Source of the DNA: Octopus vulgaris
Taxonomy: Eukaryota
Direction of reading: 5' to 3'
Length of the DNA: 64,000 nucleotides
Assembly (NCBI GenBank): GCA_951406725.2
Contig: OX597814.1
Span: forward strand, 121,334,001 to 121,398,000
This document shows positions 1 to 64,000 of this stretch, in pieces; the first letter of the stretch is position 1; each line of letters starts with the position of its first letter. Made by a program: the position numbers and the translations under genes. The notes under the pieces are model-generated. The model had not been told where the DNA came from, made no database searches, and saw only the letters and a list, made by a program, of their open reading frames with translations.

Positions 1-565
1 ACATTATGTTCCTCTTACAGAATATACGTTCCCTCAGAACTTGGTAAATACATACTCCATTTCTTGCAAACCGACCGAAGTTTTTCGTGTCTACTTGCTT
101 TCTTGACTATCTCATTTGTGATTCATCAATTTTGTTCAATCGTTACATCTCAGAGCAGCAACCGCTGAAACACGCTCTACAAACTTTACTTATTCATGCA
201 GACACCGAATTATGGATGTATATATTTTTCTGAAAGTACAGCAACCACTTCGCCCTCACCAGTCCGAGCAGAGTTACAAAGATCTTGATTATATTGATCA
301 CAACTGTGCAACAGCCATGGGTGCAGCGCTTCCCCCTCTCACTCAGTTACGCGTATTGTATCAGTAGCACTTGCATCAGACAAAAACGGAATGTGATGGA
401 GTAATGTACTGGAGGGTATTGTACCGAGGTAGTTAGTCCAATTTCAATTATATTACTACGAATATATCATCGGAATAACTCTTTAATTACATCACATATG
501 TTGTTGATATACGTAGGCATGCCATTATACTATGGCAATTATATTACATATATCCGCAATATTGA

Positions 566-902
566 AGGCGTATGGCTCAGTGGTTAGAACGTCGAGCTTA
601 CGATCGTGAAGTTGTGAGTTCGAATCCCGGACCGGGCTGCGTGCTGCGTTCTTGAGAAAGACACTTTATTTCACGTTGCTCCAGTTCACTCAGCTGTAGA
701 AATGAGTTGCAACGTCACAGGTGCCAAGCTGTATCGGCCATTGCCTTTCCCTTGGATAACACTGGTGGCGTGGAGAGGGGAGGCTGGTGTGCGTGGGTGA
801 CTACTGGCCTTTCATAAACAACTTTGCCCGGACTTGTGCCTGGGAGGGTAACTTTCTAGGTGCAATCCCACGGTCAATCATGACCGAAGGTGGTGTCAGC
901 AC
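566..902 (+). mobile_element. tRNA-derived SINE with candidate target-site duplication
   Basis: tRNA-like head with A box (TGGCTCAGTGG) and B box (GTTCGAATCC); flanked by CCGCAATATTGA (554-565) and CCGCAATACTGA (903-914). Confidence 0.85.
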
Positions 903-2223
903 CCGCAATACTGATCTAACTAACAAATAGTATTGATGATGAAATATGTATTTGCCTTTAAAACACAAACAAAATTACAGTATATAGCTGTATCTTAAGA
1001 TACAGCAATAATTTCCTCAGATACTTTATAAGAAAAATAAAACAATATTCATTCTGTCTATCGTGAGAAATATTTAAAAATATGCGTTGAATTTCCAGAT
1101 CCTATTGTAACTTGAAATAATTCAAAATTTAACAACTAATCATTTGCAAAGAAAAAAAATATATTTCTAGAACAAAATTTCTTTGACCACTTTAAGTATC
1201 GTAATTCAAGGTCAAATTTACTTTAAAAAATCAACATTTAATTTGCTGAAAATAGGAATAAAATAAGCGAAAACAATAAAATGCTATGAATTTATTCACC
1301 ATTATTTGCAAGAAAAATTTTCACAGGTGCTCTAATTAAATGTTGTTTTATTCGCAATCAATATAGTTTATGAATTTAGTTAATCTTAATAGCGCAGTGT
1401 ATAATTTATTCATGTGCAGGTGGAAGGATATAATTCCTATCAGTTTATTTTAATGAACAATGATATTGATTGAAATGCGAATTGAAAACTGGAGGGAAAC
1501 ATGCGTGAAGTGATACACATCTAAAGATAAAATCTCTTCAACTATTACGGAATAGAATGAACAGATAAAACTAAAATTTAAAAAAAAGCCTTTCTAACTG
1601 CCTTTGAAGGATAAAACGTTCCAAACTAAGGTTTACTTGAAGACTTTGAATTATTGGTATAAGGCATAAAAATCGATTGGAATGCATTTTCACTGTTCTG
1701 TTGGGAATACTGTGGAAGCAAAGCAAAGTCAAAACCGGAAGTATTTGAAGTAAGGGGAAAAGAAACAAAATTATATTTTGCAGTCATATGGATTTTAAGC
1801 AACTATAAACGTTTGTTTCGGAGAAGATACATAAAATATATTTTATTAGAGTACCTTCTTTTGAAGATCACATTTAGATAGATATATGAAAAAATAACAG
1901 TAAAGTGAGTCATATAAAAATATTACTATTTATAGCAACGAAGGGTGGAACCGGACAACTTACTAAAGCAGGTAAAATATAAAAACTAAACAAGCCTTGC
2001 ATTTACTTCCTAAAAGATTTTTACAAGTGTTTCAATTAAGGAAATCAATATTAAAAATGAAACCTGAGTCTAACTTACAAAAAATAAACACTTGTATTTT
2101 TTAGTTGAGGAAATATTTGACGCTTATAATGAAAGAATTATTTAGTATTAAACTCTCAAATAACTAATTGAAAAGAAACCCCAATGTTACGTGTATACAA
2201 TATAACTTTAATTATATACATAT

Positions 2224-2284
<61 letters not shown>

Positions 2285-3399
2285 CATGCGTGTGTGTGCC
2301 TAGTTGTCTGTGCGCGTATGTGTGCGTGTGCGCGGACATGCTAGGTGCATGTCTACAGCTAAGCCGTAGAAACAATCTGATATATATATATATCTTCGAT
2401 GACATTTTCAGACATGTTCGTGATTCAAACAGTCAGATGTTCATAGAAATATATGGGCGTGTGATCTCTTATCAACAGAACATGAAGAAATTACTATCAG
2501 AATTTTAGAATACATACATTGTTGTGCAGAATCTAGCAGTGAGCAGAAACAATGCATCAAGAACACGCCTGCACTCAAATTACAGACGTGTTATTAGTAC
2601 AGAAGTTTGGGAAATAGACAAAGTCCTCCATAGATGGCATATGTAACTATTGGAAATGAAGGACTAAAGTAACCTCAAACAGGTTAACATGACAGAAAGC
2701 TTGTAACATATAGGTCTCTAAAAGCACACAAGGACAAAGTATTCGGTGTAACATTAGATGATTGATTCAGTTAATCACGGAAGACGGTCACGATAAGGAC
2801 AATCCTGTAGGTTAACTTGTTCGTCGTTCTGACAGGTCCAGCAAATGAAAGACCTCAATTCCGACTGAATGATATTTGACCTAGGAATGATTTGAATTAA
2901 AAAATCAGTGATGCGGATCAAATATAATGAGACATCTTATGTGGTGCTGTAACTATCCTGCATCTGGACAACATAGATATAAGCGTTGCGCATTATGCTC
3001 AAATATGCAACACATTAATTTAAAATATTCTTTAATGCATTCCTTCTAAATGAGTGTATTTTATTCCGTTCGAATATTCTAACTACTTTAACTGAGTAAT
3101 TGTACATTCTGAAAGTGTTATACAATCCGCTTGGTGTATTATACCGGATAGCATAAAAAAATTCATTGACCATATCTTGTAAATTTTAGACATATTCAAT
3201 GACCGTGACTTGTGAATTTGAGATATATTGATTATGTCATTTTTATCATTGACCATGTCTTGTGAGTTTTATATATATGCAATGATGAATGTATTCATAC
3301 ACATCTCTATTATCCATCTCGTTCATGGAATGAATGAATGTATAAGGTTAACTTCGGTTTGGCATTTTTTTTTATTAACGTTTTGGATTTTTCAATCTT

Positions 3400-3880
3400 A
3401 GTTACAGATTTTTTAAATAATTATTTTCAACTAAACAGTTTGAAACTTTGAATACTGGTTGAATATGTCATGTAGAACACGGTTTACTTTTAGCGTGTTT
3501 GATAAAATTTTGTATTTTAGAAGTTATTTCATGTTAAATTTGTCGTATTTGTGTGATTTTAACCAATCAACGACGTGTAATCAGCTGAAGAAAGTTACTG
3601 CTGTTTGCGATAGTAATGGAAGGGCACACATGTAAATTTTAGAACACTGAGGATAGCTTTAATGAGGTGGGGATTGTGAAGTTGACGACAATTGTTCATG
3701 TAGCGTTTCTGCTGTCTATCACACATACACACACATTAACATGTAAAGCTGATAAAACCCTGAATGGAAGCAAGGAAAAGGACAGGGTTAAATAAATTAA
3801 TATGCAGTGGTAGGGGATTGGTAAGTTTATATAAGCTGTCGTTCAGATCGTCAACACACCACCACTCTCTCCATTCTCCC

Positions 3881-3914
<34 letters not shown>

Positions 3915-4605
3915 ATGATTTGTCACGTTAAAAATGTCAAGCACAATCACTGAACGAATTAACTGAAATCCACGATTAAAACATGTACATTTGTGTGTAT
4001 GTACATGTATGTATGTATGTATACATGCATGTATTTATGTATGTGTATGTGTGCATATATGTATGTATGTATGCGTGTATGTATGCATGTATGTATCTGT
4101 GTATGTATGTGTGCATGTATGCATGTATGAATGTGTGTGTGAGAAAAATGTTATAGTTGCTTGAACTGCTGGAAATAACAGCCAAATCTCTCTCAAATGT
4201 CACACGCTAACATTATATAAACGAGACGACACATTGGATAAGACAGAAAAAAATACACACGCACCCACACACGTATGTATTCCCTATAGATGAACTTTTT
4301 GTTTTTCTCACCCACCTTTCTTATTTTTTATACTTTTCTCCCACCTCTCTCACTCTCTCTCTCTCTCCTTCATGACCCGATGTCCCAGAAGCTGTTGCTC
4401 TTCCATTACTTTCGCAAACGGCAGTAACTTTCTTCAGCTGAATACACATCATTGATTTGTTAAAATTACCCAAATACGACAATTTTAACACGAAATAAAT
4501 TTTGTCAAAAACGTTAAGAGTAAACCGTATTCTACGTGACACATTCAACCAGCATCTAAAGTTTCAAACTGCTTAGTTAAAAAAAAATTAACTAAAAGAT
4601 CCATC
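3400..4605. mobile_element. Non-autonomous DNA transposon/MITE with ~220 bp imperfect terminal inverted repeats
   Basis: ~3400-3628 is the reverse complement of ~4395-4605 (e.g. CAGCTGAAGAAAGTTACTGCTGTTTGCGA vs TCGCAAACGGCAGTAACTTTCTTCAGCTG); no coding interior. Confidence 0.7.
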
Positions 4606-4827
4606 GCTTTTAACAGCTAAAATTCTTTTAGACGTTCAGTTAAACTTTCATCACTACTGATTACCTTGATAATATGGTGTTGACGTAAATGTTCGTATAT
4701 ATCATAAATTTTAATAGAATTAATCGGTTATATATATAGTTGACATATAATTCACAAATACCGAATGTTCCGACATACACATATTTCTATATTTATCTAC
4801 ACACACACGCACACACACTCACACACA

Positions 4828-4890
<63 letters not shown>

Positions 4891-5254
4891 CTTTATACAT
4901 ATGTATACTATACACCGATGCCCACGCATACAGACACAGATGTATATGTAGAAACATATTTAAGAGCGCAATACACTTGAAGATAGATAATCATAGCTTT
5001 TTAAGTGAGGACAATCTCAATACTCGACTCAATCATGTGACTTGCAATTGGTGTGTACCGAGACACCATGTCTCGGTGTATAGCGAGGAAACATATCTGA
5101 AAATACAATTCTGAATTCTTACTGTCAACTAAACTTTATATTTTGAGAATATTTTCAAAATACTTCTATTTCCTATCATCTATTTTTACACCCTCCGTTA
5201 TGTTGAATGTCTGTGAAGTACAACGCGTTTTGAGTAGTAGATTTTCGAGAATAT

Positions 5255-5616
5255 GCGTAGGTGTGGCTGTGTGGTAAGTAGCTTGCTTACGAACCACATG
5301 GTTCCGGGTTCAGTCGCACTGCGTGGTACGTTGGACAAGTGTCTTCTACTATAACCTCGGGCCGACCAAAGCCTTGTGAGTGGAATTGGTAGACGGGCGT
5401 GTATATGTGTGTGTGTCTGTGTTTGTCCCCCAACATCGCTTGGCAACCAATGCTGGTGTGTTTACGTCCCCGTAAGTTAGCGGTTCGGCAAAAGGGACCG
5501 ATAGAATAAGTACTAGGCTTACAAAGAATAAGTCCTGGGGTCGATTTGCTCGACTAAAATGCGGTACTCCAGCATGGCCACAGTCAAATGACTGAAACAA
5601 GTAAAAGAGTAAAGAG
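5255..5616 (+). mobile_element. Abundant SINE family A (tRNA-like head, CORE-like box, internal microsatellite, LINE-like tail)
   Basis: GTGGCTGTGTGGTAAGTAGCTTGCTTAC...GGTTCAGTC...GGACAAGTGTCTTC...CCAGCATGGCCACAGTCAAATGACTGAAACAAGTAAAAGAGT; many copies in this window. Confidence 0.9.
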
Positions 5617-6229
5617 TAGTATTTGGCATTTCTCTTAGATAGATAATATGAGTGCTACTGAGATCTTTGAAAATGTAAGCCATTAAAAATTTTCTTTTCC
5701 GAGTGAAAGAAATGGAAGTGGGAACGATATTCACTTGGTACGGAATGTTAAATATATTCTAAAATATGAAGGTCTTTGTTCTGAGTAAAAATCCCGAATA
5801 TGAAATACTGATTTGCATTTAATATGACACCAATTCACAAACAATTTCACTCAATGCATCTGTTCATTTAGAAAAAGATAGCATCGAAGAGACAAAACTA
5901 AATGTGCAAATGAAGGACACGCATAAATATCAATAATCTTTCAAATTTGATTGAGATTTTGTCTCTATGGAGGGTCATGATAGCCAATGGTGTGTACACG
6001 CACCAAAGTAAAGCAGATAATAAAACAACACCAACAACATTCGTCATATAGGTGAATACTTGCTTGGAGTAAGAGAAAATTGCGTCGTAGTACTTGGTCA
6101 AAGCTTATCACCAAGTTTACCATTAGTCGTTTCGGAATCATTTAAATACGTAGATGTCAAGCACTCTGCTATCAACTACCAACTCCACGTAGAATTGTAC
6201 CTAGGTCGGTGACATTTATTTAAAAACGA

Positions 6230-6430
6230 ACCATGTGAATCGTTAGAACGTTAGGAAAATGCTTTTGAGATAGCTTTTCCGGCTCATTAAATTCTGAATT
6301 TAGATTCCACCGATATCAATTTCGCCTTTCAACATTTTGGATCGATAAAATATAGTACCTTTGAAGAAATGAGGTCAATTTTATCGACTATCGTTTTCCA
6401 CCCGAACTGTTGGATTTGTGCTTAGTGTAG
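6230..6430 (+). mobile_element. Old degenerate copy of SINE family B
   Basis: Diverged similarity to 31956-32187 (GAATCGTTAG...AAATGCTT...TTCTGA...GCCTTTCA...GATAAA...GTACC). Confidence 0.5.
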
Positions 6431-6518
6431 ATACAATCTTTTTTAAAGAAACTTGGAAAAGAAACTTTAAGAAACATTTAATGCATCTTAGAAATACAGT
6501 CAATACAAACATAAATAC

Positions 6519-6679
6519 ACGTAGGAGTGGCTGTGTGGTAAATAGCTTGCTTACCAGCCACATGGTTCCGGGTTCAGTCCCACTGTATGGCACCTTGGGC
6601 AAGTGTCTTCTACTATAGCATCGGGCCGACTAATGCCTTCTGAGTGGATTTGGTGGACGGAAACTGAAAGAAGCCCGTC

Positions 6680-6723
<44 letters not shown>

Positions 6724-6942
6724 ATGTGTGTGTAAATTTTTTAGTGGCTGTGCTTGTCCCCCACCAGCATCGCTTGACATCCGATGCTGGTGTGTTTACG
6801 TCCCCGTAACTTAGCAGTTCGGCATAATAGACCAATAGAATAAGTACTAAGCTTATAAAGAATAAGTCCTAGGGTGGATTTGCTCGACTAAAGGCGGTGT
6901 TCCAGCATGGCCGCAGTCAAATGACTGAAACAAGTAAAAGAG
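6519..6942 (+). mobile_element. SINE family A, full length
   Basis: Collinear with 5255-5616 and 19476-19902; internal (TA)n(TG)n. Confidence 0.9.
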
Positions 6943-6969
6943 TGCGAAACACAGACACACACACACATA

Positions 6970-7103
6970 TCTTTCAGTTTCCGTGTACCAATTACACTCA
7001 CAAGGCTCCGGTCATCGTGAAGGTATAGTAGAAGACACTAGCCCAAGGTGCCACGCAGTTGGACTGGGATCGGGAAGCAATCTTCTTACAACACACCCAC
7101 GCT
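6970..7103 (-). mobile_element. SINE family A, 5' half
   Basis: Reverse complement of the head (CTTTCAGTTTCCG...GCCCAAGGTGCCACGCAG). Confidence 0.75.
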
Positions 7104-7196
7104 TAGCCGAAACTTCGGAGTCGTGTTCACCTTATCATTATAAATAAATTTGATAAGTGTGCACGCTATTGAAAGTGAAGCATAACACTTTATTTC

Positions 7197-7282
<86 letters not shown>

Positions 7283-7301
7283 ATATGTATATATATATAT
7301 A

Positions 7302-7500
7302 TCACCATGAAAAATCGTTAGCCACTACACACATTTTTTCTCTCCTTGTTTCTCTCCTTGTCTTTTCTGTGTTCCTTTCTGTAGAAGAGCGTAGGCTCGA
7401 AAGGCAAAATACTTTTTCTATTCCTGAGCGTTATACTAATACATCTGTTTGTGTTGTACACCACCAATCTTCGTCTTTTGTTTTTTTTACGTAAACTCTC

Positions 7501-7503
<3 letters not shown>
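7302..7503 (+). mobile_element. ~200 bp non-autonomous HHR-motif element (family H1) in (TA)n
   Basis: CTGTAGA-A-GAGC-GTAG-GCTC-GAAA at 7379-7402; homologous copies at 23457-23645(-) and 35185-35353(+); (TA)n on both sides. Confidence 0.7.
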
Positions 7504-7567
<64 letters not shown>

Positions 7568-8188
7568 ATGTGTAACGTAATAGCTTAGAAAAAAAAAAGC
7601 ATTCGTTTCATATCTATAGTGAGAGAGAGAGAGATAAATAGATACTTGCTTACATACGATGTATGTGAGTGCCTATGTCTAAATATTTATGCATGCGAGT
7701 GTATCTGCATAACATGTAGCTTCATTTCCAGTCGTGGCTGTTGTTTCGTTACTCTGTCCAGTAGTTATGGCTTGAGTTGTCATATTGCTATCGTATTTTA
7801 TATTCTCATCCTTCCCTTTTGCGTCGTCAGGCAGTCTGGTTTTCGTTTGCCGTAGATTATTTTTATTCTTCTCTCTTCTTTTTAATGCTTGTCAAGTGGT
7901 TTGCAATTTGTGCTTCGAATATCCTCTGAGCAAATACTTATGTATTATTTTTTCTCGCCAATTCATGATAGTCGCTACTTCGCTTGTTTAAAGCAGAAGC
8001 TAGCTTGCCATCTTGTCATCTGTTTTTCTCCTCATCTCGTCCCATTTTTCCTTTCTTCCTAATCATTACCATCAACATCGTCAACAAGTCAGTATATAGC
8101 ATCTCTCTACATAGTATACATGTATACAAACTCATACAAACAATTAGACATGCATCATTTATGTATGTATGTATGTATGTATATGTGT

Positions 8189-8249
<61 letters not shown>

Positions 8250-8252
<3 letters not shown>

Positions 8253-8462
8253 AGACGCGTGGCTTAGTGGTTAGGGTGCTCATAGTTGTAAGATTGTGGT
8301 TTCGATTCCTGGACCGGGCGATGCGTTGTGTTCCTGAGCAAAACACTTCTTTTCACGTTGCTCTAGTCCACTCAGGTGGCAAAAATGAGTAATCCTGCGA
8401 CGGATCAGCATCCCGTCAATGTGGTGAATTTACACGCCACTGAAACCGGGAAACTGGCCCTT
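8250..8462 (+). mobile_element. tRNA-derived SINE related to 566-902
   Basis: GTGGCTTAGTGGTTAG...GGTTTCGATTCCTGGACCGGGC...TTTCACGTTGCTC. Confidence 0.75.
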
Positions 8463-8689
8463 ATATATATTAACAAATTAAACAACAGGATGTGCGGAGC
8501 GCCGCATGGATAACTCAAAAGTATGACAGAAAGAACACAACAATCGGAAACCAACAAACACAACATACAGAAAATTGATGACGGCACGACGAACGGCAAA
8601 CAGGACGAAAACAAAATTCACAGATCATTCGCAGCCGATTATCTCATCAGTCGGTATCCAGAAAGTCTTTGTAGTTTCGCTCCCCGTAT

Positions 8690-9380
8690 AAATGTTCTCG
8701 CTGGCGATGTAATACATGCCCCTACATCAACAATATTACAACCAAGGAGCAATATCACGTAACACACCAGTTCTGTTGCACGTCAGCGAATCTCATATTT
8801 CGCATCATAAGCAATCGATGTGGTACTCTTTGTATTGGAGAAGCAGAACGACGCCTTGGGGATCGCTTTAACGAACACATCAGAAGCATAATGTCACGTA
8901 TGCCAGGTCAATCTAACACCACCTACTTCAATACTGTGAATCATTCTATTGCAGATTTATCGGTTTGTGACAAGGCCTTGCACAACGGACACCCTTCTCT
9001 AGGAAACGAAAAGCGCAATGTCTCATATTTGATCTTGTCACTGTCCCCAAAAGTGTATGAATGAACGTTTTTCCTTTCATCCTCATATTTAATCCTCATA
9101 TTTAATGCAACATTCCCGTATTTACTTACCTCTACTCTCTCCATCACCCTTTTCCTCCGCCTTTCTGCACTCTCTCTCGTATAACTTCTGTTTCACGTTA
9201 GCAACCCGTGTTATTCTGTGTCCATTACCAGTTGCAACCAGTTTTTCCTGCCGAGAGGATGTAAACGGTGTTTGTCTTCTTCAACTTCTCTAGTTCTCTG
9301 CCCCGTGTTGAAGTATTGAATCTGAAACGTTGGATATTCCACTCCTAACAGCAAGTTCACTGTACCCCTTTCACTTTTTA
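8690..9380 (+). pseudogene. Penelope-like element 3' remnant (GIY-YIG endonuclease, 3' UTR and degenerate HHR)
   Basis: Translates as QFCCTSANLIFRIISNRCGTLCIGEAERRLGDRFNEHIRSI...FNTVNHSIADLSV, typical of a PLE GIY-YIG domain; HHR-like GTGTTGA-AGTATTGAATCT-GAAA-CGTT at ~9301-9333. Confidence 0.8.
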
Positions 9381-9442
9381 TACACACACACGCACATATG
9401 TATGCATGTACGTATATATGTATGTGTGTTTGTATATATATA

Positions 9443-9533
<91 letters not shown>

Positions 9534-9559
9534 TTAGATATGTTTCGACCAAACATTGG

Positions 9560-10240
9560 TCCAGGTCATGTCTAAATTAATAGCACCACTTCATAGGATT
9601 ATCTAAATCCTTTTTAAGTCAAGTGTTGTGGTATCATGGTCCATTCAAGTAGTGAGTTCTTGAGTGAGTATCCATGTATAGGTGGCTAATCTGGAAGACA
9701 TTTTTCCAGACTCCGTTTAAAGGTGATGGGGTCCTTTTCCTCATTGATCTGTTGTGGGACAATGTTATACAGGGCAGGGCCAGTTGAAGAAAAGGAATTG
9801 TGTCGCAGTGTATATTTATGTTGTGATCCTGAATTGAATCCGTGGTCCCAGCCTTGAATGATCCTTGAAGCTAATGTTCAAGTCGTTTGGCAATGCTGGC
9901 AGTATATTCTCCACATCGTACAAATGATACACCGCTCGCGACGGCGTTGGAGAGAGTAGAGTTTCAAGGCTTTAAGGCTTCCCAGTAATCGAGATCAGTC
10001 ATGTCCTTAATTCGTCTAGTGCTTACCCTCTGGGGTGATTCAATGTTCGAGATGTTTTGTTTTGTATTGGTTGACCACAAGGAGCAGCCGTATTCGAGGC
10101 GTGGTCGTATAGAGGAGGAGAAAAGTGGAATGATGACACCGGAAGATTCATCATCTGGACCGGAAGGTTCTTAACATCCAGTAGCTCATCCTACGAGCTA
10201 TATCGACCTTATTGTTGATGTGGGCACTCCAACTGATAAG
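9560..10240 (-). pseudogene. CR1/L2-like LINE ORF2 3' remnant
   Basis: Minus strand reads IRPRLEYGCSLWS...IESPQR...DYWEALK/ALKLYSLQRRRER; frameshifted. Confidence 0.8.
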
Positions 10241-10264
10241 GTTATCGACAATTACTCCTACAAT

Positions 10265-10323
<59 letters not shown>

Positions 10324-10589
10324 CTTGTTTCAGTCAATGATTTATCTCAACAACTCCGTCGCCAGCATGTTTTTTATATATTTGTTACAGGAACAAGTAC
10401 CAGATAGCGAATGCTTTTCTTCCACTACTTGGCTATGGGGATAACAAGAAACCTATTACCAGTTTATCAAGTGGTGTTAGGGACAAGAACAAACATATAT
10501 AAATGCATAATATTATATATACATACACATACACACACCCACGCACACACATACGCATACACACACATGTAATATACTGTTCCGTGATA

Positions 10590-10990
10590 GAAAATTCAAC
10601 AAATAAGTACTCCATCTGGAGAGAGATAAATTTTATTTATTTGAAGGATAAGATACATGTCTTTAATTGCTAGTAATAGTTTCATATTTTAAGAAATATC
10701 TCAAACATATTCAGCTGGAACAAACCACATATCATAACGAGGTAAAATATTGAATAAGAGAAGAGACGCGAAGAAAAAGATGAGAAGGCAGCTTATAGAA
10801 AACGTAGAGGGTTAAAAATTAAAGAAAAGGAAAGGATAAGCGGAAAACAAAAAAAAGGGAAAACGAAAACACAAAATACTAAAATGTAAAAAAAATAAAA
10901 AGTAAAAAAGGGAAAAGAATTATCCCACTTAGACCCTAAATTATACGGCTGGAAAGATATCAACAAGTTAATCAGGAATATGCGAAATTT
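10590..10990 (-). mobile_element. Probable PLE 3' end with degenerate HHR (10670-10718)
   Basis: Minus strand: ccag-CTGAATA-tgtttgaga..tcttaaaatat-GAAA-CTAT-TA-ctag, preceded by a U-rich tract. Confidence 0.45.
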
Positions 10991-11522
10991 TCCAATACTT
11001 CAAAGTATATTCAAACCTATGTTTGCAACCGCTGAAAATTTCAGATCTAGAGTTCATAAAAGACAGTGATTTTAGATCTGAACAGAATCTGCGCTCTTTC
11101 AGTTAAAAAGAAAAATCTACATTTATTCCATCTATTAACATTGAATTTCTCAAAATTCTTCGACTTAATTACATGTGGTGTTTCGTCGTCATCATTCGAA
11201 CTCCATAGTAGCATATAGGTGGGATGGGAGTGCGCGCGTGTATGTGTCTGTCTGACTCTCTGTCTGTGTATACACAACGGTATTCTACACATTTTGCGTC
11301 AGTAAATTCACCCACATGGCCTGAGGATATAGATATTTCCCCAAGCAATACAACACTGGGGCTTGCACGAAAACTGTTTGAAAATTGCGTAACTGCGTGT
11401 CCACCTATATATGTATGTTTGTGTGTGTGTGTATGTGTATACACACACACATATATATATAGTTGCATATATATATACGCATATACATATGCTATTGTAA
11501 ATGTATATACATACACACACAC

Positions 11523-11618
<96 letters not shown>

Positions 11619-11619
11619 G

Positions 11620-12142
11620 GAGATAGTGCGGTGAATAAACTGTCGTCTAAATTATGCAAAAAAGAAAATAACACTGACATCTCATTTTAACAGATATATT
11701 TATCAAAATTATAGAAACATATTTTGAAATACAAGAGAGTAAATTTATTCAATAAAATCGCCAATGTCTTTAACCAGACAACTGCGAAATCTCCTGCAAC
11801 TCTTCTGGGCGGTTTCTTTCTTTAAGTCGGTGAATGCTGCCATAATCATTGCCTTAATTTCATCTTTAGTGTTACAGGGAGATTTGTTGGTCTCTCGCTC
11901 CTTTGTGTCCCACGCATAGTAATCAATGAAGTATTAGGCTGGGGAGTTAGGTGGCCAGATGTTAGGGATGATGTGATCGCAGAAATTGTCTGACATCCAT
12001 GATTGAATTTTCCTGTTTTTGTGGCATTGTGCAGAGTCCTCTTGCCAGACATAGGGTCTTCCAGCAGCCACCCTCTTGACCTAGGGCAACACTACTTCCT
12101 CCAGGCACTTGATGTAGGCCTCCCTGTTGAATCTGAGTCACT
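11620..12142 (-). pseudogene. Tc1/mariner DD37D (maT-type) transposase C-terminal remnant plus terminal region
   Basis: Minus strand: YIKCLEEVVLP*VKRVAAGRPYVWQEDSAQCH...NIWPPNSPA*YFIDYYAW...FIE*; 37 residues between the last two catalytic Asp. Confidence 0.85.
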
Positions 12143-12289
12143 TCCACTACTACTACAGCCAATGAACTGCTGCAACTCCAACCAACCTCCACCACGGTCA
12201 CTACTACTACGACCAAAAGTCACTCCTACTACTGCAATTTCGGCCACTGGTCATTTCCATCCTTACAGCCAACGCATCTAGTTAACACA

Positions 12290-12960
<671 letters not shown>

Positions 12961-13316
12961 TATATATGCCCCTATTCTCGTCACTTCGGTTCCCTCCAAA
13001 TTGTCTGCATCTAACATCCTTTTTTGCCTATTGTTTGATGCATGCATTCTGTTTTTACTCATTCTATACCTTCATATCATCCTGTTTCTCCAAACCGCTG
13101 TGCTTGTCCCATGCCTTCTAATTTCCCATTCATCTCTTCTACTCTCACTGTCATATCAACCGTGATTGTGAGGAAATTATTGATTATGTCTATTAGGTAT
13201 CTCTTTATCTCATACCTCTTCCATCTTCTGTATCCTGTTATACTTCCCTTTCACTTCCCACGTCAAGTGCTTCAGAGTAGCGGGAATGCATACTGACAAC
13301 TTTTTCTCCGATCCTC

Positions 13317-13577
13317 TTACAACGTTTGGGTCACCCATTCGGTGTAAATGTACAAGATAATAACAAAAGAGCTGGCTCCATGAAGCGTACAGCGTACGCT
13401 CTGCAGTGTTTGGATATCATTACAAATATTGGCAACGTAGGGATTGAGAGGGATTTTTTTGTCCTGATGAAAATGAACAAAACCTATGGTGATGGTGTCA
13501 CGATAAAATGCATTCAGAATATTTAGTAAAGAGGTTGTTGTTAAGAAGGACAATAGAGGAAGACGAGACTCTCTCAC
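13317..13577 (-). pseudogene. Possible highly decayed non-LTR RT fragment
   Basis: LLNILNAFYRDT...QSVRCTLHGASSFVIILYIYTEWV loosely resembles the RT region around the G-V-R-Q-G motif. Confidence 0.3.
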
Positions 13578-13611
13578 ACACTGAATCGTATAAAAAAGGG
13601 GACATAAAATT

Positions 13612-13645
<34 letters not shown>

Positions 13646-13939
13646 CGACGACGACAATGATGGCAGGATGGCTTCAAACATGATGATGATAACATTGATG
13701 ATGAGGATGTAATGCCCTTTGATGATTAAATTCGCAGTAACTGAAGTTTATCAACTCCAATAAAACTGTGGACACATGTATTTATCATCTACGTCACTCT
13801 CTCCCTCTTTCTTTCTCTCTCTCTCTCTCTCCCTAGATACATAGAGTTATGTATGTGTGTGTGCGTATGCGTGCCTGCGCTCTCGCTCGTGTATGTATGT
13901 TTATATGTATGCATATACATATATATAGTCATCAAAGGA

Positions 13940-14450
13940 TTTCAAAAGCAACCGCTGCTTTCAGCAATCTTGATTAACAAGTGTGGAACGACAGCCGAAT
14001 CACACTTAACCTGAAGCATTCCTATATAGGAGGTGTGTTTTAAACTGCCTACTGAATGCTTCAGAAACATGGACCACATACCGTCAAACTTTTTAAGGCA
14101 CATACTGAGGATAAAATAGCAAACAAAGACCACGACACCATACCTCAAGGAAACGCTTATATGCACAACATTGAAACAATCATTATTAGTATTCTTGAGG
14201 CAGGGATTCCAAACCAAGATCTTTAAGGCGAACTAGCTCTAAATAAGCGCCCGCAGCATAAATCCAAGAAGAGATGTAGAAATGTAATGAAAGATAACCT
14301 GAAACTTTTGAACATAGAAAATAAAGATTGGGAAATATTTGTAGTTGACCGAATGAATTGGCGTGGTACAGTCAAAAAAGTTTGTGAAAGATTTGAAATT
14401 ATCAGGATTTAGTTTGCAAAATTGAAACGGATTATTCGAAATCTGGAATG
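13940..14450 (+). pseudogene. RTE-clade LINE ORF C-terminal remnant
   Basis: FLRHILRIK...RIPNQDL*GELALNKRPQHKSKKRCRNVMKDNLKLLNIENKDWEIFVVDRMNWR; multiple stops. Confidence 0.75.
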
Positions 14451-14892
14451 AGTGGTTATAGATTTTTTAGGGAGGAATCAGGCGCGTTCATTGGATCACT
14501 TAGTCATGAGCGGTCACATAGCATTGGATAAAATGAGGACTAATATGTACCTTCCAGGTACAAATCAAAAATTATGTACCTTCCAAGTACATGTACCTTC
14601 CAAACACAAAACAAAACACGTGCCCACATTGAAGCAATGGTCTTAAGCTTATTGGGGCCCTGAAGAGGAATATATGAAAATTCACCCGCACGGCTAGTCG
14701 AAAATCCATCAAAGATTTTCCAAATTTGCATGAAAGAATGCGGAACATGGTCTGTTTGTTCAATAATTCGAGGTGCAGGGTTTAGAGACAAATATTTGAA
14801 AGGATATGGCCATCTTCTATCAAGAAGTGGCAAAACCAAATATATAAATATAAATAAATAAATAAATAAATATATATATATATATATATACA

Positions 14893-14895
14893 TAT

Positions 14896-14982
<87 letters not shown>

Positions 14983-15019
14983 TAGATATATACGCAGTGA
15001 GAAAGAGAGAGACAGACAG

Positions 15020-15086
<67 letters not shown>

Positions 15087-15109
15087 TAGACAGAGAGACA
15101 GACTGATAG

Positions 15110-15140
<31 letters not shown>
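14893..15140. repeat. Compound (GATA)n(GACA)n(GA)n microsatellite
   Basis: Visible directly. Confidence 0.95.
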
Positions 15141-15142
<2 letters not shown>

Positions 15143-15260
15143 CTGAGATACGAGGTGGGGTGGGATATCTCTATGTGTCTTTATATCTGTGTTTGTCCTC
15201 TACCAGCTCTTGACAACTGATGTTTGTGTGCTTACGTCACCGTAAATTAGCAGACGTCCG

Positions 15261-16760
15261 TTAGTCTGGAGAGACCATGGATCTGCTGTAGCTGTAGATG
15301 CCCACACGGGTGTTGCAATCTTGCATACAACGATTGCATTTGACGAAGCTCTCTGCCGGTGCTGCTGTTAATTTCTTCTGTTGAATGCGCTTTTCTTTTG
15401 TAGCTAGTTCCTGCTTCTCTGCCCGCCTCTTTCGTAGTATTTGTCTCCAGCCTGAGCGATCATTTGTGACTTCCTCCCATCTCAGGACGTCCAGATCACG
15501 CAACTTCATATATTTGATGCAGACGTCGTTGACACGAAGATGAGGTCGTCCTCGTGCTCTTCTACCGGATGTCAATTCACTGTGCAGGAAGTCTTTTGGG
15601 ATCCTCTCGTCCGGCATGTGATGTATATGACCAAGCCAGAGCAGACGGCGCTGCTGGAGCAAGGTGAGTATACTGGATGTCTTGGCGCATTTTAGGACTT
15701 CGGTTTCATGATGCGGTCGGTCCACTTGATATCCAAGATGAGTCTCAAATTACGAAGGTGGACGACATTGAAACGCTGCTCCCGTCTGGAGTAGAGGCTC
15801 TATTTCTCACTGTCGTGAAATAGCTTACTGAGGACACACGCATTATAGACAGCAGTTTTGGTGTTTGCGGCCAGTTTTCTACTTTTCCAGACTCACGGTG
15901 GGCCTAGCAAAGGTGGAGGGTGCTTGCCCGATTCACCTGCTGTTCTCAGAGCCTAGGAAGAGGACGTCAGAGATGGTAAAGCTGGCAAGGTGAATTCATG
16001 AACTAACTTGGCTTGAAGTTGTTGATGGTGATGGTGGCGGGAGTTTGCTTGATACCCTTGCCCAGTACTTTCGTCATAATCAGACTCATAGTGACGCTGA
16101 ATTCCTGAGAGGCCTTAAAGAGTTAGTCCACGAGGTGCTGCATTTGCTCTTCAGAGTACGCTGTCCGTAATGCATCGTCCGTGAACAGCATTTTCCTGAT
16201 GACTACCTGAAGTACCCTGGAATTTGCTGTTTAGACTCGACAGACAAAACAGGTTACCGCCTGATCTAGTGTGAAGGTAAACACCATTTGTTGATGTTCC
16301 AAAAGCATTTTTCAGCATGACTGCGATGATGTCAAACAGGGTTGGAGCAAGCACAGTCCTGCTTCTTACCACTCAACATGTTGAATCGCTCCGAAAAAGA
16401 GCCATCAATTTGAACGATGCTTTTCATATCCGCGTGAACCGATTGGACAAAACTGAGGAGTTTGGGAGGACATCCAATCTTGGCAAGGACTTTGAACAGG
16501 TCGTCTCTACTGACTATGGTCAAAATCCTTTATGAGGTTGATGAAGTTGATGAAGTGTGGTTGCCATTGCTCTCGGCACTTCTGTAGCTGGCGAAGAGAG
16601 ATCATGTCGATGGTGGAGCCTTCGGATTTCAAACTGCACTGAGATACGGGGTATACTTTCTCACCCATATTCTGTACTCTGTTTAGGACCAAGCGAGCAA
16701 AAGCTAGCCCGACGATGATTAACAGCAAGATGCCTGAGTAATTATTGCAGTCGCTCATGT
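15261..16760 (-). pseudogene. RTE/BovB-like LINE, RT and C-terminus, frameshifted
   Basis: ORF pieces DCNNYSGILLL...STIDMISLRQLQKCREQ, VSRDDLFKVLAKIGCPPKL, VLAPTLF, RRLLWLGHIHHMPDERIPKDFLHSEL...C..C. Confidence 0.9.
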
Positions 16761-16807
16761 CTTGCGGGACTGTTCCTTTTTATATATATATACATATGTA
16801 CAAGACA

Positions 16808-17342
<535 letters not shown>

Positions 17343-17859
17343 AAATATATATAGAGAGAGAGGTAGGAATATAGTGAAAGAAGAATAGAAAGAGTGAGAT
17401 GTTCTATTGTTGCATAAACTTATATGTAATATATTTTTCATTTATTTGTGTGGGAAGGTGTATTGAGTTTGAACTTTTCTTTTCTATATGATTGTCGAAA
17501 CTGGAAAACAAAGTTAAAAAGACAGAACGGGGAGAAAATGATTTTATCTAAAATATATATTAGTGGTTACATTTAAAAGCGAGGCGATATTAGACTGAGA
17601 GACTGTTAGTCGTAAAGAATAAAGCTAAAACATAAATTATCCAAATTGAATTTGTTGGCATCGTTGAAAGTTATAATTCCGTTAGTCGGTTGAGAATATA
17701 TATATTGCGATTAAAATATTGCTATAACATTTATATTTACACACATACATGCACATAGAAACCTAAATCTTGCGCACATATGCACATATATAAACATAGT
17801 GTACACATATTTGTGTGCATGTGTTTATAACTGTATAGATATATATATAGAAATACATA

Positions 17860-17895
<36 letters not shown>

Positions 17896-17928
17896 TGCAT
17901 ATTTGTGTATTTGCGCTTGTATGTATGT

Positions 17929-17975
<47 letters not shown>

Positions 17976-18020
17976 AATACATATATACATATCATTTATT
18001 TATACATATATATGTGCGTG

Positions 18021-18065
<45 letters not shown>

Positions 18066-18299
18066 ATACATACATACAAGCGCGAATACACAAACAAATA
18101 TGCATTCATATACATATAGACTCGTAAATAATTTCCTAAATACACGTTTATCTATAAGTCATTCATTCAGGTCATATATCAATATTTATCTACGATTTTC
18201 AATACATGTGGATTATATGAACTGGAGATAATATCTCAAATATAGAAGTCTATCTGTTATATAGTGACATTATATTACCCATAATTTATATTTTAAGTC

Positions 18300-18980
18300 T
18301 AGGAGGACAAGTATATTTCACTAACTATTACTCTAGCTTAAGTATGCGGCAACGAGATTTGGCATCAGCAAACACCTTCGTCTCTGGAAGAGCTAATATT
18401 TCTAATGGAACACTGATATAACATGGAAACATGTTTATCAGGAGAATTGCGACATCGGTTTGATACAAGAACTAAACAGAGATGGCGAATTGGGAAAGAA
18501 GCCAACACTATCAACTTAATTGTTTTTTTCCTTGATAACAATCAATCGAGTAGTTTTGGAGAGTGGACATTTTCTTTGTAATATAGAATTGACTCGAGCA
18601 GATGATGAATGAGTAGAACTATCTAGGAAGTAAATCTCCTGTTGCAATAATCTTGCACCGAATTTAACGGAGAAAACAGACACGTAAAAATATATATCAA
18701 CAAACATTGGTGGAATAAAAACAATTTGGCCGATTTTATAAAATGGCATTGCAGAAGAAAATAAATTAAAGAGGATACCTCCACGCTGATCGCTTACAAT
18801 GTTGCATTAACAAATTGCACAAAGATTCAATATGAGATTTCATGACTTTCTCAGACTAACACTGACATTTTTCCTTGAAAAACAATGGCGCTGCACTGCG
18901 TGGGGAAAACTACTACATGACGTTGTCGTAAATTTAATCTATAACCAGTGTGCCACGTTTTTCCCTTTTGATAATTTAAT
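18300..18980 (+). pseudogene. Possible decayed piggyBac-like transposase C-terminal half
   Basis: Frameshifted VKIYINKH/GG..NLADF...AYNVALTN and a C-terminal Cys cluster (EKQWRCTA/..TTT*RCRK) resemble the piggyBac YN..MGGVD motif and Cys-rich domain. Confidence 0.4.
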
Positions 18981-19475
18981 TATTATAGTGAAGCAAGCAT
19001 AAGGTTGTTTTACATTATTGTAGTAATTCTCCCCTTTAATGTTAAACTATATGGCCTCCTTTAACGCTAATTTCCAAGTACATTGATGCCTGATAGAGAA
19101 AAATGTCAATTTCTCACACAAGAAAATACATTTAAAACTTTTTTGTTTATATTTCATTTTTTAATAAAATGTTCTCATAATATATCATATATGGATTCTC
19201 ACGTTAATCGCTTTGAATTTAATTATATATCCCTTCACTTTTTTTAATGTTTGTTCATGTATATCAGTTTATTTTTGCAACAAGTACTGGGAAACGTGTT
19301 CAAAGATAAAATATACACTTTTTCTTTATTTATTTTCTTTCTGTGTTCCTATATCTGGTGAAAGACAACATAGCTCAGTTTATTACAATTTCTTTTACAT
19401 CTAAATTAAAATCTGGTAATACATATACACCCAGACACTCTCGCACCCATATATATATATATATATATATATATA

Positions 19476-19638
19476 GGCGCAGGAGTGGCTGTGTGGTAAG
19501 TAGCTTGCTAACCAACCACATGGTTTCGGGTTCAGTCCCACTGCGTGGCATCTTGGGCAAGTGTCTTCTGCTATAGCCCCGGGCCGACCAATGCCTTGTG
19601 AGTGGACTTGGTAGACGGAAACTGAAAGAAGCCTGTCG

Positions 19639-19672
<34 letters not shown>

Positions 19673-19902
19673 AGTGTGTGTGTGTTGGTGTGTCTGTGTT
19701 TGTCTCCCTAGCATTGCTTGACAACCGATGCTGGTGTGTTTACGCCCCCGTCACTTAGCGGTTCGGCAAAAGAGACCGATAGAATAAGTACTGGGCTTAC
19801 AAAGAATAAGTCCGGGGTCGATTTGCTCGACAAAAGGCGGTGCTCCAGTATGGCCGCAGCCAGATGACTGTAACAAGTAAAAGAGTAAAAGAGTAAAAGA
19901 GT
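19476..19902 (+). mobile_element. SINE family A, near-consensus copy
   Basis: GGCGCAGGAGTGGCTGTGTGG...GGCATCTTGGGCAAGTG...tail of (GTAAAAGA)n repeats. Confidence 0.92.
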
Positions 19903-19965
19903 ATATGGGTGTGAGAGTTCCAGGGTGTATATGTATTACCAGATTATATATACGCACATATGTAT

Positions 19966-20010
<45 letters not shown>

Positions 20011-20042
20011 AGAGAGAGAGAGAGAGAGAGAGATACACACAT

Positions 20043-20097
<55 letters not shown>

Positions 20098-20172
20098 ATG
20101 TGTGTGTATATACATATTAATATTTATAGATACAAACACACATATATTTATTTATATGTGTATGCATATACG

Positions 20173-20275
<103 letters not shown>

Positions 20276-20659
20276 GAACTAGCACGCTATCTAAAATGTG
20301 GCGTATTTGGAATGGACCTGGCGCTATATAAATTTATGCTTTTGAAAGGGAAGTAAATGCTGGATTACTTTAAAAATTGAGGGATAAGTTATGAAGAAAT
20401 TTTAAGATTTCCTGACTTACAGGAGTAGCAGTTGAGACAAAACTTTTAGAAATGTCTTTATTTAGACCCAGATCATCTTTACAGCCAATTTTGAAACCGA
20501 TAGCAAACGTAGAATGCCTGTTCTATGAATTAAACGTCTCTCAGCTGTTGATTACCGATTTATAAAACTAAGTGAAATTTGCCTTACTTAGTCGATTGAA
20601 AAATCACTGCCCCCTCCGGCACTACCATCTTATGCGTGTGAGCTTATCTCTCTCTTCCA

Positions 20660-22010
20660 AGTACATAAACACGCACACACAAACATATATATATAAATAT
20701 ATATATAAATATATATATCTATCTATCTATATATATATATATATATACACACACTTACATTCATACACACACACACCTACACAGCCATACCCTCACTCAG
20801 ACACACACATCTACCTACACACACACACAAACACACACAGACACACACCCATACATACATACATCTACACACACACGCCTACACACATACATACACACAT
20901 ACATAAACACACACACATACACATACACACACATACGCACACACATATACTTATACACATGCACACACACACATACATACATACACCCATATACATACAC
21001 ACACACATACCTACATACTCCTATACGCACATACATACACACAGACATACACACATACACACTCACACAAACATACACACACACATACTTACACACACAC
21101 TCACCTGCACGCGCACACACATGCATGACAAACACCCATACACTCACACTCACATACGCACACACCAACATAAACACGCACACGCACACACACACCTACA
21201 CTCCCACACACATACACACGCACCTACATACACACACGCACGCATACACACGCATACACACATACATTACACACGTACACACACACCTACATACACATGC
21301 ATACACACACACACACAAACATGCACGGACACACCCAGACATACACACATACACCTATATACACACGCCCACACACCTACATACACACACATATACACAC
21401 GCCCACACACCTACATATACACACATACATACACACACATACACGGATACACCCATACATACTTACATACATACACCTATACATACACGCCTACACACCT
21501 ACATACACACACATGCATACACACACACACATGTACGCACATACACACACATATACGCACATACATATATACCCACACACATGCACACACACACACATAC
21601 GCACATGCATGCATGCATGCACACGCGCACACCTACACGCATACACACACACACACGCATGTACACATACATACATACACACACGCATACATACACCCAT
21701 ACACATACATGCATCCTACACACACATACATACACACTCACACATACATACACACACACACACTCACTCACACACATGTATGTACGCGCACACACATGCA
21801 CATACACACACTTCCCCACACCCACACGTACATACATACACACTCATACACATACACACACACACACACACACGGACATACATCTATGCACACACATATA
21901 TACACACATACTCACATACATTCATCGGACACACTGCCACCCAGACATACACACAGACACACTCACACATCCACACACATACATACTTACGCGCATACTC
22001 GCAGGCGCGC
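20660..22010. repeat. ~1.35 kb cryptic (CA/TA)-rich low-complexity tract
   Basis: Degenerate CACA/TACA repeats, G-poor on +; source of the spurious 615/385/296 aa ORFs. Confidence 0.9.
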
Positions 22011-22399
22011 GCACACACGCGCTTGCGCCGGTTCGCGCACACATACGCGCCGCATGCACCTCGCTCTTGGACCCGACGAGACCTCCCGCCCGTTCCTGGG
22101 ACCGTCGCTTGTCGTTGGGTTTTCCCACGCCCGTCTCCGCGGGACCACTCTTCCATCTTCCCCTCAGCTGGAGTCCTTTTTCCTTAACCCCCCATTTTAC
22201 GTTACACACACGCGCACACATATACACACATTGCTTAAATATATACATTACTCTTACACACATTCAATCTACTCGCCATTAATACTACCACGACACTGGA
22301 CACACACACACACTACTACTCAACACACGCTGGCACGCTACATACGCCCCCACCCCTTCCCCTCCCACCCTTCCTCCTTCCTTCTTTTTCTTACTACTG

Positions 22400-22850
22400 A
22401 CCTTTGTCTGCTAAGCTGACCACTGTCTCGCCCTACCTCACACGCCTACACACAGACGCACACACTAACACATACATATATTTTTTGTTTTTTTATCTCG
22501 CCTCACACACATACACACACGCACACGCACACACTCACACATACACACACATCTGTTGCGTTACCAACCTTGTCTCCACTCTTTTGCCTTTAAAAACCTA
22601 CTTTGCTCTTGTTATCGTAAACATCCGCCTTTCACCATGTGCAACTCGTAAACACCAGTCGTTTTTTTCTCTATCCCTGTTGCCCGCTCTGGGATCTTTC
22701 TTTCCTCTCTCTTCCTTCTTTATGTTTCCGACGAAGAGCTCCGCTCGAAACGTCATACCTCCCTGCTTCCATTTCCTGAGCGCCTATTAATAATAATACT
22801 GTATTTGTTCCATTGTTGTTGTTTTTTTGTTTCCCGTTTGGATTAAAATT
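22400..22850 (+). mobile_element. HHR-bearing PLE-like 3' end (family H2)
   Basis: gttt-CCGACGA-A-GAGC-TCC-GCTC-GAAA-CG-TC-atac at 22724-22758; homologous to 62200-62370(-); ends in TA-rich repeat. Confidence 0.7.
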
Positions 22851-22875
22851 ATATAGATATATAGATATATGTATT

Positions 22876-22914
<39 letters not shown>

Positions 22915-22929
22915 ATATATATATATACA

Positions 22930-22965
<36 letters not shown>

Positions 22966-23428
22966 TATATATTCTAGGTCGCACAAACCAGTGTATATTT
23001 TATTTGTATATCCATTTGCTACCGTCAGTGTCCGTCCGGGAGAGCTCCCTATAAGTTGCCGTGTGTTAACGACTACTGAAAGTATCAGACCAGGGGAGAA
23101 AACTCACCTCGAATGACCGACAATTCGTGGATATCGATATGTCGCTATTCTTCTAGTTTGCCAATGCCATGAGCTCGAATCACTTCAAAACCTAGTGAAT
23201 CACTGGTCTGGGATTTATATGCAGATAGATTAAAGAATATCTACAATTCTCGGCAATTCGAAACGAGATGTTTTGCCTTATCTTGGACATTCAGTGTCGT
23301 TTATGGAGCTTTCTGCTGGCATTTTCATGCAATAAATGCGTATACACAAAACCCGTACGCTATGTATGTGGGAACGATAATGTTTACCTTATTAGAGCTT
23401 CTTTTAGCTTCTAATATGTGTGTGTACT

Positions 23429-23456
<28 letters not shown>

Positions 23457-23459
<3 letters not shown>

Positions 23460-23645
23460 AGAGTTTACGAAAAAAAACAAAAGACGAAGACGGGTGATGT
23501 GCAAAACAAACAGGTGTATTAGTATAACGCTCAGGAATAGAAAGTCTTTTACGTTTCGAGCCTACCCTCTTCTACAGAAAGGGACACAGAAAAAACAAGG
23601 AGAGAAAAAATGTGTAGTGGTTGACGATCTATCATGGCTGGCGAA
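23457..23645 (-). mobile_element. Family H1 HHR-motif element in (TA)n
   Basis: Minus: cttt-CTGTAGA-A-GAGG-GTAG-GCTC-GAAA-CG-TA-aaag; (TA)n on both sides. Confidence 0.7.
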
Positions 23646-25155
23646 ATATATATATATATATATGAGTGTGTGTGAGTGTGTGTATGTTTATGCGTATACA
23701 TATATGTGCATGTGTGCATATATCTATGTATACATATATATGTGTGTGTGAGCGTATGATTATTTGTATACGTGTATGCGTGTAACGTTGTATGTGTGTA
23801 TAATGTGTCTGGGAGTTAAGCACGCCGTTAGTGTGAATTCAAACCACTATCTTCTGCTTTCGGCCCTACTCAGAGTCAGGTATAAAGTGTGAAATATCCT
23901 AAACGCGATTTTGCCTTCTTGGAATACTGAGCGAATATTTTCACAATATTTGCTGCATTTATCAAGTGTTGTACTCAACAGTTGTACTCAAGAAAGATTT
24001 GTGCTTCCCTGAGAAAATATCACTCGAAATTTTCAAAAGGTTTGCTCACCTTCAAAGAAAAATTAATGTTTATTCGCCTCCTTGATTATGCATATTCACG
24101 AATTTAAAGAGATGCTTTTACAGAAATGCTTAAATATTTATACAAGCAGTAAAAGAAACGAAAGTTTGCGCATAATGAGTCTGTCTTTGTTATTTTTAGG
24201 AGATTAAAAGAAATCATAATTATGAAAATAATCCATATTTAACGGCTTCCAACCAATTGATTACAGCCTTGCCTGCAACTGCCACACAGCTTTTGTCTAG
24301 CTTTTAAATTTTCATTGTGTTCTCTGGTGTGGTTTAGCTTGAAAGATACAAGTCAGACATGTGGCCGCTCCTCGTCTCAATTTATTTTTCTCAATTTTAA
24401 AATCTAGCGTGTTCAATCCAATTGTTTTGTTTTCGGATAACTTTCGGCAGTAGCTGAAACAATTCCATAGCTATTCCGTAGTATTAAGTGTGTTCCCCCC
24501 TATGATTGTGTATTATATACGAGTGGGGAAGTGGTTCGCGAACGCTTTGTCTAATTATATCGTTTCATGCGTTTCGGTAATTGTAAAAATATAAAGTTGC
24601 AGATTAAACTTTCCTTATGTTAATGTCTTTAGATTTATGCTTTACAGAGAGAACATTAGAAGTGTGCAGCCGAAGAATGCTGAGGTTTAATTCTATCCGT
24701 TCGTGTGTAATACGTCCATTGATGTTATTTCGTTATTATCTGGAAGTTTTGACCCACGTAATAAATTTTCAAGATTAAATGTTCTCATGTTTCCCATTAG
24801 TACCTGCAGATGAAAGGTTTTTGCAGGTGTTTATGTTTTTGTAACAACAGCTCTATTGTAGTTTTATTGCCACCTACAGCATTCAGTGGATTTGGTTGGA
24901 ATAATTTCTCCAGCTTTGTTTTTATTATTGTTCTTTTTTTACTTATTTGGTTCATTGGGATATACTGCTATGTTCTAAGTCCGTTATAAGACGAGAATGT
25001 AAGTAAAATTTTCAGTCAATGAACCATGTGCTAGTATTTGAGGAGTTTGTGACGAGAACATTTTTCACTGAAGAACAAGAACAACGGACCGAATCGCGAG
25101 CTTCTTAGCATTTTATATATTCATACATACGTACGTATATACATACATACATACA

Positions 25156-25217
<62 letters not shown>

Positions 25218-25294
25218 TATAAAATATTGAATTCCATAAATACCCAAATAGAAATAATGAATATTTAAGGAACTTAGCAATTAAAATTAAAGAT

Positions 25295-27454
25295 ATGAGA
25301 AATATGGATGGTATTATAGTACAATCTGATAAAACAAGGAACCTATATAAATTAGATGTTAAATTATATGATAAACTATTAGGGAAAGAAATAATTAAAA
25401 AATATAAAATTGTTCCAGATGATATTCTTTATAATATTAATAAGGCCTCTAAATTAGTAATGTTAAAATATGAGTTGGATAATAAAACTGAACCTTATGT
25501 ACCTTTGCACCCCAGAATTACTCTTAAAGACCATAAAGATAATTTTTATTCAGACCCTAAAGTTAGATTAATTTGCCCATGTAAATCGGACCTAGGTAAA
25601 TTAAGTAAATTTATTTTAGATAAATATATCGATAAGTTAAATAAACTTAATTATTTAAAATTATGGTTTAGTAATAACAATACATTGAAATGGTTTAATA
25701 ATATTATAGATAAAAATCGTTATAAATTTATTCAAATAGATATAGATAATTATTATTCTTCTATTAATGAAATTGTGTTTAATAAAGCGCTTATTTTCGC
25801 AATGAATAAAGTGGGTATGTCACGGGAAGAAGTTAATGTAATTAAAATGGCTAGGAAATCGCTAATTAAATATAAAAATAAATTATGGGCTAGGAATGAT
25901 ACTAGAGATTGTTTTGATATACCTATGGGAGCACCAGATTCTGCACAGGCTACTGATTTAGTAGGTATTTTTCTTTTATCTGAACTCCAATTAGAAAATC
26001 TTAAGATAGAGGGTGGTTTATATAGAGACGATCTTCTACTAGTTACAAAGAATTGTACTAATAGGAATCTTGAAGTATATAAGAAAAAAATATATAGTTT
26101 CTTTAAAAGATATGGTTTAAGTATTACTATATATAAGGAGAATTATAATGTTAATTATTTAGATGTTAATTTTAATCTTATTACAGGTAAAACACAACCA
26201 TATCATAAACTTAATGAGAACCTTAGATATATAAATGTTAATAGTAATCACCCATTTTCTATTAAAAAATCGTTGATTAATAATATAAGTAAACGTATTT
26301 CTTTACTCTCTTATGATATAGAGATTTTTAATAAACATGCTAATTATTATAATGAGGCCCTTAGAGGGGCAGGTTATAATAAGAATATTAAATTTTATAA
26401 TATTAGTGATAAAGATTTAAATGATAATTTTCGAGATACTTCTAATAATAATTATAATTTTGTTAGGTTTAGTGGTAAAAATAATAGATATTATAAAAAT
26501 AATAAAAATATAAATAAGAATAATAATAATAATAATAAAAATAATAATAATAATAATACAAATAAGAATAATAAAAATAAAAATAAATTTAATAATTATT
26601 ATAATAATTATATTGATAAAATTAATAATATTAATAATTCCTTAAATGCTGTACATAGATATAATTCTGATAATAATTTTAATAAAATAAAGAATTATAA
26701 ATATATTTATAATAATGATAATAATAATAAGGTTAATAAGAATAAAATTTGGTTAATAGTTCCTTATGGAGATCAAGTAAAAACGAATATTATTAAAGAG
26801 ATTTTAGATGTTATAGAACTATTTATTAGAGATAATCGTAAATATAGAAACATTTTCTCTTTTAATAATTTTGGAGTAGGTTATTCTACCACTAATAATG
26901 TTGGTAACATTATTTCTTCATTTAATAAATATAAACTGAATAATTTTTATAAAAAGAAATTATTTGATAATAATATTAATAATGATAAGACTTATATTAA
27001 TTGTACATGTAGAGATAAATATAATTGTATATTAAATAATAATTGTGATATTAACGATGTAGTGTATAAATGTATAGTTACATTACATGATAATAACTTT
27101 AAGAATAATAATTACCCAAAAGCGGTTTATATAGGTTCTACTTCCTCAAAAATAAAATTAAGAATCGCACAACATATGAATTCTTTTAAAAATAAAAACT
27201 TAATCAACTCAACCGGACTTAGTAAGTACATTTGGAGTCTTAAATCACTAAATATTAATTATAGTTTAATTTGGGAAATAATTTGTAAAACTAAATCATA
27301 TACTATAGGAGCTAATTGTTGTTATTTATGCTCTAATGAGTTTAAAGAAATTTTATTTTATAAGTATGATAATTTACTTAATACTGGTGAAGAGCGCAAA
27401 ATAAAATGCAGACATAACTTACTTTACCTATATAATAAGTTTCATGATAAATAG
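25295..27454 (+). CDS. PLE reverse transcriptase + GIY-YIG endonuclease (719 aa from first ATG; N-terminally truncated)
   Basis: DKTRNLY; RT motifs IDIDNYYSSI, PMGAPDS, GLYRDD, YLDV; linker CTC-x5-C-x5-C; VVY...VYIGST...RIAQH (GIY-YIG); CYLC and KCRH; frame stays open 24 codons upstream to 25223; no internal stops. Confidence 0.95.
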   Translation: MRNMDGIIVQSDKTRNLYKLDVKLYDKLLGKEIIKKYKIVPDDILYNINKASKLVMLKYELDNKTEPYVPLHPRITLKDHKDNFYSDPKVRLICPCKSDLGKLSKFILDKYIDKLNKLNYLKLWFSNNNTLKWFNNIIDKNRYKFIQIDIDNYYSSINEIVFNKALIFAMNKVGMSREEVNVIKMARKSLIKYKNKLWARNDTRDCFDIPMGAPDSAQATDLVGIFLLSELQLENLKIEGGLYRDDLLLVTKNCTNRNLEVYKKKIYSFFKRYGLSITIYKENYNVNYLDVNFNLITGKTQPYHKLNENLRYINVNSNHPFSIKKSLINNISKRISLLSYDIEIFNKHANYYNEALRGAGYNKNIKFYNISDKDLNDNFRDTSNNNYNFVRFSGKNNRYYKNNKNINKNNNNNNKNNNNNNTNKNNKNKNKFNNYYNNYIDKINNINNSLNAVHRYNSDNNFNKIKNYKYIYNNDNNNKVNKNKIWLIVPYGDQVKTNIIKEILDVIELFIRDNRKYRNIFSFNNFGVGYSTTNNVGNIISSFNKYKLNNFYKKKLFDNNINNDKTYINCTCRDKYNCILNNNCDINDVVYKCIVTLHDNNFKNNNYPKAVYIGSTSSKIKLRIAQHMNSFKNKNLINSTGLSKYIWSLKSLNINYSLIWEIICKTKSYTIGANCCYLCSNEFKEILFYKYDNLLNTGEERKIKCRHNLLYLYNKFHDK

Positions 27455-28878
27455 CATTAATAGTTCCCTATTAGGTTACTTTAGTTTAGTTTAAATTAGT
27501 TTAGATAATTATATTTATTTGGTTATGTAGTCTAGGCTTTAATTATAGTTAGTCTTTATTGATATTTCTTTGTTTTAATTAGTTCATTTTTAATGTATAT
27601 TAATATAACAGTTTATGGTATGTTAAACTTTAATAATTTATATTAGATTAGATTTTTTTATTTTCTTTAATTATATATTTTTTTAATTTTTTTAATTTTA
27701 TTATGTATTTTTATTATGCATTTGTTATATGTATATTGGAGGATATATTTATATGATAATGGGTGTTATTTAGTGGTGTATATATTGAGTTTTGTATGTA
27801 TGTGTGAATGTTTACGATCCCTTTGTTTTTTATTTGGTATGTTGAATTGACAGATTTTATTTGGGTATTGTTTGTTATAATAAAGTACACACACCCATAA
27901 CAAATATAAGTGCCCACTTCATTCGCGCGTACCTGGAATTGCATGTGAGCCTCAACATATAAACCAAATGGCCACTCCCGGCCCACACGGACAAATAAAC
28001 ACATACATCCCCAAAAATGGGCGCAATCCCACTCTCACCAATCATACATGTATACAATTATTCACACAAGAACAATACATAACTAACCTAAATATACAGA
28101 ACATACCACAAATCACCAACAAACCACCATCACAAATGAAGCCCACACCCATACAATGACAAAACTCCCCCCTCCATACCCAATTTACACCCACATAGCA
28201 ATCCCCATATATTTATCCATACGGACGCACGTGCGCGAAGCACATGCACACAACACATACGTACAACCCCCCAAAACACACTCATATACATACGTATCAA
28301 GCTCGACATCCACGGCAATACGCTCACACCCACTCACACCCAGATGGGTGAACTGCACAACCAAGGAACGCACACACACACGTGTGCGTGTTTTGATTGT
28401 GCAGTTCGCCCATCTGCATGTATGCGGGCGCGAACACACCGTTGCACATATCGAGCCCAACAAGCATGCACATGTACATGTGAGGGGGTACACGCACATG
28501 CCGTGCGCGTATACCCCCCGCACTTATACCCGTGCGTGAATATACACATGGAGACTACCACACAGGTATAAATGTGCATAGCAAAGGGAGCCCCATCACT
28601 ACACTCAATGCATACTCTCACCCATCCGCACGGATGTGGAAGCGAATCACCGGTGTATATATTGAGGCTCATACGTAGCGCTGTGGAGGCGGACGTCGTT
28701 GAAATTGTGAATGTATGGGTGGAGTTGGGAATTGTTACCGGGTGGTGGGCTAGCGTTGCTTAGAATTGGGAATGGAATAGTGTAGTGGAATGGCAGGCAT
28801 CAAAAATAGACGTGGGTTACTGCAAATTGTTTGTTAGAGCTGCCAAGATGAGCTAAGGCTCATAAATGCATATAATAA

Positions 28879-31062
28879 TTTATCATGGTAGTTTTATTAA
28901 AGAATCCATTCATAATAATTTTTTTAAGTAGTGTTGGTTTGCCACGTGGATATAGTTTTTAGTTCCATTTATTCTATTTCTCCATTCATAATTTTAAATG
29001 ACGTTTGCTTTCCATGGCGCGTATTCTTTTTATACATAAGTTATGTTTCTATGGTAACGTAATTTTGGTTTGATTTTTTTAACGGCTTAGAATTTAATTT
29101 CACTTCATAATTTGAAACTGACTTGTAAGTATGTATTTTATTTCTTCTTATGTCATATTGTTATTTTTGATATTCTGGTTAATTACGATGTATTTAATGT
29201 TGTTTTTATTGGAGCGTTTATGTATGTGAGATTGTGTATGAGTGTGTGCGTTTTTTAGTTGTATAATTTATTTATCTGTATGAGTGTGGGTGTGTAAATA
29301 TTGTTGTATATATCGAGTTTAGTGAGTATGTATATGCGTATATGTGAGGGAGTATATGTATCTGTTGTGTGTGTGTGTTTTGCGTGTGTGTGTGTTTGTG
29401 TGTGAATGTGTATATGGGTTTGTTATATAGGTTTGGGGATGTATGTGTTATTTTGTCTGTGTGGGGAGGGAGTGGGTTTTTGGTGTATATTGAAGTTTAT
29501 AAGTTAGTATAGGTATGTGTGAGTGAGGTGGGTATTTGTATAAGTCGTGGGTCTGTGGTTTACGTGTGTGTATTTGTGTGTGAATGTTTAGGTTAGGGGG
29601 ATTGCTATATAGGTTTGTTATAGAGTTAGCAAAGGGAGATTTTATCGTTATATGTTTTTATGAGTTTTGGTTTATCATGGTTTTTTTAGGGAATTCGTGG
29701 TAATTTGTCTATTTACGATGTTTGTTGTTTTATTACATTGTTTCATTCATAATTTTTGAGTGGTGTTCGTTTTGCCACGTGAATATTATTTTTAATTCCA
29801 TTTATTCCATTTCTCCATTCATAATTTTAAAAGATGTTCGTTTCCAGAGCGGGAATACTTTTTATACATATGTTAAGTTCCTTGGTAACGTAATTTTGTT
29901 TGGTGTATATGTTGAGGCTTATATGTACTTGTGGGTGTGTGTGAGTGGGGTGGGTGTTTGTATTTGTTATGGGTGTGTGGTTTACGTGTGTGTATTTGTG
30001 TGTGAATGTATAGGTTAAAGGGATTGCTATATAAGTATGTTATAGGGTTTAGTAAAGGGAGGTTTTATCATTTATGTTTTTGTGAGTTTTAGTTTATCAT
30101 GGTAGTTTTATAAAAGAATCCATTCATAATTTTTTTTAATAATGTTGGTTTACCGCGTGTATATAATTTTTAATTCCATTTATTCTATTTCTCCATTCAT
30201 AATTTTAAGTGAGGTTTGCTTCCATAGCGCGTATTCTTTTTATACATAAGTTATGTTCCTATGGTAACGTAATTTGGTTTGATGTTTTTAACGGATTAGA
30301 ATTTAATTTCACTTCATAATTTGAAACTGACTTGAAAGTATGTATATTATTTCTCCTTATGTCATATTGTTATTTTTGATATTCTGGTTACTTACGATGT
30401 ATTTTATATATCGTATTATGTGTAATAATGTTGTTTTTCTTTGGAGTGTTTATGTATGTGGGATTGTGTGTGAGTGTGTGCGTATTTTGGTTGTGTAGTT
30501 TGTTTATCTGTATGAATGTGGGTGTGTTAATATTGTTGTATATATCGAGTTTGGTGAGTATGTATATGTATATGGTGTGTGTTTTACGTATGTATATTTC
30601 TGTGTGAATGTGTTTATGGGTTTGCTATTTAGGTTTGGGGATGTATGTATTTATTTGTCTGTGTGGGGTTGAGTGGGTTTTTGGAGTATATGTTGAGGTT
30701 TATATGTATGTATAGGTATGTGTAAGTGGGGTGGGTATTTGTATATGTCGTGGGTGTGTGGTTTACGTGTGTGTATTTGTGTGTGAATGTTTAGGTTAGG
30801 GGGATTGCTATATAGGTATGTTATAGAATTTAGTAAAGGGAGATTTTATCATTATATGTTTTTATGAGTTTTGGTTTATCATGGTAGTTTTGTTAAGGAA
30901 TTCGTAGTAATTTGTGTCTATATGCGATGTCTGTTGTTTTATTGCATTGTTTCATTCATAATTTTTAAGTAGTGTTCGTTTTACCAAGTGAATATAATTT
31001 TTATTTCCATTTATTCCATTTCTCCGTTCATAATTTTAAGTGATGTCCGTTTCTAGAGCGGG
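28879..31062 (+). repeat. ~1.2 kb tandem duplication (1.8 units) with internal sub-repeats inside the PLE 3' region
   Basis: TTTATCATGGTAGTTTTAT..AAGAATCCATTCATAAT at ~28879 and ~30093; AGAGCGGGAAT at ~29846 and ~31055. Confidence 0.85.
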
Positions 31063-31478
31063 AATGTGGGTTGTATGTGTGTGTGAGGGAGTATGAATAA
31101 GTATTGTGTTGAAGTATTTAGCTATTTTATTTATTTATCGTTGCCTAGACGTTTTTATGTGTATGTATAGGGATATATATATAGGTGTGTGATTTAGTGT
31201 ATGTATTTAGATATGGTTATATATAATTAGTTATATGTTTATGGGTGTATATATAGTTTATTTTTTGTTTTGTTTTATATTTTATATTTTATATTTTATA
31301 TTTTATATTTAATTGTTGATAGGTTTATTTTAGTTTATATATTGTTTATATATTGATTATATATGGATTATATATAGGTTATAAATAGATTATATATTTA
31401 TATTTTTTCATTAATACTTTAATTATTTTAAAATTATTATTTTTATATTTTAAAATATTGATATTTTAGATTGGAAGT

Positions 31479-31521
31479 CCACCTGAAGATTGTCGATCAA
31501 GACAAGAAACAATTGTAGTGG
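31479..31521 (+). ncRNA. Minimal type I hammerhead ribozyme
   Basis: Stem I CCAC/GTGG; core CTGAAGA; stem II TTGTC-gatcaa-GACAA; GAAA; stem III C-AATT-G (palindromic); cleavage triplet GTA. Confidence 0.88.
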
Positions 31522-31614
31522 CGGTTTTTTTGACTTTTTATTAAAATTTTATGTATTGATTAAGTCTTTCCTTGTTTGTTTTGCAAAATAGTGGTTTTGT
31601 CTCTAATAATATTA

Positions 31615-31652
<38 letters not shown>

Positions 31653-31955
31653 TATTTATATATATAAATATATATTCACACACACGCGCACACGCACATA
31701 TAGATGTGTATGAGTTATTTCATGCACAGCTTTCATTACGAAACCCTCCCTTTATAATCTTTGTCGACGAAAGTTCGCAGTCATTTCGTTCGGTATATCT
31801 CCTAAGTATCGTTCTATTCATTGGTGCGAAACAGTGTTAGTGACACAGATGATGACAGTTTACTTGATACAGCCTCTAACACAAGTCTTCCATTCTCATA
31901 GCAGAGTGCAGCTCTACTCCGCCGGTCATGCACCTATATTTTGTTGTGTTTTGAA

Positions 31956-32187
31956 GGTGGCGAGCTGGCAGAAACGTTAGCGCGCCGGGCGAAATGCTTA
32001 CCGGTATTTCGTCTGCCGTTACATTCTGAGTTCAAATTCCGCCGAGGTCGACTTTGCCGTTCATCCATTCGTGGTCGATAAATAAAGTACCAGTTACGCA
32101 CTGGGGTCGATGTAATCGACTTAATCCCTTTGTCTGTCCTTGTTTGTCCCCTCTATGTGTAGGCCCTTGTGGGCAATAAAGAAATAC
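31956..32187 (+). mobile_element. SINE family B (tRNA-like head)
   Basis: GGCGAGCTGGCAGAAACGTTAG...GAGTTCAAATTCC (B box)...GGGGTCGATGTAATCGAC...AATAAAGAAATA. Confidence 0.85.
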
Positions 32188-33674
32188 GTAGTTTGCTGGG
32201 TTTTGTTTTTGTCACTCAGGATCTCGTGTTAGCTTTTCACTTTCATATATCTCATACTAATAACCATCATATCAATGAGGAAGATTTTGATGTACCTTCC
32301 TCTATCTAATGGTTAATATGTAAAGAAAAATGCAATAAAACAAACACAAGCGCTAGTATGAGCACTTTAAAATATTCCTTCTATGTCAGATGATCCGAAA
32401 AATAAATTGTTTCTTGCCGATAGCCATAACGATGAAACCAATGAGAGTCGTTGTGTGTTACTAATTTATGTGGTTTACTAGGCTACATAAATATTATATT
32501 AGTATAAATTAACAGCTTTATATCATCACATATCACATAAATATCATAAGTAATTTCTTAATAGCATAAACCTGGCATTTATCTCCCAAATTAATATATA
32601 TAAATTATATAATTGTTTATAAATCTTACTAATTAAGTTGTACTTTAGAATTATTCACATTTGGGGTTAATTATTACCATGAATATTCAAATTATATGCG
32701 GATAACACAACGGTAATGAAATTGCATGTGATTTAGTGATTAACTGAGAACGAAATACTGTAACATTCTTTATTGATATGCTTTATTGCAGTAAAATTAT
32801 ATAAAGTTATTTGGCAGGATGATAGACTAATTCTTTGGTCTCCTACATTACTGGTGGTTAATGTATTGTAACAAATATACACACGTACATTTATGCGTTC
32901 ATACACACATACACATTGATATATACATACTTAGATATAAACGTACATGTATGTGTCTGCGTGTATTCATATATACGAGTAGATCCCCTGGGGATGTAAT
33001 CATTTTTTAATAATATTTGGTGGGATTGGAAAATTGAATTTAGAATTAAAGACTAAGGAAAAAGGTGAATAAAACACAGATTTATCTGTCCCTTTCTTGT
33101 TTTTTTTTATATTTTTTATGTTTTGAGGGTTACTTTTCACAATGCACTTTAAGTTTCTAATCAGTGGTAATCTTGTAAACACTATTTTATTCTTATAAAT
33201 ATCTCCACATTTGTGGAGATAGACACCATAACATGGAATACAATACTGAAACATTATTAGATTTGGAACATCATGAAAAGCTTGCCGTTCAAGTTGAACG
33301 TGTAACACAACAGGAAAGATCTGTTACATCACCGTGGCATAGTCCAGCTGTGCTGTGGCGGATTCCAGCCAATCAGAGCTTGAGGCGTATAAATAAAACG
33401 GCAGTGATCTGACTTAGCAGGAGGAACTCATTACATCAGAGAAGTGGCAGTTTCAAAAACTAGTTGCTGAAAAGGCTGTCTAGAAACAACATCGCTTCCT
33501 TTGACATGCATAATTTTTGTGTCCACCAACAAGTGCACACAACTCCCTTGAATGATACGAGCTATTAATCTACTTCAAAATGGAAGGTACATTCGTGTTC
33601 TTATTAGCTTACAGCTGCTTCTACATAACCGTTCTGTGTATGAAATATGTCATGAGATATATCGTGCTTCGTAT

Positions 33675-33742
<68 letters not shown>

Positions 33743-33770
33743 GTGTGTTATATATATATATATATATATA

Positions 33771-33810
<40 letters not shown>

Positions 33811-33876
33811 TTCTAGATGGACCCGCGAAAAGTTCAGGAAAAATATAAAAAATGTAAGCATCTGTAAATGTTTCTA

Positions 33877-35109
33877 TCAGGTCATCCCAGAAGTTCTGTC
33901 CGATTTTACCTGTTTTAAAATTGAATGAAATTTAATAGTATTGTAGAATGTCTAATGGAATTAAAAATTATTTTTATGCATTTGTGTATATTTAAACTAA
34001 TTAAATATTATTTTACAGAATAATAGAATTAAAATTTCTTTGATTTAAACCCTTTCTAACATGCAAGTATCCAAAGAGCATTTGAGGCACATAATGCTTT
34101 ATGAGTACAAAACAGGAAACTCTGCAGCCGAAGCAACTCGAAACATACACTCAGTTTATGGGAAAGAATGCCTGAATGAAAGAAGTTGCAAATGAGGTTT
34201 TTTCAAAATTCAGAAGTGGAGATTTCAGCCTTGAAGATTGAACAGGACATCCAGTTGAGTTTGATAATAAGCTTCTTGACGCATTACGTGAAGAAAATCA
34301 TTCATTATCAGCAAAGAATTGGCAATAATGCTTAGTTCAAACCATACAACTGTTCATCGTCATCTTCAACAACTTGGAAATGTTCCTAAACTTGGAAAAT
34401 GGGTGCCTCATGACTTGACGGAAAGCAACTATAAATCCTGAGTTGACATCTGCTCTTCTCTCCATTCTCACGAACTCATTTCACATTTTTTGGATAGACT
34501 TGTGACAGGTGACGACAAATTTGTGTTCTATCGAAATGTTAAACGTCGTAAACAATGGCTTGGTAAAAGAGAAAAAGCTCAACCACAACAGAGAAGGGAA
34601 CTTCATGGGAAAAAGTTTCTTCTGTCTATCTGGTGGGATTGCAAAGGAGTCATTCACTTTGAATTGTTACCACCTAATGCAACAATCAATGCTCAAGTCT
34701 ACTGTTAGCAATTAAAGCGTTTGAACAAATTTCTAAAGAGAAAAACCCGCTTTAGTGAATCAAAATGGAGTGATGTTTCATCGAAGAGCTTGGTTGGGAA
34801 AAAAATCTTCATCGACCTTATTCTCCCAACCTCGCTCCTTCAGACTACCATTCGTTTCGTAGTTTTCAGAATCATTTGGGGGACATAACTTTATCAAGCC
34901 AGGAGGAGGTCGAAACTGATATTTCAGAGTTCTTCGCTTTGAAACCGAAACAGTTTTACATTGATTCGATTAAATAGTTTGTAAATAGATGGAAGGAAGT
35001 TATAGATAATTAGGGAAAGTACATTGATGATTAAATTTCAATTCGATATAACATTTGATCACTTGTTTTCTTAATTCAAAATTCGGACAGAACTCATGGG
35101 ATGACCATG
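33877..35109 (+). mobile_element. Full-length defective mariner transposon (~1.23 kb)
   Basis: TIRs TCAGGTCATCCCAGAAGTTCTGTCCGATTTT / AAAATTCGGACAGAACTCATGGGATGACCATG, TA flanks. Confidence 0.92.
34061..35034 (+). pseudogene. Mariner DD34D-type transposase pseudogene
   Basis: MQVSKEHLRHIMLYEY..., WVPHDL, LVTGDDKF, LSIWWD, PYSPNLAPSDY; stops and frameshifts. Confidence 0.92.
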
Positions 35110-35117
35110 TATATGTT

Positions 35118-35184
<67 letters not shown>

Positions 35185-35187
<3 letters not shown>

Positions 35188-35353
35188 GTCACTACACATT
35201 CTTTATTTTCTCTCCTTGTTTCTTTCTGTGTTCCTTTCTGTGGAAGTGCGTAAGCTCAAAACGACTTATTCACTTCCCGAGCTTTATACTAATACATGGG
35301 TTTGTTGTTTACTCCACCCCTCTTCGCCTTTTGTTTTTTTGTGAATTTTCCCC
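35185..35353 (+). mobile_element. Family H1 element, degenerate
   Basis: CTTTCTGTGGAAGTGCGTAAGCTCAAAACG...TTATACTAATAC; between (TG)n and (TA)n. Confidence 0.65.
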
Positions 35354-36044
35354 ATATATATATATGTATATATATATATGTATATATATGTTTATATGCA
35401 TACACATATACACGTTTGAATCCATTCATTTTCACTGAAATTGGTTATAATGCAGGTAAATGGTCGTATTAAACCAATTTATAAAAAACATATGACATCA
35501 AGTTGAGAAACACTGGATTCTTGCCCAAGATTCATAGTACTATAGTAACACGAATGTACGGGACGTATAATTATGTGATAAATACGTTTATATGATTGCG
35601 TGTGTATTTATGCGTGTGACTGAGTGTCTATGTGCGTCTAAGCAGTATTTGTATTCATCCTTCACATACTGATTGGCAAGCCGTTCTGTTTTGTTTACAT
35701 AGCGCTTGACTATTAGAATATACATGGCCAAATATTTACACATTAAATTATATGTACATACGCTATTACACATTTAGGCGAGAATTCATACGGATAATTG
35801 AAAAGATGCATATGTGAGAATGTACATATATATGTATATATTTATATACATATATACATATACATTTATATTTCCGGACAATGGACATGAGTTAACATTA
35901 TAAAATAAGCACAGTAATAAACGAGTCAGGAAAATATATATATTAGTGCGTGTATTTATTTGGCAAAAAATATGACCATCCTGAAATACAACAATATACG
36001 CCAATTTGAATTTTGTACGTACCTGACACGTGTGTCAGGATTTT

Positions 36045-36349
36045 TTTTTATTTATATGCCTTTTCAAGCTTATCCAGGCTCATGTGCCCGGTTTCTGTGG
36101 CGTATGTTTTCCTCCAAGCTAGACGGGATGCCAGTCCATCGCAGCGTTACTCAAGAAACAGGAAGAGAGATTGAGAGAAAGTTGGGGCGAAAGAGTACAA
36201 TATGGGTTGCCACCACCCCCTGCCGGAGCCTCGTGGAACTTCAGGTTTTTTCCGCTCTATAAACACACACAACGCCCGGTCTGGGAATCGAAACCGCGAT
36301 CCTCCGACCGCGAGTCCGCTGCCTTAACCACTGGGCCATTGTGCCTTCA
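36045..36349 (-). mobile_element. tRNA-derived SINE (family C)
   Basis: Minus: TGGCCCAGTGGTTAAGGCAGCGGACTCGCGG...GGTTTCGATTCCCAGACCGGGC; A-rich tail. Confidence 0.85.
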
Positions 36350-37104
36350 TGTGTCACGATTAAGAGAAAGAAATTTTTGAAAGAAGATTTATTGCTTAAA
36401 TAAAAGCTTTTAAAAAGATTCTTTGTTATCCAGGAAGGGATTTTTAAACCGCCACCTATGTGTTGTATTATTTCTTCTCACTAAAGCATGAACGACCTTA
36501 ATGAGAAAATTAAGATATTTAAATTTAAGTTGTGTGTCGAGCAGGGGAGAGAGGAAGTGAGATAGAAAGGGAGAGCTAGTGAGAGGGAGTGGCTGATAGG
36601 TATTTGAATTCTTTTCTACGACCGAACTGAAATTGACCCCAGGCTAACCACACACACATTTGTTTTAGGCCTTCTACCCACTTGAATTCTGTCATACACC
36701 AGATAACATTTTAAGTCTTATGTTCCGAAATTTAAATTTTGAACTTGTTTTGATTATAAAATTTACACCTCAGCTAAAAAAGATCTTTTGGCTTTCGAAT
36801 ACAAGCTTTTTATTCCTTTTGTATATTTTTTGTTAAATTACAATTTCTCTGTTTTGGTCAGGATTTTTCCATGTTCTTATGTTTTTTGTATCAAGCAAAG
36901 GACGAAAGCATTAAAAAAATTCATAGTGCCAAACAAAATCAAAAATATTAAATCTATTTTTCCCTTTCCTTAATACTAATAGGAGCATAGTATAAGAGAG
37001 ATTTGACAGTTCTTTCTAGTAAATTGAATAACCATATAGTTGTTCAATTGGCTTATTTGTTGATGTGTATAAGTAAACAAAAACTAAAAGACACACACAC
37101 ACAT

Positions 37105-38130
37105 ATCTATATATGAAAGTATGTGTGTGATTATGTGTAAGTGCGATATGTGTCGCGTAGTGGAAACAAACGCAACTTCCCCTTTCTATATTTTCTGTCT
37201 AGTTAGAATTTCTCTGTTTTTGGTGAAGATTTTTCGAGTTTCTTTTTTCTTGTATCAAGCACTTAACGACAGAATTTTTTCAAAATTAAATTCATAGAGC
37301 CGAACAATATCAAAAATATTAATTCTGGTTTTTCCCTTTACTCTTTACTTTCCTACACTATAATTAATTACCGCACCCTATATACTGTGTCCTTGCATAT
37401 TAGGTGAGTATTTCAGAAACTGTCTAATACATTTGTATATGATTTTCAATTGAAACACTCGGAATCATTTTGGATATTTATTGCTTTAATAACAAGTTTT
37501 AAATAATACGGATAATCGTATGAGGGACGCAGCGCGAGAGCGTCAGAATAGAAGAGAACGGTGGCACAAGGATCAGCAGGAGGAAATAAGGAACCAAAAT
37601 GGCGTGAGGATGGGACAGAAAAGAAAAGAAATAAGCCAAGAGGAAAGGGATCGTATCCTACGGTGTAGGAGGGAAAGCAATCAGCAAAGGATAGAACAAA
37701 TGACCCAGGACCAAAGAGAAGTATATTTTCATAATAAGAGAGATGGAGATCCATAAAATCGAGAACACATGAATGAAGAGCAAAGACACCTGTACTTAGA
37801 ATATATGAGAAACAGAGCTAGATCGGCATACCAGCAAATCACAAAATCGCATCAGCTAGCGTCACCACCAACTCCAAGTCTTTGGTACTTTAGATTTGTG
37901 ATCCAGAATGAGATACAGTATATTCATGTCATTTATGTACTATGTGTTACGGTATCTTAAATTTTCACTTCTATTTAGCTCTTTAGGGATCATAAATTCT
38001 CTTGTGTCTGGGGAGAGTCATTCTCTTTTGGTGCCTTATATTTTAACACACTCACCGGTAAAATTTCCACTTATCTCTTTTCTTTTTATTTTTCTAAAAT
38101 TTTTGTTGCGTCTTGCACCATTTTCAATAG
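37105..38130 (+). mobile_element. Possible Helitron-derived element with charged R/E/Q-rich ORF remnant
   Basis: Begins TCTATATATGAAAG; 37520-37860 encodes RERQNRRER...EERDRILR...MNEEQR repeats interrupted by one stop; 37205-37340 is duplicated (diverged) at 36842-36970. Confidence 0.35.
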
Positions 38131-40824
38131 TTTTCACTCAGAAATTATTATTCATTTTTTGATGAAAACAGTACCGTGAACTTTGGAATCCAACAAAAGT
38201 TTAGTATTCACAATTGTAAATTGGAAGAAACCAACATCTCTTATTCAATAGGACTATTCTACTTCGTAGACAGGCCCCTCCAACGAATAACATCTGTTAT
38301 GGCTCTTATTCGAAGATGAAAAAGAATATACTTATTTTGACATGATGATCGCAAATAAGGCCTACCATTTTCTAATGTCACTTTATAGTGTTCAACTGTT
38401 CGCAGCATATATCATAATTCTCTTCCACCACATTACAGAATGGCTCAGAGAATATTTAATTACCTATTCATTAACTACAATAGTTCTGGTCAAATAAATC
38501 CGCGTTGAATTTGCGAAAAAAATTGTTGTTATTCTATCATCTCAATTTTCAATAGTGTAGCGTTAAGATGTAAAAATATTTATATGCATTAAGAAATAAT
38601 GAGAGAAAAATGAAATAACGCGTTCAAGAGAATATTTAATTAAAACTACTTTTAAAATTCCACGCTATGCTTGACATTGTGCTAGAATAGAGATCACAGC
38701 AAAAATAATAATTACTTTTCGTAAATACAATACATAGGAGCAAACATTCGCTGTATTTTGAACTTTTGTACAACACTTAATTTTAAGCTGCTCAAAATTA
38801 CTTATACCTCGAAAGAAAAAAAAAAGAATAGGAATTATAGTATTGAAGAGAAATGAGAAATTATATGCGATGCAACTATACAATATATTAATAAAACTTA
38901 AACGCTAAGGTTCGTTCTGGCTCAAGAGTTCAAGGTCTGCAGACGTCCTACTTTATCTTTGATAAGTATCGGTCTTAAATAATGGGTTTGTGACAGGCGT
39001 CGGTCATGTATAACGGATGTTAACCATTGTGTGACTAGGTGTGGTTTCACATGAACAAATAATTTTAAAGAAAATCATGCGAGTTTATGATATTGAAAAA
39101 GAGAGAGTTCTGTGTGTACATGTGTGTGTGCGTGTAAGTTTGTGTAAATAGGAACAGATTTCCTTTTAAACATTTTATAGTAAAGGATTCAATCATTTGG
39201 AGCTCTGTCTTTTTTTATTATGGGTTTTAAATATTTGTATGGCCCGTTATATTTATTTTAGAAGAGAAACATTCCTAAATCCATTATCAAATTTATGTTT
39301 TAAGATTATTTTAATGGTAAAACATTGCTCCCGAAACAGGAAATCAAATTTCTTAATCGCTGAAAGGAAACACTCACACCGGATCAGGTTTCGCTCTAAA
39401 ATCTCCTTTTTCCATTCGGCTTCAAGCAAGGATGTTCCCCAAAATACAAATAGTAATGTATTTGTATTACTCCACATTTGTTTTGAAAGATAACACTTCT
39501 TAACAAACTACAAGTACGGCGGCAACAAACAGCGAGAGAAATGCAAGAAGGTATTAGTTAAAAACATCTTCAACTTAGATATAACAGGACTGAAAAATGA
39601 TGAACATGATGAGATTTTGTAAAAGTAAAGAACACAACTTGCTTGTAACTAGAGGTGAAGATGAATATATTACGAAAACTATTTCACAAAACAGCGAATA
39701 CGTTAAACTTAAGAAAAATAGTTCTCCTCACCTTAAATTTTAAACTGAGTAGCTATATCACAAATAGGATCTCTATATCAGTCCATTACATAGGCAGAGT
39801 TTATCCATGCACACACACACACACACATACGACACACGTGTGTGTGTGTGTTTTGTCTGTGTTCGTGTGTATGCGTGTGTATGCTGATGATCATGAAATC
39901 TTCGGAATTTTACAGGAAACAGGTAAATTTTGGAAAATTTTCGGCATGGAACTCAAAAAAGTTTTAACCAACTGAAATTATAAACATAATCCTGGAGATT
40001 TGTATACAAAACTTCACACAATCAAAAACACCTGTTGTCCTAATGAATTTATAGACAACTAGGGATCCATTTCACTGTCCACAACTTAATTTATACATCG
40101 TTTGCATGGAAAAGAATAGAGCGACGATGCTCTAATCATTCAGAACTATATCAACGTATACAACGTGGTCTTCGCTGAAAATCACACACACACGCTCGCA
40201 TGCGCATGTACGCAGACACACAATCACACCCATATATATATATATATATATATATAAAGGGGTAACAAGAAGTTTCGTGATCGTTATTGTACTCAAGGTA
40301 ATCCGGAATGGAATTCCACCGGCAGTCAAATTTTTAAGTCAATAGTTCTGTTACCAAGTTAAGATTGTAATGTTGTCAGAGAGGGATAGAGAAAAAAAAG
40401 AGACAGAAATAATGGGTTATATATGGGTGTGTTTGTGTCAAAGAAGTTGCTGCAATGCAATGCAGCTTTGAATACTAGTTCCCCATACGGGTATATTGGG
40501 TGTATCGTGCAAAATATCCCTTTAAAACAGTATACAGCTGACAGAACCGCCTAGAGAATTCTAACTATGTATCTATCGTACATCGGATGAACCTGAACAC
40601 CTGATGAAAGAAACTTGAAAACTACGAACATCGAAATCAGAAGATTTAGCTGAATAATCAACGGAGAAGTATTGTCATTCTTTACATCGGGGTTTCTTAA
40701 GAATTTCAAAATAATTATAGGCTATATTGCAACCAGGAAAACACAAAAGAGGAAGGGACGAAGCCATTATATGTTAGAGATATTTCGAAAGTGTTAGTTG
40801 CACATAAATCATAACAATACATGC

Positions 40825-40874
<50 letters not shown>

Positions 40875-41207
40875 CCTTATCTATGTGTATTCAACAAACA
40901 GCATAAAGAATACACTTTCTATGTATAAATCTTATCTTTCTATACAATACGCTGTTCTATATATCATCACGAAAATACGTGTTTCTGTAAATTTAATAGT
41001 CATAGAGTTGTACTTAAGACTACACCCCGTTGCTTCTTCAATGCACATTAGTCAGCCAGAGTCTTGAATTCTTTTCACGTTTCAAATCAATATTTCAAGA
41101 GATTTTAACTCTTGTTAAAAATGAAATAAATTCTAAAACATATATAACAAGGTATTTTAGAGTTAGTAGTGAAATATTTGCATGATAATTATTTGAGTAG
41201 AACAGCT

Positions 41208-42592
41208 AATGTAATTATTATCGCCTGACTTTTTGAATTTATAACAGCGTCGTTCTTTGTTTTGTTTCTTTAGATTTTTCCTCTGAGTTCAGAAAACAAT
41301 TTGTTTCACAACCAACTTTAGAATAAGCTTGTTTTCTCTCAGTGCATTTTAGTTTTAAAACAAAATGGCAAAAGTTAATTGACAAGTAGAAGAATTCAAT
41401 GTTTTTTTTTTTGTCTTGCTGATGACCAATTGATTGGAGATTGCCTGAATAGCTACAAATTTGAAGGATCTCTCTCGTTCTAATACATGAGGGATAAGTG
41501 AATTGAATTATTAGAATGCCAAAATTCTAACGTCAGTTTAACAAGCTGTTTAGTGTGTTCTGAAAACCGGTTATAAATCCACAATTTCTCAAGAAGTTTA
41601 CAAATACTTCCCTAAATTCTGCACGTAGCCATTAAGTTAAGACTTGCAACAAAAATACCACAAGCTCAAACACAATTACTACTCTACGCTAAGTACAGAT
41701 GTGTGAGTGTGCTGCACGCGCGAGTGTGTGTGAAAAGTAAAACGAAAATAACAAGGTATCTCCATGCAAAAAGAAAAATGTCTGAATACTATAAGTAACA
41801 ATGCAGTTATTTAAACCTCATTAATAACTCTGTAATATAGGTAGAAGGGATCGAAGTACTACTTGATACTCCATTTAATTGATCGCGGATAGATAAATAG
41901 CAAATCTGACATCGGGTTTTCAACACAGGATATAAAAACTGAAAGAAATATCCCGAAACATTCATCGCCAAAACAGATGCCAAAGAAAATTAAGAATGGT
42001 AAAAACAACTGGTAAAAACGCAATTATTTGAAATTTTGGAGGTGAGCTGCTGTGTATGCAGATAATAGTGTCAGATATCTTAAACTAGCTTATTATTCCT
42101 TGCAATTCGTTACTTTTACTTTAAGAAAGACGTAATCTGCAGAGAGAACTACCTCAGAAATTGAATGTTTTGTGAAATCTCAACAAGGCAAATGTTGTAT
42201 CTAAATGATAGAAGCCAGTATATCAATTTTCATAGTTTGCTTCAGTTACAGAGCAATGCTCAGAAATTTTCGAATACGTTACATATCACTGGTGAAAATC
42301 TCTTATTTTGTTACAAAGAAAAGCACCGAGGAATGTAGAAAAGTAGTGCCTCAACAGACACAAACACAAAGCTGCGTACGCAAAAACGTAAAACCACAGT
42401 AATCGATGTAGTTCAAACATTATCTTGACACATATTTTGTTTTAAAACTGAAATGTACTGAGAGAAAACAAACATATTCTAATGTTGGTTGGGAAACAAA
42501 TTGTTTTCTGGACTCAGAGGAAAAATCTAAAGAAAACAAACCAAAGCACGATGCTGTTATAAATTTTAAAAAACAGGTGATAGTAATTCACA
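41208..42592. mobile_element. Non-autonomous DNA transposon with ~165 bp inverted repeats
   Basis: 41208-41375 is the reverse complement of 42424-42592 (TTTAGATTTTTCCTCTGAGTTCAGAAAACAATTTGTTTC vs GAAACAAATTGTTTTCTGGACTCAGAGGAAAAATCTAAA). Confidence 0.75.
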
Positions 42593-42924
42593 CTCTCTCT
42601 TCGTTGGCACTACTTCTCTAACATGGATGACTATCTGACAAAATTTCTGTAGACATCATGTGACTATGTAGGCCCATCTGAAATCCACCAGACTGGTTGC
42701 AAGGTGGGTATTTGTTGTCTTGCAGAAGAGGTGCATTTGGTCGATTCAGGCTTATATGTTTGTTTTTCATGAGATGTTTTCTCCGAGGATTGCCAAATAT
42801 TTTGCCCCCATTTGTATCTTTGTCTATTATTCTACAACAAATCTCATTCACCTAGAGCTAATCACATTAGATATAGGAGCAGGTTTTCAACCTCTTCCTT
42901 TGCTTTATGCATGTACGTTTTTAT

Positions 42925-43029
42925 TCTGCCTTTATTTACTCTTTTACTCTTTTGCCGACCGCTATGTTACGGGGAGGTAAACATACCAGCATGTGTTGTC
43001 AAGCGATGTTGGGTGGGGGACAAACACGG

Positions 43030-43062
<33 letters not shown>

Positions 43063-43213
43063 CATATATACGCTGGGCTTCTTTCAGTTTCCGTCTACCA
43101 AATCCACTCCCAAGGCTTTGGTCGGCCCGACGCTATAGTAGAAGACACTTTGACCAAGGTGCCACGCAGTGGGACTGAACTCGGAATTATGTGGTTGGTA
43201 AGCAAGTTACTTA
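42925..43213 (-). mobile_element. SINE family A (internally deleted)
   Basis: Reverse-complement head and tail motifs. Confidence 0.85.
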
Positions 43214-46200
43214 CCTTTTTCTTATGGCCCAGTGTTTACATATGCATAGACAATAAAAGTTAATACACGTAATCATAACATCAGATCTTGGCGTGTTCCA
43301 ATATTCAAGTATTTCTCCAGCTCGTCTACCATTGGATATACATGTTATTTATCAGATGATGCTAGTATAGTCTTTCCAGCTAAAAGGTATGTTTCTTTCG
43401 ATATATGCCCAGGATTAAGAACAGGATGGTACGTAACAAAAACTACCCGGTATACAATCGGTTTGGCTGTTTGTTTCAGATCTAGAACATACTTTCAACT
43501 CCATGAACTACAAAAGGTATTTTATCCAACGTTGAAACTTCTTACCTTCTCCATCACTACCCAGGTGTTTTAACTGTTTTATACGTTATATACCATTAAA
43601 TAATTCACTCCAATAGGCAAACTAGTTTCTCACCTCTTTTGCGATTGTTGATGCAGAGACGCAATTATTCGTTCTTCATTTCACGTGTTTGCATCTGGTG
43701 TGCAGTCTTTGCTTGCTGGCAAGCTATCCGTAAATGACATTGTTTTGGTTTTCGCAAACGTGAAAATCGTTCTCGTTTGATTAATGAGTTGCGTGATTTT
43801 CAGTGTTGTTCTCGTGCAGCCTGTTTTAATGTTTTCATCTAATAAGATCCAAATATCCTGAACAAGTTGAAAATACGTATCCTTTAAGACGTTCAAGGAT
43901 ATTTCAGCGGCAATGGAGTTTAGGATTGAGGGAAGACAATTTATCAGCGCCTTATTGCTGAAATTGCTCTGATTTTGTTGAATCTGAGAAAGATCCAATA
44001 TTGTTTATCTGCTAGTATCGGTTATGCAGATATATCACTACCCAGATGTTTTAACTGATTTATACGGTATCTACCATTAGACAATGCACTCATACAAGCA
44101 AACCAGTTTCTCGCTTCTTTAGCGGTTGTTGATGCAGAGCCGCCATTATCCTTGTGGCTGAGAGATGACGTACTTTTATAATATACTCCAGTGTTTGTTT
44201 TTAATGCGAATGTTGCGAGAAACATTCAGATATTGCTGCATCACATTTCTTTAAGGAATTATCTGCTGTATGCTCCACACCATTATAGCTAGGGGCAGAA
44301 TGCTGTTTTTCGTTAGCTTTTCTCTTACACTTTTGCAATACCATTCCCAGAAGTTCGAACAATATTGATGGACCCAGGCAGCTAGATTACAGTTCTTCAC
44401 TTAAGCATTGGTCAGCTTTTTTCCGAATCTAAGATTTGATGTTGCTTTTCCTCTAGTGTTTTTTATTTGCTGTCCTTGCCCAATATGACACAGAATTCTC
44501 TCATCAAGATGATTTTGTCTAGTATTATATGTTCGATACACGTTATTTAGTTTTTATCAATCTATGTTTGCATAACGTTTACGTGCATATGAACTATTGT
44601 GCCTCTACTAGAGCCAGCACACGTTAAGCAGAGTGCTATCAATATTTAACTAGAATTAATGCATAATTCTGGAAAATATTACAGAACTAAATTTCTTCAA
44701 ATACTTTCTTTCTACAGAAAATAGGGCTACCTACATATTTCAACACACGTCCCTTGTCTTGTCTATGAAAAAATGAGTAATCTCTGGTTTTTAACCCGAA
44801 CGCTGTTCGGCATATCAATAAATGGTCCAACTTTTGAAAGTTGTTATATATTGCAGCTTTAGTTTTGCCGCAAAACATACGGGGATATCTATACGGAAAC
44901 CCAATATCATTCAAGAGGGTATCTTTCCCAATAAGATCCCGAATGCTACAGAAGGTGGTTGAATCAGAATTGAATAAAACGAATCCTCAAAGAGAGCTGC
45001 ACGTGCGAATTCGATGCTGAAGAAAGTTCTTTCTCTTACGTCTCAATCAAAATATCTGATGTCCATCAGATCTCGTCTGCTCTTTAGCCCACTGAGACCA
45101 CGAATTTTCGTATCGGTTGTCCTGTAGAAAAGGTTACCTGTGCGTCTTTTACTGTTTCACTCAACATTGTATCTTGCGCAGTGCTAATGATGCGATATGC
45201 ATATCCACATATGTAGTATTCTGCATTCGTAGAGATAAATTTCTATCGCAAAGATACAATTATTTCTCCTGCCATACAATTTAAATACACATGTGGCAAC
45301 TGAATCATTTATAGACAAATAAAAAAAACTGTCAATGTTTTCTTATAGCATCTGTGAAATAGAAGAGGAATTGATGAAAATGGAATATCATACCAATCTC
45401 TTTCGTGTAATGTCTTTAATCTTCCGAAACTCAAATGATTCGGGGATGAATTAACCTAGGACTGTCACTCTTGATTACACAAAATCAGTATCTGCCTGAA
45501 CTCATCAAAATGTTTTAGCTTACAATAGACTGTTTTATCATCGGAGATGAGCTCTAACTGCTAGAAATATCAGCCATATAAAGCACTACTTTGAATAAGG
45601 TGCAAGCACTTATGTAGAAATGATGGGAGAATGGTCGTTGCTGGAGTATCTTTACAATAAGCTTTCTTAAATGGAACTATCACAGGGCTAAATAACAACA
45701 ATGATAACATAAACTCGATTTCTGTGTTTGGAATACTAGTAAATAAGACGATGTATTAGTGGCATCATTTGAACGTCGGATAAAACGAATTTTTCTATTT
45801 GTACCTGCTCTCTGCTCCTCACTGGTGTGTTACTATTCCCTTTCATCATCGTCTCGGAATAGATAAACTACTTGTCTAGGATAATTGATTAACATCATCG
45901 AGTATTGGGCGGAGTGCCATGATGCGTTCGTTCCATGTATTTAGATTCTGGATTTTAATTTAAATTCTGCCTCTTATTAGCGGTCTTAGAATCTTTTCAT
46001 TACGAGCATATATAGCAGATAAAGGGAATTAATGCAATGCTTGTGAATTGCAAAGTATTGACTTATCATTATTACGATATCTGACTTGCTGAACATTAGG
46101 AACTATGGTACAAGAGGCTATCATGATTCTGTGGTTGGCAATTCTTCTTGTGCAGAACGTCCAACGTCATACATAAAATGTCACTTCCAGAAGACTTACA

Positions 46201-47377
46201 TGTATATGGTTCATAATACAAACGAAAAAGATACCCTCACTACATCCTTATTAACTATCGAACCACTCTGTCGAGGAATTACAACCGTTTTTCGTGGTCT
46301 GCAACCGCAACAGCTCCTTTATAGGATCCAGTTAGCTCAAGACATCATCAGGAGGAACCACGACCGGTTTCGGCCCCTACTCCTCTACCATTTTGACGTG
46401 GCGGGGCCCCCCTTTCGGAGTTGTCTTCAGCTCTGGTGTTGGGTGCATTTCTTCTTTGTTCTGTTCCCTGGCCTCTTCGATATAGCGTCAGCGAGTGTCA
46501 GCCGGTGACTGACTGACTTGTCAAATTTTCCATTTAAATACCTACCGCTAGACTACAGCAAGCAGCCCCAATAATATTGAACTTAAATAAATATAATGAT
46601 AAATACATATGTTGTAATCATAAAACGACTACATTTCTGAATTGCGTTTGGATACTTACGAGAGTATCCACCTATTTGATACACGTTATAGCTGCAGCAG
46701 TAGATTTACAACCATTTGAGATGAACATGAAACGTACCAAACTCTAGTCACACAGTATCTGAAAAAGTTTTACTACTTTTTCATCCAGGCAAAACTAAAT
46801 AAATATAATTTTAAAAACAACGCGGAATTGCACTGAAGTTGTATCAGAATTTCTAGATTAGTTACACAGCTAATTGCCATAAATTCCGAATAAATATGCT
46901 TTATGTTCTAAGTTCTAAACATTTGGCTATACAAAGAATCTTATTAGCGGTCATTCATTGCCCGATTTTAAGCTGTTGCCTGGCAGTTTGGTGCATTGGG
47001 TGATGTTCACACTACTGTAAGTATTGGGGCAGTTGGAAGGCCATGGGATCGAAGTTAGCTCCGTATTTTGATGAGCTGTATTTTACAAACACTAAGTACA
47101 ACATATGCTTTCTTCTTCATTGAATTCATTTTGAGTAGCTTGGCAATAGTTAGGTGTTCTTCCTCTTTCTCCCGAAAACTTAATTCAATGAAAACATCCC
47201 CAATATACCATTTTGTCTAACTCATCAATTATTAAAAAAACAATAGTGAGAGAAGAAAAATACAGAGTTATACAAGTAGCAGAAAGGAGAGAGAAGTGCA
47301 AGAGGGAGGGAAGGAGAATGAAAAACAAAATGAAAAGTAAAGGAGGGATAAATGTATTTAGATATATTCGAAATGAA

Positions 47378-47587
47378 GTGGTCCAGTCGACAGAATCGTT
47401 GGCTCGTTGGACAAAATGCTTAGCGGCATTTCATTTGTTGTGAGTTCAAATTCTGCTAGATTTGTTTTACCTTTCATTCTTCCCGGGCCGATAAAATAAA
47501 TACCAGTTGAGCACTGGAGGCCAATGTAAACGTCTTGCTCCCTCCCTAGATTGAAATTGCTTGACTTGAAACAACATTTGAAACCAT
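47378..47587 (+). mobile_element. SINE family B, degenerate
   Basis: CAGAATCGTT...AAAATGCTTAGCGGCATTTC...GAGTTCAAATTC...TACCAGTTGAGCACTGG. Confidence 0.7.
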
Positions 47588-48060
47588 TTTATCTCGAAAT
47601 GGATAAGTAATTACAAACATGCCCTATAAAAAGAGAAAGAACATGACATTTTATATAATATAATTTAAGAAATTATTGTGTGTGTTCCAGGGCAAGATTT
47701 CAGAAATCAATGAAGGTACCGATCGAAGGAAATTGAATTCCCAAACTTTTTCGCAACAACAAGAGTAAAATCTCAAAACCTTCCACGTAAATATGAAATA
47801 GGTCTGGCAGCAATCCAAAAAGATAGCTTTAATTTTGAACTGGACATGTTATAAATAGCAGGGAAATCTCAAACATCTTTAAACAGGACTGACAAAATGC
47901 AAACCTAGATAGTGTTTCAGGGGGATATGATAATGATAATGCTCATTCGGAGTTGAATTGGAGCTAAATATCAATATGGCAAACAGCATTCCATGGTCAT
48001 TGAGTATTCTAAATATACTTGGAAATAGTATATCTATCTGTCTGACTATATATGTGTATG

Positions 48061-48135
<75 letters not shown>

Positions 48136-48146
48136 CACACACACAC

Positions 48147-48191
<45 letters not shown>

Positions 48192-48208
48192 CATATACAT
48201 ATACATAA

Positions 48209-48266
<58 letters not shown>

Positions 48267-48584
48267 AATGTACGACAGAAGATGGAATATAAGAGAATTT
48301 ATTATTAATCACAAATGTTTCCACAAAATTTACGTCGATTCCTCTTGGGCGGGACACTCAACAACTGGTTCAGGAGCATCCGGTGTTGTAGATGTATCTT
48401 GTCGGGTGATAAATAACCGATGCTTGATGTGCCGAAATAATTGTAGTGATTAATAATAAATTCTCGTATATTCCATTTTCTATCTTTCATTTGTTATATA
48501 TCTAACGATCACTCTGAAAGTGACCAAGTAAATGTGCTTTACCTCTAAGGTACCAGGTGTAAACCATTCGTTTTATTATCCATT

Positions 48585-48644
<60 letters not shown>

Positions 48645-48646
<2 letters not shown>

Positions 48647-49067
48647 GAGCAAAACGCCCCCCGTCCAATGGACGGTGCTGAGTTGTCAAACATTTAAACC
48701 ACATTTCTTAAAACAACTCGTCCGACCGTTCCATAGCCCTCCTCTTTGAGAAAAACTGATTTTACCTAAATTTGAGACACTAAACAGGCCGGCTTTTTTT
48801 GCGCAAGTTGCACGTGCACTTTTCTCGCTTACGTGTAGTATCGATCGCAAAAGCTGATGTACTTGCGCGTGTAAATGCAGGTTCACACGGCTTTATCGAT
48901 CGCATTCTCACCTGGACTCGATTTTTGTATTTCTTTCAAGACCTATACACGCCCTGATACCGTCGGTATCTACATATCGAATTTTAGCGCAATCGGATGG
49001 AGGATGCCCGATGTCCTAGAACACAAACACGCAGACAAACAGAACGAATTTTTATATTATATTATAT

Positions 49068-49075
<8 letters not shown>
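48645..49075 (-). mobile_element. Non-autonomous Helitron-like element
   Basis: Subterminal hairpin CCGTCCA-A-TGGACGG (48661-48675) about 12 nt from a CTCG|T end on the minus strand; other end runs into TATAAAA/TA repeats. Confidence 0.6.
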
Positions 49076-49141
<66 letters not shown>

Positions 49142-49142
49142 G

Positions 49143-49495
49143 TAGGCGTGACTATGCGGTAAGACGTTTGATTCTTAGCGATATGATACCTAGTGTAGAC
49201 CCACTGCGTGGAAGCTTGATAAAGTGACTTCTACTATTGTATCGACCCGAGGGAGTTGTCTTGGTGGATACAACTCGATAAAGGTCCATCGTGTGTTTGT
49301 GTCTCTCTCTGTCTATCCGTTTCCTTTCATCACCGCTAGACAGCCGGTGTTGGTGTGTTTACACACCCCTTATTTATTGAACCGGCAAAAAGAGGCCCAG
49401 AAAATAAGTATCAGACTTATAATAGCATGCAATTCTCGAAGATAATGCTCTAGAATGGCCGCAGTCAAGTGACTGAAACTTGTAAGGAAAATAAA
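49143..49495 (+). mobile_element. SINE family A, old diverged copy
   Basis: TAGGCGTGACTATGCGGTAAG...CCCACTGCGTGG...ATGGCCGCAGTCAAGTGACTGAAAC. Confidence 0.7.
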
Positions 49496-52366
49496 GATTA
49501 AATTAGATCATTTAGTTCTTCATATCATAATGAAGATTTATGCACTGAATCTCATATTAGAAAAATCTTATGACGTTTATATAGAAAACATTGAAAGAAA
49601 ATTACATGAGCCGTTCATAATTTTTTATATAATGAGAAACATGTTAGGACAATGGTTCAGTTCTTAGAAGACATTTTCTATTAATTCTCTTCACTTTCCG
49701 CCATCACATCAGACACCACATATGCTCTTAGCACGAATAAAAAGAAGAGGAAAATGTCTTACATCCATTTCCAATAACTTTCATCAGCAAGAAATGTTAT
49801 CTTAATGAAGTAATGATAGCGAGTTGCGTTTGAAATGCAATAATATTAAAAATTGTCGCGTCACATTTAATTAGGCATTCAACGGGGAAATTAATGTACA
49901 CCGTAAATGACTAAAGAAAAACCACAGAGAGTGCACAAAAATAAAAAAGAAATTAAGTTATCTAATGAATAAATTAGTAGTATCAAGTTGTCTTACTTGA
50001 TTTAAATGAAATTACTTCGTTTGGAAAGTTATAACACTTATTTCAAGTACATTGTTAATAAAACTAACCACGAACTCATTTCAATTTCGTTAGAAAAATA
50101 TAGAAAATAAAATATCTGATACACTATGTGATAGAGAAATATGAAAGAATTAAATTGTAGAAAATTAAAGAAAACAAAATGGAGAAATATATTTAGCTCA
50201 AATTCGAATATGAATTCCTAAAAGAGATTCTTTAATCAAGACGTTAATGGGGGCATAGATATCATTGTCTTTAAATGTTAACATTTAATTAAATATAATA
50301 AAAATATATATTTCATGAAAATATGTAATGAAAGAAAGAAATATATATATAGAGATTGAACGGACATTATTTATATATATGCGTGTCTGTGTGTGTGTTT
50401 GTGCCTCCGTATGTGTGCATGTGTGTGTATGTATATATGTATGTGTGTATGTATACATGTTTATATGCATATTTATATTAGAACTAATATCTGCAGAAAG
50501 GATTGTTATGGCAGTCACACCAAAAGCATACTAAACCAGAATGGAGTGACGCCTTCATAACTAAAGATTAGTGATGGAACATTCGAATACAAATACCAAT
50601 CCGGTACAAACGCACCAGAGTAGACATTTTTCTATGAAATAAGTATTAAAAGCCATATACTGTCAAAGATTTCAACCACCCTGGCGATTTTGCCTAACGT
50701 TCAGAAGAAGATAGGCATCATCCGTTGTTATTTCTAAGCATGTTACAGTAGTAAGTTACGTAAATTCATTACATCGATACAGATAAAATATAAAGAACAA
50801 TAACACATTGGAAAGGAGGTACCGTTGAATCATTTTAAATATTTCGAACTTCGACCGTATGGAGATTATTTCGCAGCGCTGAAAGTATTCGAGGAATATA
50901 GTAAAATATATATTTATTAGAAAACTGGTTAATTAATTCCGATACTATTTGTAGTTTTCTTTTTAATTTCGACTGAATTCACGACACGTAATCTAATTCT
51001 GTGACATAGGGAGTAATTTGTGGTTTTAGAGCGATGGCTCTATTTTATAGCAAGTGCTATTTTAACACCCCATTAAATTTTGAATTATATATATATATGT
51101 ATGTATGTATATGTATGCGGGTATGTATATATATAGATATATATTAATATATGTATATGTATATAACTATATATACATGTACATACGTAGACACATACAT
51201 GCACATATATATATATATATACATACATTATGTATAGATATACATATTTATGTGCTTGTACGTATGTATATGTGTATATATATAATTGTATGTATATGAT
51301 TGCGTATATGTATGAATATGTATGCATATGTTTCTATCTCTTACTCCTTCGAGAATTCGGGATATAGGTGTAACACTACTTAAGTCTTCGCTCCGGGCTT
51401 CACTGAAGGCAAAAAGAGGCAGTTCGATATTACTTGCCCCCGGGTTTTTTTTATTTTCAAGTTTGAATGTTTTCAAATTTATGTTATATTTTATATTTAT
51501 TTCTTTGTTATTTCAGCTAATAAACATTTTGTCTATAGTTATTACGGTTACCTCTCTTAATTATGGTAAGCTTTTACCTGATCCTTCATGGTATTTAATA
51601 ATGCGCAGTGACACAAAACATTATAGGTTTAAAATAACTCATAATGACAAGGATTGATGCTAGAGCACCAAGAAAATTTCAGATGTCAATTCTGAATCAG
51701 AATACAGAGGATCAGAAATTAGAAATTAGAAATATTTAATGTCTCAAAGTATTTTCAGATGTTACTTAGAGTAGAATTGTTTAAATGGTTATCGTGATAA
51801 GTAGTATTCTACATAGATTCTTACATCATGCACATAGCGGCACAAGGATAATCCACCATATTACAAATATCTGCCTATATATCTAAATGTATTTTCTTCG
51901 GTTTGGTCCGTTCAGTTCAGGATAAACTCACGTATCTCTAAATTATACTACATTTTGAATTGTTTTTCATATGCATGCGTAAATATTAACCAGACTGCAG
52001 ACAAAAATCGAATATATAGCTCTCATCCCAAAACGAAAATGATATAAAATGTTATCGGGAAGCACATCTTGTTGGCTTCAAACGAAAATAAAAAAATAAT
52101 AATACCGAAATTTGTATTGATTTTTCTATTATTTCCACACAGTATGTTTCAGAATATGTCATTTTGTGGTTATCGCTGTAAAACAAAAGATAAGTCGCCT
52201 GGCGAGCATCGACTAGAGTTCTCACTTTGATTTCTGATTCAACTCACTTTATCTAGTGAATCGGACTTTTTCTTCAAACGTGTATTTACTATATATTTGT
52301 AGACGTATCAAATATATACACGCATACACACACATACACGTACACAATATATATATATATATGATG

Positions 52367-52418
<52 letters not shown>

Positions 52419-52422
<4 letters not shown>

Positions 52423-52762
52423 AGAGCTACGGTGTATGGTGTATGGGAAATCCGGGTTACATATGTTTCATAGCGAACGGAATCTCAGAAGTGGTAAAAT
52501 CCAATTGATGTGTATACCACTAGCTACTCTTCAGGCCAATGATATTTTGATTAGATTAAAGACTAAACTTTCACAAGGATGTACATGTTGACGCAAAGAT
52601 TTAATCAGGATCATTCTAGACTCTTATCTAATGAAGATATCCTTGGCCTAAAGAGTAACCGGCAGTATACACCTCACTTGGATTTTACCACTCCTGAAGC
52701 TCCACTCGGTATGAAATATATATAACCCGGATTTCCAATATTCCATTCCGTAACGCTTGTAT
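52419..52762. mobile_element. Fold-back of two divergent HHR-bearing arms (~150 bp each)
   Basis: 52419-52570 is an imperfect reverse complement of 52615-52762; each arm carries an HHR-like core. Confidence 0.7.
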
Positions 52763-53559
52763 TCCTTTTCGCAAACTAGTCAACTTTTTTCAACTCCTCC
52801 TTCTTTGATAAAAGAAAAGACATCAGCAACCTTCCGTCTCAATACACCACTATTATTCCTGAAAGTTGTTGCTTTATATTCAATACGGATTTCTCGAAGC
52901 TAACTTTTTTGCTACCCCTCAATACCTGGGGCTTACATACATATATATATATATATATACGTTAGGTATGGAAGATGAATTCAGCAAAAATTTAGATTCA
53001 GACGAATATGGTACTTAAGTTGAGGCACCAGAATTTAGCACAGTATTATCCATAAAATTTCAAAGTAAGTTGATTAAAATCCAAATAAGCAAAATCAAAA
53101 TAAGCGACCTTGCTGCTTGTTTAGATTATATATATATATACACATACAGACATACATTTAGGTTCACGACGCAATGCAAGTAAAAGATCCAGCATAGTGA
53201 TTGTTCTGGGTATTGCGTTTGGATACAATAAAAGCAAATATGGATTGCAAAGATTCACAACATCTGTCTCAACAGCATGTTTTATCGATTTTTATCGATT
53301 ATATATACACCATGAAAGGGTCTGCTTTCATTAGGTGAGTTTCATCTCAGGTATGAGAAGAGAAAGATTTAGATAAACCCGCTTTTTAAGGTAACGATCA
53401 AGCTGTCTTACTTGATTAAGAACAAAACCCTTTGTTTCGAAAGTGGATTCATTTCTTCATGATGTATTCGATCCAATCAATCTATTCAATGAAAATATGC
53501 CACTGAAACAGTTGTTCAGAAACTATATAATCCATCAGTGTGCTTATTAGACACGCAAG

Positions 53560-53607
<48 letters not shown>

Positions 53608-53625
53608 TGCACACACACACATAAA

Positions 53626-53789
53626 CGTCGGGCTTCTTTCAAATTTCGTCAAGCAAAGCTGCTCACGAAACTTTGGTCGGCCCTAGTCTATAGTAGAAAG
53701 CACTTGCCGAAGGAGCCACGCAGTTAGCCTGAACCCAGAACCGTGTGGTAAGGAAGTAAGTTTCTTAATACAGAGCCACACATGCGCCT
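53626..53789 (-). mobile_element. SINE family A, 5' half, diverged
   Basis: CGGGCTTCTTTC...TTGGTCGGCCC...CACTTGCC...AGCCACAC. Confidence 0.7.
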
Positions 53790-53842
53790 ATGATATATAT
53801 GACGGTATAATTCAATGTAATATATATTATATACATATTTCT

Positions 53843-54180
53843 CCTTTTTTTGTAGTTTCAGCTAAGAGCTGTGGCCATGCTGGAGTACCGCCGTTTTGCT
53901 ACACTGTTATTACTGAGAGCCTTCTCTAATATATGGCACTTGGCGAAGGATGGAGTTTGATGTCTCTACCCTCATTTGCACCTCTTGCCGTGAGGTAGAT
54001 TCGTCTGGGACTCTCGACAGGAAGAGGTCCAGCTTTTATTTGAAAACACCTACATCCACTTTGTATAGGTCCCTCAGGCTCTTTGGGAGAATATTAAAAA
54101 GCTGTGGTCCCCTGAATCCTAGAATGTTGCAGTAACTGATCCCGAAGGGAGATAGAATTACTGGGATTTTTGACACTGTG
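53843..54180 (-). pseudogene. CR1/L2-like LINE 3' end
   Basis: Minus: YCNILGFRGPQLFNILPKSLRDLYKVDVGVFK*KLDLFLSRVPDES...SNSILRQ, then tail GCGGTACTCCAGCATGGCCACAGC and poly(A). Confidence 0.8.
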
Positions 54181-55536
54181 TAGTGTCGACCCTGTGTAGT
54201 GTAGTGTCGACTGCGTAGTGTCGACTCTGTTTTATAAATGTGAAGGCAAAAATGTTCAGCGTCTTTTGACCTAAGTGAAAAGGATATTTGACTTAGTTAA
54301 AATATTCTTCAGATATCATAGCGTTTTTAACTAGAAAAATCAGCATTCTAATTTTGAATCATACCAGTAATCATACCAGTAGGATGTCAATATTTCCATA
54401 TACTTGAATTAGTTCAAAGAACAACAATAAAATTTTGTGATTCCTATCACATTGATAGAAAGTCGTTATTTGACATCACACCGGATAAAGCTTGCTGAAG
54501 TGTTACTTAAGATGCCGAAATATTTTCACAAATGACAACAATATGATGCGCTACAAACATGGATATATATTGTTGTGTGTTTGTTGTTTATTCTTCTTCG
54601 ATTCACTGAAATGTATACTTGAGAAATTCCACGAAAATGAAAGATAAATTAAATTGTCTATCTTAGACGTGAAATGACTCAAAATCATTTCTTCACATCC
54701 TATATTGACACAGCAATTTAATACTTTGTACATGCATTTCCCACTTCGCCGTGAATCGAACTTTATATTACATAACTGGTGTCATGCTCAAAACCTAAGA
54801 ACGATGAAAATTAAACTTATATTTTACATATTCAAACTGAAGGATGCCTCTGATATGTATGTGTGTGTGTTTGCATGTGTGTGCTTGTCAATGAATGTGT
54901 TAATAAATGCTTTATGAAAGTGTAATGTTTTGATGTATGTATTGGTTAAGTGCTTAAATAAAATATAGTTCAAACAAGTTCTTCATAAGGTGTTGATGCC
55001 AATCATGTGTTACATCATTTCATCGACCCTGTATTGTATTTAATGTTTCATTTCATATTCATTCTCAAATACCCAAAGGTGTATATCCACGTAATTAATA
55101 TTGTATTTTAATTAGTTTCAATTAACAACACTTTTGATAATTAATTCGTTTTCAGGAATATCATTTTTGAATTATTCAGAAAAAGAAACAAGTAATTCAA
55201 AACAAGGAATTTGTTATACTTAAACACTTTGTTGTAAGTGAAGGAAAAGGGCAATTTTTATCTCAAAGACATTCAGTCAATTCGCTTCGAGTTGGATCTA
55301 AAACAAGTTCGACAATTCGAGTAACATAACAAGCAGAATGCAGTGCCGATTCTCTAAAATAACAGAATAATAGAAAATAATATTCACCAAAAACTGAAGC
55401 ATTTTAATTATAACAAGGATTCATTATAAATGCCAGGCAATTCGTCATAATATATCCACCTTGTATCACAATTTTCCTAAGTTATTCGAATTATGCTACC
55501 CTCTGAAAAGTCATAACTGTTTCCATCGCGTTATAT

Positions 55537-55747
55537 ACTCTTTACTCTCTTTTACATGTTTCAGTCATTTGACTGCGACCATGATAGAGCACCGCCTTTA
55601 GTCGAGCAAATCGACCCCAGGACTTATTCTTTGTAAGCCTAGTACTTATTCTATCGTTCTCTTTTGCCGAACCGCTAAGTTACAGGGACATGAAAACACC
55701 AGCATCTGTTTTCAAGTGATGTTGGGAGGACAAACACAGACACACAA

Positions 55748-55824
<77 letters not shown>

Positions 55825-55863
55825 TATATACACGACAGGCTTCTTTCAGTATCCGTCTACCAA
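55537..55863 (-). mobile_element. SINE family A, 3' two-thirds
   Basis: Reverse complement of tail and body. Confidence 0.88.
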
Positions 55864-57709
55864 AGAATTTACTGGATTCTTTCACAAATCACTTAAATAC
55901 ATTGAAGCATTTATTCAGCCACATTTTCTTTTAATATTCTACAATTATGGTATGATATAGAATTCGTTTTCAAATCTCAATGCTGAGCCCTAAGTCAAAG
56001 AAATACCTAGTATTTTTTATCTACTATTGTTTATATTCTAATTTATACTTTATTTTAATCAATATTATTGAACTGCATACTCTTAAAACTAGATGACGTA
56101 CGTTCCAACAAATACAATTCTAGATTAGGACAGTATATATGTTATTAGTCTCATGATTAGCAGGACCATGTGCACAAAAAAATAAGATTCAAATTATTCG
56201 TTTATTGTTTTTATGCGTATCCAATCCACGCAGACAACAATGTTTACTAAAATGAGATTCTGATTATTTATATTGGTAGCAGTTTTACAGGAGAGATTTA
56301 AGGAAGACAGACAATTCAGCTGAGCCTCAGTACATTATTAGTACTTTTGTTATCATGAATCGATGAATGAAAATTATAATCACTGCACATTAATAAAAAC
56401 ATTCTCCAATATATTGAATCCAACTTTTTGCTCTTATTCCAATACACCGTTCTATAAATGGACTGGATATTTATAACCAAAGAAAAGGTGTATTTTATCG
56501 ATTAAGTAGTATAAATTTCAATGAGTTTATTTGATATGATGAGTAAAATGACCGAACGTTTGGGACACTTGCTCCTTTTGGGTGATACATAACAGAGATT
56601 TTAAAACTCAAAATCGCAGCCAGGCCTATGATTGAGAAATTAGTCGTTATAATACTTCTATGAGGAATGTTTTGACATGACTTAATCTCGATATAGATTA
56701 CTAGGTGTGTTTCAGAGATCTCACTGTTTTACAAATACTGAGAGAAAATTTCAATAGAATGTTTTTTACCGTAATATGTGCGGTAGCCTAGTACCCTAGA
56801 TTGCATAGTCTCCTAGATATTTTTTGAAGGTTAAGACAGAAATGACTTAAAAAAGAGATCCAAAGCGGTCCCCCGTGGAGTAGCACAAAGGTCACAAAAT
56901 TTCTTATACCATTATTCTAATGTCTTACTGTTATACCATCCAGTAGATTAGTTTCGAGCATCTTATCAATGCTAAGTATTAGAACTCTACTTTGCGAAAG
57001 GCGGAAACTAAGTCCATATTTGAACCTACATATCGTCTCCTCCTAACAACCACCTCAATACTGTCTTTCTTGGAAATTTTATTATTTATCCACTAACTTT
57101 AAACTAAACCTGTTGCTCGAATCTATATTTTGTGTGTTTTATTTTCTATTTGAATGGCGATTTATGCAACTAAATAGAATTCATTCAATCTGCCAATTAT
57201 ATATCTCGCGAGGAGATTACTAAGAAGGATTATTAATTAGTTTGATTCATAGCCTATCTCTTTCGTGAATACCTTAAATTCATTTGTTGCCCCTAAAACT
57301 CCCCGACCAACAGCGATTGTTTCAATACTACTAAGAACATTTAATTTGTTATTCCTTTGGGTGTGAGTGGCTTCAAAGTACACAACTCAATATAAAACTT
57401 TTACTCTAACTGCGCTGATGGCTTTTGCGCAGTAATGGACGCATTAGATATTTTTCGCCATTTGAAACAGTTCGCATCCTCATATATTATGCATATTTCT
57501 TAACCACAAACGGACATACCAAGCATGTTTTATTATATTCTACATTCCAGCAAAGAAACAACATTATCAATCTTCTTGTGTTCGTTGGACACTATCTAAT
57601 AATCGTAACTCGCATCATATGCAACCCTATGCTCCTATGTAACGTTAATTTTACCATCTGAATTATTTGACATGTTGAGAGAGTTAATCCTTAAATCCTT
57701 AAAAATGTA

Positions 57710-57895
57710 TCAGCCCGAAAGCTGCGGCCATGCTGGGGCACCATCGTTGACTGAGCTACACTATTATGTGAAACCACCTCTGATACGTGACACTTGGTCA
57801 ACAAGGGAGTACGACGCCGCTGCCCACATCAGTGTTTCCTGCCGAAATGTAGGTTCATCTGGAACCCCTGACAATAGAATTAGACTGAATGCTCC
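57710..57895 (-). pseudogene. Short 3' end of the same CR1/L2-like LINE group
   Basis: Minus: LLSGVPDEPTFRQETLMWAAASYSLVDQV, tail GGTGCCCCAGCATGGCCGCAGC. Confidence 0.7.
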
Positions 57896-57899
57896 CTCT

Positions 57900-57971
<72 letters not shown>

Positions 57972-58760
57972 TTTTCTAGTCCCTTACTCAGATATTCACT
58001 GCCTGCTCTATAGATTCGTCTCTTCTCAATAACATATTCTCCGATGATCTCTTATGACCACCTCACAGATATAATAACACCAGCTACAACTCTTCATTTC
58101 TTCCCAAAAGTGAAACTCTGTTTTGTGTTTCTTCTTTTGTTTCAGTGACGAAATGTGGGGAGCAGAGTGTATATCCACTTTGAAGATATCTCTGACAAGT
58201 GAAATTATCCTAATACAAGACACCACGTTTGATATTTTAAGAGAGTGTGTAGACAACTCTAAATTCACCAAAGTATCAGATGCTAAATCTAAAACGTACG
58301 CGATATTACCGTTCCGATAACAAATATCATTCAAACATTGACATCCATTCGCTCGAGTTAATCAACAAACACAAAAATCCCCGCCATACTGCTGATATCT
58401 ACAAAGCGGAAATTTTTTTCTTACCAGATGACTAACATAGCAAATCACGACATCTTTCTAATAAAAATCGCCATCCTTCACACGACTCCAAAGTGAATGT
58501 AGACAAGGAAATTATGCCCTAATTCACAGGTGACACACCACAGTACATCTCATATTTTGAAAGTAAAGTTGCAGCATGAATTTCTCCATACAAAACATAT
58601 CAATACGTTCAGAGTTCCGATGCGAAAAATTCTCCCTGGTTCTAACATTAAATAATCTGAAATAATTTGAAATTTAATGCAAATAGCCGGCAAAAAGTTT
58701 AATGGTCACGTCTGCCAATCTTTTACTTCATTTCCCTCTCACTCTCTTTCTTTCTTTCTT

Positions 58761-58804
<44 letters not shown>

Positions 58805-59067
58805 TCATTCTTTCTTACCCTCTCTCTCTCTCTCTTTTGCTCTCTCACTCTCTTTCTATCAACTCTAATTTCTGTGCATAGTATTCAAGGCACCATAATT
58901 TTTTTAGGTCTTATTTTGTAATATCATGAATCAGTAGAATGAGTTTCTTGATCGGCAAAGCTTTCCTCAAACCATTATTCCATAGCTTTTGAGATATTCA
59001 CAATCACATCGTTTTAATAATTCGTTAGTAGCAATGGGCAATTGTTCTCACGATTTATTATACGTTG

Positions 59068-59104
<37 letters not shown>

Positions 59105-59105
<1 letters not shown>

Positions 59106-59539
59106 GGGGGGTGTCAGTTAAACACAAACCTCGAATCTGCTACATTCTATATAAATTCCCTACTGGGAATGACCAACATTAAGAGAATCTTATATTGCTT
59201 ATAAATTTTACATTTGGATGGACTCATATTAAACCCTGTTGGACTTTTTGATTTTACTCAAAGGATATTGGAATAATACACATATATACCATTATGCCTA
59301 TAAAACGGATTTATGAACTCAATAACCATACATATCTTACATCTATTTTCTTTCCTCCACCTCACACTCTATTTATATCACATCGAAGCTAACTATGACT
59401 TAACATTTCCTCTCACACTCTCTCCGATGAAGGGATATTATTATTAATTAATATTCTAGAAGCAGCTGTAAGACCTTGTATCTATAAATGCTCTAATATC
59501 TATACAGCCTCGTTCTTTTTTATCTCATTTCGCAAAAAA

Positions 59540-59545
<6 letters not shown>
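59105..59545 (+). mobile_element. HHR-bearing PLE-like element (family H4) in (TA)n
   Basis: tct-CCGATGA-A-GGGATATT..AATATTCT-A-GAAG-C-AGCT-G-TA-aga at 59421-59473; (TA)n on both sides. Confidence 0.65.
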
Positions 59546-59602
<57 letters not shown>

Positions 59603-60087
59603 TATATCATATCATAAGCTGTCACTATATAGAGTTTACCATCAGAATCAATGGCTGATCCAGCAAAATGTTAATGTGAAAATTATACAATAGTAAAGGT
59701 GGATTTGTCTTAACTACCAGCGACGATAAGTTTTAATCCCAAGCGAAATTTCCTTGCCAATATAGCACCTTCGCTCGTTGTGGGGCGGTTAACTCACCTT
59801 TTATTATATAAACTTGTATTATGTTTGTGGTTATAAGAGGCACCCTCAGTCACTAGGAGTGACGACTTTTCCTTTTTTAATGATAGATACAACAACGCCG
59901 AGATTACAAATTATACAACAGTAATTACTGGTAGATTCCAAGACATTCCTTGTCGTGCAACAACATATCAGTATATTCAATTAAGGTGTCTGAGATGTTA
60001 ATTCTAAAGCTTCTGTGATTATTCTTTTCACATTTGCGGAATTCTATAAAATATTGTAGTCATTTTTCTACCCAAACTTAATTTATA

Positions 60088-60570
60088 TCCTATATGAAGA
60101 TAATATGGACGCCGCTAGGGCTCGAAAGATTAACCGTTATGTAAACCTCCTCGAGGAATGTGAAGACGCAGGCTGGAAAGCAGAACATTTTCCAATTGAA
60201 TTCAGATGTAGAAGGTTTGTTGGATACAGTGTGAGACGACTGTTGTTATCGTTAGGCTTAACTCATCGTAAAGTCAATACCACCATGACCGATAGCCAAA
60301 CTACAGTGGAGAAGGCTAGCCACTAGATTTGGTTAAAAAGAGACGATGAGCGGTGGCTAGAAGAATATTAAGCTTTATTTGATAACCAGCTGATCTAGCA
60401 AGCAGGGCCTCATATCAGTGAGGGGGCCGGTGCGCATTGATGCCGTCAAGAGGTAGGCCCCGAAAAACCGCGCATTCTCTCCTGATGATCCCATACACTT
60501 GCTGGCTTCCTGTATGCGGAGTTTTTGACTGGTAGCACTTGCATGTGCAAGTTGTTTGCAAGACACCTAC
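60088..60570 (+). pseudogene. Restriction-like endonuclease C-terminus and 3' UTR of an early-branching (Hero-like) non-LTR retrotransposon
   Basis: PYEDNMDAARARKINRYVNLLEECEDAGWKAEHFPIEFRCRRFVG...VEKASH*IWLKR resembles the P(W)EE..RK..KY..GW...PVEVGCRGF pattern. Confidence 0.75.
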
Positions 60571-60899
60571 TATAATGAATTGCGTTGGATTATTGTATTA
60601 TTACATGTTCAATCGATGCGCTGTGGTAAGTGGATATTCGATGTAATATGAAAATTAAAACTTCCAAGTTTTCCCAGTATTTCGTATATTTTATTGGCTT
60701 TTCAGAGTACGTTCTGCAGTTTGGTACTTGTGTTCATTGAGAGGTGCTATTGTAATACAGCATTAACTTCGTGGTTAGATGTGATATATGACATGTTCCA
60801 TTTGCACGTCATTTTTTTATAGCTTCACCCACTCTTATAAATACTCCAAGACTTGATTAGCTACGTCAAACACAATAGTACGGTAGTATCTCGTCGATT

Positions 60900-61050
60900 T
60901 TAAAGATATTTTTGATAAGGTTCGTTTTTTTCAAGAAGAACCGAAACATGTAAAATCGCTAACAAAATTAAAATTTATCTTATATAGTGGTGTTTTCAAA
61001 CTTCTTTTTTATAAATATATACCCACTCATATACCACCTACACTTATTAT
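60900..61050 (+). mobile_element. Family H3 degenerate HHR element
   Basis: TTGATAA-GGTTC...GAACC-GAAA-CATG-TA-aaatc; tail shared with 12400-12530. Confidence 0.6.
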
Positions 61051-62061
61051 ATATATATATATCAATCATAACATATGATATCATAACCTGTCACTATATA
61101 GATTTTACCATCAGAATCAATGGCTGATCCAGCAAAATGCTAATGTGAAAACGTTTAAAAAAGATCACTGCAACTCATTGTAATGTAGTAAACGATGGTG
61201 TTCTTATATAAATAATAATAGAATACAAACCTTACAAATGACTTAAACATGCCACCTGCGTAAAACAAAGGAAAGATGCCAGGCCTTACTCTTATAATTT
61301 TAACATAAGCTGTTGATCTTTTAAAACCTGCGGCATTTTGGGGGACGAACACACCTTGATTACAATCACAGTGTTCTGAAAGTTGCATGTGGGTATCTCA
61401 ACATGTTTATGGAAAAAGGGATTTAGGAAATCTCTCCTGTCAAACTAGTGAATGGTCAGACTAGAATCCTTAATAAACAGAGACTAAATAAGAACATAGT
61501 CATATCTTTTCATTCACATACACGCACGCACACATGTTCCATCGCTGATAATTAAGTCAAATCCAACCTGTCACTATATAAATTTCACCATCAGAATCAA
61601 TGGCTGATCCAGCAAAATGTTAATGTGAAAATTATACAATAGTAAAGGTGGATTTCACTTAACTATCAGCGACGATGAGTTTTAATCTCAAGCGAAATTT
61701 ATTGCCAATATAGCACCTTCGCTCGTTGTGGGGCGGTTAACTCACCTTTTATTATAAAGACTTGAGCTACGTTTGTGATTATAAGAGGCACCCTCAGTCA
61801 CTATTAGTCACGGCTTTTCCTTTTCGGTTTTATATTGCGTCTAGACATCTTTACTATTTTATAAATTTCCCATTTTGTTGAGTCAACCATGGATTTCATT
61901 GTAAAATCTACATACTGACAGGTTGGTTTTGTCTTAACTCTAAGTGAAGGAGTATTACTACTGATGAGCTTTAATTTCAAACGAAATTTGCATACAATTG
62001 AATTTTATCTTTTTGGTTTCAGATTGCGTCTAACCACCCTTATACATTTATGTATGTATGC

Positions 62062-62422
<361 letters not shown>

Positions 62423-63538
62423 AATTAAGAAAAATATGATTAAAAACGAAAATGGCAACAACAATTGCAACAATGTGCTTTCCTATTAGTATGCACTGAT
62501 CACATATTCAGAGGACAGAATTGTAGATGAAATAGTAGAGAATATTAAAAATTATATTTTTGTTATCTTTAAAATATTCCCTATAAGTTATCTATGTAAA
62601 GCTAATCCCTGGCCCCTTCTGCTTTTCAGCAATAATTTACCAGGATGTTCTATCTTGTGCATAAATAGAAAAAAATCTCACCTAACGAGAAAAATTTCAT
62701 ACTACAATAAAATATTTCATTTTAACCTTTGCTTGCGGATATTAAAACGGGTAAACATATAATTAAAAATAATTTGAAGCATGCGATTTACACAAAGATC
62801 TTTCGTTCCAAATAATAAATTTTTTCACTGCAGTAAACGGCAAAATGTTGATTTTCTTTCAAAACCAAATTACAATTTTGCTATTCCTATTCACAACCTT
62901 GAATCTAAAAGAAATTATATGAGTTCCATTTTTATGTATTATCATTTTTAATAAAAGAAAAACACTAAATGCTTATATTCAGAGAGGTTTTCTAGCAACA
63001 ATACGTGCTTTAATTTGCAGTTTTGCAGTTGGTTTTTAAACTATTTCTCTGTTTAGTATTTGACATTCGAAATGCAAAACTAAAATTGAACAAGAAATGA
63101 AATGAAAAAAATTATTACATATAATATTTTATTTAAATATAACAGTAGTATAAAGGAAAATCGAAGACAAATGAAAAATAGTAAAGAAATTTGATTTTTA
63201 CAATATGTGAGAAAATAGGAATACAAACAAATATGATTTTTACGAATTTATTTATCAACATTTTAATTTTTTTTCACTTTTTGTGATTTCTTGTATCTTT
63301 GGATTCATTTAATAACTACGAAGTCCGAAGGTAAAACGTGCAAAAAATAAAAGCCACTTTGATTTATACAGTGCTTAAATTAAGGAAGAAAAACATAAAG
63401 GACCACTATCCCCTATGGAAAGTTAAAAAAAAAAATATGCAACATTCATAAACAAAACTTTTGTGTCAAAGACATCATATTCTCTCAGTATATATGTATA
63501 TAGTTACCTCAACATAGATAAACGTGTTTATATGTATG

Positions 63539-63608
<70 letters not shown>

Positions 63609-63766
63609 TATATGTATACATATATATATGTATACATAAATGTATATATTTATATATATATATGCATACATATATGCAAATATGTATGATTATATACATA
63701 TATATGTGTGTCTATATGTATGTATATATACATAGATATATACAATCATCAGCATCCATATACATG

Positions 63767-63816
<50 letters not shown>

Positions 63817-64000
63817 TCTTTAAAGCAAATATCCTTCTGCGCTCAGTAGTGTGTCTATGTGTGTTTATAACAAGTATATATCACATATAGAGCAACATAC
63901 CTTACGTTCCCAAGAGGTGGAAAATTGGAATATTTCGGATACAGCATTCGTGGCTATCTACAATTTTAGCAATTGTGACTGGTGATGAATGTGTTTTTAC

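What the first reader, a model, noticed from the sequence alone, without database searches (positions are those of the whole stretch)
27880..30600. One-directional C/T hypermutation between repeat copies in a retroelement's fold-back 3' region: possible RNA editing written into the genome
Seen: 28382-28480 and 30476-30574 align without gaps over 99 nt (by hand). Of 26 C in the first copy, 22 are T in the second. There are no T-to-C differences, 4 A-to-G, and 1 G-to-A. Two of the three retained Cs are in CpG, so ordinary CpG decay does not explain it. Inverted copies (27882-27968 vs 29899-29985; 28280-28380 vs 30476-30570) differ mostly at positions that would form G-U pairs in the + strand RNA. 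Known: coleoid cephalopods have very extensive ADAR A-to-I editing of dsRNA, and retroelements copy RNA into DNA. Inference, two options: (a) the inverted arm was A-to-G hyper-edited while paired, fixed by reverse transcription, then re-inverted, giving T-to-C; (b) a cytidine deaminase converted C to U on the + strand of the T/G-rich copies. Selection for G-U-softened duplexes that avoid dsRNA sensing could also contribute.
Basis: partly seen in the sequence, partly recalled or inferred. Interest (0 to 1): 0.88.

Follow-up and report, generated by a model that had tools for sequence, protein, structure and literature searches.

The report
Retrotransposon repeatedly inherits ADAR RNA edits
A jumping gene in this octopus-like genome carries fold-back segments in which about half of the A letters became G in two successive bursts, with unedited and half-edited forerunners still in the genome, most likely because the RNA-editing enzyme ADAR edited its RNA before it was copied back into DNA, turning normally temporary edits into inherited mutations.

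Summary
In detail: 22 C/T, 0 T/C, 4 A/G and 1 G/A over 99 nt. It is a family trait, not an event in this copy.

The direction is the opposite of the title. All 22 sites are T in an outgroup copy, so the Cs are derived.

Other genomic copies show four stages:
1. Copies with no fold-back.
2. Copies with a 435-bp sense-strand hairpin carrying A>G at 109/196 and 52/117 As in its two arms, almost no other transitions, and none beyond the duplex.
3. A precursor whose neighbouring segment is unedited (0/103).
4. The window's lineage, where the ~1-kb block is inverted, so old edits read T>C and newly paired arms gain A>G (50/106 at 28678-28879).

Early copies of stage 4 each carry private edits; later ones almost none. 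The 5' neighbour ranks U>A>C>G, as expected for ADAR.

Best reading: ADAR hyper-editing of a Hydra-type Penelope element's RNA, fixed repeatedly by reverse transcription in the germline. The enzyme step is inferred; no RNA-level test was possible. Known analogues are avian retroviral A>G hypermutation and APOBEC-edited LTR elements. This scan noted the same phenomenon before on other DNA of this genome.

The parts
25218..31618 (+). Penelope-like retroelement, 5'-truncated by about 400 nt, between (TA)n tracts
   Evidence: Copies share the ends 25218 and 31618; full units have a tandem 3' piece upstream and inverted 5'-truncated arms; (TA)n at 25136-25221 and 31609-31675
25223..27454 (+). Open RT + GIY-YIG ORF, 743 aa here (841 aa stop-to-stop in L105); DKT 25328, YRDD 26021, CxCx5C 27002, VVY/YIG 27059/27128, CxxC 27320, CxH 27407
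   Evidence: 76 homologues at E<=1e-3; no Pfam hit over cut-off; no A>G excess in it
27455..27882 (+). Unpaired 5' part of the 3' UTR (negative control)
   Evidence: A>G 0/109 against precursor L151
27883..28381 (+). Segments I1+I2: former forward arm of the round-1 hairpin, now inverted; carries round-1 edits as T>C and later A>G
   Evidence: 51 round-1 edits, including 45 of 47 shared sites; later A>G 14/83 and 17/98 against L151
28382..28677 (+).
   Evidence: T>C 53/99 and 12/25 against L074; 54 round-1 edits in 28382-28604, including 48 of 51 shared sites; later A>G only 4/81
28678..28879 (+). Segment I3: ordinary UTR sequence put into inverted orientation, then hyper-edited
   Evidence: A>G 50/106, T>C 0/54, C>T 0/23, G>A 1/19 against L151; unedited in L151 and L112
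28880..31060 (+). T/G-rich tandem UTR repeats, partner arms of the inverted block; includes the ancestral-type copy 30476-30574
   Evidence: A>G 9/86 in 28880-29200 and 31/276 in 29900-31060, with T>C 0/151 and 1/548; predicted pairing with 27900-28800
31479..31521 (+). Minimal hammerhead-ribozyme motif (CUGANGA...GAAA, stems I-II)
   Evidence: Read from the sequence; the motif is found in 85 of 120 loci with a variable loop II; not found by Rfam nor by the MFE fold

Best explanation
The 3' UTR of this Penelope-like retrotransposon carries bursts of A-to-G change confined to its fold-back arms, most likely made by host ADAR on the element's RNA and fixed in germline DNA by the element's own reverse transcriptase, in more than one round.

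Shown by sequence comparison:
(1) Ancestral copies have only T/G-rich direct repeats.
(2) One lineage gained a near-perfect 435-bp fold-back in the sense strand, and both arms lost about half their As to G in essentially one event.
(3) That edited copy stayed mobile and left several descendants.
(4) A ~1-kb block holding the hairpin plus 200 nt of unedited neighbour was later inverted.
(5) These new duplexes gained A>G: a shared core first, then different extra sites in each early daughter copy, tapering off as the arm approached 50% edited.

Inferred: ADAR as the enzyme; inosine read as G by the RT; germline or early-embryo expression; the inversions arising from fold-back or template switching, or from capture of the head-to-head insertions that Penelope elements make; tapering because I.U/G.U pairs loosen the duplex and use up preferred sites. 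I read the edits as tolerated passengers in a non-coding region, not as an adaptation.
For: Polarity: all 22 sites are T in L116; outgroups L074 and L109 lack the block.
Round 1, against L116: L110 inverted arm A>G 109/196, T>C 1/108, C>T 4/106, G>A 1/25; forward arm A>G 52/117, T>C 1/222, C>T 2/26, G>A 1/132. L111, L113 and L119 are alike. Flanks in L113 show 1/138 and 4/116. Four copies share 99 of 121 and 47 of 57 edited sites. 0 of 9 As beyond the paired part and none of the last 10 As at the loop end are edited.
Precursor: L151 has the block in the old orientation with I3 unedited, 0/103.
Round 2, window against L151: I3 50/106, I1 14/83, I2 part 17/98, partner arms 9/86 and 31/276; unpaired controls 0/109 and 1/147.
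Per-molecule editing: 73 private A>G in 9 basal copies against 27 in 38 later ones, p = 5e-6. The I3 load rises from 33-44 to 45-53 of 103. Internal branches carry A>G 118 against T>C 2 in the block, but 0 against 2 in the ORF.
Context: 5' U 107/205, A 80/182, C 48/185, G 9/45; 5'G depletion p = 0.0065; A/U against C/G p = 6e-9. The 3' A preference in round 1 is 49/70, p = 0.003. PMC5625713 (passages) reports upstream-G depletion and downstream-A enrichment for invertebrate hyper-editing, and octopus among the two strongest hyper-editors.
DNA-level control: 32 head-to-head arm pairs within single loci (27,794 nt) show no bias: A/G 23, G/A 28, C/T 40, T/C 21.
ADAR-family deaminase domains occur at 4 loci of this genome.
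Against: No RNA-level test: no run is on record as RNA, and the runs laid were contigs of a multicopy family.
The unedited perfect hairpin was not found (one exact 19-base pattern, no positive control).
The 5'G effect is modest in round 1 (9/28 still edited). It was not significant with the more distant L074 as reference (11/39, p = 0.39).
Round 2 shows no clear 3' preference.
The control kept only arm pairs at least 93% identical, so it could not have shown a hyper-edited pair.
The block also has raised C>T and A>T rates that ADAR does not explain.
The trees are fast ML trees, and recombination between copies could inflate the counts of 'private' edits.
Confidence: 0.88

Rival explanations
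1. An ADAR-independent A>G mutator tied to copying: the element's RT misreads A while displacing a duplex, or another deaminase acts on the RNA.
For: The changes are fixed at the RT step under any model; no direct test of the enzyme was possible. The round-1 5'G depletion is only partial.
Against: About 50% of As changed with almost no other transition, on both arms, ending at the duplex boundary, with the ADAR neighbour order. A deaminase acting on the cDNA would give T>C on the sense strand, whereas round 1 is A>G on the sense strand in both arms. I recall no RT with this spectrum (own knowledge).
Confidence: 0.07
2. Ordinary mutations filtered or favoured by selection for a G.U-softened RNA duplex, for example to escape dsRNA sensing or DNA palindrome instability.
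For: The sense UTR folds more stably than its complement (-1089 against -729 kcal/mol, 263 against 65 G.U, no shuffles). Both A>G and C>T exceed their complements on later branches.
Against: C>U makes G.U equally well but is 0/23 in I3 and 6/132 in round 1, against A>G 50/106 and 161/313 (p = 6e-6 for 48/103 vs 0/23, and 2e-24). The change is 45-55% while flanks differ at 0-3% of As, far above the background, and most of it is shared as a single event. It may act secondarily on which edited copies survive.
Confidence: 0.03
3. A cytidine deaminase turned C to U in the T/G-rich copies.
For: A slow sense-strand C>T excess exists in the block: 124 events at 283 C sites against G>A 12 at 121 G sites on terminal branches, and 46 against 7 at CpG over all branches.
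Against: All 22 sites are T in the outgroup; stage-1 copies show them as A>G on the other strand.
Confidence: 0.01
4. Assembly or sequencing artefact.
For: Low-complexity (TG)/(CA)-rich repeats; shifted registers still give up to 39 of 99 identities.
Against: The same block with nested, tree-like differences in more than 50 loci; matching contigs in 4 runs of 2 studies.
Confidence: 0.005

Closest known systems
ADAR-linked A-to-G hyper-editing in avian retroviruses (Rous-associated virus 1, Felder 1994; avian leukosis virus, Hajjar and Linial 1995); seen only as cited in passages of PMC8586724, originals not held
   Same: Clustered A>G attributed to ADAR in the RNA of a reverse-transcribing agent, and so recorded in DNA.
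   Different: Here it is an endogenous non-viral retroelement in an invertebrate germline. The edited copies went on to found new subfamilies, editing recurred over successive mobilisations, and unedited and half-edited forerunners survive.
APOBEC 'DNA editing' of LTR retrotransposons (Knisbacher and Levanon, PMC4866542; passages)
   Same: A host deaminase burst is fixed in germline retroelement copies and is found by comparing copies with an ancestral state.
   Different: That is G>A from C>U on cDNA, in vertebrate LTR elements, and absent from the 19 invertebrates screened; the word ADAR does not occur in its main text. Here the change is A>G on the sense RNA strand and limited to duplexes.
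Transcriptome hyper-editing of inverted repeats across Metazoa (Porath et al., PMC5625713; passages)
   Same: Long dsRNA substrate, dense A>G clusters, upstream-G depletion, downstream-A bias in invertebrates; octopus is among the highest.
   Different: Those edits exist only in RNA; here they are in chromosomal DNA and inherited.
Hydra clade of C-terminal EN+ Penelope-like elements (Craig et al., PMC8557442; section 11 and passages)
   Same: RT then GIY-YIG, DKT, CxCx5C linker, no CCHH, CxxC and CxH, hammerhead motif, (TA)n targets, tandem and inverted 5'-truncated insertions.
   Different: Described members are generally under 3 kb; this one is about 6.8 kb with a 4-kb repeat-built UTR. KWK stands where RWK is expected. 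The parts I read mention no editing.

Membership tests
ADAR hyper-editing signature | Single change type, A>G on the transcribed strand | tested here: met
   161/313 A>G against 2/330 T>C, 6/132 C>T, 2/157 G>A in L110; 50/106 against 0, 0, 1 in I3
ADAR hyper-editing signature | Confined to long dsRNA, on both arms | tested here: met
   Both arms edited; 0/9 beyond the paired part; flanks 1/138, 4/116, 0/109, 1/147
ADAR hyper-editing signature | 5' neighbour: G depleted, U/A favoured | tested here: met
   U 0.52, A 0.44, C 0.26, G 0.20; p = 0.0065; 0/12 in round 2; not significant with the distant reference L074
ADAR hyper-editing signature | 3' neighbour preference (A in invertebrates per PMC5625713) | tested here: inconclusive
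   3' A 49/70 in round 1, p = 0.003; no clear preference in round 2
ADAR hyper-editing signature | Level up to about half of the As per molecule, differing between molecules (recalled from the ADAR literature) | tested here: met
   44-57% in round 1; private site sets in 9 basal copies
ADAR hyper-editing signature | Inosine or A>G seen in RNA against matched DNA; dependence on ADAR | not testable with these tools
   Only contigs, none on record as RNA
ADAR hyper-editing signature | Host encodes ADAR-family deaminases | tested here: met
   PF02137 over cut-off at 4 loci; ADAR, ADAD and ADAT1 were not told apart
Penelope-like element, Hydra clade | Single ORF, RT followed by C-terminal GIY-YIG | tested here: met
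   YRDD at aa 267, VVY/YIG at 613/636; by motif, since Pfam gave no hit
Penelope-like element, Hydra clade | DKT, CxCx5C linker, CxxC and CxH, no CCHH | tested here: met
   only one Cys between VVY and YIG
Penelope-like element, Hydra clade | RWK motif | tested here: inconclusive
   No RWK; IKWK in the N-terminus of L105
Penelope-like element, Hydra clade | Hammerhead motif, (TA)n target, tandem and inverted insertions | tested here: met
   ribozyme activity untested, and Rfam did not find it
Penelope-like element, Hydra clade | Placement in the clade by RT phylogeny | not tested
   No named reference proteins in hand
APOBEC DNA editing | G>A on the sense strand in a deaminase motif | tested here: not met
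   G>A 2/157 and 1/19

The most novel reading that the evidence does not exclude
ADAR is the main mutagen of this retroelement's 3' UTR and works as a ratchet that benefits the element. Each fold-back made by Penelope-type inversion is half-converted to G.U in one or a few RNA passages. That leaves a stable RNA duplex that is no longer a DNA palindrome or a perfect dsRNA, so only edited fold-backs survive (none was found unedited), and the lineage bearing them spread. Editing plus re-inversion also builds G+C-rich, CpG-rich islands out of A+T-rich repeats (44% against about 30% G+C): an inherited route from RNA editing to genome composition in coleoids.
Probability: 0.3. Interest if true: 0.92.

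Novelty: new variant of a known kind. Interest (0 to 1): 0.8.

Why it matters
A-to-I editing is normally not inherited. Here the genome keeps a stage-by-stage record, with precursors, of edits passing into germline DNA and being passed on by an element that stayed mobile. It implies ADAR activity on retroelement RNA in octopus germline or early embryo, and shows that the RT copies heavily modified duplex RNA. Each early copy is a single-molecule read-out of hyper-editing. It gives an invertebrate, RNA-level counterpart to APOBEC DNA editing, which a published screen found absent from invertebrate LTR elements. Practically, genomic A/G differences of this kind can confound editing-site calls in cephalopod repeats and distort TE age estimates.

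Tried and rejected
Rfam found only below-threshold miRNA-like matches on microsatellites and no hammerhead; the MFE fold of 31465-31535 did not give the hammerhead (z 0.1). Pfam gave no family over cut-off.

No RNA holder was listed. Reads laid on 27883-29300 were contigs mixing many copies, so A>G (18-20 places in X1-X3, 10 in X18) cannot be told from differences between copies.

An exact-pattern search for an unedited hairpin junction found 0. The 37 exact matches to the I3 junction are a lower bound on copies, since later copies vary there.

The first parsimony run lacked a root for the block, skipped 79 ambiguous columns and mis-polarised some I3 sites; it was redone with stage-1 copies as root. 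In one search I disregarded rows that aligned to a paralogue (I3: L035, L041, L125; F1: L106, L125; I1: L068, L127), and the 'union' lines there are not used. In one search the site rows of L152, L153, L155 and the right half of L158 are not homologous and were ignored. L126 aligned only partly.

CpG decay was rejected: the changes are T>C / A>G. Strand-biased DNA mutation at the source locus was rejected as the cause of the bursts: the ORF and unpaired UTR show none.

Literature: 10 searches listed no paper on ADAR edits fixed in an endogenous retroelement lineage; two searches returned nothing. Subscription journals are mostly missing from the library, the two 1990s retrovirus papers were not held, and I read no supplements.
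Full report
OBSERVATION. The same asymmetry is in the other copies of the family, so it arose in an ancestor.

THE ELEMENT. The window lies in a 2.8-Gb genome. I take it to be an octopus from its size, its microsatellite load and one named Octopus bimaculoides low-complexity hit; this is inference. The element runs 25218-31618 between (TA)n tracts. It has an RT + GIY-YIG ORF (25223-27454), a 4.1-kb 3' UTR built of T/G-rich direct repeats, and a hammerhead motif at 31479-31521. Its motifs fit the Hydra clade of Penelope-like elements as described in PMC8557442 (section 11); no phylogeny was run. Many copies have open ORFs of 820-860 aa.

POLARITY. Older relatives (L074, L109) have the T/G-rich repeats but not the A/C-rich block 27883-28879. 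Against L074 the block is a mosaic of inverted and forward pieces of the same UTR, and its differences are nearly all A>G or T>C (78 and 110, against C>T 10 and G>A 16). The derived state is therefore C in 28382-28480.

STAGES IN THE GENOME. A search with a basal copy turned up loci where the block lies the other way round.

Stage 0 (L114, L116, L122 and others) has no fold-back.

Stage 1 (L110, L111, L113, L119; L126 partly; L112 as an inverted arm) has a 435-nt inverted duplicate directly before its source, with a loop of a few bases in a (TG)n tract. Against L116, the L110 inverted arm has A>G 109/196, T>C 1/108, C>T 4/106, G>A 1/25, and the forward arm A>G 52/117, T>C 1/222, C>T 2/26, G>A 1/132. 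The flanks of L113 have 1/138 and 4/116. Four copies share 99 of 121 and 47 of 57 edited sites, so most edits came in one event, and editing stops where pairing stops. The hairpin still folds on the sense strand with about 165 G.U pairs (-604 kcal/mol against -225 for the complement in L110, no shuffles).

Stage 1b: a pattern search for the later deletion beside an unedited I3 found one locus. This copy, L151, has the old orientation and I3 with 0 of 103 As changed.

Stage 2 (the window, 46 other copies in the tree, and 8 more) has the block inverted. The window carries 48 of 51 and 45 of 47 shared round-1 edits, now read as T>C. Against L151 it has gained A>G at 50/106 in I3, 14/83 in I1, 17/98 in part of I2, and 9/86 and 31/276 in the downstream partner repeats. 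F1+F2, which has no good partner on this strand, has 4/81, and the unpaired ends 0/109 and 1/147. The MFE fold of 27455-31100 pairs I1-I2 with 29300-30700 and I3 with 28900.

REPEATED, TAPERING EDITING. The nine earliest stage-2 copies share a core of I3 edits, but each has its own extra set (33-44 of 103 As). Later copies carry 45-53 and differ little. Private A>G number 73 in those 9 tips against 27 in the other 38 (p = 5e-6); the window copy has 7. On internal branches the block has 118 A>G and 2 T>C; the ORF has 0 and 2. Tip branches include unsampled source lineages, L035 and L036 are two arms of one locus, and recombination between copies could add false private changes.

ENZYME SIGNATURE. 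The 5' neighbours of edited As are U 107/205, A 80/182, C 48/185, G 9/45 (5'G p = 0.0065), and 5'G is 0/12 in round 2. With the more distant L074 as reference the 5'G effect was not significant. The 3' A bias is seen in round 1 (49/70, p = 0.003) but not in round 2. PMC5625713 (passages) gives upstream-G depletion and downstream-A enrichment for invertebrates, and names octopus as one of the two strongest hyper-editors. The genome has adenosine-deaminase domains at 4 loci. Inverted arms within single loci, which I take to have been made at integration, show no bias over 27,794 nt in 32 pairs (limited to pairs at least 93% identical). So being a DNA palindrome is not enough; a passage through RNA is likely needed.

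MECHANISM. Shown: the order of stages, the direction and confinement of the changes, their inheritance and recurrence. Inferred: ADAR deaminates A to I in the folded transcript, the element's RT reads I as G, and the copy integrates in the germline and becomes a source. The inversions likely come from fold-back or template switching, or from capture of head-to-head insertions, which are common in this family. I put this at 0.88. RT error (0.07), selection for wobble pairs (0.03), C-to-U (0.01) and artefact (0.005) are weighed under rivals.

WHAT DOES NOT FIT. A slower sense-strand C>T excess runs through the block (terminal branches 124 events at 283 C sites against 12 G>A at 121 G sites; at CpG 46 against 7 over all branches). 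It is not symmetric CpG decay and not ADAR. Its cause is open. The unedited hairpin was not found, and no RNA-level test was possible.

COMPARISON AND NOVELTY. It works like the A>G hyper-editing reported for avian retroviruses (seen only as cited in PMC8586724), and it parallels APOBEC DNA editing of vertebrate LTR elements (PMC4866542, passages), which it is not. Ten literature searches listed no report of ADAR edits inherited through an endogenous retroelement lineage; coverage of subscription journals is poor. Earlier notes of this scan describe the same phenomenon in other stretches of this genome; a look-up by this block's sequence found no look-alike. They are unchecked leads, not support. 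I class it as a new variant of a known kind, interest 0.8. The particular value of this case is the set of surviving intermediates and the tapering series.

Noticed in passing
window 27888-28879 across 47 copies: Slow sense-strand C>T excess, separate from the A>G bursts, asymmetric even at CpG (46 against 7); A>T is also raised (61 against T>A 12 on tips). Cause unknown.
   Followed up: partly
L035 (lacks 28717-28918), L106 (lacks 28267-28530), L125 (lacks F1-I3 in the main copy): Deletions that remove hairpin tips, as expected if the RT skips folded RNA.
   Followed up: no
L075 7317-8399; L082 8778-9015; L095 5690-8003; L141 3596-8099: Other inverted pairs with one-sided wobble mismatches (37:3, 69:2, 96:8, 63:0) in or beside older and sister-family copies; candidate further editing fossils. 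Many of the 39 flagged rows in 55 loci are microsatellite artefacts.
   Followed up: no
window 26440-26760: Asn-rich low-complexity linker of variable length between RT and endonuclease; the ORF stays open across it.
   Followed up: no
window 30135-30645: A 511-nt UTR stretch present in the window's subfamily is missing from many later copies; L061, L067 and L069 have a tandem duplicate starting at 28613.
   Followed up: no
window 31954-32190: A separate ~240-nt dispersed repeat that recurs near several other copies, SINE-like.
   Followed up: no
window 20745-21983; 8675-9064; 15261-15749: Long degenerate (CA/TA) satellite, and two short ORFs that look like retroelement fragments by eye.
   Followed up: no
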